A stretch of DNA of 63,514 nucleotides, filler included, from Rhabdomonas costata (lineage: Eukaryota), in assembly GCA_019059605.1 (NCBI GenBank). It is 50 parts of 50 records of this genome, joined end to end, with 100 filler letters (N's around TTAATTAATTAA, not from the genome) between each part and the next. Parts side by side here need not be neighbours in the genome. Positions count along the whole stretch, not along the records: positions 21,637 to 22,807 come from JAHMHO010025105.1; 49 more parts are not named here. One strand, given 5' to 3'. The position numbers and the translations under genes were made by a program. The number at the start of each line of letters is the position of its first letter. Positions within the stretch are counted from its first letter, which is position 1. The notes under the pieces were generated by a model. That model searched no databases. It had not been told where the DNA came from and saw only the letters and a list, made by a program, of their open reading frames with translations. Positions 1 through 63,514 of the stretch are shown piece by piece.

Positions 1-1173
1 GGTGGTGGGTTGTAGTAGGGGCACTGTATTGAGGCGGCCTTCTCCTTCTTTTCGAACTCTGTCATTAAGGATATAAAAGCGGCTGTGAAAAAGCTCGTTA
101 AAAACCTGGTTTCACATATGGGTCTCGTAAAATGGTGTGAATTGCAGCACAACACTTTCGGACTGCGCGCAGAAGAACACAATGGGATGAAGTTAAGGAG
201 AGTATCACAGAGCTTTACGGTGATTGTTGGGACCGCAATTTCACCACTGACATGACGATTACTGCCGATCCACGCAATGTGTAATGTGCCTTGTTTGAGC
301 AGGCGCTTGTGTTCAGGTTCGAATTCCTGGCCGAGCCTGCCAGCTCTCCTCATCGGAACCACGGGCGGTTTAATCATTTAAGTTCACCTTCATATCGGTA
401 TTCGGAACAGCCACAAAACGGAAGAACACAGACAACGTGTACTCTCTTCTTTTTGCACGCCTACTTCGCCATGAAATTCCCTGAAGTACCAACCCGCCTT
501 TTCCATCCATAAAGCTCTAAGGTGTTGAGCCTCTGGTCCCTGAGGACGTCTCGGGGTGCGCCCAATGGGACTGAGCACAGCGAAATCCATTGAACAGACA
601 TCCGAATGTGAGAGCAGCAATCTGGATACACTGTTTCAAGGGAAGATGCGGTGGTTCTGGCATTATTGGGCTTGACACCGTACTTCAGGAGTGAATGCGT
701 TCGTACAGACTCCAATATTTGACTAGCGTATATCCACTCAACATTTGACCAGCGTTGTCCTGAATCACTGGACCACTGGATACAGTCGTCGCCAAGCATT
801 TCCCTGGCCTCAAGAAGGCACCCCACCACCATCACTTTCTATCAAGGCAAAAACCATCGCAAGCAGCGGACGCAAAGAGCGGGTTCAAAGGTTTACGTGC
901 AATGCAAAACCTCTTGGGTTTCACCGAAACATGATCAATAGCACGAGGAAGAGCAAAGAACCACAACAGCACAACAACAGTGAACCCAGAAACATTGATT
1001 ATACACACAAAACACACTTTCGCGCGCAGTGCTCTGGATCTCGCCGGTCCCGACATGAGGCGCCGTGCCTGCATGGCGGAAGTTTCGTTCCCTGTACAGT
1101 GGCACTAGCATTTCCTGAAGACAAGTGCGTGAATCTCGCACAGTGGCCAGGGTCATCAATGTCCCACAAAAAA

Positions 1174-1273
1174 NNNNNNNNNNNNNNNNNNNNNNNNNNN
1201 NNNNNNNNNNNNNNNNNTTAATTAATTAANNNNNNNNNNNNNNNNNNNNNNNNNNNNNNNNNNNNNNNNNNNN
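1174..1273. other. Artificial contig-joining linker (first of 49; recurs about every 1272 nt)
   Basis: 44 N + TTAATTAATTAA (stops in all six frames) + 44 N, identical at every junction; the sequences on either side are unrelated. Confidence 0.99.
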
Positions 1274-3259
1274 GTGGTGGGTGTGTTTGGGTGTTTTTGT
1301 GCCCTGGCTTGCAACTCGGGCTGCGAGTACATGGGAGACATCAACAGTTGCAAATCCCACGCTGCCGAGCTGCAAGCCAGGGCACAAAAAAGGCAATGCC
1401 CGGTCGAGCAGACCCAGACGAGAGTGACATTGTTGGTGGGAACTCGTTTCTTGCTGTTTGCTGGGCTTTTGCCAAAAAGTTGGATAAGTTGTATAGAATT
1501 ATTTACGGCCGTACATGTGAGGTGGACCGTTGTCCTGGGAGGGGGGGTATTTTTCCGTCCTTTGTGGCGACGCGTAAAAGCGAAGCCCTGGTTTCCAAGG
1601 GGGACCGGGTTCCCCTGGTTTCCTCCTTACACAACACCTCATAACGGCGTTATGCCGGGTTTCCCTCCCTCCAATTTACCGACCCCGATGGAAAGGCACC
1701 TGCCGGTTCAGCGCAGCGACCTCGCACAGCAGCTCGGCCTTGGCCTCGCGCAGCTCCGCCACCCCGGCCCAGGGGTCGGCCTGCCAGCGTGGGAACCAAA
1801 CCGGGCACAGCCGGGCCACCTCGTCCTCATGAGAGGCCCAGTACCGAGCAAGGGCTCGGGCCAGGAGGACAGCGGCAGCCTGCACAAAGCGCCAGAAAGC
1901 GAGGTTTCTGCAAAGCGTAAAGGTGAAGTCAGTTAACAAACTCAACAAAAGAACGAAACCACGCAAGGGATACAAAGGCCTCCCGCCCTTCCCAAGCCCA
2001 GCCCAGCCCAGCCCATTCCATAATCCTATTGTTTTCTACGGGTGTCCACGAGCATTTTACCAACAACATGCGTACCTGGGTGGTAGCGAGGTCCCACAGG
2101 TCCCATGGGTGTCAACACAATCACCAGTGAATATATAATCCAATGCAAAGAACTCACGGGAGAGAGAAGGGCAATGGGGATGGGGCTCTTCAGACCCCGA
2201 CAATATTGCACTAGCAACTCAGCGTGGAGGCTGCAGTCGTAAACCAGCTGCCTCCACCGGCCTAGCTCCCTTTTTCTGTGATAAATCACACCTTCCCCCC
2301 TAAAATTTTTAATGAAACCGAGGCCAGTTGAAAAAAGCGACCGAGCATGAAACCACAATACAGATAACCAGCATTGGTAAATCCGTATACAAGCACTGGG
2401 ATCCCAAAATGAAAAGGAAGCGTCCACGCGAACGGACACCGCCCCNNNNNNNNNNNNNNNNNNNNNNNNNNNNNNNNNNNNNNNNNNNNTTAATTAATTA
2501 ANNNNNNNNNNNNNNNNNNNNNNNNNNNNNNNNNNNNNNNNNNNNGGTTGTGGGGTACAACGTTTGGGTTTGGGTTAGGGGGGCACCTGTCCACGTAATG
2601 GCAGGATAGGAAGTGGTAGCATCAGTGGAGCTCGTGGTGATAAAAGTCGTGGTGGGATGGTAGCCACGGTGACGGCGTTGCACCGGAAGGGCACGAACTC
2701 CGCCGTGGAGTTGAGCACCACAGACTCATTCCTCAAAACAGACTGCGCTGGGACCTGAGGCACGCAACCGCACCACATGGTTCCCGAGTTCTGTCATTGT
2801 GACTTCCCCCCTTGCAAGCTTCTGTGCACCTTCGATTATGAGTGGTTTTTTTTGCCATAGGGCCACTGTGGCTGTACACTGTGGCTGTACAATCCGGGCT
2901 CATGAGTGGCCAGTTACCCTGAAGAGCTGGGCCTGCTTTGTCTCGCTTTATGGGTTATGCCATCACTGCTGCCAGGGCTGCGCCGCCTCTGAGGAACGAT
3001 ACCCTGTGCATGTTGGGCGCATGTGTGCCTGTGTGTGATTGAGCCACAGCCTGACGCACAATGAAGGTGGAAGGTGGAACGGCTACTTGGAGGAGACACA
3101 TGGGGTGGGGTGGGGGGAGAATGTGGGTGCATGGGTTCAAGAGACTGGAGGAGAAGGACCCATATTTGCCATAACAGACTCTGGATGGTGAGGAAAAACC
3201 GCGCGCCTGGGTGGGGTTCCTAATTAACGTGGAAAAATGGGCTGCGCACCAGAAGAGCG

Positions 3260-3505
3260 GCCTGGAGGGTGGGTGCCAGTGGTTGCACTTTCGTGACGAT
3301 CACTGAGGCAGTGTCCCCGCCCTCCGTGGCCGAAATCACGGTCACTGTGAACGTGAACGAGCCCCACGGCAGGGAGTCTGCAGGGATCACCATCGGCTCG
3401 CTCTGGCTCGCCGTGGCTGCGGCCACCGCGGCAGCAAGAGCGGAGCTCACCACAGAGGGCGAGACAGCCTTCACCGACCACCGAAGGGTGTTTTTGGCTG
3501 AGACG
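3260..3505 (-). CDS. Exon of a possible REJ/PKD-like beta-sandwich surface protein
   Basis: MVIPADSLPWGSFTFTVTVISATEGGDTASVIVTK resembles the REJ-type pattern 'xIPxxxL..G.YTFTVTV....ASVxV'. Weak match; exon limits are approximate. Confidence 0.35.
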
Positions 3506-5419
3506 GAGAGACAGGCGAGCAAGATACACGATGGTGGGCATGAGGGAGTGATTCAAAGTTTTCCCAGCAAGCAGCGGGAAGGATGGGTGAGGGTAACAGA
3601 AACAATACGGAGAAATCATTGGAGCCATTGGAGCCATTAAAGCGGAAACTCATTTTAAGGAAGAAGTGGGTCCACAAAACATAGTTCAGTCCTGATCGAA
3701 CAAGACCTCGCCCAANNNNNNNNNNNNNNNNNNNNNNNNNNNNNNNNNNNNNNNNNNNNTTAATTAATTAANNNNNNNNNNNNNNNNNNNNNNNNNNNNN
3801 NNNNNNNNNNNNNNNGTTCACGCTTCAGTTCGTTCCGAGATTTATTGCTTAAGTGGTTCGGTGGCCATTCCTTTTGTTCGTGAGATAGCCAGTCTTTTGT
3901 CCTCTCTGCACACCGTTTAATTTTCTCTCTGTCAAACGTCACTGCCATTCACGGGCCGTTACAAAAACTGAGGACGGGGTTTATCCCGTGCTTGGTGCTG
4001 CCCAAGGCTTCGATTTTGTTGACCTGCACCCATGGTTACCTCCACGGATCTTGTTGTTTGTTGCCTTTCCATTCTTGCTACTTCCATGAAGAGGGACACT
4101 GTTTTGTGGATGGGCGGGTTAACGGTGTCATTTGGAGCTTACCGCAGGAATTTGACATGCTGATTGCAGGGCGAAACACCTTCACCGTTGGTACCTTCCA
4201 CACCGAGCCTGTCGTTCTCTCGGGATGATGGCGGATACTTGGATTCTTTGAAGACTTTACCAGGACGGACATCAGGGGGCCTAAGGGGGCCTACGGTGCC
4301 ACCTGTCTAGCACCTGGGAGGGGGGCTTCCCTGGTTTGCCTGCTGCTGCTGGGCAAATGGGGACGAAAGTGTGGTGGCCTAGCCTACTCTGCCCTTCTTC
4401 CTCCCACCTAAAAGCAAAAGCACCAAACGCAGCACAGCACCACCGCACCCACACACAGTGCAGCAACAAGGTCCAGCACTACAGCAGTTCTTGCACGCAG
4501 CCTGCTGCGGCTTGATCGTCATGGTTCTCTTCTTTTCCCTGTTTTTGCCCTGCCATGTGCCCGCAGGAATGGTCTGGGTATGGTTGCAGATTCGATTCCC
4601 AGACCAGGCCGGGGCGGCCACGCCCAGGCGAGTAGCCCGTCTTGGCTTTGGCCACCGGTTTACAGCCCATCCGGGCGGAGGCACCCATGGATGAGAATGT
4701 CCGACTCTTTTTAGGGGGGCCGACATTGCCGTGCATTTTGCCCGTAAAACGCCGGTACCCGAGCGGATATTCCGCCGTCGCGCAAAGGACCAATTACTTC
4801 CAAACGAGTTAATCCATTTCACCCGCCGGAACACGTTCCGCCCTCTTACCGGATCCATTTTTTTCAGACCACCATCAGGCTTTTTCCGATATTGGGAAAA
4901 CTTCAGAACTGAGAGCTGCGCTCTTCCGCACTGGCTAATCAAACTCTGCTTCCACGTGTCACGGAGTGATGTCTGGTACCACCACAACNNNNNNNNNNNN
5001 NNNNNNNNNNNNNNNNNNNNNNNNNNNNNNNNTTAATTAATTAANNNNNNNNNNNNNNNNNNNNNNNNNNNNNNNNNNNNNNNNNNNNGGGGGGGGGTTT
5101 CTAATTCACGTGAACCATATTTTTGCCAGGGCTTTTCTCTTGCTGCCATCTTGGTGCGGTTGACGGGGTTGACCTCCGTAGTTTCTCTCGGATGTTATAA
5201 CCACCCATTGCATCCGTCATGTGTATGTTAATGGTTACCCTTTTCCTATTTTACGCGGTCGATCCAACATTAATCCAACATTACAGCGGTTTGTTAATGC
5301 ATTGCAAAGTTGCTTGGAGATAGCAAGTCGGTTGGACGCCGTGGTTTTTACATCAGTGTCAGTGCGAAAAGCTCAGGGGGACGCCCGCAGGTTTGAGTTT
5401 TCTTCGGTGCCTTCCTAAG

Positions 5420-5544
5420 GTGCCGTTGAGCACGTCCAGGGTCCGGGTCGACGTATTCCATTCCTTTGTGGAGGATTTTGCGCCGAACCATGGACTGTGC
5501 TCGGTGGGCGTCCCCTACTTTAACGTGGACGCCACTGTGAATCT
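5420..5544 (+). CDS. 125-nt internal exon of an unidentified multicopy gene family
   Basis: aag|exon|gtatgg; encodes VPLSTSRVRVDVFHSFVEDFAPNHGLCSVGVPYFNVDATVN; paralogous to the exon at 36212-36336. Confidence 0.7.
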
Positions 5545-6715
5545 GTATGGCCAGCCCAGTCCCCCCGAAGCTCAACCGCCTTCCTCCAAAGCTTTGGCTA
5601 GCGCTGAAACACCATCCGCTCCAATATTGAAGACAGCTGGCTTCTATTGGTTAAACTCCTCAGCGAAACTGGTCTTCCGTTGAGTTAAGTCAACATCGCG
5701 GGTTTTTTTTGGCAGAAGAGCGATAATTCGAGAATGGTTATCACGGCGCTGCAGCACAGGCACATTTTGTAACGGCTGTGATTCGGTGCAGAACAGACAA
5801 TTTACAAGCAGAAAGCCAGAAAAGAGTGTGATGACTCCAAGAGAAGCCCGTAAGCTGTCCCTCTGTCTCCTCTGCCTGCCTGATTCCCGCGTGCGCTTTT
5901 TATGGATTTGGGGCACAGAGAGGTCTGCATCTGCATCACGATAGAGGCTCTCATCCGTTTCCTCTGTATATTCTTCCTTCTTCCTTGTTCCTTCATTGGA
6001 TTCGAACGTTGATTCAAATTTCGGTGCCTCGAGAAGCCTTGGCCAAGTGGCATCACCTCCGCTCCCCATTCTGGGGTTCCGTCTGTTTGGTACCCCCACC
6101 CTACACACAATCCACACACACACACCATCCAGCGGCCTGGATAATGTGTGTGTGGGTCACCAAAGAGCTTAAACCCCCCATGCTGTCTTCTCCCGCCGCA
6201 TTTGCACGAAGGGTGAAATCCTTCCTGAGGTTCGACCAAACAACCCACACACACCCAACACNNNNNNNNNNNNNNNNNNNNNNNNNNNNNNNNNNNNNNN
6301 NNNNNTTAATTAATTAANNNNNNNNNNNNNNNNNNNNNNNNNNNNNNNNNNNNNNNNNNNNCTGTGTCCTTCAGAGTGACTGCGAAAAATCCCCCTCCTC
6401 TCCTCTCCTCGTTCACCCGCTCAGAATATGCGGTAGTTATTTCTGTCTTTGGTTCGCATATTTTTCCTCAGCAGGTTTTTGAGCTGTGCAGTGGCAGTAT
6501 CACCCTAACACAATGTTGTCACGGATTGTTGCACGTCAGCTGAAGCGGGTGCCCACAAGCCGGGCGATGCTGTTTGGGCTGCAATTCAGGTGCCCCCCCC
6601 TACCGTGGATGTTTTTCCACCATGGCTGATGCCCTCTTCTTCCTGCTCTCCTTTCGGGACTTCGTTCTGGCAGGTCAGACTTAGTATTTTTTTCCCTCAT
6701 TTTTTTTTCGCGAGC

Positions 6716-7468
6716 ATGCTGAGGAATAGGTTGGCAGCGGTGGGTCGGCAGTGGAGTTTCACTCGTCCGGTTTCTGCATTAGGTGGGCGCAGATGCGGGA
6801 CAGTGTTAGCATTTTTCGGGGGGGGACATTCTAGTACAGCCCGTCTTTCTGCTGCACAGCAAGTCCGTGTGGCCGAAACACATCCCAACACGTGCTGTAA
6901 TTACTCTTATTGATTTTTCGCAAGAGGGTGTGGCAGAGTCTCCGCCGCACGACATAACGACGGAGAGCCCATCTGAAACCCTTCTGGGGTTGTTTTTATG
7001 TTGTGTCTTGGCTTGTTGCATGTTTCTTTTCTTTTCTATTCTTTTTTTTTTCCAGATTCTACGCACGCCCTCCGTCCAACTTCAAGAATCTTGTGGAGCT
7101 CCAGCAGAAGTCATGCAAAGACTTCGCGAAGAAGCCATGCTTTGGCACCAGGTCAGGGGACGTGTTCAAGTGGATCACGTACGCGGAGTTCGGGCAGATG
7201 GTGTGCCTCACTTGCCTGCACCTTGTTTTTTTGGAGTGGGTCGGACCCGTGAGGCATTTTGAAGGTCCTGTTTGTTGTGGTTGGACAGGTGGACAACATC
7301 CGCGGGGGCCTTGCGGCGGCCGGGGTGAAGACGCACGACGCCGTTGCTGTGATTGCAAACAACCGGGTGGAGTGGGCGGCGGTGGCGTACGCTGCGCACG
7401 GGCTGGGGGCGCACATTGTGCCGATGTACGAGGTGCAGAAGCCCAGCGAGTGGCACCACATCGTGAAG
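6716..7468 (+). CDS. Long-chain acyl-CoA synthetase (AMP-binding family), N-terminal exons; probable mitochondrial presequence
   Basis: Exons 7056-7200 (KKPCFGTRSGDVFKWITYAEFGQM) and 7289-7468 (VDNIRGGLAAAGVKTHDAVAVIANNRVEWAAVAYAAHGLGAHIVPMYE) have GT-AG borders. ATG at 6716 follows a polypyrimidine tract plus AG and starts an Arg-rich MLRNR peptide. Confidence 0.9.
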
Positions 7469-8029
7469 GTGAGCGGGCTCTTTTCGCAAGCGGGTGCGCT
7501 GGTGGTTGCGGTTGCGATGGCGCGGCTGTTGGTGNNNNNNNNNNNNNNNNNNNNNNNNNNNNNNNNNNNNNNNNNNNNTTAATTAATTAANNNNNNNNNN
7601 NNNNNNNNNNNNNNNNNNNNNNNNNNNNNNNNNNTGTTGTTGGGTGGGACCGCAATAACACGAAAACACAAGCACCCAAAGCATACAATAGCACGGGCGA
7701 AAGCCTTGAAGCAAAAAGGACAGCCCACAAACCCGGGAAGGGGCAGCGAAGCACACAACGAATCAAAAGGGAACTCGAAAACCTGCAAGGACTCGAAAAC
7801 CTTCAAAGACTGAAGCTATGCATCGCAAGAGCGAGAATGGTACAGGACAGTGCATTTAAATAAACAGTGCATTTAATTAATTAATTAAAAATAATACTAG
7901 TACATCACTCACTGTGGCGATGGGATCCGCAGTCGACGAACACACACCCAGGAGCCGTCACAAGAACGCGTTGGGTGAGGTGTGAGGCACTGGTTTGGCC
8001 TCTCACGGCGGCAGCAATGAAGACTGCAG

Positions 8030-8289
8030 TGTGCCGCGACACCACTTGCCGCCAGCTCCCCGCTCACGGCACAGCACAGAAGCAACTCCGACTTGCGCAG
8101 AAGACTAGCCAGCTCCGTGCCCCTGCCTAAGTCCCAATTGCCATCCCCCCTGGCGGTGAGTATCCTCCGCCCAAGGGCGTCGGCAAACACCGCCTGAGTG
8201 AACCCCTGGTGGTGCACGTGGAGGACCATTCCCCGCTGCCCGCACCGGAGGTCCCATAGGAACGCACTTGCCTCCTCTGCAGACAGCAC
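8030..8289 (-). CDS. WD40-repeat-like exon (degenerate)
   Basis: VLSAEEASAFLWDLRCGQRGMVLHVHHQGFTQAVFADALGRRILTARGDGNWDL has two WD-ending repeat units; cag acceptor at 8290. Confidence 0.55.
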
Positions 8290-11200
8290 CTGTGGGGCAG
8301 AGAACGTTTCTGTGACACCAGTCCAACATGCGTCACCCGAACTGATGTTATGGTGATTTGCGGGATGGAAGCGGGGGCTGGAGTTCATTGCTTTCTTCAG
8401 CTCGGGAGTAATGAGAAACGAATTCCGCTTCTGTGGCTGAAAGGAAGTTATCTGAGGCGCAAGACCCCATCTGCTATCCACTTTCACTCCTGCGCAGTTG
8501 CTGAGAGATGCCAGGCATGATGTTTCGTTCACAGACTTCAAGAATGCTTTCACTCAGGGGTGAAGTACACCGAGCGCAAAAAATGACCCATGTCAAAAGG
8601 AAATCTTAAAAAAAAGTAGCGTGTGGCACAAAAAAAAACAACAACAAGGAAACTCGGGCACTTCCAATGCACGACCTGCACACATGGTTTACTTTTTGAG
8701 GCAATTTTGCCGTTTCCAAACCCTCTGCAAGCCCAAATCAAGGCTTTTCGTAGGGGCTAAAAAACAAAAAGCGGGCAACACCACCACCTTTTCTGAACCT
8801 TACGACNNNNNNNNNNNNNNNNNNNNNNNNNNNNNNNNNNNNNNNNNNNNTTAATTAATTAANNNNNNNNNNNNNNNNNNNNNNNNNNNNNNNNNNNNNN
8901 NNNNNNTTGTGGTGGGCGGGAAGAGAAAAGGGGCGAGGTGAGAGATATAAATGTGTGGGTTTGGTGGAAAAGGAGAGGAACGTGCGAAATTTCAGTTTGC
9001 TGCGCAAACTTATTAAATATTAATTTAATGATATTCAAAAGGCATAACTGCCATAAGGCAAAGCAAGAGGTACACGGTACATCAAAGAATTTGTCAGGAC
9101 ACACCACAATAGTGTAATGAAGGGATCAGCATAATCAGGGAGGTTCTGGCGCCACTGGACTTGGGTGGACTCGCACCTTGTCCCATAAGCACATCCTGAC
9201 AAACTCCCCACTCAGAACAGCAACTCCCCACGCAGAGTTGCGCTTTTGTGCTTCGTACTTTCCTGACAGAACGTTGAAAGCTGCCGTTGTGTTCTGCGTG
9301 GCAGTGTTGACCGTGGAGTACGGTGACGCGATCATTCAAGCGCGTCCGGTACATGTCATTAACTGCCATTAACTTTCCTGCGTTTGTCATGGCTTGAGCT
9401 CCCCGTCGGTCCGCTTCCACGGCTAATTCGTTTTAGGGAGTATGTTCTTTCTCCCCTCGAAGTATATTTTGGCTCGACCGTGTGAAGCATGTCAACGAAG
9501 CGTTGTAACCATCACGCCAACGCCAGCCCAGCTTGGTGTCTACCCTCCTCTCTATTCATTTCCCGTTGGCCTCAAGATGAGAGCACAACCACGAAATCCC
9601 AACTTCCTGACGGCGTCCAAAGTCCACCCATTACGCATACAACGCAAAATCAAACCCCTACTGAGCGGTTGGTGGAAGTAACGGTAACGGTGAGGCACGG
9701 GCGTTGTTAGGTGGTTGATCAACCGCATATCCGATCTCAGAAAATAGCCTGAAGAAAATGGGCACCGCGTTAAAAACACCGCGCTTCCTCTTGATGATTC
9801 AAATGTTGAGGAAGACCACGTCCTGCGGCTGTTTCACGTGCTTCAGCTTGGAAAGGAGACCGATCCAACCCAGGAGGAGTGAAATGCCACCCATCTTCAT
9901 TGTGAGGTGCACCAGCGTCGCGTTATCGTCAGCCATCGCTGTGAAGCATGCTTTTGTCAGGACCGTAGACAAGCATAAATCCCGATTGCACTTGTGGGTG
10001 GGTGAGCACGTTGATTTATGGCGGTTGCAGGTTTGCGGTGAACCAGATTTCATGGCTCAACGTGCTCACCCCCCCACACNNNNNNNNNNNNNNNNNNNNN
10101 NNNNNNNNNNNNNNNNNNNNNNNTTAATTAATTAANNNNNNNNNNNNNNNNNNNNNNNNNNNNNNNNNNNNNNNNNNNNTGTGGTGGGTGTGTTTGGGGG
10201 GTTGTGTAAGGCGAGGGAGCAGAGCGTGACAGCACGGAGGACAAGTTAAGCTGGTCAAAGAATGGAGCTTCGGTCACACCAGCGTGAGTTCATTTCATTG
10301 CAAGGCATTGCGCAAAACACAAACAATCAATTATGCACACGCAAACTAAGCGCCAAATTCAAATACAAAAAGATGGACCATGAGCCATGGACTCACAAAA
10401 AACAGTCACCGGCAAACAGCGGAAAAACAATCCCGGGCAAATTTGGCACGTTGGATGGCGTGGTTGTTTCAGCAGGACCACCTCAATCGCTCAACTCCGA
10501 AGGCTTGTAAGTAAGACTCTCATGTGATTCTGTGGGTGCGGGCTGGAGGAAGGGAGGAAACCACATCCGAAGCAGCCCGCCTCTGTGCCAGCGAGGACCC
10601 CCCAGAGACCGCTGGGAAGCCGTCCCATTCTTAGCTGTGAAGAGGCACACGGCCGCATGGCACGAGAAAACACGATTGACCTCCCATTCTCCCACACAAT
10701 GAAAATCGGCTAAATCACGGGGTGATGCCACTCGAACACCAACCACAATTCCCTTTTACATCTGGGTGCTATCATGAAAGGTCATGGCGGAAGCTGCGTA
10801 GGTGAGATTTGCCTAACCCGCTGCTGATCCGCGGGGAGGGTCTTGAAAAGGGAGGTTTTTGAAAAGGTTTTACCCCTGCACCTCCTCCCCTGAGGATGTA
10901 ATGGGCTGCGCTGCCTATGGAACTATCTCGCTTCGCGGTTGTTTGAGGGGAGCGGTGGTACGCCGCAACAATACCCAATAATGGACACAAAGCCACACCG
11001 TGCTTCGCAACCACCCTCCCCAACTGAGCACAAACTGCCCTTTACCCTTTCCAGACCTCTCCAACGCAGTCCCTCATAAGCATCGGCCCCACCGCTGCTG
11101 TTGAACAAACTCAAAAATCCTCTCACATAAATCACACTCACGGCCACACCCCATCTCTTTGAAACTTCTCTCGTAGCCACCATATTCCCACCATATTAAG

Positions 11201-11746
11201 AGTTAAGTCCCCACCTCTGCTGTTCACACACCTCAGTGGAGCAAAATTCACCAAAATTTGGAACCGTGCAAACTCAGAAACTAATGCCAATCAGCAATTC
11301 GAAGCGTCTGGATGGACAGTAATAACCTACTGATTCTAGTCCCCACCCAAAANNNNNNNNNNNNNNNNNNNNNNNNNNNNNNNNNNNNNNNNNNNNTTAA
11401 TTAATTAANNNNNNNNNNNNNNNNNNNNNNNNNNNNNNNNNNNNNNNNNNNNGGTGGGGGTTTTCATTTTGTTGGATCTGTTCCGGCGGTGTTCCGACGG
11501 TGGACAGGAGGATCTGCAGGCACCTGTCACTCTCAGGCAGGATGCCTCGAAACCAGTGTTCCCTGGGGGATTCACAACACTTTTGTCACTTGCTTCTGAG
11601 TTTGCAACATTCTGAAAACGCTGCATATCCCGGGTTGAGGTTGTAGCAGGGTGCACCTAACGAACCAGAAGGGAGAAGTGGTCCATTCCAACTGGAAGGA
11701 ACTTTCCTTTTTTTCTGCTCTTTTCTTCGTTTGTTGTTTGTTTCAG

Positions 11747-11981
11747 GAGCAAGGACCGCAAGCGCAACCGAGACAGGTCTAGCCGTAGCCCTGTAAAAGC
11801 AGTCCGACACTCGAGGGAGCGGGACCGTGACAAAGAGCGCGACAGGGACAAGGACCGAAAGAAGAAGAGAGAGGACAGCTCTTCTCCTCCCAGGAAGCCA
11901 GCGCGTCGCTCACCTTCCGAACCCAGCGATGAGACGCGGGGCGCTCCCAAAGCCACCCAGAAGATGGTGGATGAGATGGAA
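11747..11981 (+). CDS. RS/RD-rich low-complexity exon (splicing-factor-like)
   Basis: SKDRKRNRDRSSRSPVKAVRHSRERDRDKERDRDKDRKKKREDSSSPPRK; tttcag acceptor and gtttgt donor. Confidence 0.6.
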
Positions 11982-12854
11982 GTTTGTGGTGCATGCTTCG
12001 GTTCCCTTGAAATCGGAACTTTTTGTTGCTTGACCCGATTTGACTCTCCTTCTGAACAGCATATTTAGGGTTGTGACATCGCCCCCAAACGCGACATACT
12101 TGCTTGGCTGGGTGTTTGTTCTTGTCCCTAACGTTTACGGCTCCCAACGACCTGTCACCACCACCTTTACGGATCTCATGACGCCCTAAACCTAAATCTT
12201 ATATTAAATCTAAACAAGCACAACTGTCCCGTATAACCTGGTTAATTCTGGTGCATGCGAACTCCATCAAAACCACTTCAGTTTCGTGTAGCTTCATCAG
12301 ACAGCATCTATTCAGAAAGTTAACCATCCCCACTTATGAACTTGTGACAGCGAACTTGGAATGGTTGGCGTTGAATTGAAATGAGCGTAAGTCACCCTCA
12401 CATTTGAACGTTGAGGTCGGCGCAATCGTGCATCTGCTTAAGATGTTTTTCAACCCATTTGTGGGCACGCTCTCCCACCTTCACCAGGACCGCATTGACG
12501 GCATCCAGGATGTGTACGGCTTGTGCACTGTCATGGGAACGCTGTCCACCACAGCCATTACTGACTCCCGCTATACGTCCGAGCACAAGGCCTCCTTCTT
12601 TATGTCGTTCATTCGCAAAACCACCNNNNNNNNNNNNNNNNNNNNNNNNNNNNNNNNNNNNNNNNNNNNTTAATTAATTAANNNNNNNNNNNNNNNNNNN
12701 NNNNNNNNNNNNNNNNNNNNNNNNNTCAACTGATGGAGTTGCTCCCAGAGGGGCGATGTTGTCCTGCCTGGCAGTAGGTTCCGGGTTCTCGGGTGACAGT
12801 GGGTCGAGTGAATAGATGGGAGACCGAAGACGATTGTGCCTTCCACTTGCATAG

Positions 12855-13779
12855 GCTCAGGACGCCGCGCAGGCTGGTGGAGTGGCGCAGCGGCAGGCTG
12901 CGGAGCAGGCCGAGGAGCTGCGGTGGGCGGCCCGCCTGAAGGCTCGCGAGGAGGAGAAAGAGACTCTGGAGCGAGAGATCCGCGAGCTCAAGGAGGTGTG
13001 TGGGGCCGGAGGGGGGGAGCTTGAGATTGAGAGAGATGCGACGCGGCGTTTAGATGTTGACAACACAACCAAAGAGATGAATCAGCAGAGGGTGAAGGGG
13101 GTGGAGTTGCCCGCCCGACCACACATCCAGGCATAACGAGTTTCTTTCATTGAATCGTTATGGTATAGTCTGTTTGCCTATAGTGCGGGTTTGCTTCTCT
13201 GAGATTATGCCATTGATTTGCCTCATCGTCATCCGTGTGTACGCGTTCCAGGATGCAAAGAAGCTTCGGGAGGCTGCCTTGAATGACGGGCACCAGTCGT
13301 CGTCGTCGCAGTGGCAGGTACGCCCCTGCTCACCACTATAACCTCTATGACCTCGCATCGTCCATTCGCAAAAATCCACGCACTCTTTTGTGTTTCCTCC
13401 TTCCCAAACTCGCTGCTCGCCTCGAATCGCTTTGTTGGGTGAGACCTTTTTCTGCCTTTCTTGCAATAAAATACTTCCTGCGAATGTTATTTCTGTATCA
13501 ATGCACAGTAATTCACTTGTGTGTTTGAGAAGAATGCGGGCTGCTTTCCAAATGGTTGCTTCTTTCCCGTTCGGAAGAGAAGCTGAGAGAGGAGCGCTTT
13601 TCTGCTCTGCTTTTTGGCGTTCTAAGTTGCACTCCTCCTTTTTTTTTTGACACAGTGGCAGCGGCCCTTGTCCGAGGAGGAGCTGCGGCGCCAGCAGCGG
13701 CAGTCAAACCTCCGAAAGGTTGCCGAGCTTGCACAGCGCAAGGCCGATGAGGCTCGCGTGGAGGGCTTGCGCCGTGAGG
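12855..13779 (+). CDS. Coiled-coil protein, three exons, function unknown
   Basis: E/R/K/A-rich exons (AEELRWAARLKAREEEKETLEREIRELKE; DAKKLREAALND; EEELRRQQRQSNLRKVAELAQRKADEARVE) bounded by AG/GT. Confidence 0.55.
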
Positions 13780-14332
13780 TCAAACCCCACTCCGCATTCT
13801 CCACCTGTGCGCTCTTCTGTGCTCTTCTGCCTTCCAAAAGGCTGCTCGCCGTTTGCCAACTGCTGCGCCGCGGTTGACCAAACCTGCTCCACAACCCCNN
13901 NNNNNNNNNNNNNNNNNNNNNNNNNNNNNNNNNNNNNNNNNNTTAATTAATTAANNNNNNNNNNNNNNNNNNNNNNNNNNNNNNNNNNNNNNNNNNNNAT
14001 GGTGAGGTGAAGCAAAGACAGAGAACTAACTGTTGGAGATTACTCGCCGCACCTTTGCTGCCGTTTCTGCTCGGTAGGATCGGCTTTCGGCGACAAGCAC
14101 ACGTGCCATCATTTCAGGAATCACGAAAGGTAGAAAACAAATGAGAGTCCTGTCTCGTAGTAATGGTATCTCAGAAGATTAAGGGGCTGTGAAAATGCAC
14201 CCCTGCCCGAAGCTTATCCGCTGCCCCGTCCCATACGAGTGCGTGAGAATACAGCTGTCGTCCTTTTTTCATTCACTTTTCTGTCTGTAAACAGCCTTTT
14301 GGAGGGGCCAGGATGAAATGGGGCAGCGCAAC

Positions 14333-15155
14333 CTTTCCAGGGAGATGAAAGACAGTTCGCACTTCGAGACTTCGGCGAAGCGCGAAGGGGAGGCCAGCAG
14401 GCTGTCCCCGTCCTCCTCCTCAAACCTAAGCAGGGCCTGTGACATATATACAGCGAAACAAAAACTGCGGTAGATATTGTCTATTTATGAGGGAACAACC
14501 ACTTGTCAAAAGGACGAGTATAGGTGTGAAGCAGCAGGTCTCCTCCTCCCTGCCGTTTTACGGGGCGATGTAGCGACTGACAGCCGACGAAGTCCAAAGC
14601 CCTTACCCACGAAACGAAACAGTGCAACTCTAGCGCGAGCTGCCGTGTGAAATGAAGCTCGAACTGACACATAACCGAACACCCACATACACATACCTAC
14701 ACAGAGCTGGGTGGGAGCTGGGTAAAATTACGGTTCGAATACTGTCAGACACTGAAATCGGCTCGAATCCATACCACGGCAACTCTGGCCCCACCCCAAA
14801 CAGGAAACATGGGGGTCAGCAGGTGCCTGGTAGGGGAAATAAGTTACCCTAGGTCTCGAGCACTCGCGAAACTTGAGATGATGGCTGAGACAGGTCTCTA
14901 ACAGACACGTTCTTAAGTTTCACACAAACATACCAGCATGTCCATTCCAAAGGCCAATCGAGATAGCGAGACGGTCAGCAGCCAGGTGATCAGCACCGCG
15001 CACAGCAGGGCGGCGACCACGACGACGACCAGGAGGATGGTCATGTTGGTGTTGGTGCGGCGGATGTCGGCCAAAGTGGACGCCGTGTTTGCCTCAATGG
15101 GCCCCATCGTCGATTCGCGGTCCACCAAAAGGACGAGATTCACCCGCAGCCCCAT
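14333..15155 (-). CDS. Membrane sensor/receptor: transmembrane helix plus HAMP-like linker (receptor cyclase or histidine kinase type)
   Basis: Exon 15155-14934 has a TM helix (ILLVVVVVAALLCAVLITWLL) followed by TVSLSRLAFGMDML. Exon 14425-14333 gives SPSRFAEVSKCELSFISLE, like a second HAMP helix. The phases imply a small intervening exon that I did not locate. Confidence 0.65.
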
Positions 15156-15494
15156 CTGTACGGATCCCCACNNNNNNNNNNNNNNNNNNNNNNNNNNNNN
15201 NNNNNNNNNNNNNNNTTAATTAATTAANNNNNNNNNNNNNNNNNNNNNNNNNNNNNNNNNNNNNNNNNNNNGTGGGGGTGGAGGGGCAAAAAAAGTGGAA
15301 AAATAAAACTGTTTTTGCCCCTCCCCCCCCTCCCGCTTGGTGTCCCTCCCTCTGGTAATAGTGAGGTCAAAATGGCGGCGCATTCACTCTCATACTAGAG
15401 ACAGGAGCATTTGGAAATTTAACGGATATAAGGGGATTACGGTCTCAAGACGAAAGTAACCAGGAAAAACGAAAGATGTTTATTTCGAGCGCAC

Positions 15495-16150
15495 CTGCTC
15501 GGGAAGCTCCCAGTTGTGGTCGGCAGCGATCTTAGCCAGCAGCGGATGAGGCAGAGAGGTCATAATGCCTGCTCCATCACCTGTGAATGCCGCAAAAAGG
15601 AGACTGTTTTCCTTTGTCACACAATTCGCCGTTCACAATCGTTTCCGTTTCCCAAGCCTAAATTTTCCCTCTCCTTGCAGAAGCAATGCAAAGCGCTAAT
15701 TGTTCGATAACTTCAGCGCTCTTTCATATGAAAAAGTTCGATTTTTCGCTCTTCATGATGTCCCTTTGCAATTCTGTTGTGAACCACAGAATGTACTAAA
15801 CTGAAGTCGAAAAGAAAAGCACAAACCGGTCAGAGGATCGGCACCAAGAGCCCCACGGTGAACCATACAGAGCACGCACTGAGAAGCATCGTCCAAAACT
15901 TTCCGTGTTGCGTTGCCTTTGATGTTGACAATGAAACCGACACCACAGGCATCCTGCGAAAAAATGGTGGCAGTCAGGGGTCTGACAAACGAACCGAACA
16001 CCAAATTATTGCACTCCAAACTTGGCCAACTTGACAAGACTTCCAATAGAACAAAAGCGCAAACAAAATGATTGTGGCGAACCTTTTCATGGTCAGGGTT
16101 GTACAGCCCCACCTTCTCGGGAATTTTGTTGAACGCAAACTGTTCAGATT
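15495..16150 (-). CDS. GLT1: Glutamate synthase (GOGAT) large subunit/NADH-GOGAT, N-terminal glutamine amidotransferase exons
   Basis: Exons 16150-16083, 15953-15827 and 15580-15495 splice to IPEKVGLYNPDHEK|DACGVGFIVNIKG...MVHRGALGADPLT|GDGAGIMTSLPH, the canonical CGVG/HRGA/GDGAG motifs. Confidence 0.96.
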
Positions 16151-16781
16151 CTGCAGAAAAGCAGTATGCACTCCTACGTGGAGGAGAAAAAAGTAGAGGA
16201 ACGAAAAAATTTCCCCTTTAGTTGATTTCAGTAATTAACAGAAATAAACCACATACTGCTGGTTGCGGAGGAGATATTAAGTTGTGGAAAATGGAAGTGA
16301 AAGCCTAATAAATTAAAAATAAAAACCTTCTTTTTAATCTGTAAAATTTCAAGGAAAAGGTTTGGATGGTTGACCATGGCATACTTTGTGAATCCATTGC
16401 AGTAGGAACTGCAATGGATTCACAAAGTATGCCATGGTCAACCCNNNNNNNNNNNNNNNNNNNNNNNNNNNNNNNNNNNNNNNNNNNNTTAATTAATTAA
16501 NNNNNNNNNNNNNNNNNNNNNNNNNNNNNNNNNNNNNNNNNNNNGGGGTTTTGGGGAGTCTCATAAGTCCTGGTAAGTGTCTTCATTACTTTATTACACT
16601 GAGGTTTCGTTCTGGGTAACTGGTTTTGTTATGAGCTTGCGGCTTAGGTGACTGGAAGGTGAAAGGTCGAAATCCTTTCAATTGCCGACTCGAGGCGGGA
16701 ATAAACTCGAACTCCTGTTTCAAGCGAACATAATCTTTGGGAATCCAAGTAACTAATTTCGAATTATTTCATAACTGCCAG

Positions 16782-17606
16782 GCAACGCTGCCCCGCTGGA
16801 TCTGCGCAAGGAGATGGGCTTAGCGATGGACTCTCTGACGGGCAGGGGGCCCACAAGCATGTATCTGGGCCTGTACGGTGGTCAGTTTCTGGGCTTGGAC
16901 ACAGACATCATAACCGGTGCCCTCAAGTGGTCCGTGAGTAACAACGCAACGGGCTTCCATTATGGCTATTTCCCGGCGACCGCACCTTCCAATTGCACCG
17001 TTGACGATAATTGTCCGGTGGAGGTCCTTTGGAAGGATTCTGAATGGCAACGCCGCTACAATGAGCTCAGCGTGAGCACGGTGCCCTTCAACTCCACTGC
17101 TCGGGCATGTTTTTCTTTTGGTTAAGTGTTTCGTGAATGTGAATAATAATAGCATCGGATTCGGAGCATTTGCAGAATCTTGGTCCAGATTTGCTTGCAA
17201 ATAATTCTTGGCGTCAGTCGACGGGAGCTGACCGGAGAGGCATCAATAATGGATCGGATTGTGAAGAAAAAGAAACAAAACTATTGGCGCTGGTACCTTG
17301 GTGTTAGCCAACCACATGTGTATTTGGAAAGATAGTTGGTTGGGGGGTCGACACAGCCGCTGTGACAGCGGCTCTTCTTTGCGTACGCATGCGCATTTCT
17401 TACAGTTGTGGTATGAGAGCGCTGTAGCGGCAAGAAAGCCAGTGACCTTCGCCCCTGTTTACGCTTCTCTGCTCCCTTCTGGGGGCACCAGTGGGGTCAC
17501 ACTGGCCCTTCCCGCGGTGGCTCCTGTAAAGTTTCCTTCTGGTGAGGTCAGAGCTGTGGCAGCTAGCGAGTGTACGGTGAATTATTTTGACAGCTTCTTG
17601 AAGCAG
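16782..17606 (+). CDS. Extracellular dCache-type sensor domain of a receptor protein
   Basis: SMYLGLYGGQFLG...PFNSTAR|LWYESAVAARKPVTFAPVYAS...APVKFPSGEVRAVAASECTVNYFDSFLKQ matches the Cache pattern 'RxWY..A......F..VY...PV...G.V.AV'. Exons 16782-17104 and 17406-17606. Confidence 0.8.
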
Positions 17607-17834
17607 GTGCGGAGGAGGGGCAGAAGGATTTCTTTTGATGGATTCACTATCACACTTACCCTGAACCTTCTACACCTGCACCTGCCCTTCCCGTCTTCTC
17701 ATTATTCACCCCAACAANNNNNNNNNNNNNNNNNNNNNNNNNNNNNNNNNNNNNNNNNNNNTTAATTAATTAANNNNNNNNNNNNNNNNNNNNNNNNNNN
17801 NNNNNNNNNNNNNNNNNGGGTTGGGGGGGTGCAG

Positions 17835-18767
17835 AGAGGCGACGCTTCGCAGCGCGTCGCTTGTTGGCGCCAGCCTCGTAGGTGCTGCTCGCCATTGGCT
17901 TGTTTTTGTATGTGTCATAAATTAATTATCAAATGTAAGCCCCAACCGGGAAACCTAGAGATCAGCATGTGACATTCCTATCTTCCTTCTAGTCGTTTTC
18001 CCCTGCATTCATGCTGCTGGCCTCAGATGGGTGCCTTGCAGCGGAGATCCTTTACCCCGATTTTCCTGCGTAGCGTACCCAACTGTTGCATCATGTTTTA
18101 GACCGTGCAAAAAGCAACTCCTGTGTGGGAAGCGTACTGTATGTATTCAAACGTACATTTATTTGTATTTCTATAAATATGTAAATATAGCGTTGTCAAA
18201 GCGTTTATACAGCCGTCGTTTTCGAATTGAACCTTCCGGCCCGCGTCGTTTCGATTGCTCCGGCCTTGCAGTCGGTGGGGTTGCCTTTTCAAGCTTCCAT
18301 TTGATATTGTTTGTTTTGTATCACTGTCCGTCGTTTGTTCGCCTTGTTTGCAGTGATCGGGGGCTCCTGCAAGTCCTTTGTCGGAGCTCAGGGCATTGTC
18401 CTAAAGGACCGTACTCGCACGTTGCAGATCATCACCCCACAGAACCGCCTCAAAGGTCTGGTGGTTGGCGTTTTTTTTGGCCGTTCCTCCTACCGCTTGG
18501 GTGAACGCCAGTTTCTCCTCCCTTGGGCAGTCAAAATCCGCCGCCGCGGAATCGGTGCAAAAAAAAAAGCGCACACTCAGGCACCAGAGCTTGTGTGAGG
18601 GAAGTGTACGACTTTCTTCCACAGTTCTCCCGAAGGCCGTTGTGGAGTACTCCGTTGTTTTCCCTGACCTCACGGAGCTTTGCTTTGGCCCCGTTCCCGC
18701 CCGAATTTGCTCCGGGAAGCCTGCTGGTCCAGGTTCCGCGCAGCCACAGCAGCGACTCCCCGAATGA
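17835..18767 (+). CDS. POP4: RNase P/MRP protein subunit POP4/Rpp29, C-terminal exons
   Basis: Exons ending 17881, 18354-18455 and 18625-18767 splice to LRSASLVGASLV|VIGGSCKSFVGAQGIVLKDRTRTLQIITPQNRLK|VLPKAVVEYSV. This parallels the POP4 pattern 'ADLHGA.I.V..S.CPS.VG..GI.L.ET...F.IIT..D.LK.IPK'. Confidence 0.82.
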
Positions 18768-19173
18768 GAACCGTGGGGCTTGGACGATTATTGCCGAAGT
18801 CAAGCTGGTGCCTGTTGTCTCGGTGCTTGCAATGCTGTTATGAAGTTTTGTAGCGCCTCTTATGCGCGGCATGCGTTCGGTGCCGCTCTGGGCTTTGGGT
18901 AAGGGGCTGTGGCAAACGAGCGGCAGAGGATTCGGCCTGTTCGGCTGACTTGGCCTACTGGCGCTCGTTTGCCACAGCCCCTTACCCAAANNNNNNNNNN
19001 NNNNNNNNNNNNNNNNNNNNNNNNNNNNNNNNNNTTAATTAATTAANNNNNNNNNNNNNNNNNNNNNNNNNNNNNNNNNNNNNNNNNNNNGGGTTTGTGG
19101 AAGCCACCAAAACGAGGAGGGGCAAAAGCCCCCGCCAGCGCAGGCGAATCTGATGGTGGTGACAGGGAAGCAC

Positions 19174-20159
19174 CTGAGAGATGATGCTTTGACGCTCTCC
19201 CTCGGTAGCGATGTTGTCCCAGTCCACGTTGCCCTCATAGGTCACGGGGTGGAAGACGTTCACCGCCTCCACGGCGGCGGGCCCGCGCTGCTTGAACCCG
19301 AACACCAGGTCCACCCACTCGTCCAGGTGAGCGCTGACGAAGTCGCTCTCCAGGGCCTCGCGGTGCAGCCTCACAAACTCCGCCGCGGAGCCCTTGGCCC
19401 ACGGGGGAAGCTCCACGTCGCCCAGCTGCTCACCGCTCTGCTTGCGACCCAGGTTGACCTTATTGAGGTTCTGCAACACGGCGGGGTTGTGGAAGAGCTC
19501 CGGAACGAGCTCCTTGACATTGCTTACCCCCTTGGTGCAGTTGTCCCAGGTCTTCTTCATGGAGAAGAACAACCTGTGGTGGAGTGAGCCTACAAAATGT
19601 GCTCAGAAAACTGTGTTGAGCGCTTTTTCAATGTCGGTGTCAAAATGACTGTCGAACTGACACACGCAATGAGTTATTTTCAAACCAAACTTGAGCAAAA
19701 GCTACTTAGCGACCCTGGTATACCGCCCCGACAAAGAACCATCGTTCTTCTCAGTCACTTCCTCCGTTTGAAAAGTACCGCGGAATTTGCCCCGTCATTT
19801 TGTTTCCGTGCAAAGGTGCCAAGCACTGGGTCCCCCATAACAAAACCCCGCTCGAAAACACCAGTCCATAGCAAAATCCACCACACAGCGACCATAACTC
19901 GCCGGAAGCAATTCAGCGAAAAAGGTCCGACCAACCCATGGGCCCCAAGACACCCATACGAGCTGCTGTCAACGACTTCCCTGATCCCTTGAACGCAAGG
20001 GGAAAGATGAGAAAAACAGGGTGGGTCTATTTGCATCCCCGTCTGCCCAACCTGTCGGCGTGGTCAATCTTTCCACTCTGAAGCAAGATGTGGTAGCTGG
20101 TGAAGGGCTCCAGCCGGAGCAGGTAGAACATTACAAACCCAGCACTGCTGTAGTGTGAC
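19174..20159 (-). CDS. BEACH-domain protein (neurobeachin/LYST family)
   Basis: Exons 20159-20052 ([20 protein letters not shown]...DHADR) and 19573-19174 (VKELVPELF...[10 protein letters not shown]...[28 protein letters not shown]...[10 protein letters not shown]). Confidence 0.97.
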
Positions 20160-21636
20160 CTGTGAAGAAAACCAAAGGCACCATACACCCTCAAATCAAA
20201 TGAAGACAATCAAAGGCATCCTCAATATAAATTGCAGCATGCCACCACGTAACAAAACCCCACNNNNNNNNNNNNNNNNNNNNNNNNNNNNNNNNNNNNN
20301 NNNNNNNTTAATTAATTAANNNNNNNNNNNNNNNNNNNNNNNNNNNNNNNNNNNNNNNNNNNNCATCTTGGGGTGCCTGTTTTTGTGTGCTCCGTTTTTC
20401 CGGCTTCTGTGTGTTCTCCCCGTGCGTTACTTTGGTGGGCAGACGCTATCCAGGTTTTACTAATACTCTAGCAGTTAATTATTACTTAACACGGGTGGTG
20501 CGGATTGATTGCTGTCTTCTCGAGACTTCGGTTGGAGCGGTTCCTGACCCGTTCGAGTGTCTGTTGATGATAATACAGTCGAGTGGCTGGGCTGGATAAC
20601 AGTCAACAGGTGGTTGCTGAAGCAGCGGTTGCGCCGTCAGATTTCCGTTCTTCTGTGTTCTTCTGCTTGTGTTTCTGTGGTTCCATGATGCCATGATGCC
20701 ATGATGTGGTTCCCTGCAGCCTAAGAAGAAGCCTCCGGCGCGCTCGGTGTGGATCCGGGTGGGCTCCGGGTCCCCCCTCCCTACGGACCCCTTGCTGCAC
20801 CGGTTGCTGATTGCCTTCCTCTCCGACTACCATCTCGTCGGAACCTCCCTTCTGCCCCATGGTCCGTGCGTGTGGTGATCCGTCTCTTTTTTCCTTTAGG
20901 GTTCCAATTCTTTGTTCCATCATTGGCTACAATTTGTGCGAAAACCTCTGTGAACGTCTTCACTCCATTTTCGTCATCAATCTATCATATGTTATCAGCG
21001 GCCTCTCTCAACGCGGATGAAATTAGCATAAAGAGAATACCAAGAAAGGTCACACAACACAGGGAAAACCAGTAAATCAAAAAAGTTATTTGTTACACGT
21101 TTACGCTTTCTCTCGCTTTCTCTCTCGCTGGGTGCATTTGTGCATGTTCTGGTGCACACTGTTCTAGCCGCAGGGTGCAGCGCCATGCATCTTGGCCATG
21201 CGCCTGATGAAGAATCACCTGAATCATCTTTGAGATGATTTACAATATGAAAAGAGACTGCAAGCCACCTAGTAGCCTGCTAACCACCCCCTTTGCCCAT
21301 CCCGAGCACATAGCATACTCGCATGCAATGGTTGCGTTTGAGATGGCGCATCATCAGTGTGTTGTGCAAAATGTGCTTCTGTGAATGTCGGCGCATTCGA
21401 ATTGTTAAGTGGCCGAGCAAGAGTCTCTTCTGTGGAATACCCGGGAAATGGTTTTGTTTAAGTGAAACAAGGGTAGGTATTGCAGGTTTTCGGTTTCTTT
21501 TCGATCCAATTCTTGTATCATTAATCACAACCAACCNNNNNNNNNNNNNNNNNNNNNNNNNNNNNNNNNNNNNNNNNNNNTTAATTAATTAANNNNNNNN
21601 NNNNNNNNNNNNNNNNNNNNNNNNNNNNNNNNNNNN

Positions 21637-21911
21637 GTTTGTGTTACTCCTTCAGTCTTGGGCGTGATGTCCACCTCGTGCATGAACTGGCTGATGTGGC
21701 TCACGCGGCTTGCGAGCTGCTCCAGCACATCGGCCTCGGGCGAGTTGACCTGCAGGTCGTAGAGCTCGCCGTTGTCGTGAAGGCCCGCGACGTCGAGCGC
21801 TGCTTGCAGGATCTCCACCTTGAGGTCTTCGGGGATGGTGCGCAGGTCAACGAACCGCAGGCGTTCATTGCCGTAGCGTTCCTGGTGGATGGGATTGATG
21901 GGCTTGCTCAC
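21637..21911 (-). CDS. Prokaryotic/phage hypothetical protein, truncated by the contig end; translationally coupled to the small Arc-like gene
   Basis: GTG start overlaps the upstream TGA (GTGA); AAGGA Shine-Dalgarno-like motif just upstream; strong G/C third-position codon usage; no introns. Confidence 0.75.
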
Positions 21912-22069
21912 TGCTGGTTTCCTTTCTGGGCGAGAGCGCGTTCGACAGCGCGGACGATGAAGCTGTTCAAGCTGATGTGCTGCGTGTCGGCCCGCTCCTT
22001 GGCCTTGTCCTGGAGGACTTGCGGGATCCGCAAGGTGATCCGGGCTTGCTGCGCGGTCTGCTGGCTCAT
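21908..22069 (-). CDS. Small Arc-family ribbon-helix-helix DNA-binding protein (53 aa)
   Basis: MSQQTAQQARITLRIPQVLQDKAKERADTQHISLNSFIVRAVERAL fits the RHH pattern (beta strand xTLRxP, helix, SLN..I helix). AAGGAG lies at 22084-22079, 9 nt before the ATG. Confidence 0.88.
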   Translation of the reverse strand: MSQQTAQQARITLRIPQVLQDKAKERADTQHISLNSFIVRAVERALAQKGNQQ

Positions 22070-22088
22070 GCTTGATAGCTCCTTGTTA

Positions 22089-22168
22089 GACACTGTTTTG
22101 GTGTCGTGAGTGCATTGTGGATGTGACACAGTTTTGGTGTCAATGGTTTGTGACACTGTTTTGGTGGA
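22089..22168. promoter_or_regulatory. Three 17-bp operator-like dyad repeats (GACAC-N7-GTGTC)
   Basis: GACACTGTTTTGGTGTC at 22089-22105, GACACAGTTTTGGTGTC at 22125-22141 and GACACTGTTTTGGTGGA at 22152-22168, all within the 110-bp gap between two divergent regulator genes. Confidence 0.85.
22114..22143 (-). promoter_or_regulatory. Sigma70-type promoter for the small Arc-like operon
   Basis: On the minus strand, a perfect -35 TTGACA (22143-22138), an 18-nt spacer and -10 CACAAT (22119-22114), placed about 45 nt upstream of the ATG. Confidence 0.7.
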
Positions 22169-22179
22169 AAATTGCCGCC

Positions 22180-22656
22180 ATGAACGACGATGACCGCTAC
22201 ACCCGCATCACGCTGCGCCTCCCCAAAGACCTTCATCGCCGGCTGTCTGCACAAGCCGATTTGAAGTCTCACAGCCTCAACGCGGAGATCGTTGCAAACC
22301 TGGAATACGGCCTTCAGGCAGTGCAGCCGAAGGGTGAAGACGCCGAGGAGTTGCGCCACCTCCTCAAGGTCAATACGCTGCACGCCGAGTACCAAGCTCA
22401 TCTCACCCGCGCCATGCACTACGAAACGAGGCTCCAGATGATCGAGGACTCCATTGCCGAGGAGACGCGGCAGCTTCAGCGAGCCCAGAAGGAAGGGGAC
22501 ACAGCTGAGGCTGAGAGCATCCAGGAGCGTTTGGAGAAGTCGCGCTCCAAGATGATGGAAGGCCGCATTCAGGTGGCGAATGCGCGCGATATGGCCGCAG
22601 CTACCAAGCAAGCCATTACGGAGCTGCATCGAGACAATCTCAAAGGCGGCTCCTGA
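22180..22656 (+). CDS. Arc/Mnt-family RHH repressor with a long C-terminal coiled coil (158 aa)
   Basis: MNDDDRYTRITLRLPKDLHRRLSAQADLKSHSLNAEIVANLE is a typical Arc domain (LRLPxxL...SLNAEIV..LE). It is followed by a helical E/Q/A/R-rich region; G/C-biased codons. Confidence 0.9.
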   Translation: MNDDDRYTRITLRLPKDLHRRLSAQADLKSHSLNAEIVANLEYGLQAVQPKGEDAEELRHLLKVNTLHAEYQAHLTRAMHYETRLQMIEDSIAEETRQLQRAQKEGDTAEAESIQERLEKSRSKMMEGRIQVANARDMAAATKQAITELHRDNLKGGS

Positions 22657-22736
22657 GCGATACGACGTCCAGGGCACACGGCTCCGACTGATTCGGCGCC
22701 GGATGCCCAAAGAGTTTGGAGATGATGCGTGCTGCA

Positions 22737-22807
22737 TCACACACCCCTTCCGACCAGGCGCTCGGTCAGCGGACGCTCCTGGTACTCGCCGAAGGCCCCA
22801 CCAAACC
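22737..22807 (-). CDS. 3' end of a convergent prokaryotic-type gene (unknown)
   Basis: The frame ...AFGEYQERPLTERLVGRGV* has G/C-ending codons and runs in from the contig end to a TGA at 22739-22737. Confidence 0.4.
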
Positions 22808-24484
22808 NNNNNNNNNNNNNNNNNNNNNNNNNNNNNNNNNNNNNNNNNNNNTTAATTAATTAANNNNNNNNNNNNNNNNNNNNNNNNNNNNNNNNNNNNN
22901 NNNNNNNGAAGCGGTCGCCGGCGATGTCGAGGTATGTGACCTGCATTTTGACCCCTGAGTTTTCCATGGGTGTTCTTTCTTGCCATGCGCGTATTCAAGG
23001 GGACCGTTGCACCATGGCACTGGACGAAGGGCAGCATCTTGTATGTCCGCTTAATTGCCCTCGGACAGAGGTACTGGTGCAATGTTTGATGCCCCTCTTT
23101 GCATCGTTTTGCTTGACTCCGGTTGACGCAGTTGACTGTCGTATGATTGGCCACCACCAGGCATCACTTCGGCAACTCGTGATAAAGGCGAGTATTTTCG
23201 CCCTTCGAGTATTCTCGAACATATACTCCATTGCAGCATTGCAGAAAAACATGTGGCTTTCCGCTTACAGCTCCGTGGCTCGGTTTCGGAAGGCAGCTCA
23301 GCCTCCTTTCGCTCTGGCGAGGAGCGACCAGGGGTTGGCGAGCCCAGGTCGGCTTTTTTCCCCTTACCCCCATTCGCCCACTGCCTTTTGAATTCCGGTG
23401 GGCACAGCGGGCAAACCGCAAAACTGCATAGATAGATCCACGCACAGGTCAGATCAAGAACAACGTATGCCCTCACGCTCCCTCAAAAGAAGTACAAACC
23501 ACAACTTGGTAAATGGGTATTGGAAAGGGTTGCAGGCACAGGTCCATGAATCGTGACCGGGTATGTACGGCTTACCCGTCTTGCCGATTGTCCAATTGTC
23601 TTGCGGCACAGCTCCACATTGGAAGGACCATCTCCCGAGGCGCCCGTCCCAGCAGTCAGTGATGGGGCGGACACCCCAGAGCAGCCCGAAGGGCTCGAAG
23701 CCCCTTTGGTGGTGAATGAGGCCATCCCCGCTCCAGGGCCCGAGTTTCCCGCGCCTCAGCCTGCGGTCGACCTGCTCCACCACTTCCAGCGCACGTTGCT
23801 GGAGATGGAGCCTCCTGAGCACCTACTGGACTTCGAGCAGGCCGCTGCCCGGGAAGCGGTTGTGAGATTGGGGGGGGGGTCATCGAATATATGTGTATGT
23901 ATATATATATTAGTGTGCGTGCAGCTTCGTGGGCCTTGTCTGCCTTGACCCTTCCTAGGGAAGGCTTTTGCTCCACCAAAGAAGCTGGTACTATCCAGTA
24001 TCGCGACACCCACTTATCACCACAATCACAGTCCTAACCGTCTAGCTCTCCTGCCTGCCTGCCAGGAAGGCCCAACACCNNNNNNNNNNNNNNNNNNNNN
24101 NNNNNNNNNNNNNNNNNNNNNNNTTAATTAATTAANNNNNNNNNNNNNNNNNNNNNNNNNNNNNNNNNNNNNNNNNNNNGAACAAAAACCATTGTAGCAC
24201 ACCCCCAACCGCCTCAAGGGAGGCAACCATTAACTAGCCATGGCCCATTAGGACTTCCACGTCGGGATATTCTCAAGAGAAATTCGAATACAGTAGGGCT
24301 GGCTGCTGAGGGTTAGCTGTAGCCATGGGATATGTTTCGCTAAACAACCGGTCTGAACAGTGCGGTCTGCTTTTGTGTGGTTTTGAATTCTGCATTTTTA
24401 CCTCTCCACTGGTAGCTTACGGATGAGTTTTCTTGTTTCGTGTTGCTTCACTCGGTCGTTCGTTGAGGCACTGGTGTCTTTGTA

Positions 24485-24720
24485 ATGGCTCACAGCCATA
24501 CCGCACTGGTGAATAGGGTAAGGCGTGTACTTCAGGGTGTTGGGGTGTGTGCTGTCCTGGGGGGCACTGTGTACGGATACCATGATGAGGGAATCCACCG
24601 AGCGGTGCTGTTCTGGTCGCAAGTGGGGCCCATCTATTTGCACTACAAGTTCACGGACTGGAACCTGAGGCTTCGCCCTGAAGAAGAGCGAGACGTGGCC
24701 TTCAACAAGCTGCATGACAG
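24485..24720 (+). CDS. ABC1/ADCK (UbiB) atypical kinase, first exon
   Basis: GIHRAVLFWSQVGPIYLHYKF...EERDVAFNKLHDR resembles the N-terminal helices of ADCK1-like ABC1 kinases; donor gttttc. The kinase motifs are not in this contig. Confidence 0.65.
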
Positions 24721-25518
24721 GTTTTCGAAGTTGGGAAATGGGTCATTTGCCTCCCTGTGTGGAAAACTTTTAGCAGCGCGAAATTTGCTTGGAATTGAGT
24801 GGTACGAAAAGACTTAAAACGTTGACCTCGCATAGTGATGAGGAAAACAACATCGCGAACATCTGACCCGCCAATCCGATGGAAACGTCCCAATAAGTAG
24901 AGAGAAAAGTGATACTTCCTTGAGCTGGAAGCGGGCAAGAACTTTACTGACGTGTGTTTTGCACAGCGATTTACTTCACATGACTGGCTTTTGTGATTTT
25001 TTCCATCACATTAGTGTCGATCGCTCCCAACGCATCTGAATCTTTTTTCTTCTTTTTGTGTTTTGCTTTCAAGTGCAGCGAACTGGTTTCCGGTTGACAG
25101 AGTGTTGTCGCAGGTGTTCTTGTGATCTTTTTCGCCGCTTGCCAGGAGGATCAGCCGTCTTTCGTCTTTCGTCCATGAATTGTCTCTTCATCAGTATTCA
25201 GTCCGTCCTTTTTGCTTTACATTTAGGTCTTCCGCCGTTCCCACCTCCCACCGACGGAAATCAGACCGCAGATGGAAGAGGAACTGTATTTTGATTTCCG
25301 TCGGTGGGAGGTGGGAACGGCGGAAGACCTAAATGTAAAGCAAAAAACACAANNNNNNNNNNNNNNNNNNNNNNNNNNNNNNNNNNNNNNNNNNNNTTAA
25401 TTAATTAANNNNNNNNNNNNNNNNNNNNNNNNNNNNNNNNNNNNNNNNNNNNGTTGGGTGTGGTTATTTTGGTTGGTCCCCAATGGATTTATTTTCTCTT
25501 TATGACGGTGTTTTGCAG

Positions 25519-26063
25519 GAGCTTGAGGCAGCTCAGTCTGAGCGTGACAAGCTTCGGTTGCAGATGTCCTCTTATGTCAAGGAGGCCGAGGATGCGAAGG
25601 CCCAGGCGCGCAGCGGACGAGGGGGGGGGGGATGCGGGGGACTTGGTTATGCTTTTCCATCCGTTCAACGACTTTGACGAGTCTTCGAGCTCGCACCTAC
25701 GTCTGTTGAATGCATGCGAACTTGTTTTGTGCCCTCGGGCATGAACGCAGGCAGCCAAGGGAAGCAGTCCTGCAGCAGACAAGAGCAGACCAGCGCAATC
25801 AGCTGCAACCCATGAGAAACCGTGCAGTACGTCATTGCGTCCCTCCACTTGCAACCAGAGGAAGGGCCAGCCTCGAAACACAGCTCTTGCAGCTCCCAAC
25901 ACGTTCAAGCTTCCGGATTCCCAGCATTGACTTCTGTTTAGTTTTCTCTTCACTTTCAGCGCAGCCGGCTGGAGACTTCCTTCCGCGCCCAGGAGGCAAA
26001 ACTCCGTAGTCTGACCCCCGAGATAGAGAACCTCAAGGCTGACAAGGAGGACCTCGAGCTGCG
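25519..26063 (+). CDS. Coiled-coil protein exons, function unknown
   Basis: ELEAAQSERDKLRLQMSSYVKEAEDAKAQ and RLETSFRAQEAKLRSLTPEIENLKADKEDLELR, each following an AG acceptor. Confidence 0.55.
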
Positions 26064-26724
26064 GTTGAATGCCCACTCCCCCACTGCCGCTCCCATGCCA
26101 TTCCTCAGCGCCCTCGCACTATAACGAACGAAAAGTTCGGCGTTGTTTACAATGAAAGTTGCAATAAAAATTGCTAAATTGTTAAAAATGACTTGATCGT
26201 TTTTGTAAAAATAAAAAGCGGGCGATAAATTTGCGGTAAATTGTAGAAGAAATTTGGTCGGTATGCGTAATGTTGGCATTTTGGAAAATTGTATCTTGAG
26301 GTTAACAGGAAGCTTTTTGGTGCTTCGTCGTTGTCCTCATGATCCTTCAAAAAAAGTCCATTGCTTTTCAACCGCGCCCACCACATTAAAAAGACTGTCC
26401 ATGCATAAGTAAGTAAGTAAGGTGCGTTTCAGAAATTGGGTGGCTAGTATCTTCCTCATCTCTGTGTATCGTCTGGGAGTTGTGACCCGTTCTCCCTTAG
26501 GGTGATGAGAATCTGGAAAGGGAAAGATGACGGTTCCCAACACTGGCAGTAATTTTCCGCAAGTGCAAAATGGCCTCCTCGCGGCGCTAGCGTCCTTCCC
26601 CCCCCCTGCTCTGAACGTATTCCGNNNNNNNNNNNNNNNNNNNNNNNNNNNNNNNNNNNNNNNNNNNNTTAATTAATTAANNNNNNNNNNNNNNNNNNNN
26701 NNNNNNNNNNNNNNNNNNNNNNNN

Positions 26725-27896
26725 GGTGGTGTGCAAGGCCACGGTGAAGCTGGCCAACCCCGCGAAGTACGGCGAGGGCCTGGAGATTGTCTCTCATGAC
26801 AAGGCACGAGAGGGAGAGGGAGAGTTCGGGGGGAATCAAAAGTACTGGCGTCCCACCTCTCCCCCGTGACTGGCCCCAAGCCCCCAACAAGAAGTTCTTT
26901 TGAGAGTCACATCACGGTGAGTCGAAAATTGAGAGTCAAGTTTCCTTTTTCTCAGACGGCTTTCCCACCAGGGACGAAAAACAGAGCAACGGCTTGGCGT
27001 CGTCATCCGTCAGGGTACCAATCAGGAACAAAGAGTCCGCGGCAAGCTTATCATTTGCCCATCAGTCACCTGTGAGACACGGCTGAGCGCTCTTTCTTGT
27101 GCGGGTGTCATCCGTTCCGTGTGTTTGTGGGTGGGTATGGGGGACGCGTATTTTTCGCCCCGAACTGTGTACCTCTCTTTCGTGTACTCTATGACGCAGT
27201 GGTACTGAGTATGACGGCGCATGCAACAACAGTAGCAGCAGCAGCAGCCGCATGGACGCTCTAGGCTGTGTGCTTCTTCTTTACGGGTGTAGTCTCTGTC
27301 CTCCACCCGCCGCTTGCAGGGATCCCTTCGCTGACGTTGCACTCTCTTCGCATTTTCCCACAGTCCCTTCTGGACGCTACGGTAACGAAGCCCAGCAAAA
27401 CGATGAGCGAGGTGCTGGCCGCTCTGGACCTGCGCAGTCTGGATGAGTACTACGTGTGCCCCCACTGCAAGAACTTCACGAGGTTTGTGCACGTTGCATT
27501 TCGAGCTGTTTGTGTGTGCGCTCATCACACACCCACTGGGGAACTTCGGAGGTGCGCTCTGCAGGCTTCTGTTAGCTGGTGAGTATACATAGCAGCAAAG
27601 CCGAAGATACCCTGCACAGTCGTTCTCTAACCTGTGCTTGTTTCTTCGCATCAAGCTTCGAGCAGCTTTTGTGAGTACACATGCATGTGCATTCCCACCG
27701 CAGTGACCTCGCGGGGCACTTCGAGGACGAGGCCCACCCCTTCGCCCTACCCTGCCCGGACTCCACCTGCCACTGCTGCGGCACAGCCCAACCTTTTGTC
27801 CCGACCACTGCTACGGCGACGGCCACGGAGTTGTCCTCGGCGAGTACCGCAGTGCCCAAGTTGTCCATGTGGGAGCACTTCCTGCGGAACCACCAC
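26725..27896 (+). CDS. Cys/His-rich putative zinc-finger protein exons
   Basis: CKATVKLANPAKYGEGLEIVSHDK|SLLDATV...YYVCPHCKNFTR, then SDLAGHFEDEAHPFALPCPDSTCHCCG...WEHFLRNH; G/C-rich codons. Confidence 0.5.
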
Positions 27897-28299
27897 NNNN
27901 NNNNNNNNNNNNNNNNNNNNNNNNNNNNNNNNNNNNNNNNTTAATTAATTAANNNNNNNNNNNNNNNNNNNNNNNNNNNNNNNNNNNNNNNNNNNNTTTG
28001 TGTGGGGAGATTTGGCGCCCACGAATGGGAGGGAGCGTTCGGCAGTGGGAAAGAGTAACGGGAGTGTGGGAGAGGGTGAAAAGTATAATCGGCCAGAGAA
28101 GGGTGCGAGAGACAGGTAAGGGGGTAGGGGGGAGAACTGCGGAAAAAAAGGTGCCACACCACTAGTTGGGACCGGGTGCAATTATCAATATTCTTTGCAT
28201 GCATCATTTCGGTGCAACGTTCGAATGTCAAGGCTGACCTGACCACTGAGAAACAAAGCCCGACACCAACTACCGGTAACAAAAGAAAAGCTTGAGTAC

Positions 28300-28832
28300 T
28301 TTTTGTTGGCGAAGCTCCAGAGCTTGCTTTCGCAGCTGTGCCTCTTGCTTCTTTTGCTCCTGTAACTCCCTAAAAGCAACGGCAGAGATACCACACAAAA
28401 AAATCTGCGGCAACACCATGCAAAAAGAAAGAAAAAAGGAAGAAGAAACAACTTGTCAAAAGCGGCACCCTCTTGGTAATCAGTGCTGATTCCAAAGGCT
28501 CTTCCAAAATCCTCCAAAGTTTTGTTCGGTCGCAGAACTCGGCCCTCTTCTCTTGCACGAAGTTCCTAGTATACAATTTGCAAAATTACATGCAAAAATT
28601 GGCGAGGTGAAACAAAAAACTCCAAAGTGCCGATGGAAGAAAAGGAACCAAGAAAACAAACCTGCTGTTTGGCGTTGTCCGCGTCAGACGTGAGCTCCTC
28701 TCTGAGCTTTGAAAGAATTTGATCCACAGTTCCTGTGCTGAGTCCGGCATCAAGAAGCTCCTCACGTTTTGACGCGATCGCCAGCTCAATGCGACGCTTG
28801 CTCTCGTGCAGCTGGATGTCCTTGTGTTTGAA
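28300..28832 (-). CDS. Helical/coiled-coil protein exons, function unknown
   Basis: FKHKDIQLHESKRRIELAIASKREELLDAG...LSKLREELTSDADNAKQQ and ELQEQKKQEAQLRKQALELRQQK, between AG/GT sites. Confidence 0.5.
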
Positions 28833-29374
28833 CCTGAATTGCCCATGCACTGAAACGAACACTTTTACGGCATAAAACACAACCACAGTAGAAAGACAGC
28901 GTGCACACCTTTGGATCTTCTCTGTTTTGGGCAAGTGCTTTGGATCATACGTGGCACCGCTGGATGGCTTGATAGCTGCAAAATTCTTCTGAATGAAACC
29001 ATTTGTGCCAGTCCCACGAGGGGTGGACAGGCCAATACCTGAGAGCAGTCCAAACGGAACAAATCGAAGGGAGCCCGGAGATTTTAACTCTCTGGAAACT
29101 GGTGGTGCAGGGAAGGCATTTTGCAGCTATCAAGCCATCCAGCGGTGCCACGTATGATCCAAAACACANNNNNNNNNNNNNNNNNNNNNNNNNNNNNNNN
29201 NNNNNNNNNNNNTTAATTAATTAANNNNNNNNNNNNNNNNNNNNNNNNNNNNNNNNNNNNNNNNNNNNGTGTTGTTGTGTCGATGTTGTGTTGGGCTGAT
29301 GGTTTAGGGCTGATGTTGTGTCGTGTTGATGGGTTTGTGTTGAGGGCTAGTGGTGTTGATATGCTGATGTTGAT

Positions 29375-30173
29375 GGTGTGACGTTGATGCTGTAGCTCTG
29401 GTCGCACATGTGGAAGGCCTCGCTGGCGCTCATCTCGCCCTCCAGGCTGAGCACAATCCGCAGCTTCTCCAGCAGCCACCGCAGCCTCGACTTCCGGTTG
29501 ACCTCTTCGTAGGTCGTTGTCAACATCGCCACCAGCAGGTTCAGCAGCAGCACATTGCTCAGCAGTGTCCACCCCACGGACAGCGCCGTGGTGACCCAAG
29601 GAGACAAAGAGGCCTGAGCCACACACACACACACACAGATTTGTGTGGATGGCGGAGTTGACCAGGGGATGTTTTATCTGATGGTCCAGGGTGTTCTACA
29701 CATACACACATCCGAAATGCCTCACACAGGCGGCTACGCTCCTGCGGTCTGAGCACGCAAAGCGGATGAGGCGATCGCAAGACGGTCCTAACTCTTCGAG
29801 CCTGCCCAGAGACTCGACAAAAACCCGAAAGGGAGTGCAAAAAGTTAGGAAATGCTGCTATGAAGTCCCGTGGTGGGTAGTTGGGTTGGTTTGCTGAGTT
29901 TTGGTATTTCCTCATAACGCGTCGTTTATGCAGGGAAACCTCGATGAAGTCGTCCGAGCCGTTGCCGATGGAGGTCAGGAAGAGCCACACGGCAATCTCC
30001 AGGGGCCACCGCGAGGGCAGCACCACAGTGAAGCTGAACGTGAACCCAAACAGCAGGCACAGGTAGATCGCGAAGAACCGTGGCAAGTCCGAGAACACGA
30101 TGTGCCCGATCATCACCACGAAGGGCCCCAACTTTTCCAAGCCCAGTAGGAAGAAGAACATGTACACCCAGGC
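29375..30173 (-). CDS. TRP-family (TRPV-like) cation channel, S4-S5-pore-S6-TRP box exons
   Basis: Exon 30173-29940: WVYMFFFLLGLEKLGPFVVMIGHIVFSDLPRFFAIY...LFLTSIG. Exon from 29613: VLLLNLLVAMLTTTYEEVNRKSRLRWLLEKLRIVLSLE. Confidence 0.88.
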
Positions 30174-31967
30174 CTGGGCATGAGGAGGGGACGCCCCCAT
30201 GCACACAAAGCAGAACATAAAAGGAAATCGCAACCTGGATGTTGTAAGGATTGTATCAAGGAGATAGCACCCGATGCACCTGCTGAATGGGGGTTCTCCA
30301 GATTACTTTTCCCTTTCTTAGGGAGAAGTGTCAGGCAAAGTTTTGGGCGCTTTATATGTGGGTTTTTGACAAATTGACGATAAGAAAGAGGCAGGGGTCT
30401 CACTCTTACAATCCGAGAGCTGCATATGAGCGACAGGGAGNNNNNNNNNNNNNNNNNNNNNNNNNNNNNNNNNNNNNNNNNNNNTTAATTAATTAANNNN
30501 NNNNNNNNNNNNNNNNNNNNNNNNNNNNNNNNNNNNNNNNTTTTTGGGGTATTGCTTAGGCCTGCCGTTTATCAAGGACTGGGCAGACCGCGGCGTCGAG
30601 ACCACAGACCTGCCCAGTCCTTGATAAACGGCAGGCCTAAGCAATACCGCAAAAAGCGGAACAAGAAGGAGAAAGGGATATTTTTTTTTTGCAAAGGTTC
30701 AGCTTTCCTGAGCAGAAAGCCCAGGATGAGGAACAAAATGGCGTCGCAGACGACGCGGCTTGAAGCAGGCACGCGCTTGCCTGAATGCACGAGCAGCTTT
30801 CGCAGTGCTGGGTGCGTTGAGTGGAATAAAGGGCTTCCCTGGAGCCCGTGTTTGAGGAACATAGGTATAGGTTTGGTGGCGGAGTGTCACCAAAGCACTC
30901 GGCTGTGGAGCTGGACTGCTTCCCAGCCGCCTCCTTTTAAGAGCTTGCTCATCAGGACCAGCAAACGAAGCTCTGGTGCTCTGAAGCTGGGCAAGCTCCC
31001 GCTCCTTTCTCCTAAAAAAAAATAGAAGGAAAGACCCACCCGACTGAATGGCACGTAAACAAAAAACGCGGCTCCAAGTGCAGACCAAATTCAGAGGAAT
31101 TTGTAAATAATGAATGGTCAAATAATGGCTCTGCTTCGACGATTGGTGGATTATCTGCACTGATCCGTCATTAATCTGGAACCGCAGTCCGTTGGTCATC
31201 TGTGAACTCTTTCAGTTCCACCAAGAGGGTCACTACGGTGATTTTTGTTCAAGACGCCCTTGTCTCGAAAAGTTTCGTTTCTGTGCAGGTCCCAGGAGAA
31301 CGAGACGCAACTGAACGCGTTGAACCTTAAACTGCACTCCCTTCCACTATCGTCCTTTAAAAAAGACGATAGTATTTACCACCGTCTTTTCAGATGGTAT
31401 TCATTTGCCGTCTTTCTCTCGACCCAAATTGGACGCTGTGCATCACCTTTCCTTGACAACTTCGCCTCGGAAATGGCCCTGTTTCAGTAACTAGGCGCTC
31501 CACAACCCTTTCGACGTGGGTGGTTCGTTGTAAAGTACGTTGTGGGTGCTGTCGTAAACCCTCCGCTGCGTGGGGCAAGAAGCGGTGCAAAAGGGTTACG
31601 AAAGAGCCGCCAAGGGGCACCGTCACCGGCCGAGGGTAAAAGGTCGGGACTCTCCTGACCCCAAGGACCGGCCACGCAGCGTTTCGGGAGACCTGCTGTA
31701 TATACAAAAGACCNNNNNNNNNNNNNNNNNNNNNNNNNNNNNNNNNNNNNNNNNNNNTTAATTAATTAANNNNNNNNNNNNNNNNNNNNNNNNNNNNNNN
31801 NNNNNNNNNNNNNGGGTTTTCCGGGCAAGGACTTCTTGCTAACCGAACGAATATTCAGCCACTGTAGCCCAACGTTTGGGATGCGTGCAGCGTTGCACGC
31901 TTGCGCTGTATTTTCTGGCCACGGTGAGCTGCTGTGGGTGGCGTTGGGGGGCGCTTCTTTTCCTCAG

Positions 31968-32985
31968 GGAGCACTTAGACGTGCCCGTAGTGACGATTGC
32001 CGGCAACGACGGCCCCGCGTTGGGCACTGCGAATTCCCTGCACCCCGAGGCCATTGTGGTGGGTGCTTATGGGTCTGAAGGTATGCCGGAGGTGGATACA
32101 CCCCGTGTTTGCCCAGCGCGCTTGCTTTTTCTTTTCGTTCTCTTCGTGCCTAAGCCTCAGCGAGAGTGGTTCTGCAGAAGTGTTGGGCGCATGGAATAGG
32201 AAACGACGAACGAGCTGACCCTTCGCGACCTGTGGTTGGCTGGATTGGAAACAATTTGGAGAGTCTGGGGGTGGTCGTTTACCCTGTCGAGGGGGAGGGG
32301 TGACTGAGTGATGTGAGACCCTTTTATGTGTACAGGGTCGGTAGGGGGAACGCTTTGTGCCTTGCAGCAATGACTTCCGCCCTTCACGGGGTGAACCCCA
32401 CCGTGGCGGAGTTCCAGTACCCTCACTCGGGCTGCGGGCCCTGTGCCGACGGCAGCACAGGGGTCTCCGTGATTGCTCCGGGTGCGGCGATCACAAGCGT
32501 GCCACGGGTGTACCCGACACCTCCCTCCTTGCCACAGACCTGGGCTTACTTTCCTGCAGCCTGCTCCACACCCTCCAACTTCAACCAAAACAACCCCTTT
32601 GTTCGTCCTTTTGCCTGTCTTCGCTTCCCGGGCATGTGTCTGTCTTTTGTTGTATAATGATGTAGTCTTTCCAAAAGCTGAACAAGGGAAACAGCAAAAT
32701 ACGGTCAGGGGATCAACCTATGTGTGAGGCAGGGTTGTGCTCCCTATTCATCTCTCACTCTCTTACCCTTTCTTTCTATGCGCGTGTCCCCCAGTACCTC
32801 TCTCTCTCTTCCTGTTTCAGCACACGCTGAAGTGCAGTGCGCTCATCACGGGCACCTCCATGGCAGCCCCGCACGTCTCGGGGTGTGTGGCCCTGCTGCT
32901 GTCCGCGGCGCGGGGCGCGGGCCACGACCCGCACACCCTCAGCCCCATCACCATCAGCCGGGCTCTCGAGAACACCACCCCCACC
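31968..32985 (+). CDS. Subtilase S8, tripeptidyl peptidase II-like
   Basis: Exons 31968-32080 (AGNDGPALGT...IVVGAY), 32368-32507 (GPCADGSTGVSVIAPGAAITSVP) and 32821 to the contig end (GTSMAAPHVSGCVALLLS...SRALENT). Oxyanion Asn and catalytic Ser motifs are present in TPPII order. Confidence 0.88.
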
Positions 32986-35003
32986 NNNNNNNNNNNNNNN
33001 NNNNNNNNNNNNNNNNNNNNNNNNNNNNNTTAATTAATTAANNNNNNNNNNNNNNNNNNNNNNNNNNNNNNNNNNNNNNNNNNNNGCTTCGCCCCCCAAC
33101 ACACACAAGGCTAGTGTCTGGGGTGTGACAAAGAAGGCGCAACGGCAGGGCGAGCTTGAATGTGCGTGTGTCATCATGATCACAGTCATGCAACATCCCC
33201 CCACTCCCACACATGCAAGCAATCTATCTCAATCAATAACATCGAAGGCTGCAAGCTGAGGTGGGGTTTGGGTTAAGGATTCTGGCAACGAAGGAGGAGC
33301 CCTAACGTACGCACTCTGATCTGGTCATCCCTTAGGGGTTCTCAAACATAGGCAAGCAGCTATACGTTCAGCGGGGCTTAAATGCAAAACGTGGATCGCA
33401 CCTCCGCAACCCGATACTCCCGATACCTCCGCCCCTTTGGCCGCCCTTTTCAGGGTTTGGACGTGGCGAAGAAGCAGGAAAAAATACAATTCTCCTTGAC
33501 CCCAAAAGTCAAATTGCGCCACAAAAACAATCCCAACACTGCTTCCAGCAACTCAGCAAGGGAAGTGTAACGGTCCGACATGACACAAATAACACTCGTC
33601 ATGGGAGTTCCGAGAAAGAGAATCCCGAAGCCGAGCACACACGAACGCTGGAAGACCAAAAACGAGGATGGGGGAGAGAATCTGCCGCCGGAATAACGAC
33701 GAGCGGCATTCCTCGAAGTCGCCGTGAGGTCAGCGGAGAAAAGCACATGGGGCAGCGAAGCTCACGCCACACGAGTCAAGCAGAGCGGGCGCGTGCATCA
33801 CGTCACAACACTACCACCAAAAAAGGACAAGAAAATCGGTGTGGCACGGAGGGTGAAACCAGCGATGGTCCCGCCTGAGTGTGTGGGATGGGCAAGGGCC
33901 GTCTCTGAAGGGAAGACGGGAGGGGGGCATGGAAGAGCGAAGGAGCGTAAACAATTGAAGGGGACCGTCTGTGTGCGTTTGTGTGCGTGTGGGTGGGGGA
34001 GCAAAACTGAGAGGTCAGGCACCACACAGCGCAAATGAGCAAACAAGGCACTGGGAGGAATGATGCCGGAATCTGAAATCGAGAACCATCGGAGTTGGAA
34101 GCGTGTGCTGCGCCTACCGCGCCTATCGCTACTCTGAACGAAGGGTGACCAAATACAGTATGACCGCGCACTGCGCTTCCAGCTTTAAGCCCCCCGGCGG
34201 CATTTACTTGCCCACCAACATGCTACAAACATATTCAAATCCAACTTCAAGTTTACCNNNNNNNNNNNNNNNNNNNNNNNNNNNNNNNNNNNNNNNNNNN
34301 NTTAATTAATTAANNNNNNNNNNNNNNNNNNNNNNNNNNNNNNNNNNNNNNNNNNNNTTTTGTTGTGTGCAACGCCGAAAATTACGATTGTTTCTGAACA
34401 TACCAGGTGTCCTCGAGTATTTTACTGAATAAGAATTTGCTCTAATTTGTAGTATTCATCGACTATGGGTTTGTTTTGCAGGCACTGTTGACGCACGGAC
34501 TTGACAAATTCTTTCTGATATAGAGCCGTTGGAAATTTCAGCGTTGCACAGAATAAAGAAAATCTGGGGGAAACCGTTTCAAACTGAAAAGGGTCTTACG
34601 CGTGCATTAGCTTTGCGGACATGTTCGAGATATCCTCCTCGCTGATGGACGCAAGCCCGCAGGTGGTAGGGCAAGTTGTTAAAGGCGGCCTTCACAACAG
34701 AAGGCGGCACGACCGACTCTCGGATGGCGTCGCTTGAGTTGTCCAAGGGAATGTACAGGATGATGGAATATGAAATATAACGTAGATATTAATTAATATT
34801 AAATAAATAGAATAAATAACTATTATTAAATTACTCTACAGCTAAGAATTTTAGAGCGAATTCATATTCGGTAAAATACTCGCGGACACGCGGTAAGTGC
34901 GGTTGGATGGTGCAACGAAGCGATGCGTTCTCACTTGTCGAAAAGGCAGGATTTATAAAGCAATACGAAACGACATCGGTGCGCACAAAAGTTCGGATCG
35001 GGA

Positions 35004-35529
35004 TTATGCGGTGTCCGCGCACGCAGCTGTGTCAGCCCTGCCCCCTAGAGAGTCCACACAGCTCCGAAGCAGCTCCTTGCTCTTTGTGTAGTGGTACTCA
35101 ATTTGCTGATCGGTGTACCGGTACTCACGGCCGACCTTAAACGTATCGCGGAGCTCCACCCAGCCCCTCCAGGTCGAGCTCAGCCCGCAGTCGGCTTCCC
35201 CACTGGCCTGCTCTGTCGCCCGAGAGAGCCTCTGAAACAGCTCTGTGACGGAGGGGTCACCACAGGTGGCCTCATCAGTGATCTCAAAAGGAAAGGGCGG
35301 GGGTGGGGCTTCGGGGCCATCACAATCAACCACCAAAACGGCCCGAAGGGCGACCCAGGGCCCAAACTTGGGGTGCAAGCAGTGCCGGGTTTTGTGAGAG
35401 AGGTAGGCAAGACCACTGACGTGGGCCGCGGTCTGCCCCAGCACTTCGGGAGGCCACCGCCCGACCATCAAAAGGGCGTGAGGCAACGCAATCGAGCACG
35501 AGTCAACAGCTGCAAAACGCAACACCACA
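35004..35529 (-). CDS. MMACHC: MMACHC/CblC-like cobalamin-processing protein, C-terminal part
   Basis: VLGQTAAHVSGLAY...CLHPKFGPWVALRAVLV...WVELRD...YRYTDQQIEYHY matches the CblC QTAAHVxG and HPxFGxW motifs. Confidence 0.88.
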
Positions 35530-36211
35530 NNNNNNNNNNNNNNNNNNNNNNNNNNNNNNNNNNNNNNNNNNNNTTAATTAATTAANNNNNNNNNNNNNNN
35601 NNNNNNNNNNNNNNNNNNNNNNNNNNNNNCCTCTTCTGGATGTAGCCCCACGCCATCTTTCTAATGGGTGGTGGAAGCTGATGATACCCAGATGTGGCAG
35701 CCTTGTCCCATGCCACGTCCCTGCAGACACAGACACACAGACCGTCTGTTTGGTTACCCCCCCCACACACACACACACACTATCCAGGCTGGACAGTGTC
35801 TCACTATCCAGCTTGGTTGGTATACAAGGAAGGAAGGTCTGTGTCAGGTTAGAGGGAAACACGCATCTTCTGCTATTTCCGTCCACTTCTTCCCCGTTTT
35901 TTTTTTTTCGTCTACTGAGTTTCAGCAGAAGATTTAAAGGATGTTAGAGGGCGCCCTCACATCCCTCCAACAGCGTCCAGGTCTTAAGACGCGGAGCACA
36001 ACGGACTTCCGTTACTCTGCCCCGGAAGGGCAATCAACTGTCTTCAGGAGATTGCTATACAAAAGGGAATTGCATTATTTTAGGTGCGAAAGCCAGTCCT
36101 CGGCCGAAGCGGGGAAGAGGGGAGGGGAGTGAGCGAAGAAGTGCTCCTAGACTTCGTTGCGGCTGTGGCACACACACGCACGAACACAAAACCACAGGCA
36201 CAGGTACGCAC

Positions 36212-36336
36212 ATGTCGACAGTAGTGTCAACGTTGATATACGGCATCCCCTCAGTGCGCAGGAGGTGATCCGCCGCAAAGCCCTCCAAGAAGGACTGAAA
36301 CACGTCAACGCGGTCTCGTGACGAGCTTCGAAATTT
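36212..36336 (-). CDS. 125-nt internal exon, paralog of 5420-5544
   Basis: cacag|KFRSSSRDRVDVFQSFLEGFAADHLLRTEGMPYINVDTTVD|gtgcgt. Confidence 0.7.
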
Positions 36337-37887
36337 CTGTGAAACACAGCCACGTCCTTGCCCTTGTCCCCACAGTGCATAGGCTTCCTTCATACAATCA
36401 AGGCGTGCATTGAGAACGTCAAGAACGGCTCTTAGCAGAACCTGTGCACGCCTGCATCCCGAGATGGTGCGCCGTAGAAATAGACTTTGCAGCGATGAGA
36501 AGTTGCCCCTTGCTGATTCCCCTTACTGATTGTGCAAATCCTTAAGGGAGAAGTAAGTCCTGAATGCAAATTCCGAAGAAAAAAACCGGCATTTTTGCAT
36601 AAAAGTCATGTTGATATGCCTGCAGCCTGCAGGCCAACAGCCAGTTGCATGGCCCCGGTCGCCGTGGGTGGTTTTTATAGATACTTGTGGGTGCTTCACC
36701 CTTACTCCGATGCCAATGTTCCATCCAATTGAACACTTTTCAGTTCGTGGGTTCAGCTGACAAGATTTTGAGCAGCTTCAGAGCAGTTCCAACAAAAAAC
36801 NNNNNNNNNNNNNNNNNNNNNNNNNNNNNNNNNNNNNNNNNNNNTTAATTAATTAANNNNNNNNNNNNNNNNNNNNNNNNNNNNNNNNNNNNNNNNNNNN
36901 CTTTTGTAAAGAAGTATTTGAGATTCCCTTTCTTTTGCTTTTTTTCCACCGGACGAACTGTCTCCCGAAGCTGGTCAGCATACGCAGGTCCGCAGGAACT
37001 TCGCCAAAGTTCGGACTTCACACAGCCGCACTCATTGCATTGCAGGCGGAGCCCTCCCCAAGCACAGCCCAGCCCCAGACCTTGGAGGGAGCCCCAGTGT
37101 GTGGGTGCTTTCGTTTAATGAGTTGACTTCCCCGTTCCTCTTCGAAGATACCCGCCTTTGACAGGGGGTTCACCTGCTTTTTGTCGCAACAAGGTTTGCG
37201 ACAAAATGCGAACACTTCTTTTTTAGCTTTCGGCAGGTTGTTTTTCCGGGACAGTTTCTCCCGGATGCAGTCAAGCGGGACAGCGATTTAGACAAGTGAG
37301 ATTAGTATTTAGAAAGGTGTTGCTGACACAAAATGGCTCTTGGACGACAGCGCCAATGATCAACAAACCAAGATTAATGGTTTTAAAATTGTAATAAAAC
37401 GAGGTTTTTAATGGGTGTTCAAATGGGAGTACCTCCCATGCAAAAAGGCGACGGCGGGAAAACAAGCCAAGCCATCCTAATATACCATTTTCTCAGTGGG
37501 TGATACGTGTCCACTCCCCAGGATGGCACCTATCCCTGTCCAGAAACCACACACACATGCCGAGGCAACTGCATGATGGAGGCTCGCAAGCTTTGTTTCA
37601 GAATGCGCACGTTCATCCGGCAGACTCCACACAGCAAGCAAACCAGCAGTGTGTCAAGCGCTCCACCCAACTCGCACACCCCAGCACATCCACACTCACA
37701 TATCAACGGGCACTCGGAAGGTGTCTCCCGCGAACACTAGTGGCCGACACCGGATGCCATCAGTCGATGGCGGGCACCAACAGCAAGTCCATCCATACAT
37801 CCATAGCCTGCTCTCGATGCGCCCAGTGTACCATGTATCACAAAGAGAGGGAGGGACACAAGCATTTTCTGTCTGCCTCGCGGATAG

Positions 37888-38005
37888 GTACAAGACTCAG
37901 CTGTGCCGATGTTGGGTGGAGGGCAGCGAGTGCCCCTTTGGGTCAAGCTGCGTGTTCGCCCACGGGGAGGATGAGCTGCGCCTCGAGGCGGACAATGTGG
38001 CCACC
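37888..38005 (+). CDS. CCCH zinc finger (TIS11/ZFP36-type RNA-binding)
   Basis: RYKTQLCRCWVEGSECPFGSSCVFAHGEDELR has the YKTxLC lead-in, C-x8-C-x5-C-x3-H and the G..ELR tail. Confidence 0.92.
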
Positions 38006-38682
38006 GTGGGAAACTCCAGGGTGCAGCGCGTGCGCAGTTTAGGTCGACGGAAGCACAGATTTACCCCCCACCNNNNNNNNNNNNNNNNNNNNNNNNNNNN
38101 NNNNNNNNNNNNNNNNTTAATTAATTAANNNNNNNNNNNNNNNNNNNNNNNNNNNNNNNNNNNNNNNNNNNNGGGGTGTGTGGGCACGTATAAAAATTGC
38201 ACATCATTGTCGCCAAAAAGGCAATGGTTGTGCGTGCCGTCGTGGGGGGCAGCGGGGATTGATAACGGCCGGGCTATTTTGCATGCACTGCAGGGCAACA
38301 GGTGTCTCACCAAGCCACTGCAGCACCCTGGATGCGCGAAGGTTGGGGTGCGGATGGGGGTGCAGGTCTAACTGCTGCGCTAGTTCGCCACGCAGGGAAA
38401 CTCCCGCGCAAAGGAGGGCTGTACAATGTTTTGGTGGCAACATAGTTGTTTCACCAATATATGCAGAATTTGGAAATAAACAGCTTCCAGGAAGTGGAGT
38501 GGCCATACGGCAGCGGGATGCAGCGGGGAGGGGATCTGCGAGGCGGTTTGCTGTTTGGGGATGTATACACTTCCCCCCGAGCCATTGCGCAGCATCCTAA
38601 CTGAACGCGCAAGCAGAGGGTTGTAAAATGGCTCCGGAGCATTCCATCCGGACCCCCCCCCCCCGGGATCCTTTGGGGAAAC

Positions 38683-39344
38683 CTGGCAGCAGTCGGAATG
38701 AAACACGGCGTGGGGCGCCAGCTCTGTCAGGGCCTGTCCCAGCCCAAGGACGTCCTGCACAGTGCCCGTCTCGTTGTTCACGGCGGCCAGGGAGACTAAA
38801 GCCACCCGGTCACCGTCTTTCTGGAGGCGGGAGCGGAGCCACTCCTCGCGGTACATCCCCTCACGATCCACAGGCACCAGCTCCGTGGTGTACCCTATGG
38901 GGTTTCGGATCAGACAAAAACTGGCACTTGCAGGTAAGGGTTTTGGCCACGCCGGAGAGAGGAAAAAGAAAAAGTGAATGCAAAGGGACTTTATAAATGT
39001 GAAGGAGCTAGCGAACTGGGATGAAAAATTCAGGAAATGAAAATCAGGTGACCAATGCACACGGTTTTCGGGGGTCTTCAGGGCAGAGCAAGTATTTGTG
39101 GATCCCGGAGTGATCAGTCAAAAAAATGAGCAGCACATAATTAACGGCACCAGTATTGTGAAGGAGTTATTTTCTGAGCAGTGAGCAGTGAGCAGTGAGC
39201 AGTAACACAAACATGCACACCCACACCGATACGACTCAGCTCTTGCTTCAGTTGCAGCACAGAGCTGTGCTCGGTAGAGACCACCAGTACCAAATCCCGG
39301 CGCAAGTCCTTCCGCAGAAACTTCGGGGGCACCGCAAGAGACCC
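38683..39344 (-). CDS. Cysteine desulfurase/selenocysteine lyase-like class V PLP enzyme exons
   Basis: VLVVSTEHSSVLQ...SRI|GYTTELVPVDREG...LVSLAAVNNETGTVQD...VFHSDCCQ; exons 39344-39227 and 38894-38683 join in phase. Confidence 0.88.
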
Positions 39345-40320
39345 NNNNNNNNNNNNNNNNNNNNNNNNNNNNNNNNNNNNNNNNNNNNTTAATTAATTAA
39401 NNNNNNNNNNNNNNNNNNNNNNNNNNNNNNNNNNNNNNNNNNNNGGTTTGTTACCTTCGACTGGTGTTCTCTCTTGAATCGGGGTTGCGTTTTTTTTAAG
39501 AACAGCGTTGTGGGGATCGTTTGATTTCGGCACTGCAGAAAAAGGCAGAATGGCCCGCACAGGTGTGCACATTCTGAACCTTCCTTATTTGCCTTCTTTT
39601 CCAAGGGGACGGGGTCAACCTGGCCAGCCGCCTGGAAGCCATGAACAAGGTTCGCCCTTTTCGTGGTTCATGGCTATACCGCAGTGTGCCAGGATTAGTG
39701 AGTGCTTGATCATTTCTGGGAATGCAGCGAGATACTACTGACCTGGACCCCCCTCCCCCGACCTGTTGGTTTTTTTTGCTTTTGTTTCCATGGTTTGCCG
39801 TGTAGCTCGCGCAACTTCCGGTGGACGTCATATTCTTTTTCACTCAATGCCATTCACTTCCTTCATCAATCGTGAGACGCGGGGCGTTTTCCCCCTGCAC
39901 TTTTCAGACGTCGAAATGCTCTGGAAAATCAGATATAGCATTTGGCGAGTAACGGAGTCCCTCTGTTACTCAGAAGCTCGGCACGGTGGCGCTTGTCTCG
40001 GGCACCACCAAGGAAGGTGCCCGTACGGCCTTCCGGTTCCGCCACGTCGCCACAATTACGGTGCCCGGCAAGGCCCAGGTGCTGCCGGTGTTCGAGCCGC
40101 TGTACGCCTTGCCCTGCACCGACACCTCTGGGGACGAAGAGCTTGAGATCCGCACGTCATTGTCTGGGGCAGGGCTCGTGACACCAGGAATGCTTCATCA
40201 AACACGTGTCCATTTTATCAGCTGCCCCCACACGCAAAAGGGAAGAGGTGGGGAAAGGGATGTGCGGGTCACACCATTCGGTCAGTTTTGCTGTCTACTT
40301 CTTCTGCAGAGGGCACACAG

Positions 40321-40612
40321 CCACACACACACCTTGCTCTCCTCTCTGTTTGTTTATTTTTGTTGGACTTTTTTTTTTCGTCTTTGCTATTTTTCTCATG
40401 ATAATGTGATCAACAGCGCGTGCGCCGTCAACCAGGCAACAGCCAGCGAGCAATGCTCCCAACATACACATGCACACACACAAACAAACAAGCAACCACA
40501 CACGCACCCCTTGCTTTCCTCTCTATTTATTTATTTTTGTTGGATTCTTTTTTATTTTTGTTGGATTTTTTTTCCTCTTTCCTGTGATCAACAGCGCGTG
40601 CGCCGTCAACCA
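40321..40612 (+). repeat. Imperfect tandem duplication, period about 178 nt
   Basis: An exact 30-mer TGTGATCAACAGCGCGTGCGCCGTCAACCA occurs at 40405-40434 and 40583-40612, each preceded by a similar CA-run and pyrimidine tract. Confidence 0.85.
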
Positions 40613-41056
40613 CACANNNNNNNNNNNNNNNNNNNNNNNNNNNNNNNNNNNNNNNNNNNNTTAATTAATTAANNNNNNNNNNNNNNNNNNNNNNNNNNNN
40701 NNNNNNNNNNNNNNNNGGTTGGTGGTATTGCTAACAGGCAAAAGATCATTACTGAAAGTGAAAGGCAGAATTTTTACCAACTAAAACACAAGACAGAAAA
40801 AAGTGCATCCTTCCTTTTGGGGCAAAAGTTGCAGGATTGGGTGTGGGCAGTGGTAGTGGGCAGAAAGTGACACAGAAACTCGTTTACGACGAGAGAACAG
40901 ACGACACAGAAAGTCCCACTTCATCGGGACCCGGAATAGGGACAAAGTGCATTGGTGAATATCCTGCGCACAACAGGGAACGCGCATTGTGGAGCCTCTC
41001 ACTGAATGTGCAATCCAGACCACCATGTCCCAGTAACCTTTGCTGCCCATTATAAC

Positions 41057-41832
41057 TCAAGGTGTAAGGGCGGCAAATGCCGCTGCAACCGCGTCACAAC
41101 CCAAGGGCGCGAGCGTGCTGGGCACACTGAGGAGATGCAGGTACAACGGCGCGGTCAGGCCCCACTTCGGGTGCATCAGCCCTACCCACTCCCCGGCGTT
41201 GTCGTGGTACCACCGCCCGGCGGGGTCCTCGGGCAGCACCGCAAGGTGGGCCTCGAAGTGCGCAATAGCCTCAGCAGAGCTTCCGCTTGCACAATTTCCA
41301 CTGTCTTCGCCTGACGGAGACAGCAGGGCTCTCACTCCGAGCTCAAAGTGGCGATGTCGGACTACCTCATTCTCCTGCAACGGCACAGTGAAGCACCCAA
41401 ACAAATTAGAAACTCGGTGCTTCCTATGGTACAGCCGAGGCAACGCTTTTGAGAAGACAACCCATAAAAACACACAGGCAGGGGGGAACGACGGCGAAGG
41501 ATGGCAGGAAGAAGACCATGGGTGGAAAAAGTCGTTCTGGCGGTGCTGGTGGACACAAGTCAAAAAAGACTACATGATTCACAAATGATTGACAAAACCA
41601 AACAAGACCAAGAAACCTATAACCAAAAGGGAAAAGAGGGCCCCATCCCAAAGCAGCTCAAAGCAGTGACCTTCTCCTGGAGCTGGTACATCCATTCGTC
41701 GTCGGCCTGCTGCAGCCCCCCGATGACCTCGTAGGCCTTCTCCACTTTGCCCTCCACCAGAGGCAGCACAAGGGCCAGCCGGCACTGCACACTGATGCTG
41801 ATCTGGGAGTAGATCGAGTGGTCGACCAGGAT
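41057..41832 (-). CDS. C-terminal exons of a class III nucleotide-cyclase-like protein
   Basis: ILVDHSIYSQI...VEGKVEKAYEV resembles the end of a cyclase core. It is followed by DDEWMYQLQE and a helical AIAHFEAHL...PEDP tail, a motif I associate with protist receptor cyclase-like proteins. Exons 41832-41671 and 41374-41057. Confidence 0.65.
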
Positions 41833-43292
41833 CTGACCGCATTCACACACACACAGACATATGCACAAACACAGCGACACACAACCAANNNNNNNNNNNN
41901 NNNNNNNNNNNNNNNNNNNNNNNNNNNNNNNNTTAATTAATTAANNNNNNNNNNNNNNNNNNNNNNNNNNNNNNNNNNNNNNNNNNNNGTGGGGGTTTTC
42001 CCTCGTCCACTGAGCAACTTGTGCGGTACCCGTGCAGCATCCTTCCCCGCCAGCCTCCTATTCCCTGATGCCATTTTTCGTTGCTGTCCCCTGAAATCGA
42101 ACTACACCTTTCACGTTTTCACTGCTTTCGCTGAATGATCGATTTAATTTGGTTGAAATTCACTGACCAAAAGAACGGCGTGGATGGAACGTGTACCTTT
42201 CTCTTTTCCATCTTTCTCTCTCATCGTTTGATGGATTTCTCCTCATAACTCAGAACTCGGATTGCCATCTACACGCACGCACGTGATGTTGTCAGCTTGG
42301 CTATGGTGTGGGTAAAACTGGACCTTCAGTGTGGATTCTGGAGTGCTTTCCGAATGCCCTCCTACTCACCCACTCTGTTTGTCCTTTAGGCCTCCGCGCT
42401 TGGAACTGGTTTCGGGAATCGTTGCAAGCCCTTAGCTGACTTGGGAGTTGCAGAGATGGATTTAGCCTCTCTGCAGCAATTTTTCCTCATCTCTTTCAGT
42501 TTCAAGTCTCCACACAAACGCACACGCACAAAGCCGTTCGGGGTCAGCATTCGTCTGATGAGGGGTAGAATCGCAGACTGAGCCGAATGAGGAGTACCCC
42601 GCACAACGAGCCATAGAGCAAAGTCCGGCCCACAGCGCCACAAACACACACGCAGCATATGGCTTCTTTTCGCCTTTTCACTTTTGCTCTTCTCGTGTCC
42701 CTGGGTGTCTGGGGAGATCACCTTAAGGCCAAAGGTGCAGCATACTTGTGGCTGGATCACAGTGAAAAATGTGTTTGTCACCCTTCTGCCTCGCAGCCTC
42801 CTGTCAGTGTATCTGTGCAGACCACCTGTTATCCGCTTTTCTTGACGTCTCACTGGTCTGTGCCCCCCCCCCCTTCCTCGGTCCCAACTTATGGTACCGG
42901 GGGCGGGGGATTTGGCCGTGGGATCGATTTGCCTTGCTAAGTGCTGAGGCCGAACCGAAAACCCTCCTTTTGGTTCAGTTACTCAACTTAGTCAACTATT
43001 TTGGCCCAAATGGTAACCGCTTGCTCCGACCGGTCCCCGGTGGGGGACCCGAACGCCCCAGCCCAACCTCACACGCCGCCATCCCCAACGCCGTCTTCCT
43101 TCCGCTCTGCCGCCTGCATGCTGCCTTCACCCCACCACACCCAAACACACCCCACACCACNNNNNNNNNNNNNNNNNNNNNNNNNNNNNNNNNNNNNNNN
43201 NNNNTTAATTAATTAANNNNNNNNNNNNNNNNNNNNNNNNNNNNNNNNNNNNNNNNNNNNGGGGTGTTGGGTCAGTCTGGCATTTAACAAAA

Positions 43293-43293
<1 letters not shown>

Positions 43294-43331
<38 letters not shown>
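43294..43331. repeat. (CA)n microsatellite
   Basis: Uninterrupted AC/CA run; shorter runs also occur near 29621, 35764 and 50148. Confidence 0.95.
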
Positions 43332-43334
<3 letters not shown>

Positions 43335-45109
43335 GGAAGAGGCATACCGCATCCGTAGGGTGGGACGGCTGACAAGTATAGGACCGGCATCCCTGATCCA
43401 GGATTCCCGGCGCTCAAGAAACTCCACATGGCGAGCCTGCACGTGAGGCAGTGCATGCTTCAAAACATTGATAAAAGCCAAGAATAGACAGAGAAACACT
43501 TGTGATTTTGCATACGGGCGTTGACACAAAGTCTGCGAGGAGCTCGAAGTATTTCCAAAGGTTTTCAGCGGAGACTGCATAGCTTCGGCCATTCTCAACT
43601 CCCACACCCTCAGGTTCCGCTTGAAGAAATCCAAACCGCCACACAATCATATCATTCTCTGTCCGTTTCTTAATTGTTCTCCACAACCACCGCCTGGGCT
43701 TCCTTCCTCAATCACATTCTTCCATCCTTATCTTCTCTTCCGTACAGTTTTCCAAAACCCAACCCCATCTCTCACTGCCCAATCCCATCTGAGTTGGAAT
43801 ATCTTCAGATTCTGCTGTAAATTGCTTTGCATTTTGTGTGGAACTCGGCACCCCCTGTATGTTGCGGGGGCCTGTCTGGGCTTGTCTTGTGTTGAGCACG
43901 CATCCCTGGGCACCTGAAAGTGCTTTAGGACCCCCCGTGCAAGCACCCAGGCTGCGCGCGTGTTAACTAGGACACCTTTTTCTTTTTTCTTTATTTACAC
44001 CTTTTTCTTTTTTTACCCTTTTGTTTCCCGTTTTCCCCTTCGTTCCAGTCACCCGAACCAAAAGCGGTGGCCAGAAGGGAAAATCAATATGATCTCAACG
44101 AGCTCCTTTGAAAAAAGGTCCTATGCAAGTATAAATATAGTGTTGAGCAAGTCGGGGTACTATAACCGGAACCGGGCTGAAGTGCTCTGGCAACTCACAA
44201 TGCGAAACAAGAGAGAGACTGGGGCAGACCCTGCTCGCCGGAGAAGGTGACCTTGCCATCTCTCACGGGTGTAGTTCAAACACCCGTCCCAATTCGAAAC
44301 CCGACAACAGGAAATGAACCCCCCAAAACTTCAGAATATCACACTGAGGGAGGAATTGTGGAAAATGAAACGAAGAAATGAAACACGCTCACCTCACGCT
44401 GCTAAGGGAAGTTCTTACAGTATAGACCAAACAAANNNNNNNNNNNNNNNNNNNNNNNNNNNNNNNNNNNNNNNNNNNNTTAATTAATTAANNNNNNNNN
44501 NNNNNNNNNNNNNNNNNNNNNNNNNNNNNNNNNNNTTCTGCAGAGGGTTTTTTCATTATTTTTTACTTTTTGAAATTGGGGCTTTTTCGCGGACGCCGTT
44601 TTGATGGGTTTGACCTGTTATTCAAGTTGGCGCCTGCTTTTGTTGCTGCTGGCGGGGTGGTTTTTCTTCCCCGTTTGTTCATCTCATTTGAAGTTCATTC
44701 ACGCTGCGCAGTGCCACCTTTTAAAGCGTCAAACCCAGGTATATGCCTCCCGCTCTCTCTCTCTCTCTCTTCCTTTCCTTTTCTGTGACAGGTAACACTT
44801 CTTTCTCTTTTAGCTGATTTGGAGGGGTCCTTCCGGGTTCGCCCAGGTTGCCTTTTCAACTTCCTCCGGACCCTCACCCACCGGTCGGGACCTTCTTCTG
44901 AGTAATTGTAATTGGCAGTGCATGAACACAACATGCATTGCACCATTTCTGTCGTGTGCAAAGGAAACGAAATCAAGGGACGTATGCGCCCGAGTTGGGC
45001 TTGCAGTCTCTATCACCAGTGAGGAGATACCAAGCAAGTGCAAAGCAAATACAATCCAGACAGCAGATAGCAGATATGAACGCTTCTTGTCCATTGTTTA
45101 TGATTCAAG

Positions 45110-45330
45110 AAAACGGGGGGGGGGATCGCCTCACTCAGTCTTTGAGGGATTGGGGCGACCCGCGCACCTCCGTGGGGAACCTCTACAGTACCTGGGTGGA
45201 GAGTTACCCCGGTGCGTTTTACCCGCTCTCTCCGGATTACAACTGCCCTGACGAGCTCTACCTGGGGGACCGCATCGACGGCGCGAAGTGGGTTTGTGGG
45301 GCGGAGCGGCTGCCCCGACAACACTGCGTG
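45110..45330 (+). CDS. METTL24/Methyltransf_22-like methyltransferase exon
   Basis: PDYNCPDELYLGDRIDGAKWVCGAERLPRQHCVV matches the pattern 'CP....G...DGGKWVC......CVVYS'; donor gtactc. Confidence 0.78.
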
Positions 45331-48300
45331 GTACTCCACCCCCTTCTCTTCTCTCAGTAGTCCAGGCAATGCGTCGGCCCAAATAAACTTCAGGGGGGAT
45401 GAGCAGCTCCATCTTTTTCCTCTGCATGATATTTTTAGCAGGCTACACTGCTAATTGAGAGATTACAACCTTTCGCAGAAGATACAGCACATGCTACCAA
45501 AGCTCTGTGGCATAAATACAAGCCAAAAAGGAACGCGCAAAAAATCTGGACTCTCAGGGGAGGGGGGGAACAGCCTTCATGGGTTTGTACGTGTGGCTGA
45601 AAACAAGGTAGAAGATGTCGCAGAGAGGTGGTGATACATGTGTGGCCTAAAACAGCACAGAACATGTGAAGATGTGGCATGGGGTTGGGATGTGGAACGT
45701 GGCCCTTNNNNNNNNNNNNNNNNNNNNNNNNNNNNNNNNNNNNNNNNNNNNTTAATTAATTAANNNNNNNNNNNNNNNNNNNNNNNNNNNNNNNNNNNNN
45801 NNNNNNNTGTTGGGTGGGGGGTCGTTCAGGGAGGAGGGGATGATAAAACTGAGTGGGACTTACACTTACACTTTACATGGGAGCAGTGAAAAAGACAAAA
45901 TGGACGGCAGTGACAAGTGAGACACAAGTGGAGCAAAGGAAATGGAAGGATACCCGCTGAAGCAATATGTGTGTTGATGTGTTGATGACAACATCAATTG
46001 CTAGACTTAACAATTTGGAACACTGGAGAAACCGCACGAACCGAAGGTGACGCCGCAATGCCACCCCACTGCGAAGCTGTGTCGGTGGAGAACAACAGCA
46101 TGTGCATCTCCATGTACTCCTCCCACCTGGAGAAGGGGAGGAGGAGTACACTGCGCCAGAGCAAGAAGACCATTGTTCAAGTGGTTTGCAAGTTTTCCCA
46201 ATTTTCAGTGCACCGCTTTTCCTGCCTCCCACAAATCTTCTTTTTTTTTCGAGCACGATTCGGAGCTCTGAAGCTTCACGCGTGCGCTGGGAGCGGTGGG
46301 AGATTGGGGCGGAGGGAGGCCCACCACAAGCGGTGCGCGGGGCCGTACTCGATGAACTCTTCCTTGATGACGCCCTGAAGGTGGCTAGGGTTGTACCAGG
46401 GCTTGAATTCTCCGCGGAAGTGATATCCGCCCACTCCTTTGAGATTCTGGGGAGAAGACACGAGACAGACAAAACGTATGTGTGAAACGTCCACGTGCCA
46501 CCTGTGATCACTGTGATCGCGATGAGAGAAAATCACTGGGACCAGCAGACCGGCAGTCGAGCGTTTCGAAAACGCCCATCTCGTGGTGAGGAGATGCCCG
46601 CTGGGGGCGCGAGCGTGAGGAAAAGGCCTTGCCCATTGGGATGAGAGACATAGGGACCCCGTTTACGGGTTTCCAGTGTTTCCCCCCGCAGAGCAGCCAG
46701 CGCCGTATCCTAGGACTCTGCTCAACCATCTTTCGGGCACCATCCCCAAAGAGAGAGAACAATGCAACACAACCACCTGAAACACTTCGGGGTCATTGGA
46801 TATTTTCGCATTTGGGCTGCCAACCACTTTGTGCGCTGGACCGGAAACAAACTACAAAGACAATGACAAAGAGTGTGTGAAGTGAGCGGGTTAGTGAGTG
46901 AGCGAGCGAGTGAGTGACCATTCCTGCCAAGGGCGACGGTACTGGCTGAAGACCTGGGTGAGGGGCACAAACTTGCCCTNNNNNNNNNNNNNNNNNNNNN
47001 NNNNNNNNNNNNNNNNNNNNNNNTTAATTAATTAANNNNNNNNNNNNNNNNNNNNNNNNNNNNNNNNNNNNNNNNNNNNGTTTTTGGGTATATTCTGCTA
47101 CCTGTAAACATGTTTATGTTTAATGTGTAATCCACGGCTGAGAGAAAAGCCGCACCCACCGCTGCATGAGCGAGGGCCTCACTCAGCGCCACATCTTTGG
47201 CGGCCAGCTCCGCTCGGCAGGCCGCGAGATCCCTCTGCAACGTCGCCGTGAAGTCCAGGGGGCTCTGAACAAGAGGCACACCGGCAGAGAGAGACAGATA
47301 GAGAGATCAAAGATCGTGTACAGGCTACGCGAGGCACACAAAAAACACCTCTAGGGACGAACCAGGCAGGGAGTTACAGCCAGCAAAATACTGAACTCGC
47401 TCAGCGAAGTTGTGCTTTGTTAGTAGTTCGCTCGGCTGACGGCCGTATCTAGCAGCCCCACTCGATCACTGGGGTCTGTGCAAAAGCTCTTCCGAATGGA
47501 AATGCTGCAACGTGGACGGAGCTTCAGTGTGAAAGCAGCGTGAAGTGGCAGAGAGAGATTGGATGAGAACGGTGTCCCCAGTAATTCCGATTGAAATCCC
47601 TTCATACGTAGGAAATCCCATTGGACGCAAACAACTCAATATGAAGGAGGGGGCTGCCGCAGTTTTCTTAACCCCTATTTTTGGCAACACATCATCGATG
47701 GCGGGCCCAGGCCCAGGTTACCCAAACCCCTCAGAAAAAGCTCTAAAATAAAAAGGTTCCATTTTTAAGATGTTACGTGAAAGTCACTCCTTTGCATGAC
47801 CACACCACCACCTTGACACGTCACGCAGGGATCCCCATATTCTCGTTGATTTTTGAAGCATTCGGTAAAAATTGTATTTTTGTCGCATTTTCCGTAATTT
47901 TGGGCGGATAGTAATTTTCATAATTCCGGTATTGCTCCGAAATCTTCTTATTTTGTTCTGGCGTTTCTCCATTCTGCATATGCCTGCATGAGAAAAGGCA
48001 AAGAGCAGAGAAAACGGCAAAAATCAGAGACGACGGTCTCGTCTGCTTGGAAAAAAGTTGATGCTGACAGCAGTACAAGCCATCAAGCTCTGGTGCACCG
48101 GGAATAGAAGTGCAGCGTTATCTGGCTCAGCGCATCCTCAGTCCCAAAACGTTTAAGGCTGCAAAACGTTTACCCACTCACCCACCCACCCGTGCGCTCC
48201 AGCCCCCCTCTGCGGAAAAAAGCCATTGCAGTTTTGTGGTCGACAAATGAANNNNNNNNNNNNNNNNNNNNNNNNNNNNNNNNNNNNNNNNNNNNTTAAT

Positions 48301-48692
48301 TAATTAANNNNNNNNNNNNNNNNNNNNNNNNNNNNNNNNNNNNNNNNNNNNGGGGGGTTGGTCTTTCAAAAAAAATTTTCCGTGAGACCGCACAATGTGC
48401 CCCACTTTCCTTTTTTTTGAAAGACCAACCCATCGCGAAAAAGACATGTGAGAGTCGAGCGGTTCCAGAGAGGGCATGCATCCCATTTTCTGATGCACGA
48501 ATTACTCAGCAATCGGAATCTTAGTCGAGTGCAGATTTAACCTTTTTTGGAACCTACACTTTAAGGACGTCTCCTTTTGAACCAATCAATTTCTGATACG
48601 ATTTCAGTGGGCACATATAAGCACAGAATGAGCGAAACTGAAAAATTCAAGGTCACTAACGGTGCGTTCCTCTCATTGAATGAATCCTGCAG

Positions 48693-49523
48693 GGGTTCCA
48701 ACGAGCTTGTGAGGCACATCCAGAACAACTCTCGGATTGCCGTGCTGGGTCACGCGGACGGGATCTGTCACGTCTTTGTTGACCAGGCCGCAGATTTGGA
48801 AAAGGCGAAGCAGGTCGAGCGCTGGGTGCACCGAGCGGAGGCTTCCTTTTTCGCACCCGTGTTTCCTGGGATCATTTTCTAGCTGGCACCCGTGTGTCCC
48901 AAAGTGTCATTGGTCTTGGTTTTGTGATAACCCACTTCCCACTTCATTGGTTTTTCGCAAGGGAAAATCGCAGCCCAAGGAATATCTCACACACGTCTTC
49001 TTGGTTTCCCCATAAGCCCCCGCTCCACCCTGATGACTGCAGTCCATCTCAGAAATGAGCACAGGTACATATGCACACCCATGTGCCCTTTTCTCGGTTT
49101 TCGCAAGGTTGTGGTAGATTCGAAGTGCGACTACCCCGCGGCGTGCAACGCCATGGAGACCCTGCTGCTGCACCAGAGCTGGCTGGCCGACGGCAGGGCC
49201 CAGGCCTTGGTTGCCGCACTGCGGGAGAAAGGAGTGAAGCTGCACGGTGGCCCCGTGGCGGCGCCTGTTCTCGGGCTTGAGGTCCCTCTTTCGCCTTTGT
49301 TTATCTCTTTATTGAGCGAGTGTTATGGGTAGAATGGACTTTCAGTTCTAGTCCCCCGCTGCACTCTCTTCTTGGCTTTTTGTTGCTGTTGTGGTAGTGT
49401 GGTGGCTGCCCTCGATGCGTCTCACTTTCTTGTTCTCTCTCGCTGGGGCGTGTAGCCCACCACCTCGTTCCATGTGGAGTACGGCCGGCTGGAGTGCCTC
49501 GTGGAGGCCGTGCCTGGGGTGCA
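48693..49523 (+). CDS. Gamma-glutamyl phosphate reductase domain (P5CS/ProA)
   Basis: Exons 48693-48813, 49108-49281 and 49456 to the contig end: [11 protein letters not shown]...[14 protein letters not shown]...|[22 protein letters not shown]...|FHVEYG. Confidence 0.96.
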
Positions 49524-49623
49524 NNNNNNNNNNNNNNNNNNNNNNNNNNNNNNNNNNNNNNNNNNNNTTAATTAATTAANNNNNNNNNNNNNNNNNNNNN
49601 NNNNNNNNNNNNNNNNNNNNNNN

Positions 49624-50795
49624 GGGTTGTGTGGTGAGGTTGGTATAGCTCCCGTTGGGCAGGGGCTGCACCGTGGTCACCGGGGTGAAGGTCGTGGTGT
49701 TGCCCACGCAGCTCGTCATGTTAGAGACATTGTCACTGCACTTCCAGAGCTTTCCGTTGAACAGGGAGGTCCCGCTGATCGCGAAGGTGAGCAGGAAAAA
49801 GGTCATCGGCACCAGCACGGTGAGCATCGCGGGAATGGTCCTCACCATTGACTCCAGTGTCACCTGAGAGACGCGGTATGTGTGTAAAAGTGTGTGTGTG
49901 TATTTATGCCTTCTTCGCCCCACCTCAGACACCACTCTCATGTGCATGACGCGCGATGGGGGCAGCCTCGCGATGCACCACTGGGTCTGCGCTGCTGTGC
50001 GGCTCGCACCGGTGGCTGCGGTGCCCAAACATACCTTTCAGCGATCCCCGTGTGATGCTCGTGGTTACTCCGTGAGAAGCGGTTCGGTGGAGCCGGAGCT
50101 GCCGATAACTGTGCTCTCCGCTTTAAACGCATGCCTGACTCGATTAGTGTGTGTGTGTGTGTGTTGTTTGGAAAATTAGGCACAAGGCAGGGCAAAGTGG
50201 CATGTGCGGTGTGGTTGATAGCATGCACGGTGCGTTGGCGTGCGTTTCCCGACGCACGCCCTGCCGCACGTGAAACGCCGCAAAAAAGCGGGCGGAGGAG
50301 TTCCAGATGTGTTACAGAAAAGGAACACCACTATTCCCAGGGCTAGCCCACACGCCCACACACGCACCCCCACAATTAACGGACCTTCAGTCCTTGGTGC
50401 ATCTGCGTGACCCGGGCCACTCGAATCACTCGGCTCGCGCTCACCGCGATGATCCCACTCCCCTGCAGCATCACGCTGAGCCAGCTGCACAGCACGCACA
50501 CGAAGTCCAGCAGCCCCCAGCCCCCTCGCAGGAACGGCCGCGTGGCCGTCCCCAGCACCGCGCCGTACGCCACCACGTTCAGCAGCAGCTCAAACGAGAA
50601 ATACGCCGCCCATGCCAGGTCCAGGTTGTGCAGGGTGTGCTGCAGGCTCCCGTTGGGGTCCTCCAGAGGGTTCTCCAACACGAGGAGCCCGCTGCTCGTC
50701 GCGACGACTCCGAAGCTGAGGTACTGAAAGGCTCGGTGCTGAACGATCTTCTGGCACACCCTCCGGATCGGGTTGTTCGGCCCAAACACAAAAAA
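49624..50795 (-). CDS. Four-domain voltage-gated Ca2+/Na+ channel-like protein, repeat III-like S1-S5
   Basis: FGPNNPIRRVCQKIVQHRAF...SSGLLVLENP...FLRGGWGLLDFVCV...RVIRVARV...GLK|VTLESMVRTIP...FAISGTSLFNGKLWKCSD; exons 50795-50385 and 49863-49624. Confidence 0.88.
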
Positions 50796-52436
50796 NNNNN
50801 NNNNNNNNNNNNNNNNNNNNNNNNNNNNNNNNNNNNNNNTTAATTAATTAANNNNNNNNNNNNNNNNNNNNNNNNNNNNNNNNNNNNNNNNNNNNGTGTT
50901 GGGGTACGCAGCCTGCCGCTTCCCATTTCTGTATCGCCCCCTCTGGGCAACACTACGGCAGCCACAACGGAGCTATGGGCAGCCTCTGACTTACAGGGTG
51001 CCCAATCGGCCGCTCTGCAGGGCAGAATCTCCCCAATGGACCTGGCCCACCCCTGGCCGGGAGGGGGAGCTGACCCACCGAGGCCCTACACCTCCCGTTC
51101 TGCTCGAGCGCGGAGGGTGTGCCACAGACTGTGCCCTCGGTAGAGGGTCGCCCCTGCCCTTGGCTTGCTCTCATGAGACTGAATTGTACTTATGTGTGGT
51201 GTTGTACTCATGCCTGATGTTCAGACTGCTTGCATGTTGTGAACGTGCGGCTTGCTGTTGATATGAGGCATCTCTCCGGAGGCAGAGCTTTGCTCATTGG
51301 GGCTTTCCCTTTCACCAGCAGCCCTCCAATATCCTCTTTGCAATATTATTTCCAATTCGCAAGTTCCTTCTTTGCGCTGCCGAACCTTTCAATCCAAACT
51401 GGTTCCATCAAAACGACGGTAAGCCCGTTTCTGCCCACCACACACATGGTGACGTAGAGCCCGCGCGCTTATGGACACGCTAGCGGAACGTACCTGGGGT
51501 CGTCGTTAACATTCGCACGTCGCACCTTAAACTCAAAACATGCGCTTTTTAAGCCTCCTTCGGAAAAAACGCATTTCATGAATACGCACGACCCCAGCGG
51601 CATTTTATCGGGTTCCTTCATGACACCCTTTGTTGGGAATTGGGGCCGGAAGCCCATTGCATCGAGCCCGGAAGCGCGTGTCGGAAGAAAACGGCGAATT
51701 GATGTCTTGAATAACCCCGTGCGCCGGGCGATTTGGAAGAAGTTAGAGCCCAACCTACGGTTTGTTTCCGCCGCGTCCCGCCGGCGTTCTGTTCGATGTT
51801 CCTCGGTGCGTTGCGGTCCGCCCCTTCACCAGAGGCCGCGCGAAACCGCCGATTCCATACAAACGGACGTTGCGCCCAAAGGGGCGGGCCGCTTCAAACC
51901 CGGGAACTGAAGTACACAAATGACCCGTACCAAATTTTATATCAGATTCGTCTACTACTCTAGCATCCATCTAGTTTTTTGAAATCCGCTATGAACTTTG
52001 TTCTGGCATTTATCCAACAGAAAATATGAACCATTCACTCGGTGGAACCAATCCATCCATAAAGNNNNNNNNNNNNNNNNNNNNNNNNNNNNNNNNNNNN
52101 NNNNNNNNTTAATTAATTAANNNNNNNNNNNNNNNNNNNNNNNNNNNNNNNNNNNNNNNNNNNNGTGTGTGGGTGCACGACATGATTTCAGGAACAGAAT
52201 TATCCAATGAGTAATGAGACAAGATTGGAAGAGGTGAAATCAGATTATGTCTGGGTTAAGTTTTGAGATGAACTGGTCATCAGAAGGGGATGGTGTGCAA
52301 TTTGGACGACATGTGAGTTTGAGTTAAGAGCTGCAGTGTGCTTGGAACAGTTCAGCGATTAGGACATAGTGCCGGGATGTTAAAAATTCAGTGATTGGGG
52401 CTTAGTGCCCTTTTTTGTATGTGCACGCACGCGCAG

Positions 52437-53178
52437 GAGCACGTGCTGTATTGGATGTCCAAGGTGGGGCTTTTGGCGAAGCGCTTTTCCCTGCCTTGTC
52501 AAATGTCTGGTGGGGAGCAGCGCCGCCTGAGCATTGCCATGGCCCTCGTGGGCAACCCCAAGATCGTATGTGAGGAGGGGTCCTTCCTTCTTCCCTTTTC
52601 TTTCAATGGTTTTTGCTGTGCTATCCGCAAGCCCCGCTGCTATGGTGTTTTCCGCCCCTCCGTTTGCTTCATGGTTTTTCAGCATTCAGACACGCTCGTT
52701 CGGCTCCCTTCTTTATGATGGGGTTGACAAGGCCGTCGTTTTGCCCCTGGGCTCTTCCCTGCCGATCGTTGGGGCCCTCACTCTCCTTTTCTCCCTTACC
52801 TTGAGCCAAGCTGGACCTGTTGGTCGGTTGTCCGCCTGCGGTTACCAGCAAAGAATCGGACACCCGCTCATGAATACGGCATTGAGTTCTCCTCTGCTTT
52901 CACTCTTACGCTCTGCCAAGGTTTTCCTGGATGAGCCCACCACTGGCCTGGACCCCAGCACCCGCCGCGAGATCTGGAACATGATCACCGAGGCCAAGGT
53001 GGGCCGCTGTGTGATCCTCACCACGCACAGCATGGAGGAGGTGGAGGTGCTCTCCGACCGCATCGGGATCATGGCTCTGGGGATGCTGCGGTGTCTGGGC
53101 TCCCCGTTGCACCTGAAGAACAAGTACGGCAAGGGTTTCCGCGTGACGATCTCGTTCGACGAAAGGGACCGCCAAAGG
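52437..53178 (+). CDS. ABCA-subfamily ABC transporter nucleotide-binding domain
   Basis: Exons 52437-52565 (MSGGEQRRLSIAMALVGNPKI) and 52921-53178 (VFLDEPTTGLDPSTRR...LTTHSMEEVEVLSDRI...GSPLHLKNKYGKG). Confidence 0.96.
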
Positions 53179-53652
53179 GTTTGTGCTCTGCAGGGGATTG
53201 GACTTGCGAGTCGTTTCACTCAGTCAACTTTTGGCCCATTGACCTAAGGGGATTGGTAACCATTTCCAGGTACGAGTTACATCACAAAGAAACAGAAAAC
53301 TGACTGAAACGACTCGCAAGTCCAATCCCCCCCACANNNNNNNNNNNNNNNNNNNNNNNNNNNNNNNNNNNNNNNNNNNNTTAATTAATTAANNNNNNNN
53401 NNNNNNNNNNNNNNNNNNNNNNNNNNNNNNNNNNNNAAAAGAACACGTCAGCATCGTTGGGAAGGATAGACGAGGGACTCCCTTATTTATTTTCATTTCG
53501 GGACCAAATGAGGCCGATACGATTGCAGAGCTCTCAACAGTACACCACGACGGACGGTATGCTTTTTTTACTGGTGTGCCCCAAACACTTTCGGCTTTGT
53601 TGCAGCGAATATTATGCTTTGGTGTGTTCATCTTTTATTTTGAGTTCTTACT

Positions 53653-54164
53653 ATGAGCCTCTTCGATGGCCTTCCGCCCCCTCAGCAAGGGGGTGGCACT
53701 ACCAAGCCCACTTCCACGGATGCTGTACCTTCGTCCTCGTCCCCCTCGTCGGCGTCTTCCACCAGTGGGTTATTTGCTGGTCTGCCGCCTTCCAAGACCA
53801 CCTCCACCGCCGTGTCAGACTCTGCTGTGGCGTCCGATGCTGCACTTTCATTGAAACCCAGCGCCACGGCCGCCAGAAAGGTGGTGCCGCCCCGTGCACT
53901 AAAAAACCCCGCCCCTTCGCACCCTGCACCGGCTGCGGCTCCGCTGAAGCGGCCCAGAACAGACACTGTCGCGGAGGGAGATGCCGAGCCAAGCTCGGCG
54001 GGCGAAGGGGCTAAGACGGAAGGGGAGACCGCCAGAGGCTCGGCCGCCGCGGAGGCCGAGGGGCCGGTGCTGGAACGGTTCCAGCTGCACTCGGCGTTTG
54101 CGCATGAGAAGGGCCGAAGGATAACCATGGAGGACGCGGCCGTCACGGTAGACGACCTTCACGA
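53653..54164 (+). CDS. PP2C/PPM phosphatase (ILKAP-like), first exon
   Basis: MSLFDGLPPP start, a low-complexity linker, then AFAHEKGRRITMEDA, the PP2C motif GRRxxMED. Confidence 0.82.
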
Positions 54165-55091
54165 GTGGATTCGGCTGGTGGTTCCATTGGGCGGCCCGGG
54201 AAGCGCAGGTACACTACGGGAGAGCAAGGAAAGCCTGCTGTTAGTTTTTACGGTTTGTCTTCGCGCATATGCAGATTCAGCCAGATTGCAAATGCAGAAC
54301 AAAAACGGTTGATGTAAAAATAGCCTCAACGGCACTCAAGATTACTGAATAGATCAGGCAGCGTGTCGGTGCGAGTGTGACGGAGTGTTCTACGTTTTGA
54401 ACCTGCCTGCTTTAGGGCTTGCCTTGCTAATGGTTTCTGTAACTTTGAATTTGCCGATGCGCCTGACGTCAACAACCCGGGACGCCAGCGTTCACGTGCC
54501 CCGATGTACCGACTCGTGGAGGTGCTTAACTGGTCGAGCTGACTAGTAGTTACTTTTCGTTAGACTGACGGACCACACTACCTTTCCTCTTCAGACCCCA
54601 CCACAACANNNNNNNNNNNNNNNNNNNNNNNNNNNNNNNNNNNNNNNNNNNNTTAATTAATTAANNNNNNNNNNNNNNNNNNNNNNNNNNNNNNNNNNNN
54701 NNNNNNNNGTGGTTTTTGAAGGCTTGAAAGCAAAACGAACCAAACGAACGGCGCCTTGCATCCCAAATGAGCAAAGTGATTCTTGGCAGCAACAATCTGC
54801 ACTGCACTGGTTCACCACTGTTCAGTGAATGGCAACGTGCAAATGGCAGAGAAGGCGCGCTTGATGTGGAGGGAAGATCCGACCCGCCCTCCCGCGTAGC
54901 GGTGAAGGGTGGGTCCATAAGCATCGCCGTCACCACCATGAACGGCACCAGGAAAAACTACAACGAATACGCATAGAAGATCGCGCGTTGTTGTGGTCGA
55001 GCAAGCCCACTTGCAGTTGCTCATTCTCACCGCGCCTGCACGGCGCTGTCTTTTCCTCTCTCTCGACTCCCCGCTTCCCTTTTCTCCACAG

Positions 55092-55880
55092 CGGCAGGCT
55101 TCCGGCTGCTGTGCGACTTGGTTGTGAAAGATCGCTCGCGCAAGGGCTGTCCCCAGGGTTCCTGTACTTTGAAGCCCGGCTCTGTGTTTGATGGTGCGTT
55201 TGCTTTCAGACGAGCGGCGAAAAAGCGGGTGGGTCGCAGCATTATTGGTTAGGTGCTGCTCGCAGTTGTCAGTACTCTGCTGTATATAATGGCGCTTCGT
55301 TCATCGTCACTCTGGCACACCAATCCCACTGGATGTGTCAGGTTTGCAATTCGACGGCTACTGCTCCCGCATAAATAGGGGAGGACATTGCTCTCTGCAC
55401 AGGTCCTATGTCGCTGGGGGTCGCAGGTGGAAGGTCGGAGGCTAATGGGGTGATAAACGGCATGTGGGAATCTCCTGCGGCGTGGGAATTTCAACTGTTT
55501 TTCAGATACTGTTTTCAATAACTACTTGAAGTGACAGTTGCCTGATTGCGGCGCGGTAATGTCCTCATTCCTTTTTCTCAATCTGGATGTGGTCCGGTTC
55601 TGTCTGATATGCAGCTCTTTTTTGCCGGTACCAGGGGCTTTGATCTATATCGAGACCTCGTCCGACCTGCAGCACATCCTACGCATTCTGCCTCAAGTGC
55701 GGGGTACGTTTTCCCTGCTGACCCACAACTTCAACTTCCCGACCTTTCCTGCACGGCTGCTGAACTCTCCGAAGCTCAGGTTGTGGTTTGCGATACACCT
55801 GCAGCGTGTGAACACCCACCCGAAGCTGGTGGCCATTCCTCTGGGGCTGCCAAAGAAGGGCCGCAGCCACACAACCAAAA
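55092..55880 (+). CDS. Putative glycosyltransferase-associated (exostosin-like) protein exons
   Basis: AGFRLLCDLVV and FSLLTHNFN...LLNSPKLRLWFAIH...HPKLVAIPLGL resemble the pattern 'F.L.THN.D...L..P.L..WFA.N...HPK...IPLGL'. The function is inferred. Confidence 0.55.
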
Positions 55881-56512
55881 NNNNNNNNNNNNNNNNNNNN
55901 NNNNNNNNNNNNNNNNNNNNNNNNTTAATTAATTAANNNNNNNNNNNNNNNNNNNNNNNNNNNNNNNNNNNNNNNNNNNNGGTGTGTGGGTAGAGGGGAG
56001 GGGGAGCGCGGATATATCAAGGATGCGGAGTCTGAACCCACTTAAACAACGCCTGATACATGTTCAGGTGGGTGGGATGTGGACCTACGATTTTCCAATG
56101 TCACAAAAACAAGGCAGCGTGGACACGATTGTGGCAGCAACAATGGCGCGAAAGCACAAGGGTACAGTGATCAGAAGGCTGGGAAGTGGGGACAGGACAG
56201 GAGTTTGGAGAAAATGGGGTGCGTGAGGATGATGTCCATATGTCCAAAACGATGAGAGGAGGTTGGTGTCCAAAGCAGCAGCAAAGAAATCCGGCACAGG
56301 GATATGTCGTTCGGGGGCAGCCAGCATCATCGACCCCCTGCACTTTTCTGCCGGAAAAACCATCATGCCGCTGCCCAAAAAGTTGCTCCTTTAAATACTC
56401 ATTGATGTGACGAGTTGCTGCATGAACGTTTGCGCTGCTGTTTTCTCGAAATAAAACGAAGTGAGAAACTAACGCAGTGAAATGCAGGGGTTAGTATATG
56501 CAGCCAACGGGG

Positions 56513-56571
56513 AGGGTTAGGGTTAGGGTTAGGGTTAGGTGTTAGGGTTAGGGTTAGGGTTAGGGTTAGGG
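56513..56571 (+). repeat. Interstitial telomeric repeat tract (TTAGGG)n
   Basis: Eight perfect TTAGGG units plus one TTAGGTG variant, with unique sequence on both sides. Confidence 0.95.
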
Positions 56572-57253
56572 CAACATGTCTGCCTTCCTGCCTGTCTGTC
56601 TTTTCTCACTTTCTTCCCTGCGAGGGAGTCAAAGTTTCAAGTCTCCATCCACCACGAGGGGATGCTACACTTTTAGGCGGGGCGGATGAGCGATGACGTG
56701 GATGAACCAATAAGAGCAAAATGTCAACAAACTGCACATCCTCGTTACGTTTCGGGATCCTTTGCGCTGCCACCGGCGCGCAGTGTTCATACCCATATTG
56801 TCTTGCAGCGGACACACTTTCCCCATGTTTCTTTTGAACCGTCAGTGCTGTGGCCGCGGCTGCGAAGAGAAGCATTTCTGGTACAAACATGACCTTCGCC
56901 AAGTGGTGCCTCCCCACCTCTGTTCTCAGTTGTGCTTGACATCGCCTGGACACGAACAAAGAAATCGTCTTCGGACGGGTTTCCTCCCCTTCTAAAAAGC
57001 AGGCTGGCTGGAGGCCCGTGCTTAACAGGATGGTTCCCTGCTCCCTGCACCCCCTTCCTTTCCCTGTGTAAATAGTGGGCGTGGTCGGCTGGGGTATTCT
57101 CGCCCAAACTCAGCAAGACAAAAACAAATAAAAATCAGAGCGACCCAACACCCNNNNNNNNNNNNNNNNNNNNNNNNNNNNNNNNNNNNNNNNNNNNTTA
57201 ATTAATTAANNNNNNNNNNNNNNNNNNNNNNNNNNNNNNNNNNNNNNNNNNNN

Positions 57254-57349
57254 AAGGTCTAGGTTGGGCTTCGCGGAGAGCAGGGCCTCGAAGGCCTCCG
57301 CCCACTTCTTCTCCAGGGCGAGGTGAAGCGCAGTCTTGCCCGAGGAGTC
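57254..57349 (-). CDS. Ankyrin-repeat exon
   Basis: DSSGKTALHLALEKKWAEAFEALLSAKPNLDL follows a cacag acceptor and has the G.TALH.A motif. Confidence 0.88.
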
Positions 57350-58655
57350 CTGTGAAAGGGAGTCGTCCACAAAGGGGTGCGGGCGCAGAAATGCGTGTGC
57401 GTGGGTCTGGTTAGAAGTCCATCGTGTGTGGGGTGGGTAGTTGAAGGTATGGTGAAAAACGAAAGGAATGTGACGTGAGAAGAGAAACGCCGCATCAGAA
57501 AAAACAATGAATGAATCACCACAGTGAAAGGCTAACGTTTTGATCAATGTCGCAGGCTCTTGTACCGCCCTCGGATCAAACAGTCTTTCATTCGGGCGGC
57601 TTCCCCGTCTCACCGCCGCCACGACGCCTCGGTCAAGGGGACCCTCCACTAGCAAGCACATTGGCTAGAATTTCTCTTGTTTTTCTTGAGCACAGTCCTT
57701 GATAATATTTGACGTCTATACAGAATGCGACCAGCCCAATTGCATTTAGCACTTCTTTTTTCATTCTTTCCCACTCTTTGCCCAGGACTAGTGGTTTCAT
57801 AGAGGTTCTGAGGCTGGAACCGTTTCTCCTGCTGGCCGGAGGAGAAAATACGGAAACCCAATGGAAATATGGAAGCAACAAAATGCCTCAGTTTTCTGTG
57901 TTGTTTCTCTCGAGCAAAAAGCAAAGATGATGAGACTAGCCCATGTCACCGATTCCTTAACATTATGTTACGGTGTGCTTTTGATGGGACTGTGTACTGG
58001 TTCACCACGGCTCAACCCCCTCCCCACTCCACAGCACTTTCCAAAGGGGATGCCTAGCCAGTTTCCCGACCATCAGGCACCGAAAATGGCCTGTGTGCAT
58101 TGAGGGAGGCCACGACTGTGCTTGCGGTGGTTTCTCTCTTCGGAGCCGATTCACAATCACAGTGAAATGACAGCCCATTCAATGAGAGGGCTTTGGAGCG
58201 GGCGAACTGATAAGCACAAACACAAACTTGTGCTTGAGGAATGACCAAATGCGTACGGAGGTCAGCGACACGATTTCGGAACACGAAGATAGCGGAACAC
58301 TTCAGTTTCAGTTTTACGAAGGTCAACCCAATCATTGCCGCAGCGTTTGTTCTGAATAGAATTCTTTTTGAATGCGAACCCGAACCAAAAAAACGCTTAC
58401 GTTGTTGTGTGGGAACCCAAAACACANNNNNNNNNNNNNNNNNNNNNNNNNNNNNNNNNNNNNNNNNNNNTTAATTAATTAANNNNNNNNNNNNNNNNNN
58501 NNNNNNNNNNNNNNNNNNNNNNNNNNTGGGGTGTGGCAAAAGCGATATTTAGGGAGAAAGGGAGAGAGAGAGCGGGACTAAAGCAAGCGGACGGTGTCGA
58601 GGGAAGTGCAGTGCATATGAAAATGTTGAGTGCTGGGAAATTAAAAGAACTCATA

Positions 58656-59290
58656 CCATCAACGATGCTGTTGAAAAGGTGGGACAGCCCACCCTTCTCC
58701 AGCATCCACCGGCAGTTCTTGGAGTAGGAAACCGCGGCGACCGGAATTCTAAAGCCAAGGAGCAACCGAAGCAAAACACCATCTGATGGGTTCAGGCCAG
58801 CACGGAAAAGAGTGGCACAGAACAAGGAAGGGAGAAAGTAAATCAAAGAGCAATCAAGCAAGGAATTTTTTCTTGTGTTGGTGAAAGAAATCGTACCCCT
58901 CATCACGAAGGTCCTTGATCAGGTTGATGATCCCAGGGTCGGTCTTCAGCCCGCAATCCTCAATGGACTCCTATTTAGTGTAGGCGCGGGCGGAAGCTTC
59001 AACCTGAAACCGCCTTTGGAAACCTTTTCAAGCATTCCAAAAAGCAGGGCAAATCATTGAAAACAACTTACCACTGTCCATGTCAACGTGTTTGCAGCGC
59101 ATTGGGTGAACAGGAAAACGAAGGAAGGGTGAGATTGGATAGGGAATGACGAGAAAGGAAACGCTGACCCTAAACTTCGCGCGCTTCGCGTTGCCCAGCC
59201 CGCAGAGCGTGGGCGCAGTGACGGCGTCCACCGAGGAGCCCAGCGGAAGGTCGATACCCCGGGACATCAGGAACAGCTGAAGGCCGAGGT
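58656..59290 (-). CDS. Beta-phosphoglucomutase-family HAD hydrolase, three exons
   Basis: LFLMSRGIDLPLGSSVDAVTAPTLCGLGNAKRAKFR|ESIEDCGLKTDPGIINLIKDLRDEG|IPVAAVSYSKNCRWMLEKGGLSHLFNSIVDG; the exons join in phase through GT-AG introns. Confidence 0.85.
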
Positions 59291-62200
59291 ACCGGTAGTC
59301 CTCTGCAAAGCCCGCCGCCATATTACCGTTTCCATCCCGCACCCCCGAATCCAGCCACGTCCCTTCGTCGCACAATCCATTACCAACCGGAACTATGTAA
59401 GTGGCCCGCTCCGTCACTGGCAGAAGCACTACCCCCTCACCCCACTATGATGCCTGGTTCCGACCTCGATCAGCACAACTTCTATGGGCCTGTGTTGGAT
59501 TAGGATAACGGTTCAGATTAAGGTTGAAAACATGGGGGGCGACACTGCTTTTTCTTGACGATGGGGGAGGGGAGCATTAAATGTAGTGCCTGACATGGTT
59601 CGAATGGCATCATCCGGAAAAGCTTACCAACTCCCGTGTACCAAAAAATGATCACCAAACTCTCAGTGTTCGCTGTTCTCCGTATGATCAAACGCTTANN
59701 NNNNNNNNNNNNNNNNNNNNNNNNNNNNNNNNNNNNNNNNNNTTAATTAATTAANNNNNNNNNNNNNNNNNNNNNNNNNNNNNNNNNNNNNNNNNNNNTT
59801 TTGGGGGTGAGGCAGCAAAATGCCGCTCATCCTCCCCAACCTTTTCGTGTTATGTACCCTTTTTTCACTAAAACAACTCCAAACCACCACTTCCATTTTG
59901 CTGCCTCACCACTCAAAGCCTTCAGCGTTTTTGAAAAGTAATTGAGAAAACACGCCCTGCACCCTCAAATCGATTTTTGTGAAGGCTTACAAGACAACAG
60001 TCTCGCCCAGAGCCCCAAGGTAAACATTGGACAGTCCGACAGAGGAGCAAGCGGTGCTCCATAAAGAAGTCATGCTACGGCAGAGGACAGTTATTAACCC
60101 TCTGTCTGGTGTAAAGACGAACCAAAAGTCGTCACGAAGATCATTGTAGCCCTTACAATCCCCCCACGACCACCACCCATCCCGCCACCATCCATTGCAT
60201 CCTCCGCTGTTTCTGCGAGGGCTCTCCCCTTCCCCTTCTCTCAGATGCCTTGTGGCTTACTTGGTAAGCCATAACGAGCGGTGTACCAAAGGGCTGGTGG
60301 GCCTGGATGAGGCTGTTCGGGAAGGAGCATATTCCTCTGCTTCAACACCACATCACACTGCATTCCACTCCATCAGCGAATAAAGCGAAAAAAAAATGCC
60401 CTACTAGCCCTAAAGCCACTGCGAATACACTCCAGCGAACTCCATAATGTCCACCTAAATTGCGTTTCTTCTCTTCCCTTATCACGCTTGGACACCTCAC
60501 GGTCACTTTCCCTTGTGACTTACTTACCTTCATCTTTTTTCCACAAAGCCAATCAGAACTCTTAAACTGCCACAACTGCGCACGAAAACTCTGAATGACG
60601 ACGACAGAGGCGGCCCAGTCAAACACTCTTACAAAAAAAAGGCGGGAGGGTGGTAAGGGCCTGGAAGATCCGCTCCGCCAGGACAAGCCCGCAGTCCCGG
60701 CACACCAGATCCCCAGCGGCATAGTCCTCCACGATGTCTCGGGAACGGCACTGCGTGCATACCCAGTCAATGGAGTTCAGCGCCATTCGATCTCAGAGGA
60801 GTGAGGGCCCACCCCCGCACCAATGGAGTGGGGGAGGAAGGCGCACGCAGAACCCGACCGCAAAAAAAAAGGGGCGAAAACACAAACGCAAAATTACCTC
60901 TGCAAAAGTAACACGCCCTGTGACATCAAGAAAGGGGGGCAAAGAACCACGTAAAAAGATCACCCAACACNNNNNNNNNNNNNNNNNNNNNNNNNNNNNN
61001 NNNNNNNNNNNNNNTTAATTAATTAANNNNNNNNNNNNNNNNNNNNNNNNNNNNNNNNNNNNNNNNNNNNGGTGTGTCGGGAATGCCTCGACATACCCTC
61101 CACCGTATGAACACGATGTTCAGAGAGGTGCGCGGAGGAGGCCGCCGAGGCTGACATACAACATGCTTGTCCTTGTTTAAGAGAAGAGGCTTACTTGAGC
61201 TTTACATTGGGCCTATTTGCAACTACAAAACTGTTCCGATCAAGTTAAGCTGTCTTTCCCCTTGGTTATCTTTTATGTCTATTTTTGTCTGTCCGTCTGT
61301 CTTCTCCTCTTCAGTTACCAAATGCAACGGCATTATAAGCGAATGCAAAAAACACACATTGATGTCGGCAAAACCTATAACCGTCAGCGGAAAGGCCAAC
61401 GAGAACGACGCCAACAAGTTAATACAAGAATAATCACGGTGCAGTTACCCTAGTTGTAGGCATTGCGCATGGTACCTAGTTGTTGTAGTGGACATGGCGT
61501 AAGGGTGACGCCCTACTGGTGAAGCGCCGCAGGGCTTTTCACAGTGTGGCGGCGTGGGTAGGCGGGAAAGGACCCTGGGTGGAGGGATGAGCACCTGCGC
61601 CCGACGCAGGCGCCCCGGCGAAGGGGAGCGTCGTGGACCACGCCCTTCTGCACCGAATGGGTATGGGAGCTGAGGCGGTTGGTGTCTTGGCGTTGAGGTA
61701 TCTGGGGGTCATCGGCGGAAGATCAAACAGTGAGAAAGATTTAAACCATAAACGCCATACGTGTCGAGCGGGTTGTTCAGAGAAATTTCACATACCACAA
61801 AGGGGCGTTTTCTTTCCTGGCTTCTGTGCCCGGGATGGTTCTGCAAAGTAAGACGCGTCTTATCCAAAACAAATAAGCCTATCCGAATTGCGATTAATGG
61901 GTTTTTAATGGGTTAAAAGGTTTGTGTGAAAATCAACAGTTAGAACAAACAAAACCGAGCGGTTATGTTTAATAAATGGTACCCCCTTTTCCGCTACACT
62001 ATATTTTTTTAGAGAACTGAAGCGTGTCTATGCCGAAGCGGGCCATGGGCTTTTGTATATGCAGCCTGCCGGCAAAAACGTTGCATGTCATTGGGGTCAA
62101 AGTTTCCTGGCCTGGGTATCCTTACGTAGGTGATATCATTTCATTATGTGAGTGTACAAGGACGTATCAAATGTCAGGAACCCCAAAGACCAAGATTGCC

Positions 62201-63514
62201 CGATACAGCCCACGCCGAAATTCCCACGTAGAACCCAAAACCNNNNNNNNNNNNNNNNNNNNNNNNNNNNNNNNNNNNNNNNNNNNTTAATTAATTAANN
62301 NNNNNNNNNNNNNNNNNNNNNNNNNNNNNNNNNNNNNNNNNNACAAGAAGGGAAAGGGAACGCGAACGAAATTCGGCAGCTAGAAGTCTCTCCTTTATGC
62401 CAGAACGGCCTCCAACATATGTGCATAACTTGCAGTAACCTCTCTTCGGATTCGAGTGCACCGCCGCCTTTCCATCGGACCTTTCTCCAAACTCCTGTGC
62501 CTGGGGTTCTAATTGGCTCTTGGCTATGGCTCATCACTCAATCCCGAAAACCGCAAAAGCAAGGGCATTATTGGGATGATTTCCGGCAGTTGATCCAGAA
62601 TCCTGCCGCGACTGGTAGGACTGATCCAACGAGTACGATCCACTGCGCACAGGGGAAAACTTCAAAAGATAACAGTACAACACTGCGACAAGTGCAAGGC
62701 CAAACCACGCTCTTTTTTTTTGGCATCCGCAACCCCAAAAAGGGACGGGCAGTGGAAAGAGAAGCGGAATGCGGAATCGCGTGGGGACATAACAGAAACG
62801 AACAGGTTTGCGGTTAATGGTCCAAAGAACCATCACAAAGGAGTCACAAGACTCCCGAGCCCCTTTCTCGAAAGGTAGAAAACAAAAGCGATGAATCGCG
62901 CGGCCTGTCAGACCGCATCGAGCAGAAAGTGGAAGGTGAAATGAAACCGGGGCCGAGGCTGATTGAGTGCAGCGTCGGCAAACAGACCCGCGCACACCCA
63001 CACCTGTACACACAGACACTCGCCCCTGCAGCAGTGATTGAAGAAGAGTGAAGGAAGCACATTCATCGGGGAGCCTGGGGGCACAGCAAGTCACTCAATA
63101 GCTTGCAAAGACCATTGCCGCTGACACAGACTTGCAGGAACTAGGGTCCACTCTATGCCAGCAGGACATGAAGGTGAAGGGCAGATGGGAAGTACACCTC
63201 CACCTCGTGGGAAAACGCCCTGCGCAATGCCAAAGTTTTGGACGGCGTTAGCTGTCCCTCGGGGTTGCACGAAGCCTGCCTCACCGCTGTACATCGAGCT
63301 TGAGACTTGCGTGCACACAGAGAAATTATGCTATCTCGATCACAAAACCAAATCGAATGAATGCAATACAAAATGAAAAAAACAAAGGTCAGAGCGAAGA
63401 GAAAAGGGGCACATGAACATCGGTTCAGAAAGAGTCACACATGCACCGTGCTGTGGAAAATCATCACTCGCTACCTAGGGCAGAAGTGGGATCAAGCGCC
63501 GCCGCCCCAAAACC

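Follow-up and report, generated by a model that had tools for sequence, protein, structure and literature searches.

The locus described here occupies a 1171-bp contig at positions 21637-22807 of the window, i.e. the entire 63.5-kb stretch of DNA that was analyzed, which comprises 50 unrelated contigs, each of about 1172 bp, linked by N44-TTAATTAATTAA-N44. As these contigs are unrelated and artificially joined, the native flanks of the locus are absent from the window. It contains two divergent genes for ribbon-helix-helix (RHH) proteins of 53 and 158 residues separated by 110 bp, and both the coordinates and the anatomy given for them in a preliminary description were confirmed. The small gene (53 codons and a stop; 22069..21908, minus strand) is preceded by the Shine-Dalgarno sequence AAGGAG, and its product, the presumptive Arc analogue, carries the ribbon R10-I-T-L-R14-I-P. 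The large gene (158 codons and a stop; 22180..22656, plus strand) codes for the presumptive Mnt analogue, in which an RHH domain (residues 1-48) with the ribbon R9-I-T-L-R13-L-P is followed by a helical hairpin (residues 53-155). A third gene (21637..21911, minus strand), second in the operon of the small RHH gene, begins with a GTG at 21911 that overlaps the stop of its predecessor (GTGA), and 91 of its codons are present before the contig end cuts it. On the other side, a fourth, convergent gene is represented by its C-terminal 22 codons and stop (22737..22807, minus strand), being likewise cut by the contig end; it is conserved, with 198-199 residues in its relatives, showed no Pfam family, and is a neighbor that lies outside the switch.

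The divergent control region (22070..22179) contains three putative operators and two back-to-back promoters. Three copies of an 18-nt repeat begin at 22086, 22122 and 22149, with spacings of 36 and 27 nt, and each includes a 17-bp dyad. Operator A (22089-22105; GACAC-TGTTTTG-GTGTC) is a perfect dyad situated just downstream of the -10 element of the small-gene operon, at about +1 to +18. Operator B (22125-22141; GACAC-AGTTTTG-GTGTC) is also perfect, and its outer arm contains the -35 hexamer TTGACA of the same operon. Operator C (22152-22168; GACAC-TGTTTTG-GTGGA) overlaps a -10-like element of the large gene and has an imperfect right arm, GTGGA, so that the earlier account of three near-identical dyads holds for the number of repeats but was slightly generous with respect to the third. 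All three exact copies of the 15-mer GACACWGTTTTGGTG in the 63.5-kb window fall at this locus, and when up to two mismatches are allowed it yields 5 matches against 0.49 expected, a count that none of 100 shuffles attained. The bare pattern GACAC-N7-GTGTC with at most one mismatch is not significant across the window (5 matches versus 1.77 expected, with 5 of 100 shuffles reaching 5). The gradation of the sites recurs in 37 related loci, where A is perfect in 29, B in 31 and C in none; TTGACA is located at B in 35 of these 37, and the spacing between B and C is 26-28 bp in 32.

The predicted promoter of the small-gene, or antirepressor, operon (22114..22143, minus strand) combines TTGACA and CACAAT across an 18-nt spacer with 10 of 12 matches, and it was the sole site called by a promoter scan, against 0.2 expected from shuffles. 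The large gene is preceded by the -10-like hexamer GAAAAT (22167..22172, plus strand), which lies 6-7 nt ahead of the ATG; a good -35 sought upstream of site C was not found, and the scan missed this promoter because its -35 is poor. In addition, the large gene of the window has no Shine-Dalgarno sequence, which implies that its mRNA is probably leaderless. The same organization is seen among relatives, in that 43 of 54 loci place a -10-like hexamer 5-9 nt ahead of the ATG, as against a mean of 10.2 and a maximum of 19 in shuffles, and a Shine-Dalgarno core precedes the large gene in 4 of 54. The probably leaderless start of the large gene is thus a prediction from sequence pattern.

HMM searches placed both proteins in the RHH fold, as had been proposed, with each of them matching curated RHH models. 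The small protein was recovered by the Pfam Arc model (1.2e-6, 28.7 bits, cut-off 20.4), by HicB (27.8 bits, cut-off 21) and by the NCBIfam model YlcI_YnfO_N (3.9e-9, 36.4 bits, cut-off 30). The large protein scores above the cut-off of 21 with HicB (5.1e-5, 23.5 bits) and under the cut-off of 20.4 with Arc (0.014, 15.7 bits), and a profile built from 21 large proteins retrieved the solved structures of pArc (3e-6), AmrZ (6.3e-5), Mnt (1e-3) and Arc (4.9e-3). Over 37 residues the RHH domains of the two proteins share 43% identity, and the ribbon R-I-T-L-R-(I/L)-P that was initially noted as common to them is indeed present in both. Among 42 homologues of the small protein T12, L13 and R14 are invariant, with R10 retained in at least 90%, while in 21 aligned large proteins D5-R13 and P15 are invariant and the C-terminal part ranges from 71 to 244 residues. 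The helical scaffold differs between the small and the large protein.

In an AF2 monomer model of the large protein, helices are predicted at residues 16-26 and 32-48, and the N-terminal strand region is of low confidence. The part that was previously termed a long coiled coil is modeled as a pair of long helices spanning residues 53-105 and 108-155, and a fold search with the model gave generic coiled-coil matches only, none at E up to 0.001. Neither the family search nor the predicted model contains a cleavage domain. Oligomerization, which had also been suggested for this protein, is predicted by a four-copy model that scored 0.52 against 0.19 for the best of 3 controls; the mark used was attained by 21 of 30 proteins whose solved form is a one-chain pair and by 0 of 23 solved single chains, counts that apply only roughly here as the calibration employed two copies and not four. 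The four-copy runs, in which the protein's own alignment was left out, showed contact agreement of at least 76% and partner pLDDT of at least 75. The predicted contacts comprise an RHH pairing of residues 5-19 together with the helix 54-91, and the contact of lowest error joins residue 11 to residue 11. Going by predictions only, the model has the strand-helix-helix topology with strands of two chains paired, although part of this outcome may come from likeness to RHH dimers that are already solved.

Comparison of 54 non-redundant related loci, for which partner tallies were made by hand, shows that what stays constant in the system is the N-terminal domain of the large protein together with the triple sites. 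A divergent pair with triple sites is found in all 4 genome loci and also in viral and metagenome loci. The viral-contig loci originate from the IMG/VR collection. Of the 45 non-redundant loci with a YTRITLR-type ribbon, 37 have at least three sites and 34 exactly three, whereas 130-nt windows drawn at random from these loci average 0.04 sites. An RHH partner is encoded in 46 of the 54 loci, with 7 devoid of one and 1 ambiguous.

The near-identical relative L024 reveals a recombination junction at 22213..22219, directly after the ribbon codons of the large gene. To the left of it successive segments are identical at 258/270, 160/162 and 109/110 positions (96-99%), with a drop to 36/39 (92%) over codons 1-13 of the large gene, and to the right identity is 57% (47/82). 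The position of the junction immediately after the ribbon codons suggests that the ribbon, the operators and the small gene travel as one unit. This natural junction also fits the ribbon modularity known from ParG, CopG, MetJ and Arc/Mnt hybrids (PMC3413123), although those are engineered proteins and the evidence here is natural variation only. The large gene is a rare accessory gene: at E up to 1e-12, a sample of 301 genomes of the order yielded its product in two, one of which is the center genome. Large proteins 98% and 92% identical to that of the window are encoded on assemblies of 13 kb and 4.7 kb. Searches with the contig DNA gave no match in 72,556 plasmid records or in phages; tblastn with the large protein gave none in the same plasmid records and one weak match in phages, to an Arc-like protein of a Paracoccus phage (43% identity over 51 residues).

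Variation of the ribbon bears on which protein reads these sites. The ribbon is described as a portable specificity determinant whose positions 2, 4 and 6 contact bases (PMC3413123). In our set the ribbon YQR[IV]NLR of the large protein goes with GACAG..CTGTC sites (3 loci), YRRFNLR with GGCAC-N7-GTGCC (4 loci), and VSIRM with GTGCGCC-type repeats (L072-L075, of which only L073 and L074 belong to the non-redundant set; the canonical-dyad scan gave next to nothing in these two). As its ribbon variants accompany different sites, the large protein is the predicted operator-binding repressor of the cassette. A residue-to-base half-site code was considered from these ribbon classes and rejected, the data being too few and the loci related.

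For the small protein the picture is mixed. The reading triad is common to both partners in 25 of 46 pairs, 8 more have glutamine in place of threonine, and 13 differ. Where a large protein with a YTRITLR-type ribbon has an RHH partner (37 loci), the triad is shared at 22, the partner has glutamine at -2 at 8, and its ribbon is different at the other 7 (e.g. SMMLR, KVMLR and AKFHL), with the sites at these 7 still being of the ordinary form. In the YRRFNLR class, partners keep threonine in 3 of 4 cases where the large protein has asparagine. Conversely, threonine is replaced by asparagine at -2 in both proteins at L034, L045 and L069, and the arginine at -4 by serine or glycine in both at L073 and L074; the co-varying loci are mutually related, so that they represent few independent events. 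The argument from the shared ribbon was weakened, rather than supported, by a sequence check of its background: the small protein's relatives most often carry the ribbon R-x-T-x-R (59 of 141 profile hits), a sample biased toward this pattern since the ribbon belongs to the query profile. One glutamine-type partner family is accompanied by a variant of site A only, GACAT-A[TG]AAATG-GTGTC, at 5 of 5 loci, which suggests that the small protein could favor a sequence of its own there. A second conserved repeat was not seen, by eye, in the intergenic regions of loci with the small-protein family of the window. Given the match of its ribbon to that of the large protein, we slightly favor the small protein binding the same boxes, at close to even chances.

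The operon headed by the small RHH gene contains, in most cases, a gene of the antirepressor type. The window contig ends before any such gene, and its presence is deduced from L024, where identity on that side is 96-99% and the small RHH gene, the 91-aa gene and a 270-aa Bro-N gene (8.5e-14) follow one another with overlapping stops and starts. The 91-aa gene is complete in L024, its stop overlapping the Bro-N ATG, and homologues of 87 and 86 residues are present in L001 and L003; its product has no match in Pfam, NCBIfam or PADLOC, a best PHROGs value of 0.056, and no usable match in a protein atlas. In Pfam searches the small-gene operons contain AntA, Bro-N, ORF6N and P22_AR_N domains (7.9e-18 to 7e-41). 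When all 99 downstream ORFs of 43 loci were considered, taking those that follow the small gene or any other gene divergent from the large gene, antirepressor-type N-terminal families account for 28 matches (Rha 8, Bro-N 7, P22_AR_N 4, AntA 3, KilA-N 3 and ORF6N 3), and the KilAC/ANT domain for 8. Individual inspection of L004, L009 and L012 gave no family match for the first downstream gene of appreciable size. Bro-N, Rha and KilA-N proteins are antirepressors by annotation, few of their members having been tested.

The wider neighborhood, which the preliminary description proposed to check for prophage context, is indeed that of a prophage in the relatives, with CI/CII and replication genes. 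The order in L001 is a primase-helicase, a CII-like gene (Phage_CP76, 2.6e-12), a CI-type HTH gene with Peptidase_S24 (7.3e-21), the present cassette, and an integrase-like gene (Phage_integrase, 1.2e-5, 25.6 bits, just under the 27.1-bit cut-off). An S24 repressor-like gene (1.5e-14) occurs in L002 and an HTH gene in L004, and the CI/CII region lies about 2 kb from the cassette in related prophages. An Rfam search of the locus gave no match at E up to 1, and adjacent genes overlap, leaving no intergenic space for a sar-like antisense RNA, though an antisense RNA of a novel type may exist.

The presence of an antirepressor-type operon together with a separate CI/CII region argues for a cassette of the P22 immI type and not for a primary CI/Cro switch. 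In P22, arc and ant are under repression by Mnt, Arc inhibits mnt and has a moderating effect on ant, and Ant binds the C2 repressor (PMC11016777, PMC8022706). The present locus resembles immI in having two divergent Arc/Mnt-family RHH genes around a control region, a small RHH gene heading an operon with an antirepressor-type gene (via L024), a larger protein with a predicted C-terminal oligomerization part, and, as seen in relatives, a location apart from the primary CI-type immunity region. It differs in that one kind of operator is present in three copies and the ribbons are matched, whereas P22 Arc and Mnt use separate operators, Oarc and Omnt. Further differences are the much longer and highly variable C-terminal domain, the extra 91-aa gene, a Bro-N instead of a P22_AR_N antirepressor (though the latter occurs in 4 of the 99 related downstream ORFs), the absence of any sign of, or space for, a sar-like antisense RNA, and the seemingly leaderless large gene. 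The layout itself resembles that of lambda OR: three operators lie between back-to-back promoters, with two strong ones on the promoter to be silenced and the weakest on the repressor's own promoter, whose poor -35 abuts the middle site. The repressor mRNA here probably begins at the ATG, and the lambda cI mRNA from PRM is leaderless. The differences from lambda are an RHH in place of an HTH fold, a large protein devoid of a RecA-sensitive cleavage domain, control over an antirepressor cassette instead of early lytic genes, and a CI-type repressor encoded elsewhere in related prophages. Immunity I of P22 had been invoked earlier only as a contrast, although the small-gene operon with its antirepressor-type genes is of the immI design; it is the parallel with lambda in layout, a two-RHH divergent switch with three operators, that stood, and not the primary role.

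That primary role, in which the two proteins would be the CI and Cro analogues of the element's lysis-lysogeny switch on an RHH fold and compete for the three operators, is improbable. The three operators between divergent promoters, the weakest of them lying on the promoter of a large gene that looks leaderless like cI from PRM, and the identical ribbons of the window pair with their partial co-variation elsewhere are what such a switch would display; however, about 2 kb away relatives encode an ordinary HTH-S24 repressor of the CI type, which faces CII-like and replication genes, the operon cargo is of the antirepressor type and not early lytic or replication genes, the large protein lacks a cleavage domain, and the small RHH gene is missing entirely from some loci. 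Less probable still is a toxin-antitoxin or plasmid partition/copy-control module, with the small protein as a HicB/YlcI-like RHH antitoxin or centromere binder, the 91-aa protein as its partner, and the repeats as operator or centromere. The small protein does weakly match HicB, CopG-antitoxin and TacA-like models, both proteins match PHROG families labelled 'partition protein ATPase', and the small-gene stop overlaps the next start, but the 91-aa protein matches no family, toxin or otherwise, in Pfam, NCBIfam, PHROGs or PADLOC, and its gene is missing from many related operons in which an antirepressor-type gene directly follows the small RHH gene. The contig DNA and the large protein are also unmatched among the plasmid records, and the context is that of a prophage, with viral-contig loci from IMG/VR.

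A division of labor as in P22 deserves more weight, though we consider it rather unlikely. Under this alternative the dyads would be used by the large protein only, with the small RHH protein having a different or narrower target (such as site A only or an unrecognized site) or acting mainly by protein contact. It would account for the 13 of 46 pairs that differ at the triad, and 8 more with glutamine for threonine, while the sites are unchanged, for the common ribbon being the commonest of its clade (59/141), and for site A alone tracking one partner family at 5/5 loci. It also agrees with the report that swapping the Arc and Mnt ribbons alters binding specificity and that the helical scaffold sets the box-spacing preference of RHH proteins (PMC3413123), the scaffold being different in the two proteins. 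Against it stand the identical ribbons in the window pair and across its small-protein family, the intergenic regions of that family, in which no further conserved repeat was noticed, and the parallel replacements of threonine by asparagine and of arginine by serine or glycine in both partners at some loci.

On the whole, the locus is probably the control region of a P22 immI-type secondary-immunity cassette from a temperate phage of a Comamonadaceae-type host. In this immI-type reading, comparison of the loci identifies the large protein as the Mnt analogue, its N-terminal RHH domain being predicted to read the arms of the three 17-bp dyads GACAC-N7-GTGTC, and by inference each dyad would be held by two RHH dimers joined through the C-terminal helical hairpin. 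The geometry of the sites is apparent from the sequence, and their functions follow by inference: since A and B cover the start region and the -35, the large protein would keep the leftward operon off in the lysogen, and as C overlies the -10 of its own promoter it would limit itself at high concentration. More speculatively, protein on the promoter-proximal half of B, at about -41 from the start of the large gene, could stimulate that promoter, in the way that lambda CI acts at OR2. The 53-aa protein would be the Arc analogue produced from the first gene of the leftward operon, and, if it shares the boxes, it would turn its own operon down following a burst and silence the large gene. The Bro-N protein may counteract the main CI-type repressor, by analogy with P22.

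A broader proposal can be advanced only tentatively, as its chances appear to be well short of even. In this, the locus would typify a widespread family of RHH switches with lambda OR logic, where matched-ribbon Mnt-like and Arc-like repressors compete for three graded operators, with a leaderless maintenance-repressor transcript, stimulation from the middle site and self-limitation at the third, and where phages swap a single cassette comprising the ribbon codons, the operators and the small gene. If true, such cassette exchange would create new immunity types, with at least four ribbon/operator classes being represented here.

In the papers covered, literature searches returned no description of this family, no functional study of YlcI/YnfO, and no Arc/Mnt-type pair with common operators. 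The cassette is not a new kind of system and is a variant of P22 immI with a lambda-like layout. If the proposed logic holds, it would be a second, structurally unrelated case of the lambda three-operator arrangement, on the Arc/Mnt fold, and it would reveal the wiring that antirepressor cassettes have outside the P22 group. The recognition code of RHH proteins has been named an open question (PMC3413123), and the natural ribbon/operator series YTRITLR-GACAC, YQR[IV]NLR-GACAG, YRRFNLR-GGCAC and VSIRM-GTGCGCC would provide material for it. The cassette would also supply a likely role for members of the YlcI/YnfO-like family of small RHH proteins.

The window is composed of 50 unrelated segments (1169-1175 bp each, G+C 0.45-0.60) joined by N44-TTAATTAATTAA-N44 linkers, and the neighborhood of segments within it carries no meaning. 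The cassette lies on a single 1171-bp contig (window 21637-22807, G+C 0.594), and its genomic context is drawn from related sequences elsewhere. The coordinates of the two divergent ribbon-helix-helix (RHH) genes in the preliminary description are borne out: the small gene (22069..21908, - strand, 53 aa) and the large gene (22180..22656, + strand, 158 aa) are separated by 110 bp, and both translations contain the common DNA-reading ribbon R-I-T-L-R-(I/L)-P that had been proposed. Of the three near-identical dyad sites it placed between them, A (22089-22105) and B (22125-22141) are indeed perfect versions of GACAC-N7-GTGTC, but C (22152-22168) deviates in its right arm, GTGGA. The 15-mer GACACWGTTTTGGTG has three exact copies in the window, all in this intergenic region, and five matches at up to 2 mismatches versus 0.49 expected, a count reached in 0/100 shuffles; the bare dyad pattern by itself has no window-wide significance. 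A third gene starts with GTG at 21911, overlapping the small-gene stop, exits at the contig end and has no match among curated protein-family models. Convergent to the large gene lie the last 22 codons (22737-22807, - strand) of a conserved 198-199-aa gene of no known family, present in several relatives (L024:3729-4325; L001:6779-7378).

The contig DNA has zero matches in plasmid and phage collections. The small protein has 42 relatives, with Acidovorax, Simplicispira, Paracidovorax and Alcaligenaceae as named sources, and the large protein only 6 full-length ones. Scanning contigs from genomes, viruses and metagenomes yielded 75 related loci (L001-L075), which with the window contig make 76 sources, 75 of them with a large-type gene and 72 with at least 130 nt upstream; filtering upstream regions at 90% identity gives a non-redundant set of 54 loci. 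Among 21 aligned large proteins, no variation is seen at D5, R6, Y7, T8, R9, I10, T11, L12, R13 or P15, or in the helix-B motif; outside the N-terminal domain the sequence is variable, and length ranges from 71 to 244 aa. At least three dyads occur within 130 nt of the ATG in 37/45 non-redundant loci with the YTRITLR ribbon (exactly three in 34), against a mean of 0.04 in random windows from the same 45 loci. Together, the large-protein N-terminal domain and the triple sites form the constant unit. The central 7 bp of the dyads show free variation, including inversion, indicating that the arms are the part read.

Several variations on this architecture were also observed. Many large proteins whose C-terminal sequences are otherwise unrelated share a terminal (K/R)KPKP-type tail, short, basic and proline-containing (L004, L008, L009, L010, L019, P0003), that may serve as a tag for degradation or for a partner; the window protein has a different ending. 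In the metagenomic L063 (266-700), an Arc-like RHH unit lies directly upstream of, and in the same open frame as, a large-type unit, and this ORF may encode a tandem two-RHH protein. Other loci (L021/L022:7228-7911, L047, L050, L054, L055, L059) lack the small RHH and retain a short large-type protein (71-91 aa) with two or three sites; their divergent gene encodes either an HNH endonuclease or some other, unrelated protein (at least 84 aa, mostly >100 aa).

The sole sigma-70-type promoter called by the scan points leftward (TTGACA at 22143-22138, an 18-nt spacer, CACAAT to 22114), with 10/12 consensus matches versus 0.2 expected. The outer arm of site B supplies its -35 element, TTGACA being found there in 35/37 loci, and site A covers the leftward start region. 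A Shine-Dalgarno core is missing from the large gene in 50/54 loci, and in 43/54 its ATG is preceded at 5-9 nt (mostly 6-7) by a -10-like hexamer (mean 10.2 and maximum 19 in 300 shuffles; 3-13 in other 5-nt bins). This hexamer coincides with the right arm of site C, which accounts for C being a perfect dyad in 0/37 loci, compared with 29/37 for A and 31/37 for B. B-C spacing is 26-28 bp in 32/37 loci, and A-B spacing is looser (14-39 bp, mostly 33-37). From this sequence pattern we infer that the large gene produces a leaderless transcript from a promoter with a weak -35 abutting site B. Such a layout would match the design of lambda PRM with OR2 and OR3, likewise a leaderless, weak -35 promoter abutting an operator.

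Across loci, each ribbon class of the large protein has its own site type. YQR[IV]NLR ribbons accompany GACAG..CTGTC-type sites (L034, L045, L069), YRRFNLR accompanies GGCAC-N7-GTGCC (L042, L067, L070, L071), and VSIRM accompanies GTGCGCC-type repeats (L072-L075, of which the non-redundant set keeps L073 and L074, where a canonical-dyad scan came up almost empty). DNYTRITLRMP proteins (L062, L064, L065), in which the second residue ahead of the ribbon tyrosine is N instead of R, are found beside a different, shorter palindrome, CACCAAATTGGTG, within the 130 nt upstream of the large gene; here a position beyond the classic reading triad seems to be important. Since altered large ribbons go with altered sites, the comparative evidence argues for binding of the repeats by the large protein. 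A natural recombinant, the metagenomic L024, is identical to the window at 258/270 positions of the third gene, 160/162 of the small gene and 109/110 of the intergenic region; in the large gene, identity is 36/39 over the first 13 codons and 47/82 beyond. The break falls near window 22215, immediately past the ribbon codons, so that ribbon, operators and small gene form a single inherited block and the remainder of the large gene can be exchanged. Such inheritance fits the experimental finding that specificity can be moved between RHH proteins with the ribbon (PMC3413123).

Both proteins match curated RHH models. AF2 models of the large protein (7 sequences, mean pLDDT 79) contain the two RHH helices followed by a helical hairpin (53-105 and 108-155, pLDDT >90 over most of it), and a structure search with the model retrieved generic coiled coils only. 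A four-copy model, made without our alignment, scored 0.52 versus 0.19 for the best control; the mark is reached by 21/30 solved same-chain pairs and 0/23 single chains, counts that apply roughly, since two copies were used for calibration. At least 76% of contacts agree between runs, with partner pLDDT of at least 75. RHH pairing and helix 54-91 make up the contacts. Two dimers, the number that Arc and Mnt place on each operator, would fit on a 17-bp dyad whose half-sites are 12 bp apart.

Whether the small protein of the window reads the same sites is close to evenly balanced, with perhaps a slight lean towards sharing. In favor, the two ribbons are identical in the window and across its small-protein family, the RHH domains are 43% identical, and no second conserved repeat was seen in intergenic regions of this family. 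Furthermore, both proteins have asparagine for threonine at -2 in one partner family (L034, L045, L069), and both lose the arginine at -4 in another (L073, L074). Against this, the co-varying loci are close kin, and R-x-T-x-R is the modal ribbon of the clade (59/141 profile hits, although the sampling favors this ribbon). By hand tally, an RHH partner is present in 46/54 non-redundant loci; the triad is common to 25 of these pairs, glutamine replaces threonine in another 8, and the other 13 do not match. The partner is threonine-type in 3/4 YRRFNLR loci. In all five loci with one glutamine-at--2 partner family (L013, L015, L044, L049, L061), site A alone becomes GACAT-A[TG]AAATG-GTGTC while B and C keep the usual form, which suggests that the small protein may prefer site A.

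L024 also appears to show the operon that the window contig cuts off, a run of genes with stop-start overlaps: small RHH, a complete 91-aa protein and a 270-aa Bro-N protein (8.5e-14). In other loci the small gene precedes AntA (7.9e-18), Bro-N (3.5e-24, 1.2e-19, 1.5e-19), ORF6N (1.4e-19), P22_AR_N (7e-41) or a weak Rha-like protein (Phage_pRha 4.1e-5, under the cut-off; a homologue matches the PHROG anti-repressor Ant, 6.4e-6). Among 99 downstream ORFs from 43 loci the leading families are without exception antirepressor-type, namely Rha 8, Bro-N 7, P22_AR_N 4, AntA 3, KilA-N 3, ORF6N 3 and KilAC/ANT 8, these being tallies over ORFs and not numbers of loci; three first downstream genes checked individually had no family match. 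A recurrent, family-less operon member with a Pro/Ala/Thr-rich N-terminus lies after the antirepressor-type gene or in its place (L001:9348-10070; L009:6844-7575; L003:9327-; L004:8262-9128).

The surroundings are those of a prophage. In L001, one strand encodes a primase-helicase, an HTH_36 protein and a CII-like protein (Phage_CP76, 2.6e-12), and the opposite strand a CI-type protein combining HTH and Peptidase_S24 (7.3e-21); next come two unknown genes, the RHH cassette and, ~4.5 kb beyond, an integrase-like gene (Phage_integrase 1.2e-5, 25.6 bits versus a 27.1-bit cut-off). An S24 protein in L002 (1.5e-14) and an HTH protein in L004 occupy the position of the CI-type gene, and many loci come from a viral-contig collection. 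Separately, L003 encodes a further 194-aa Arc-family protein with a different ribbon (5947-6531, - strand) ~1.5 kb from its cassette. Judged by gene content, the element is most probably a temperate phage whose primary switch is of an ordinary type. This context, together with the absence of toxin families and plasmid matches, makes a toxin-antitoxin or plasmid locus unlikely; a literature search found no description of this RHH family. The preliminary description had proposed lambda OR logic on an RHH fold. The three-site geometry is lambda-like, but a primary CI/Cro switch is unlikely with a CI/CII region next door in relatives, whose presence instead makes the cassette a secondary module like P22 immI. 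In immI, Mnt acts as the repressor of arc and ant; Arc inhibits mnt and has a moderating effect on ant; the main repressor is in turn bound by Ant (PMC11016777, PMC8022706). A profile of the large proteins matches solved pArc, AmrZ, Mnt and Arc. The cassette is a variant on P22 immI in which the operators follow a lambda-like logic.
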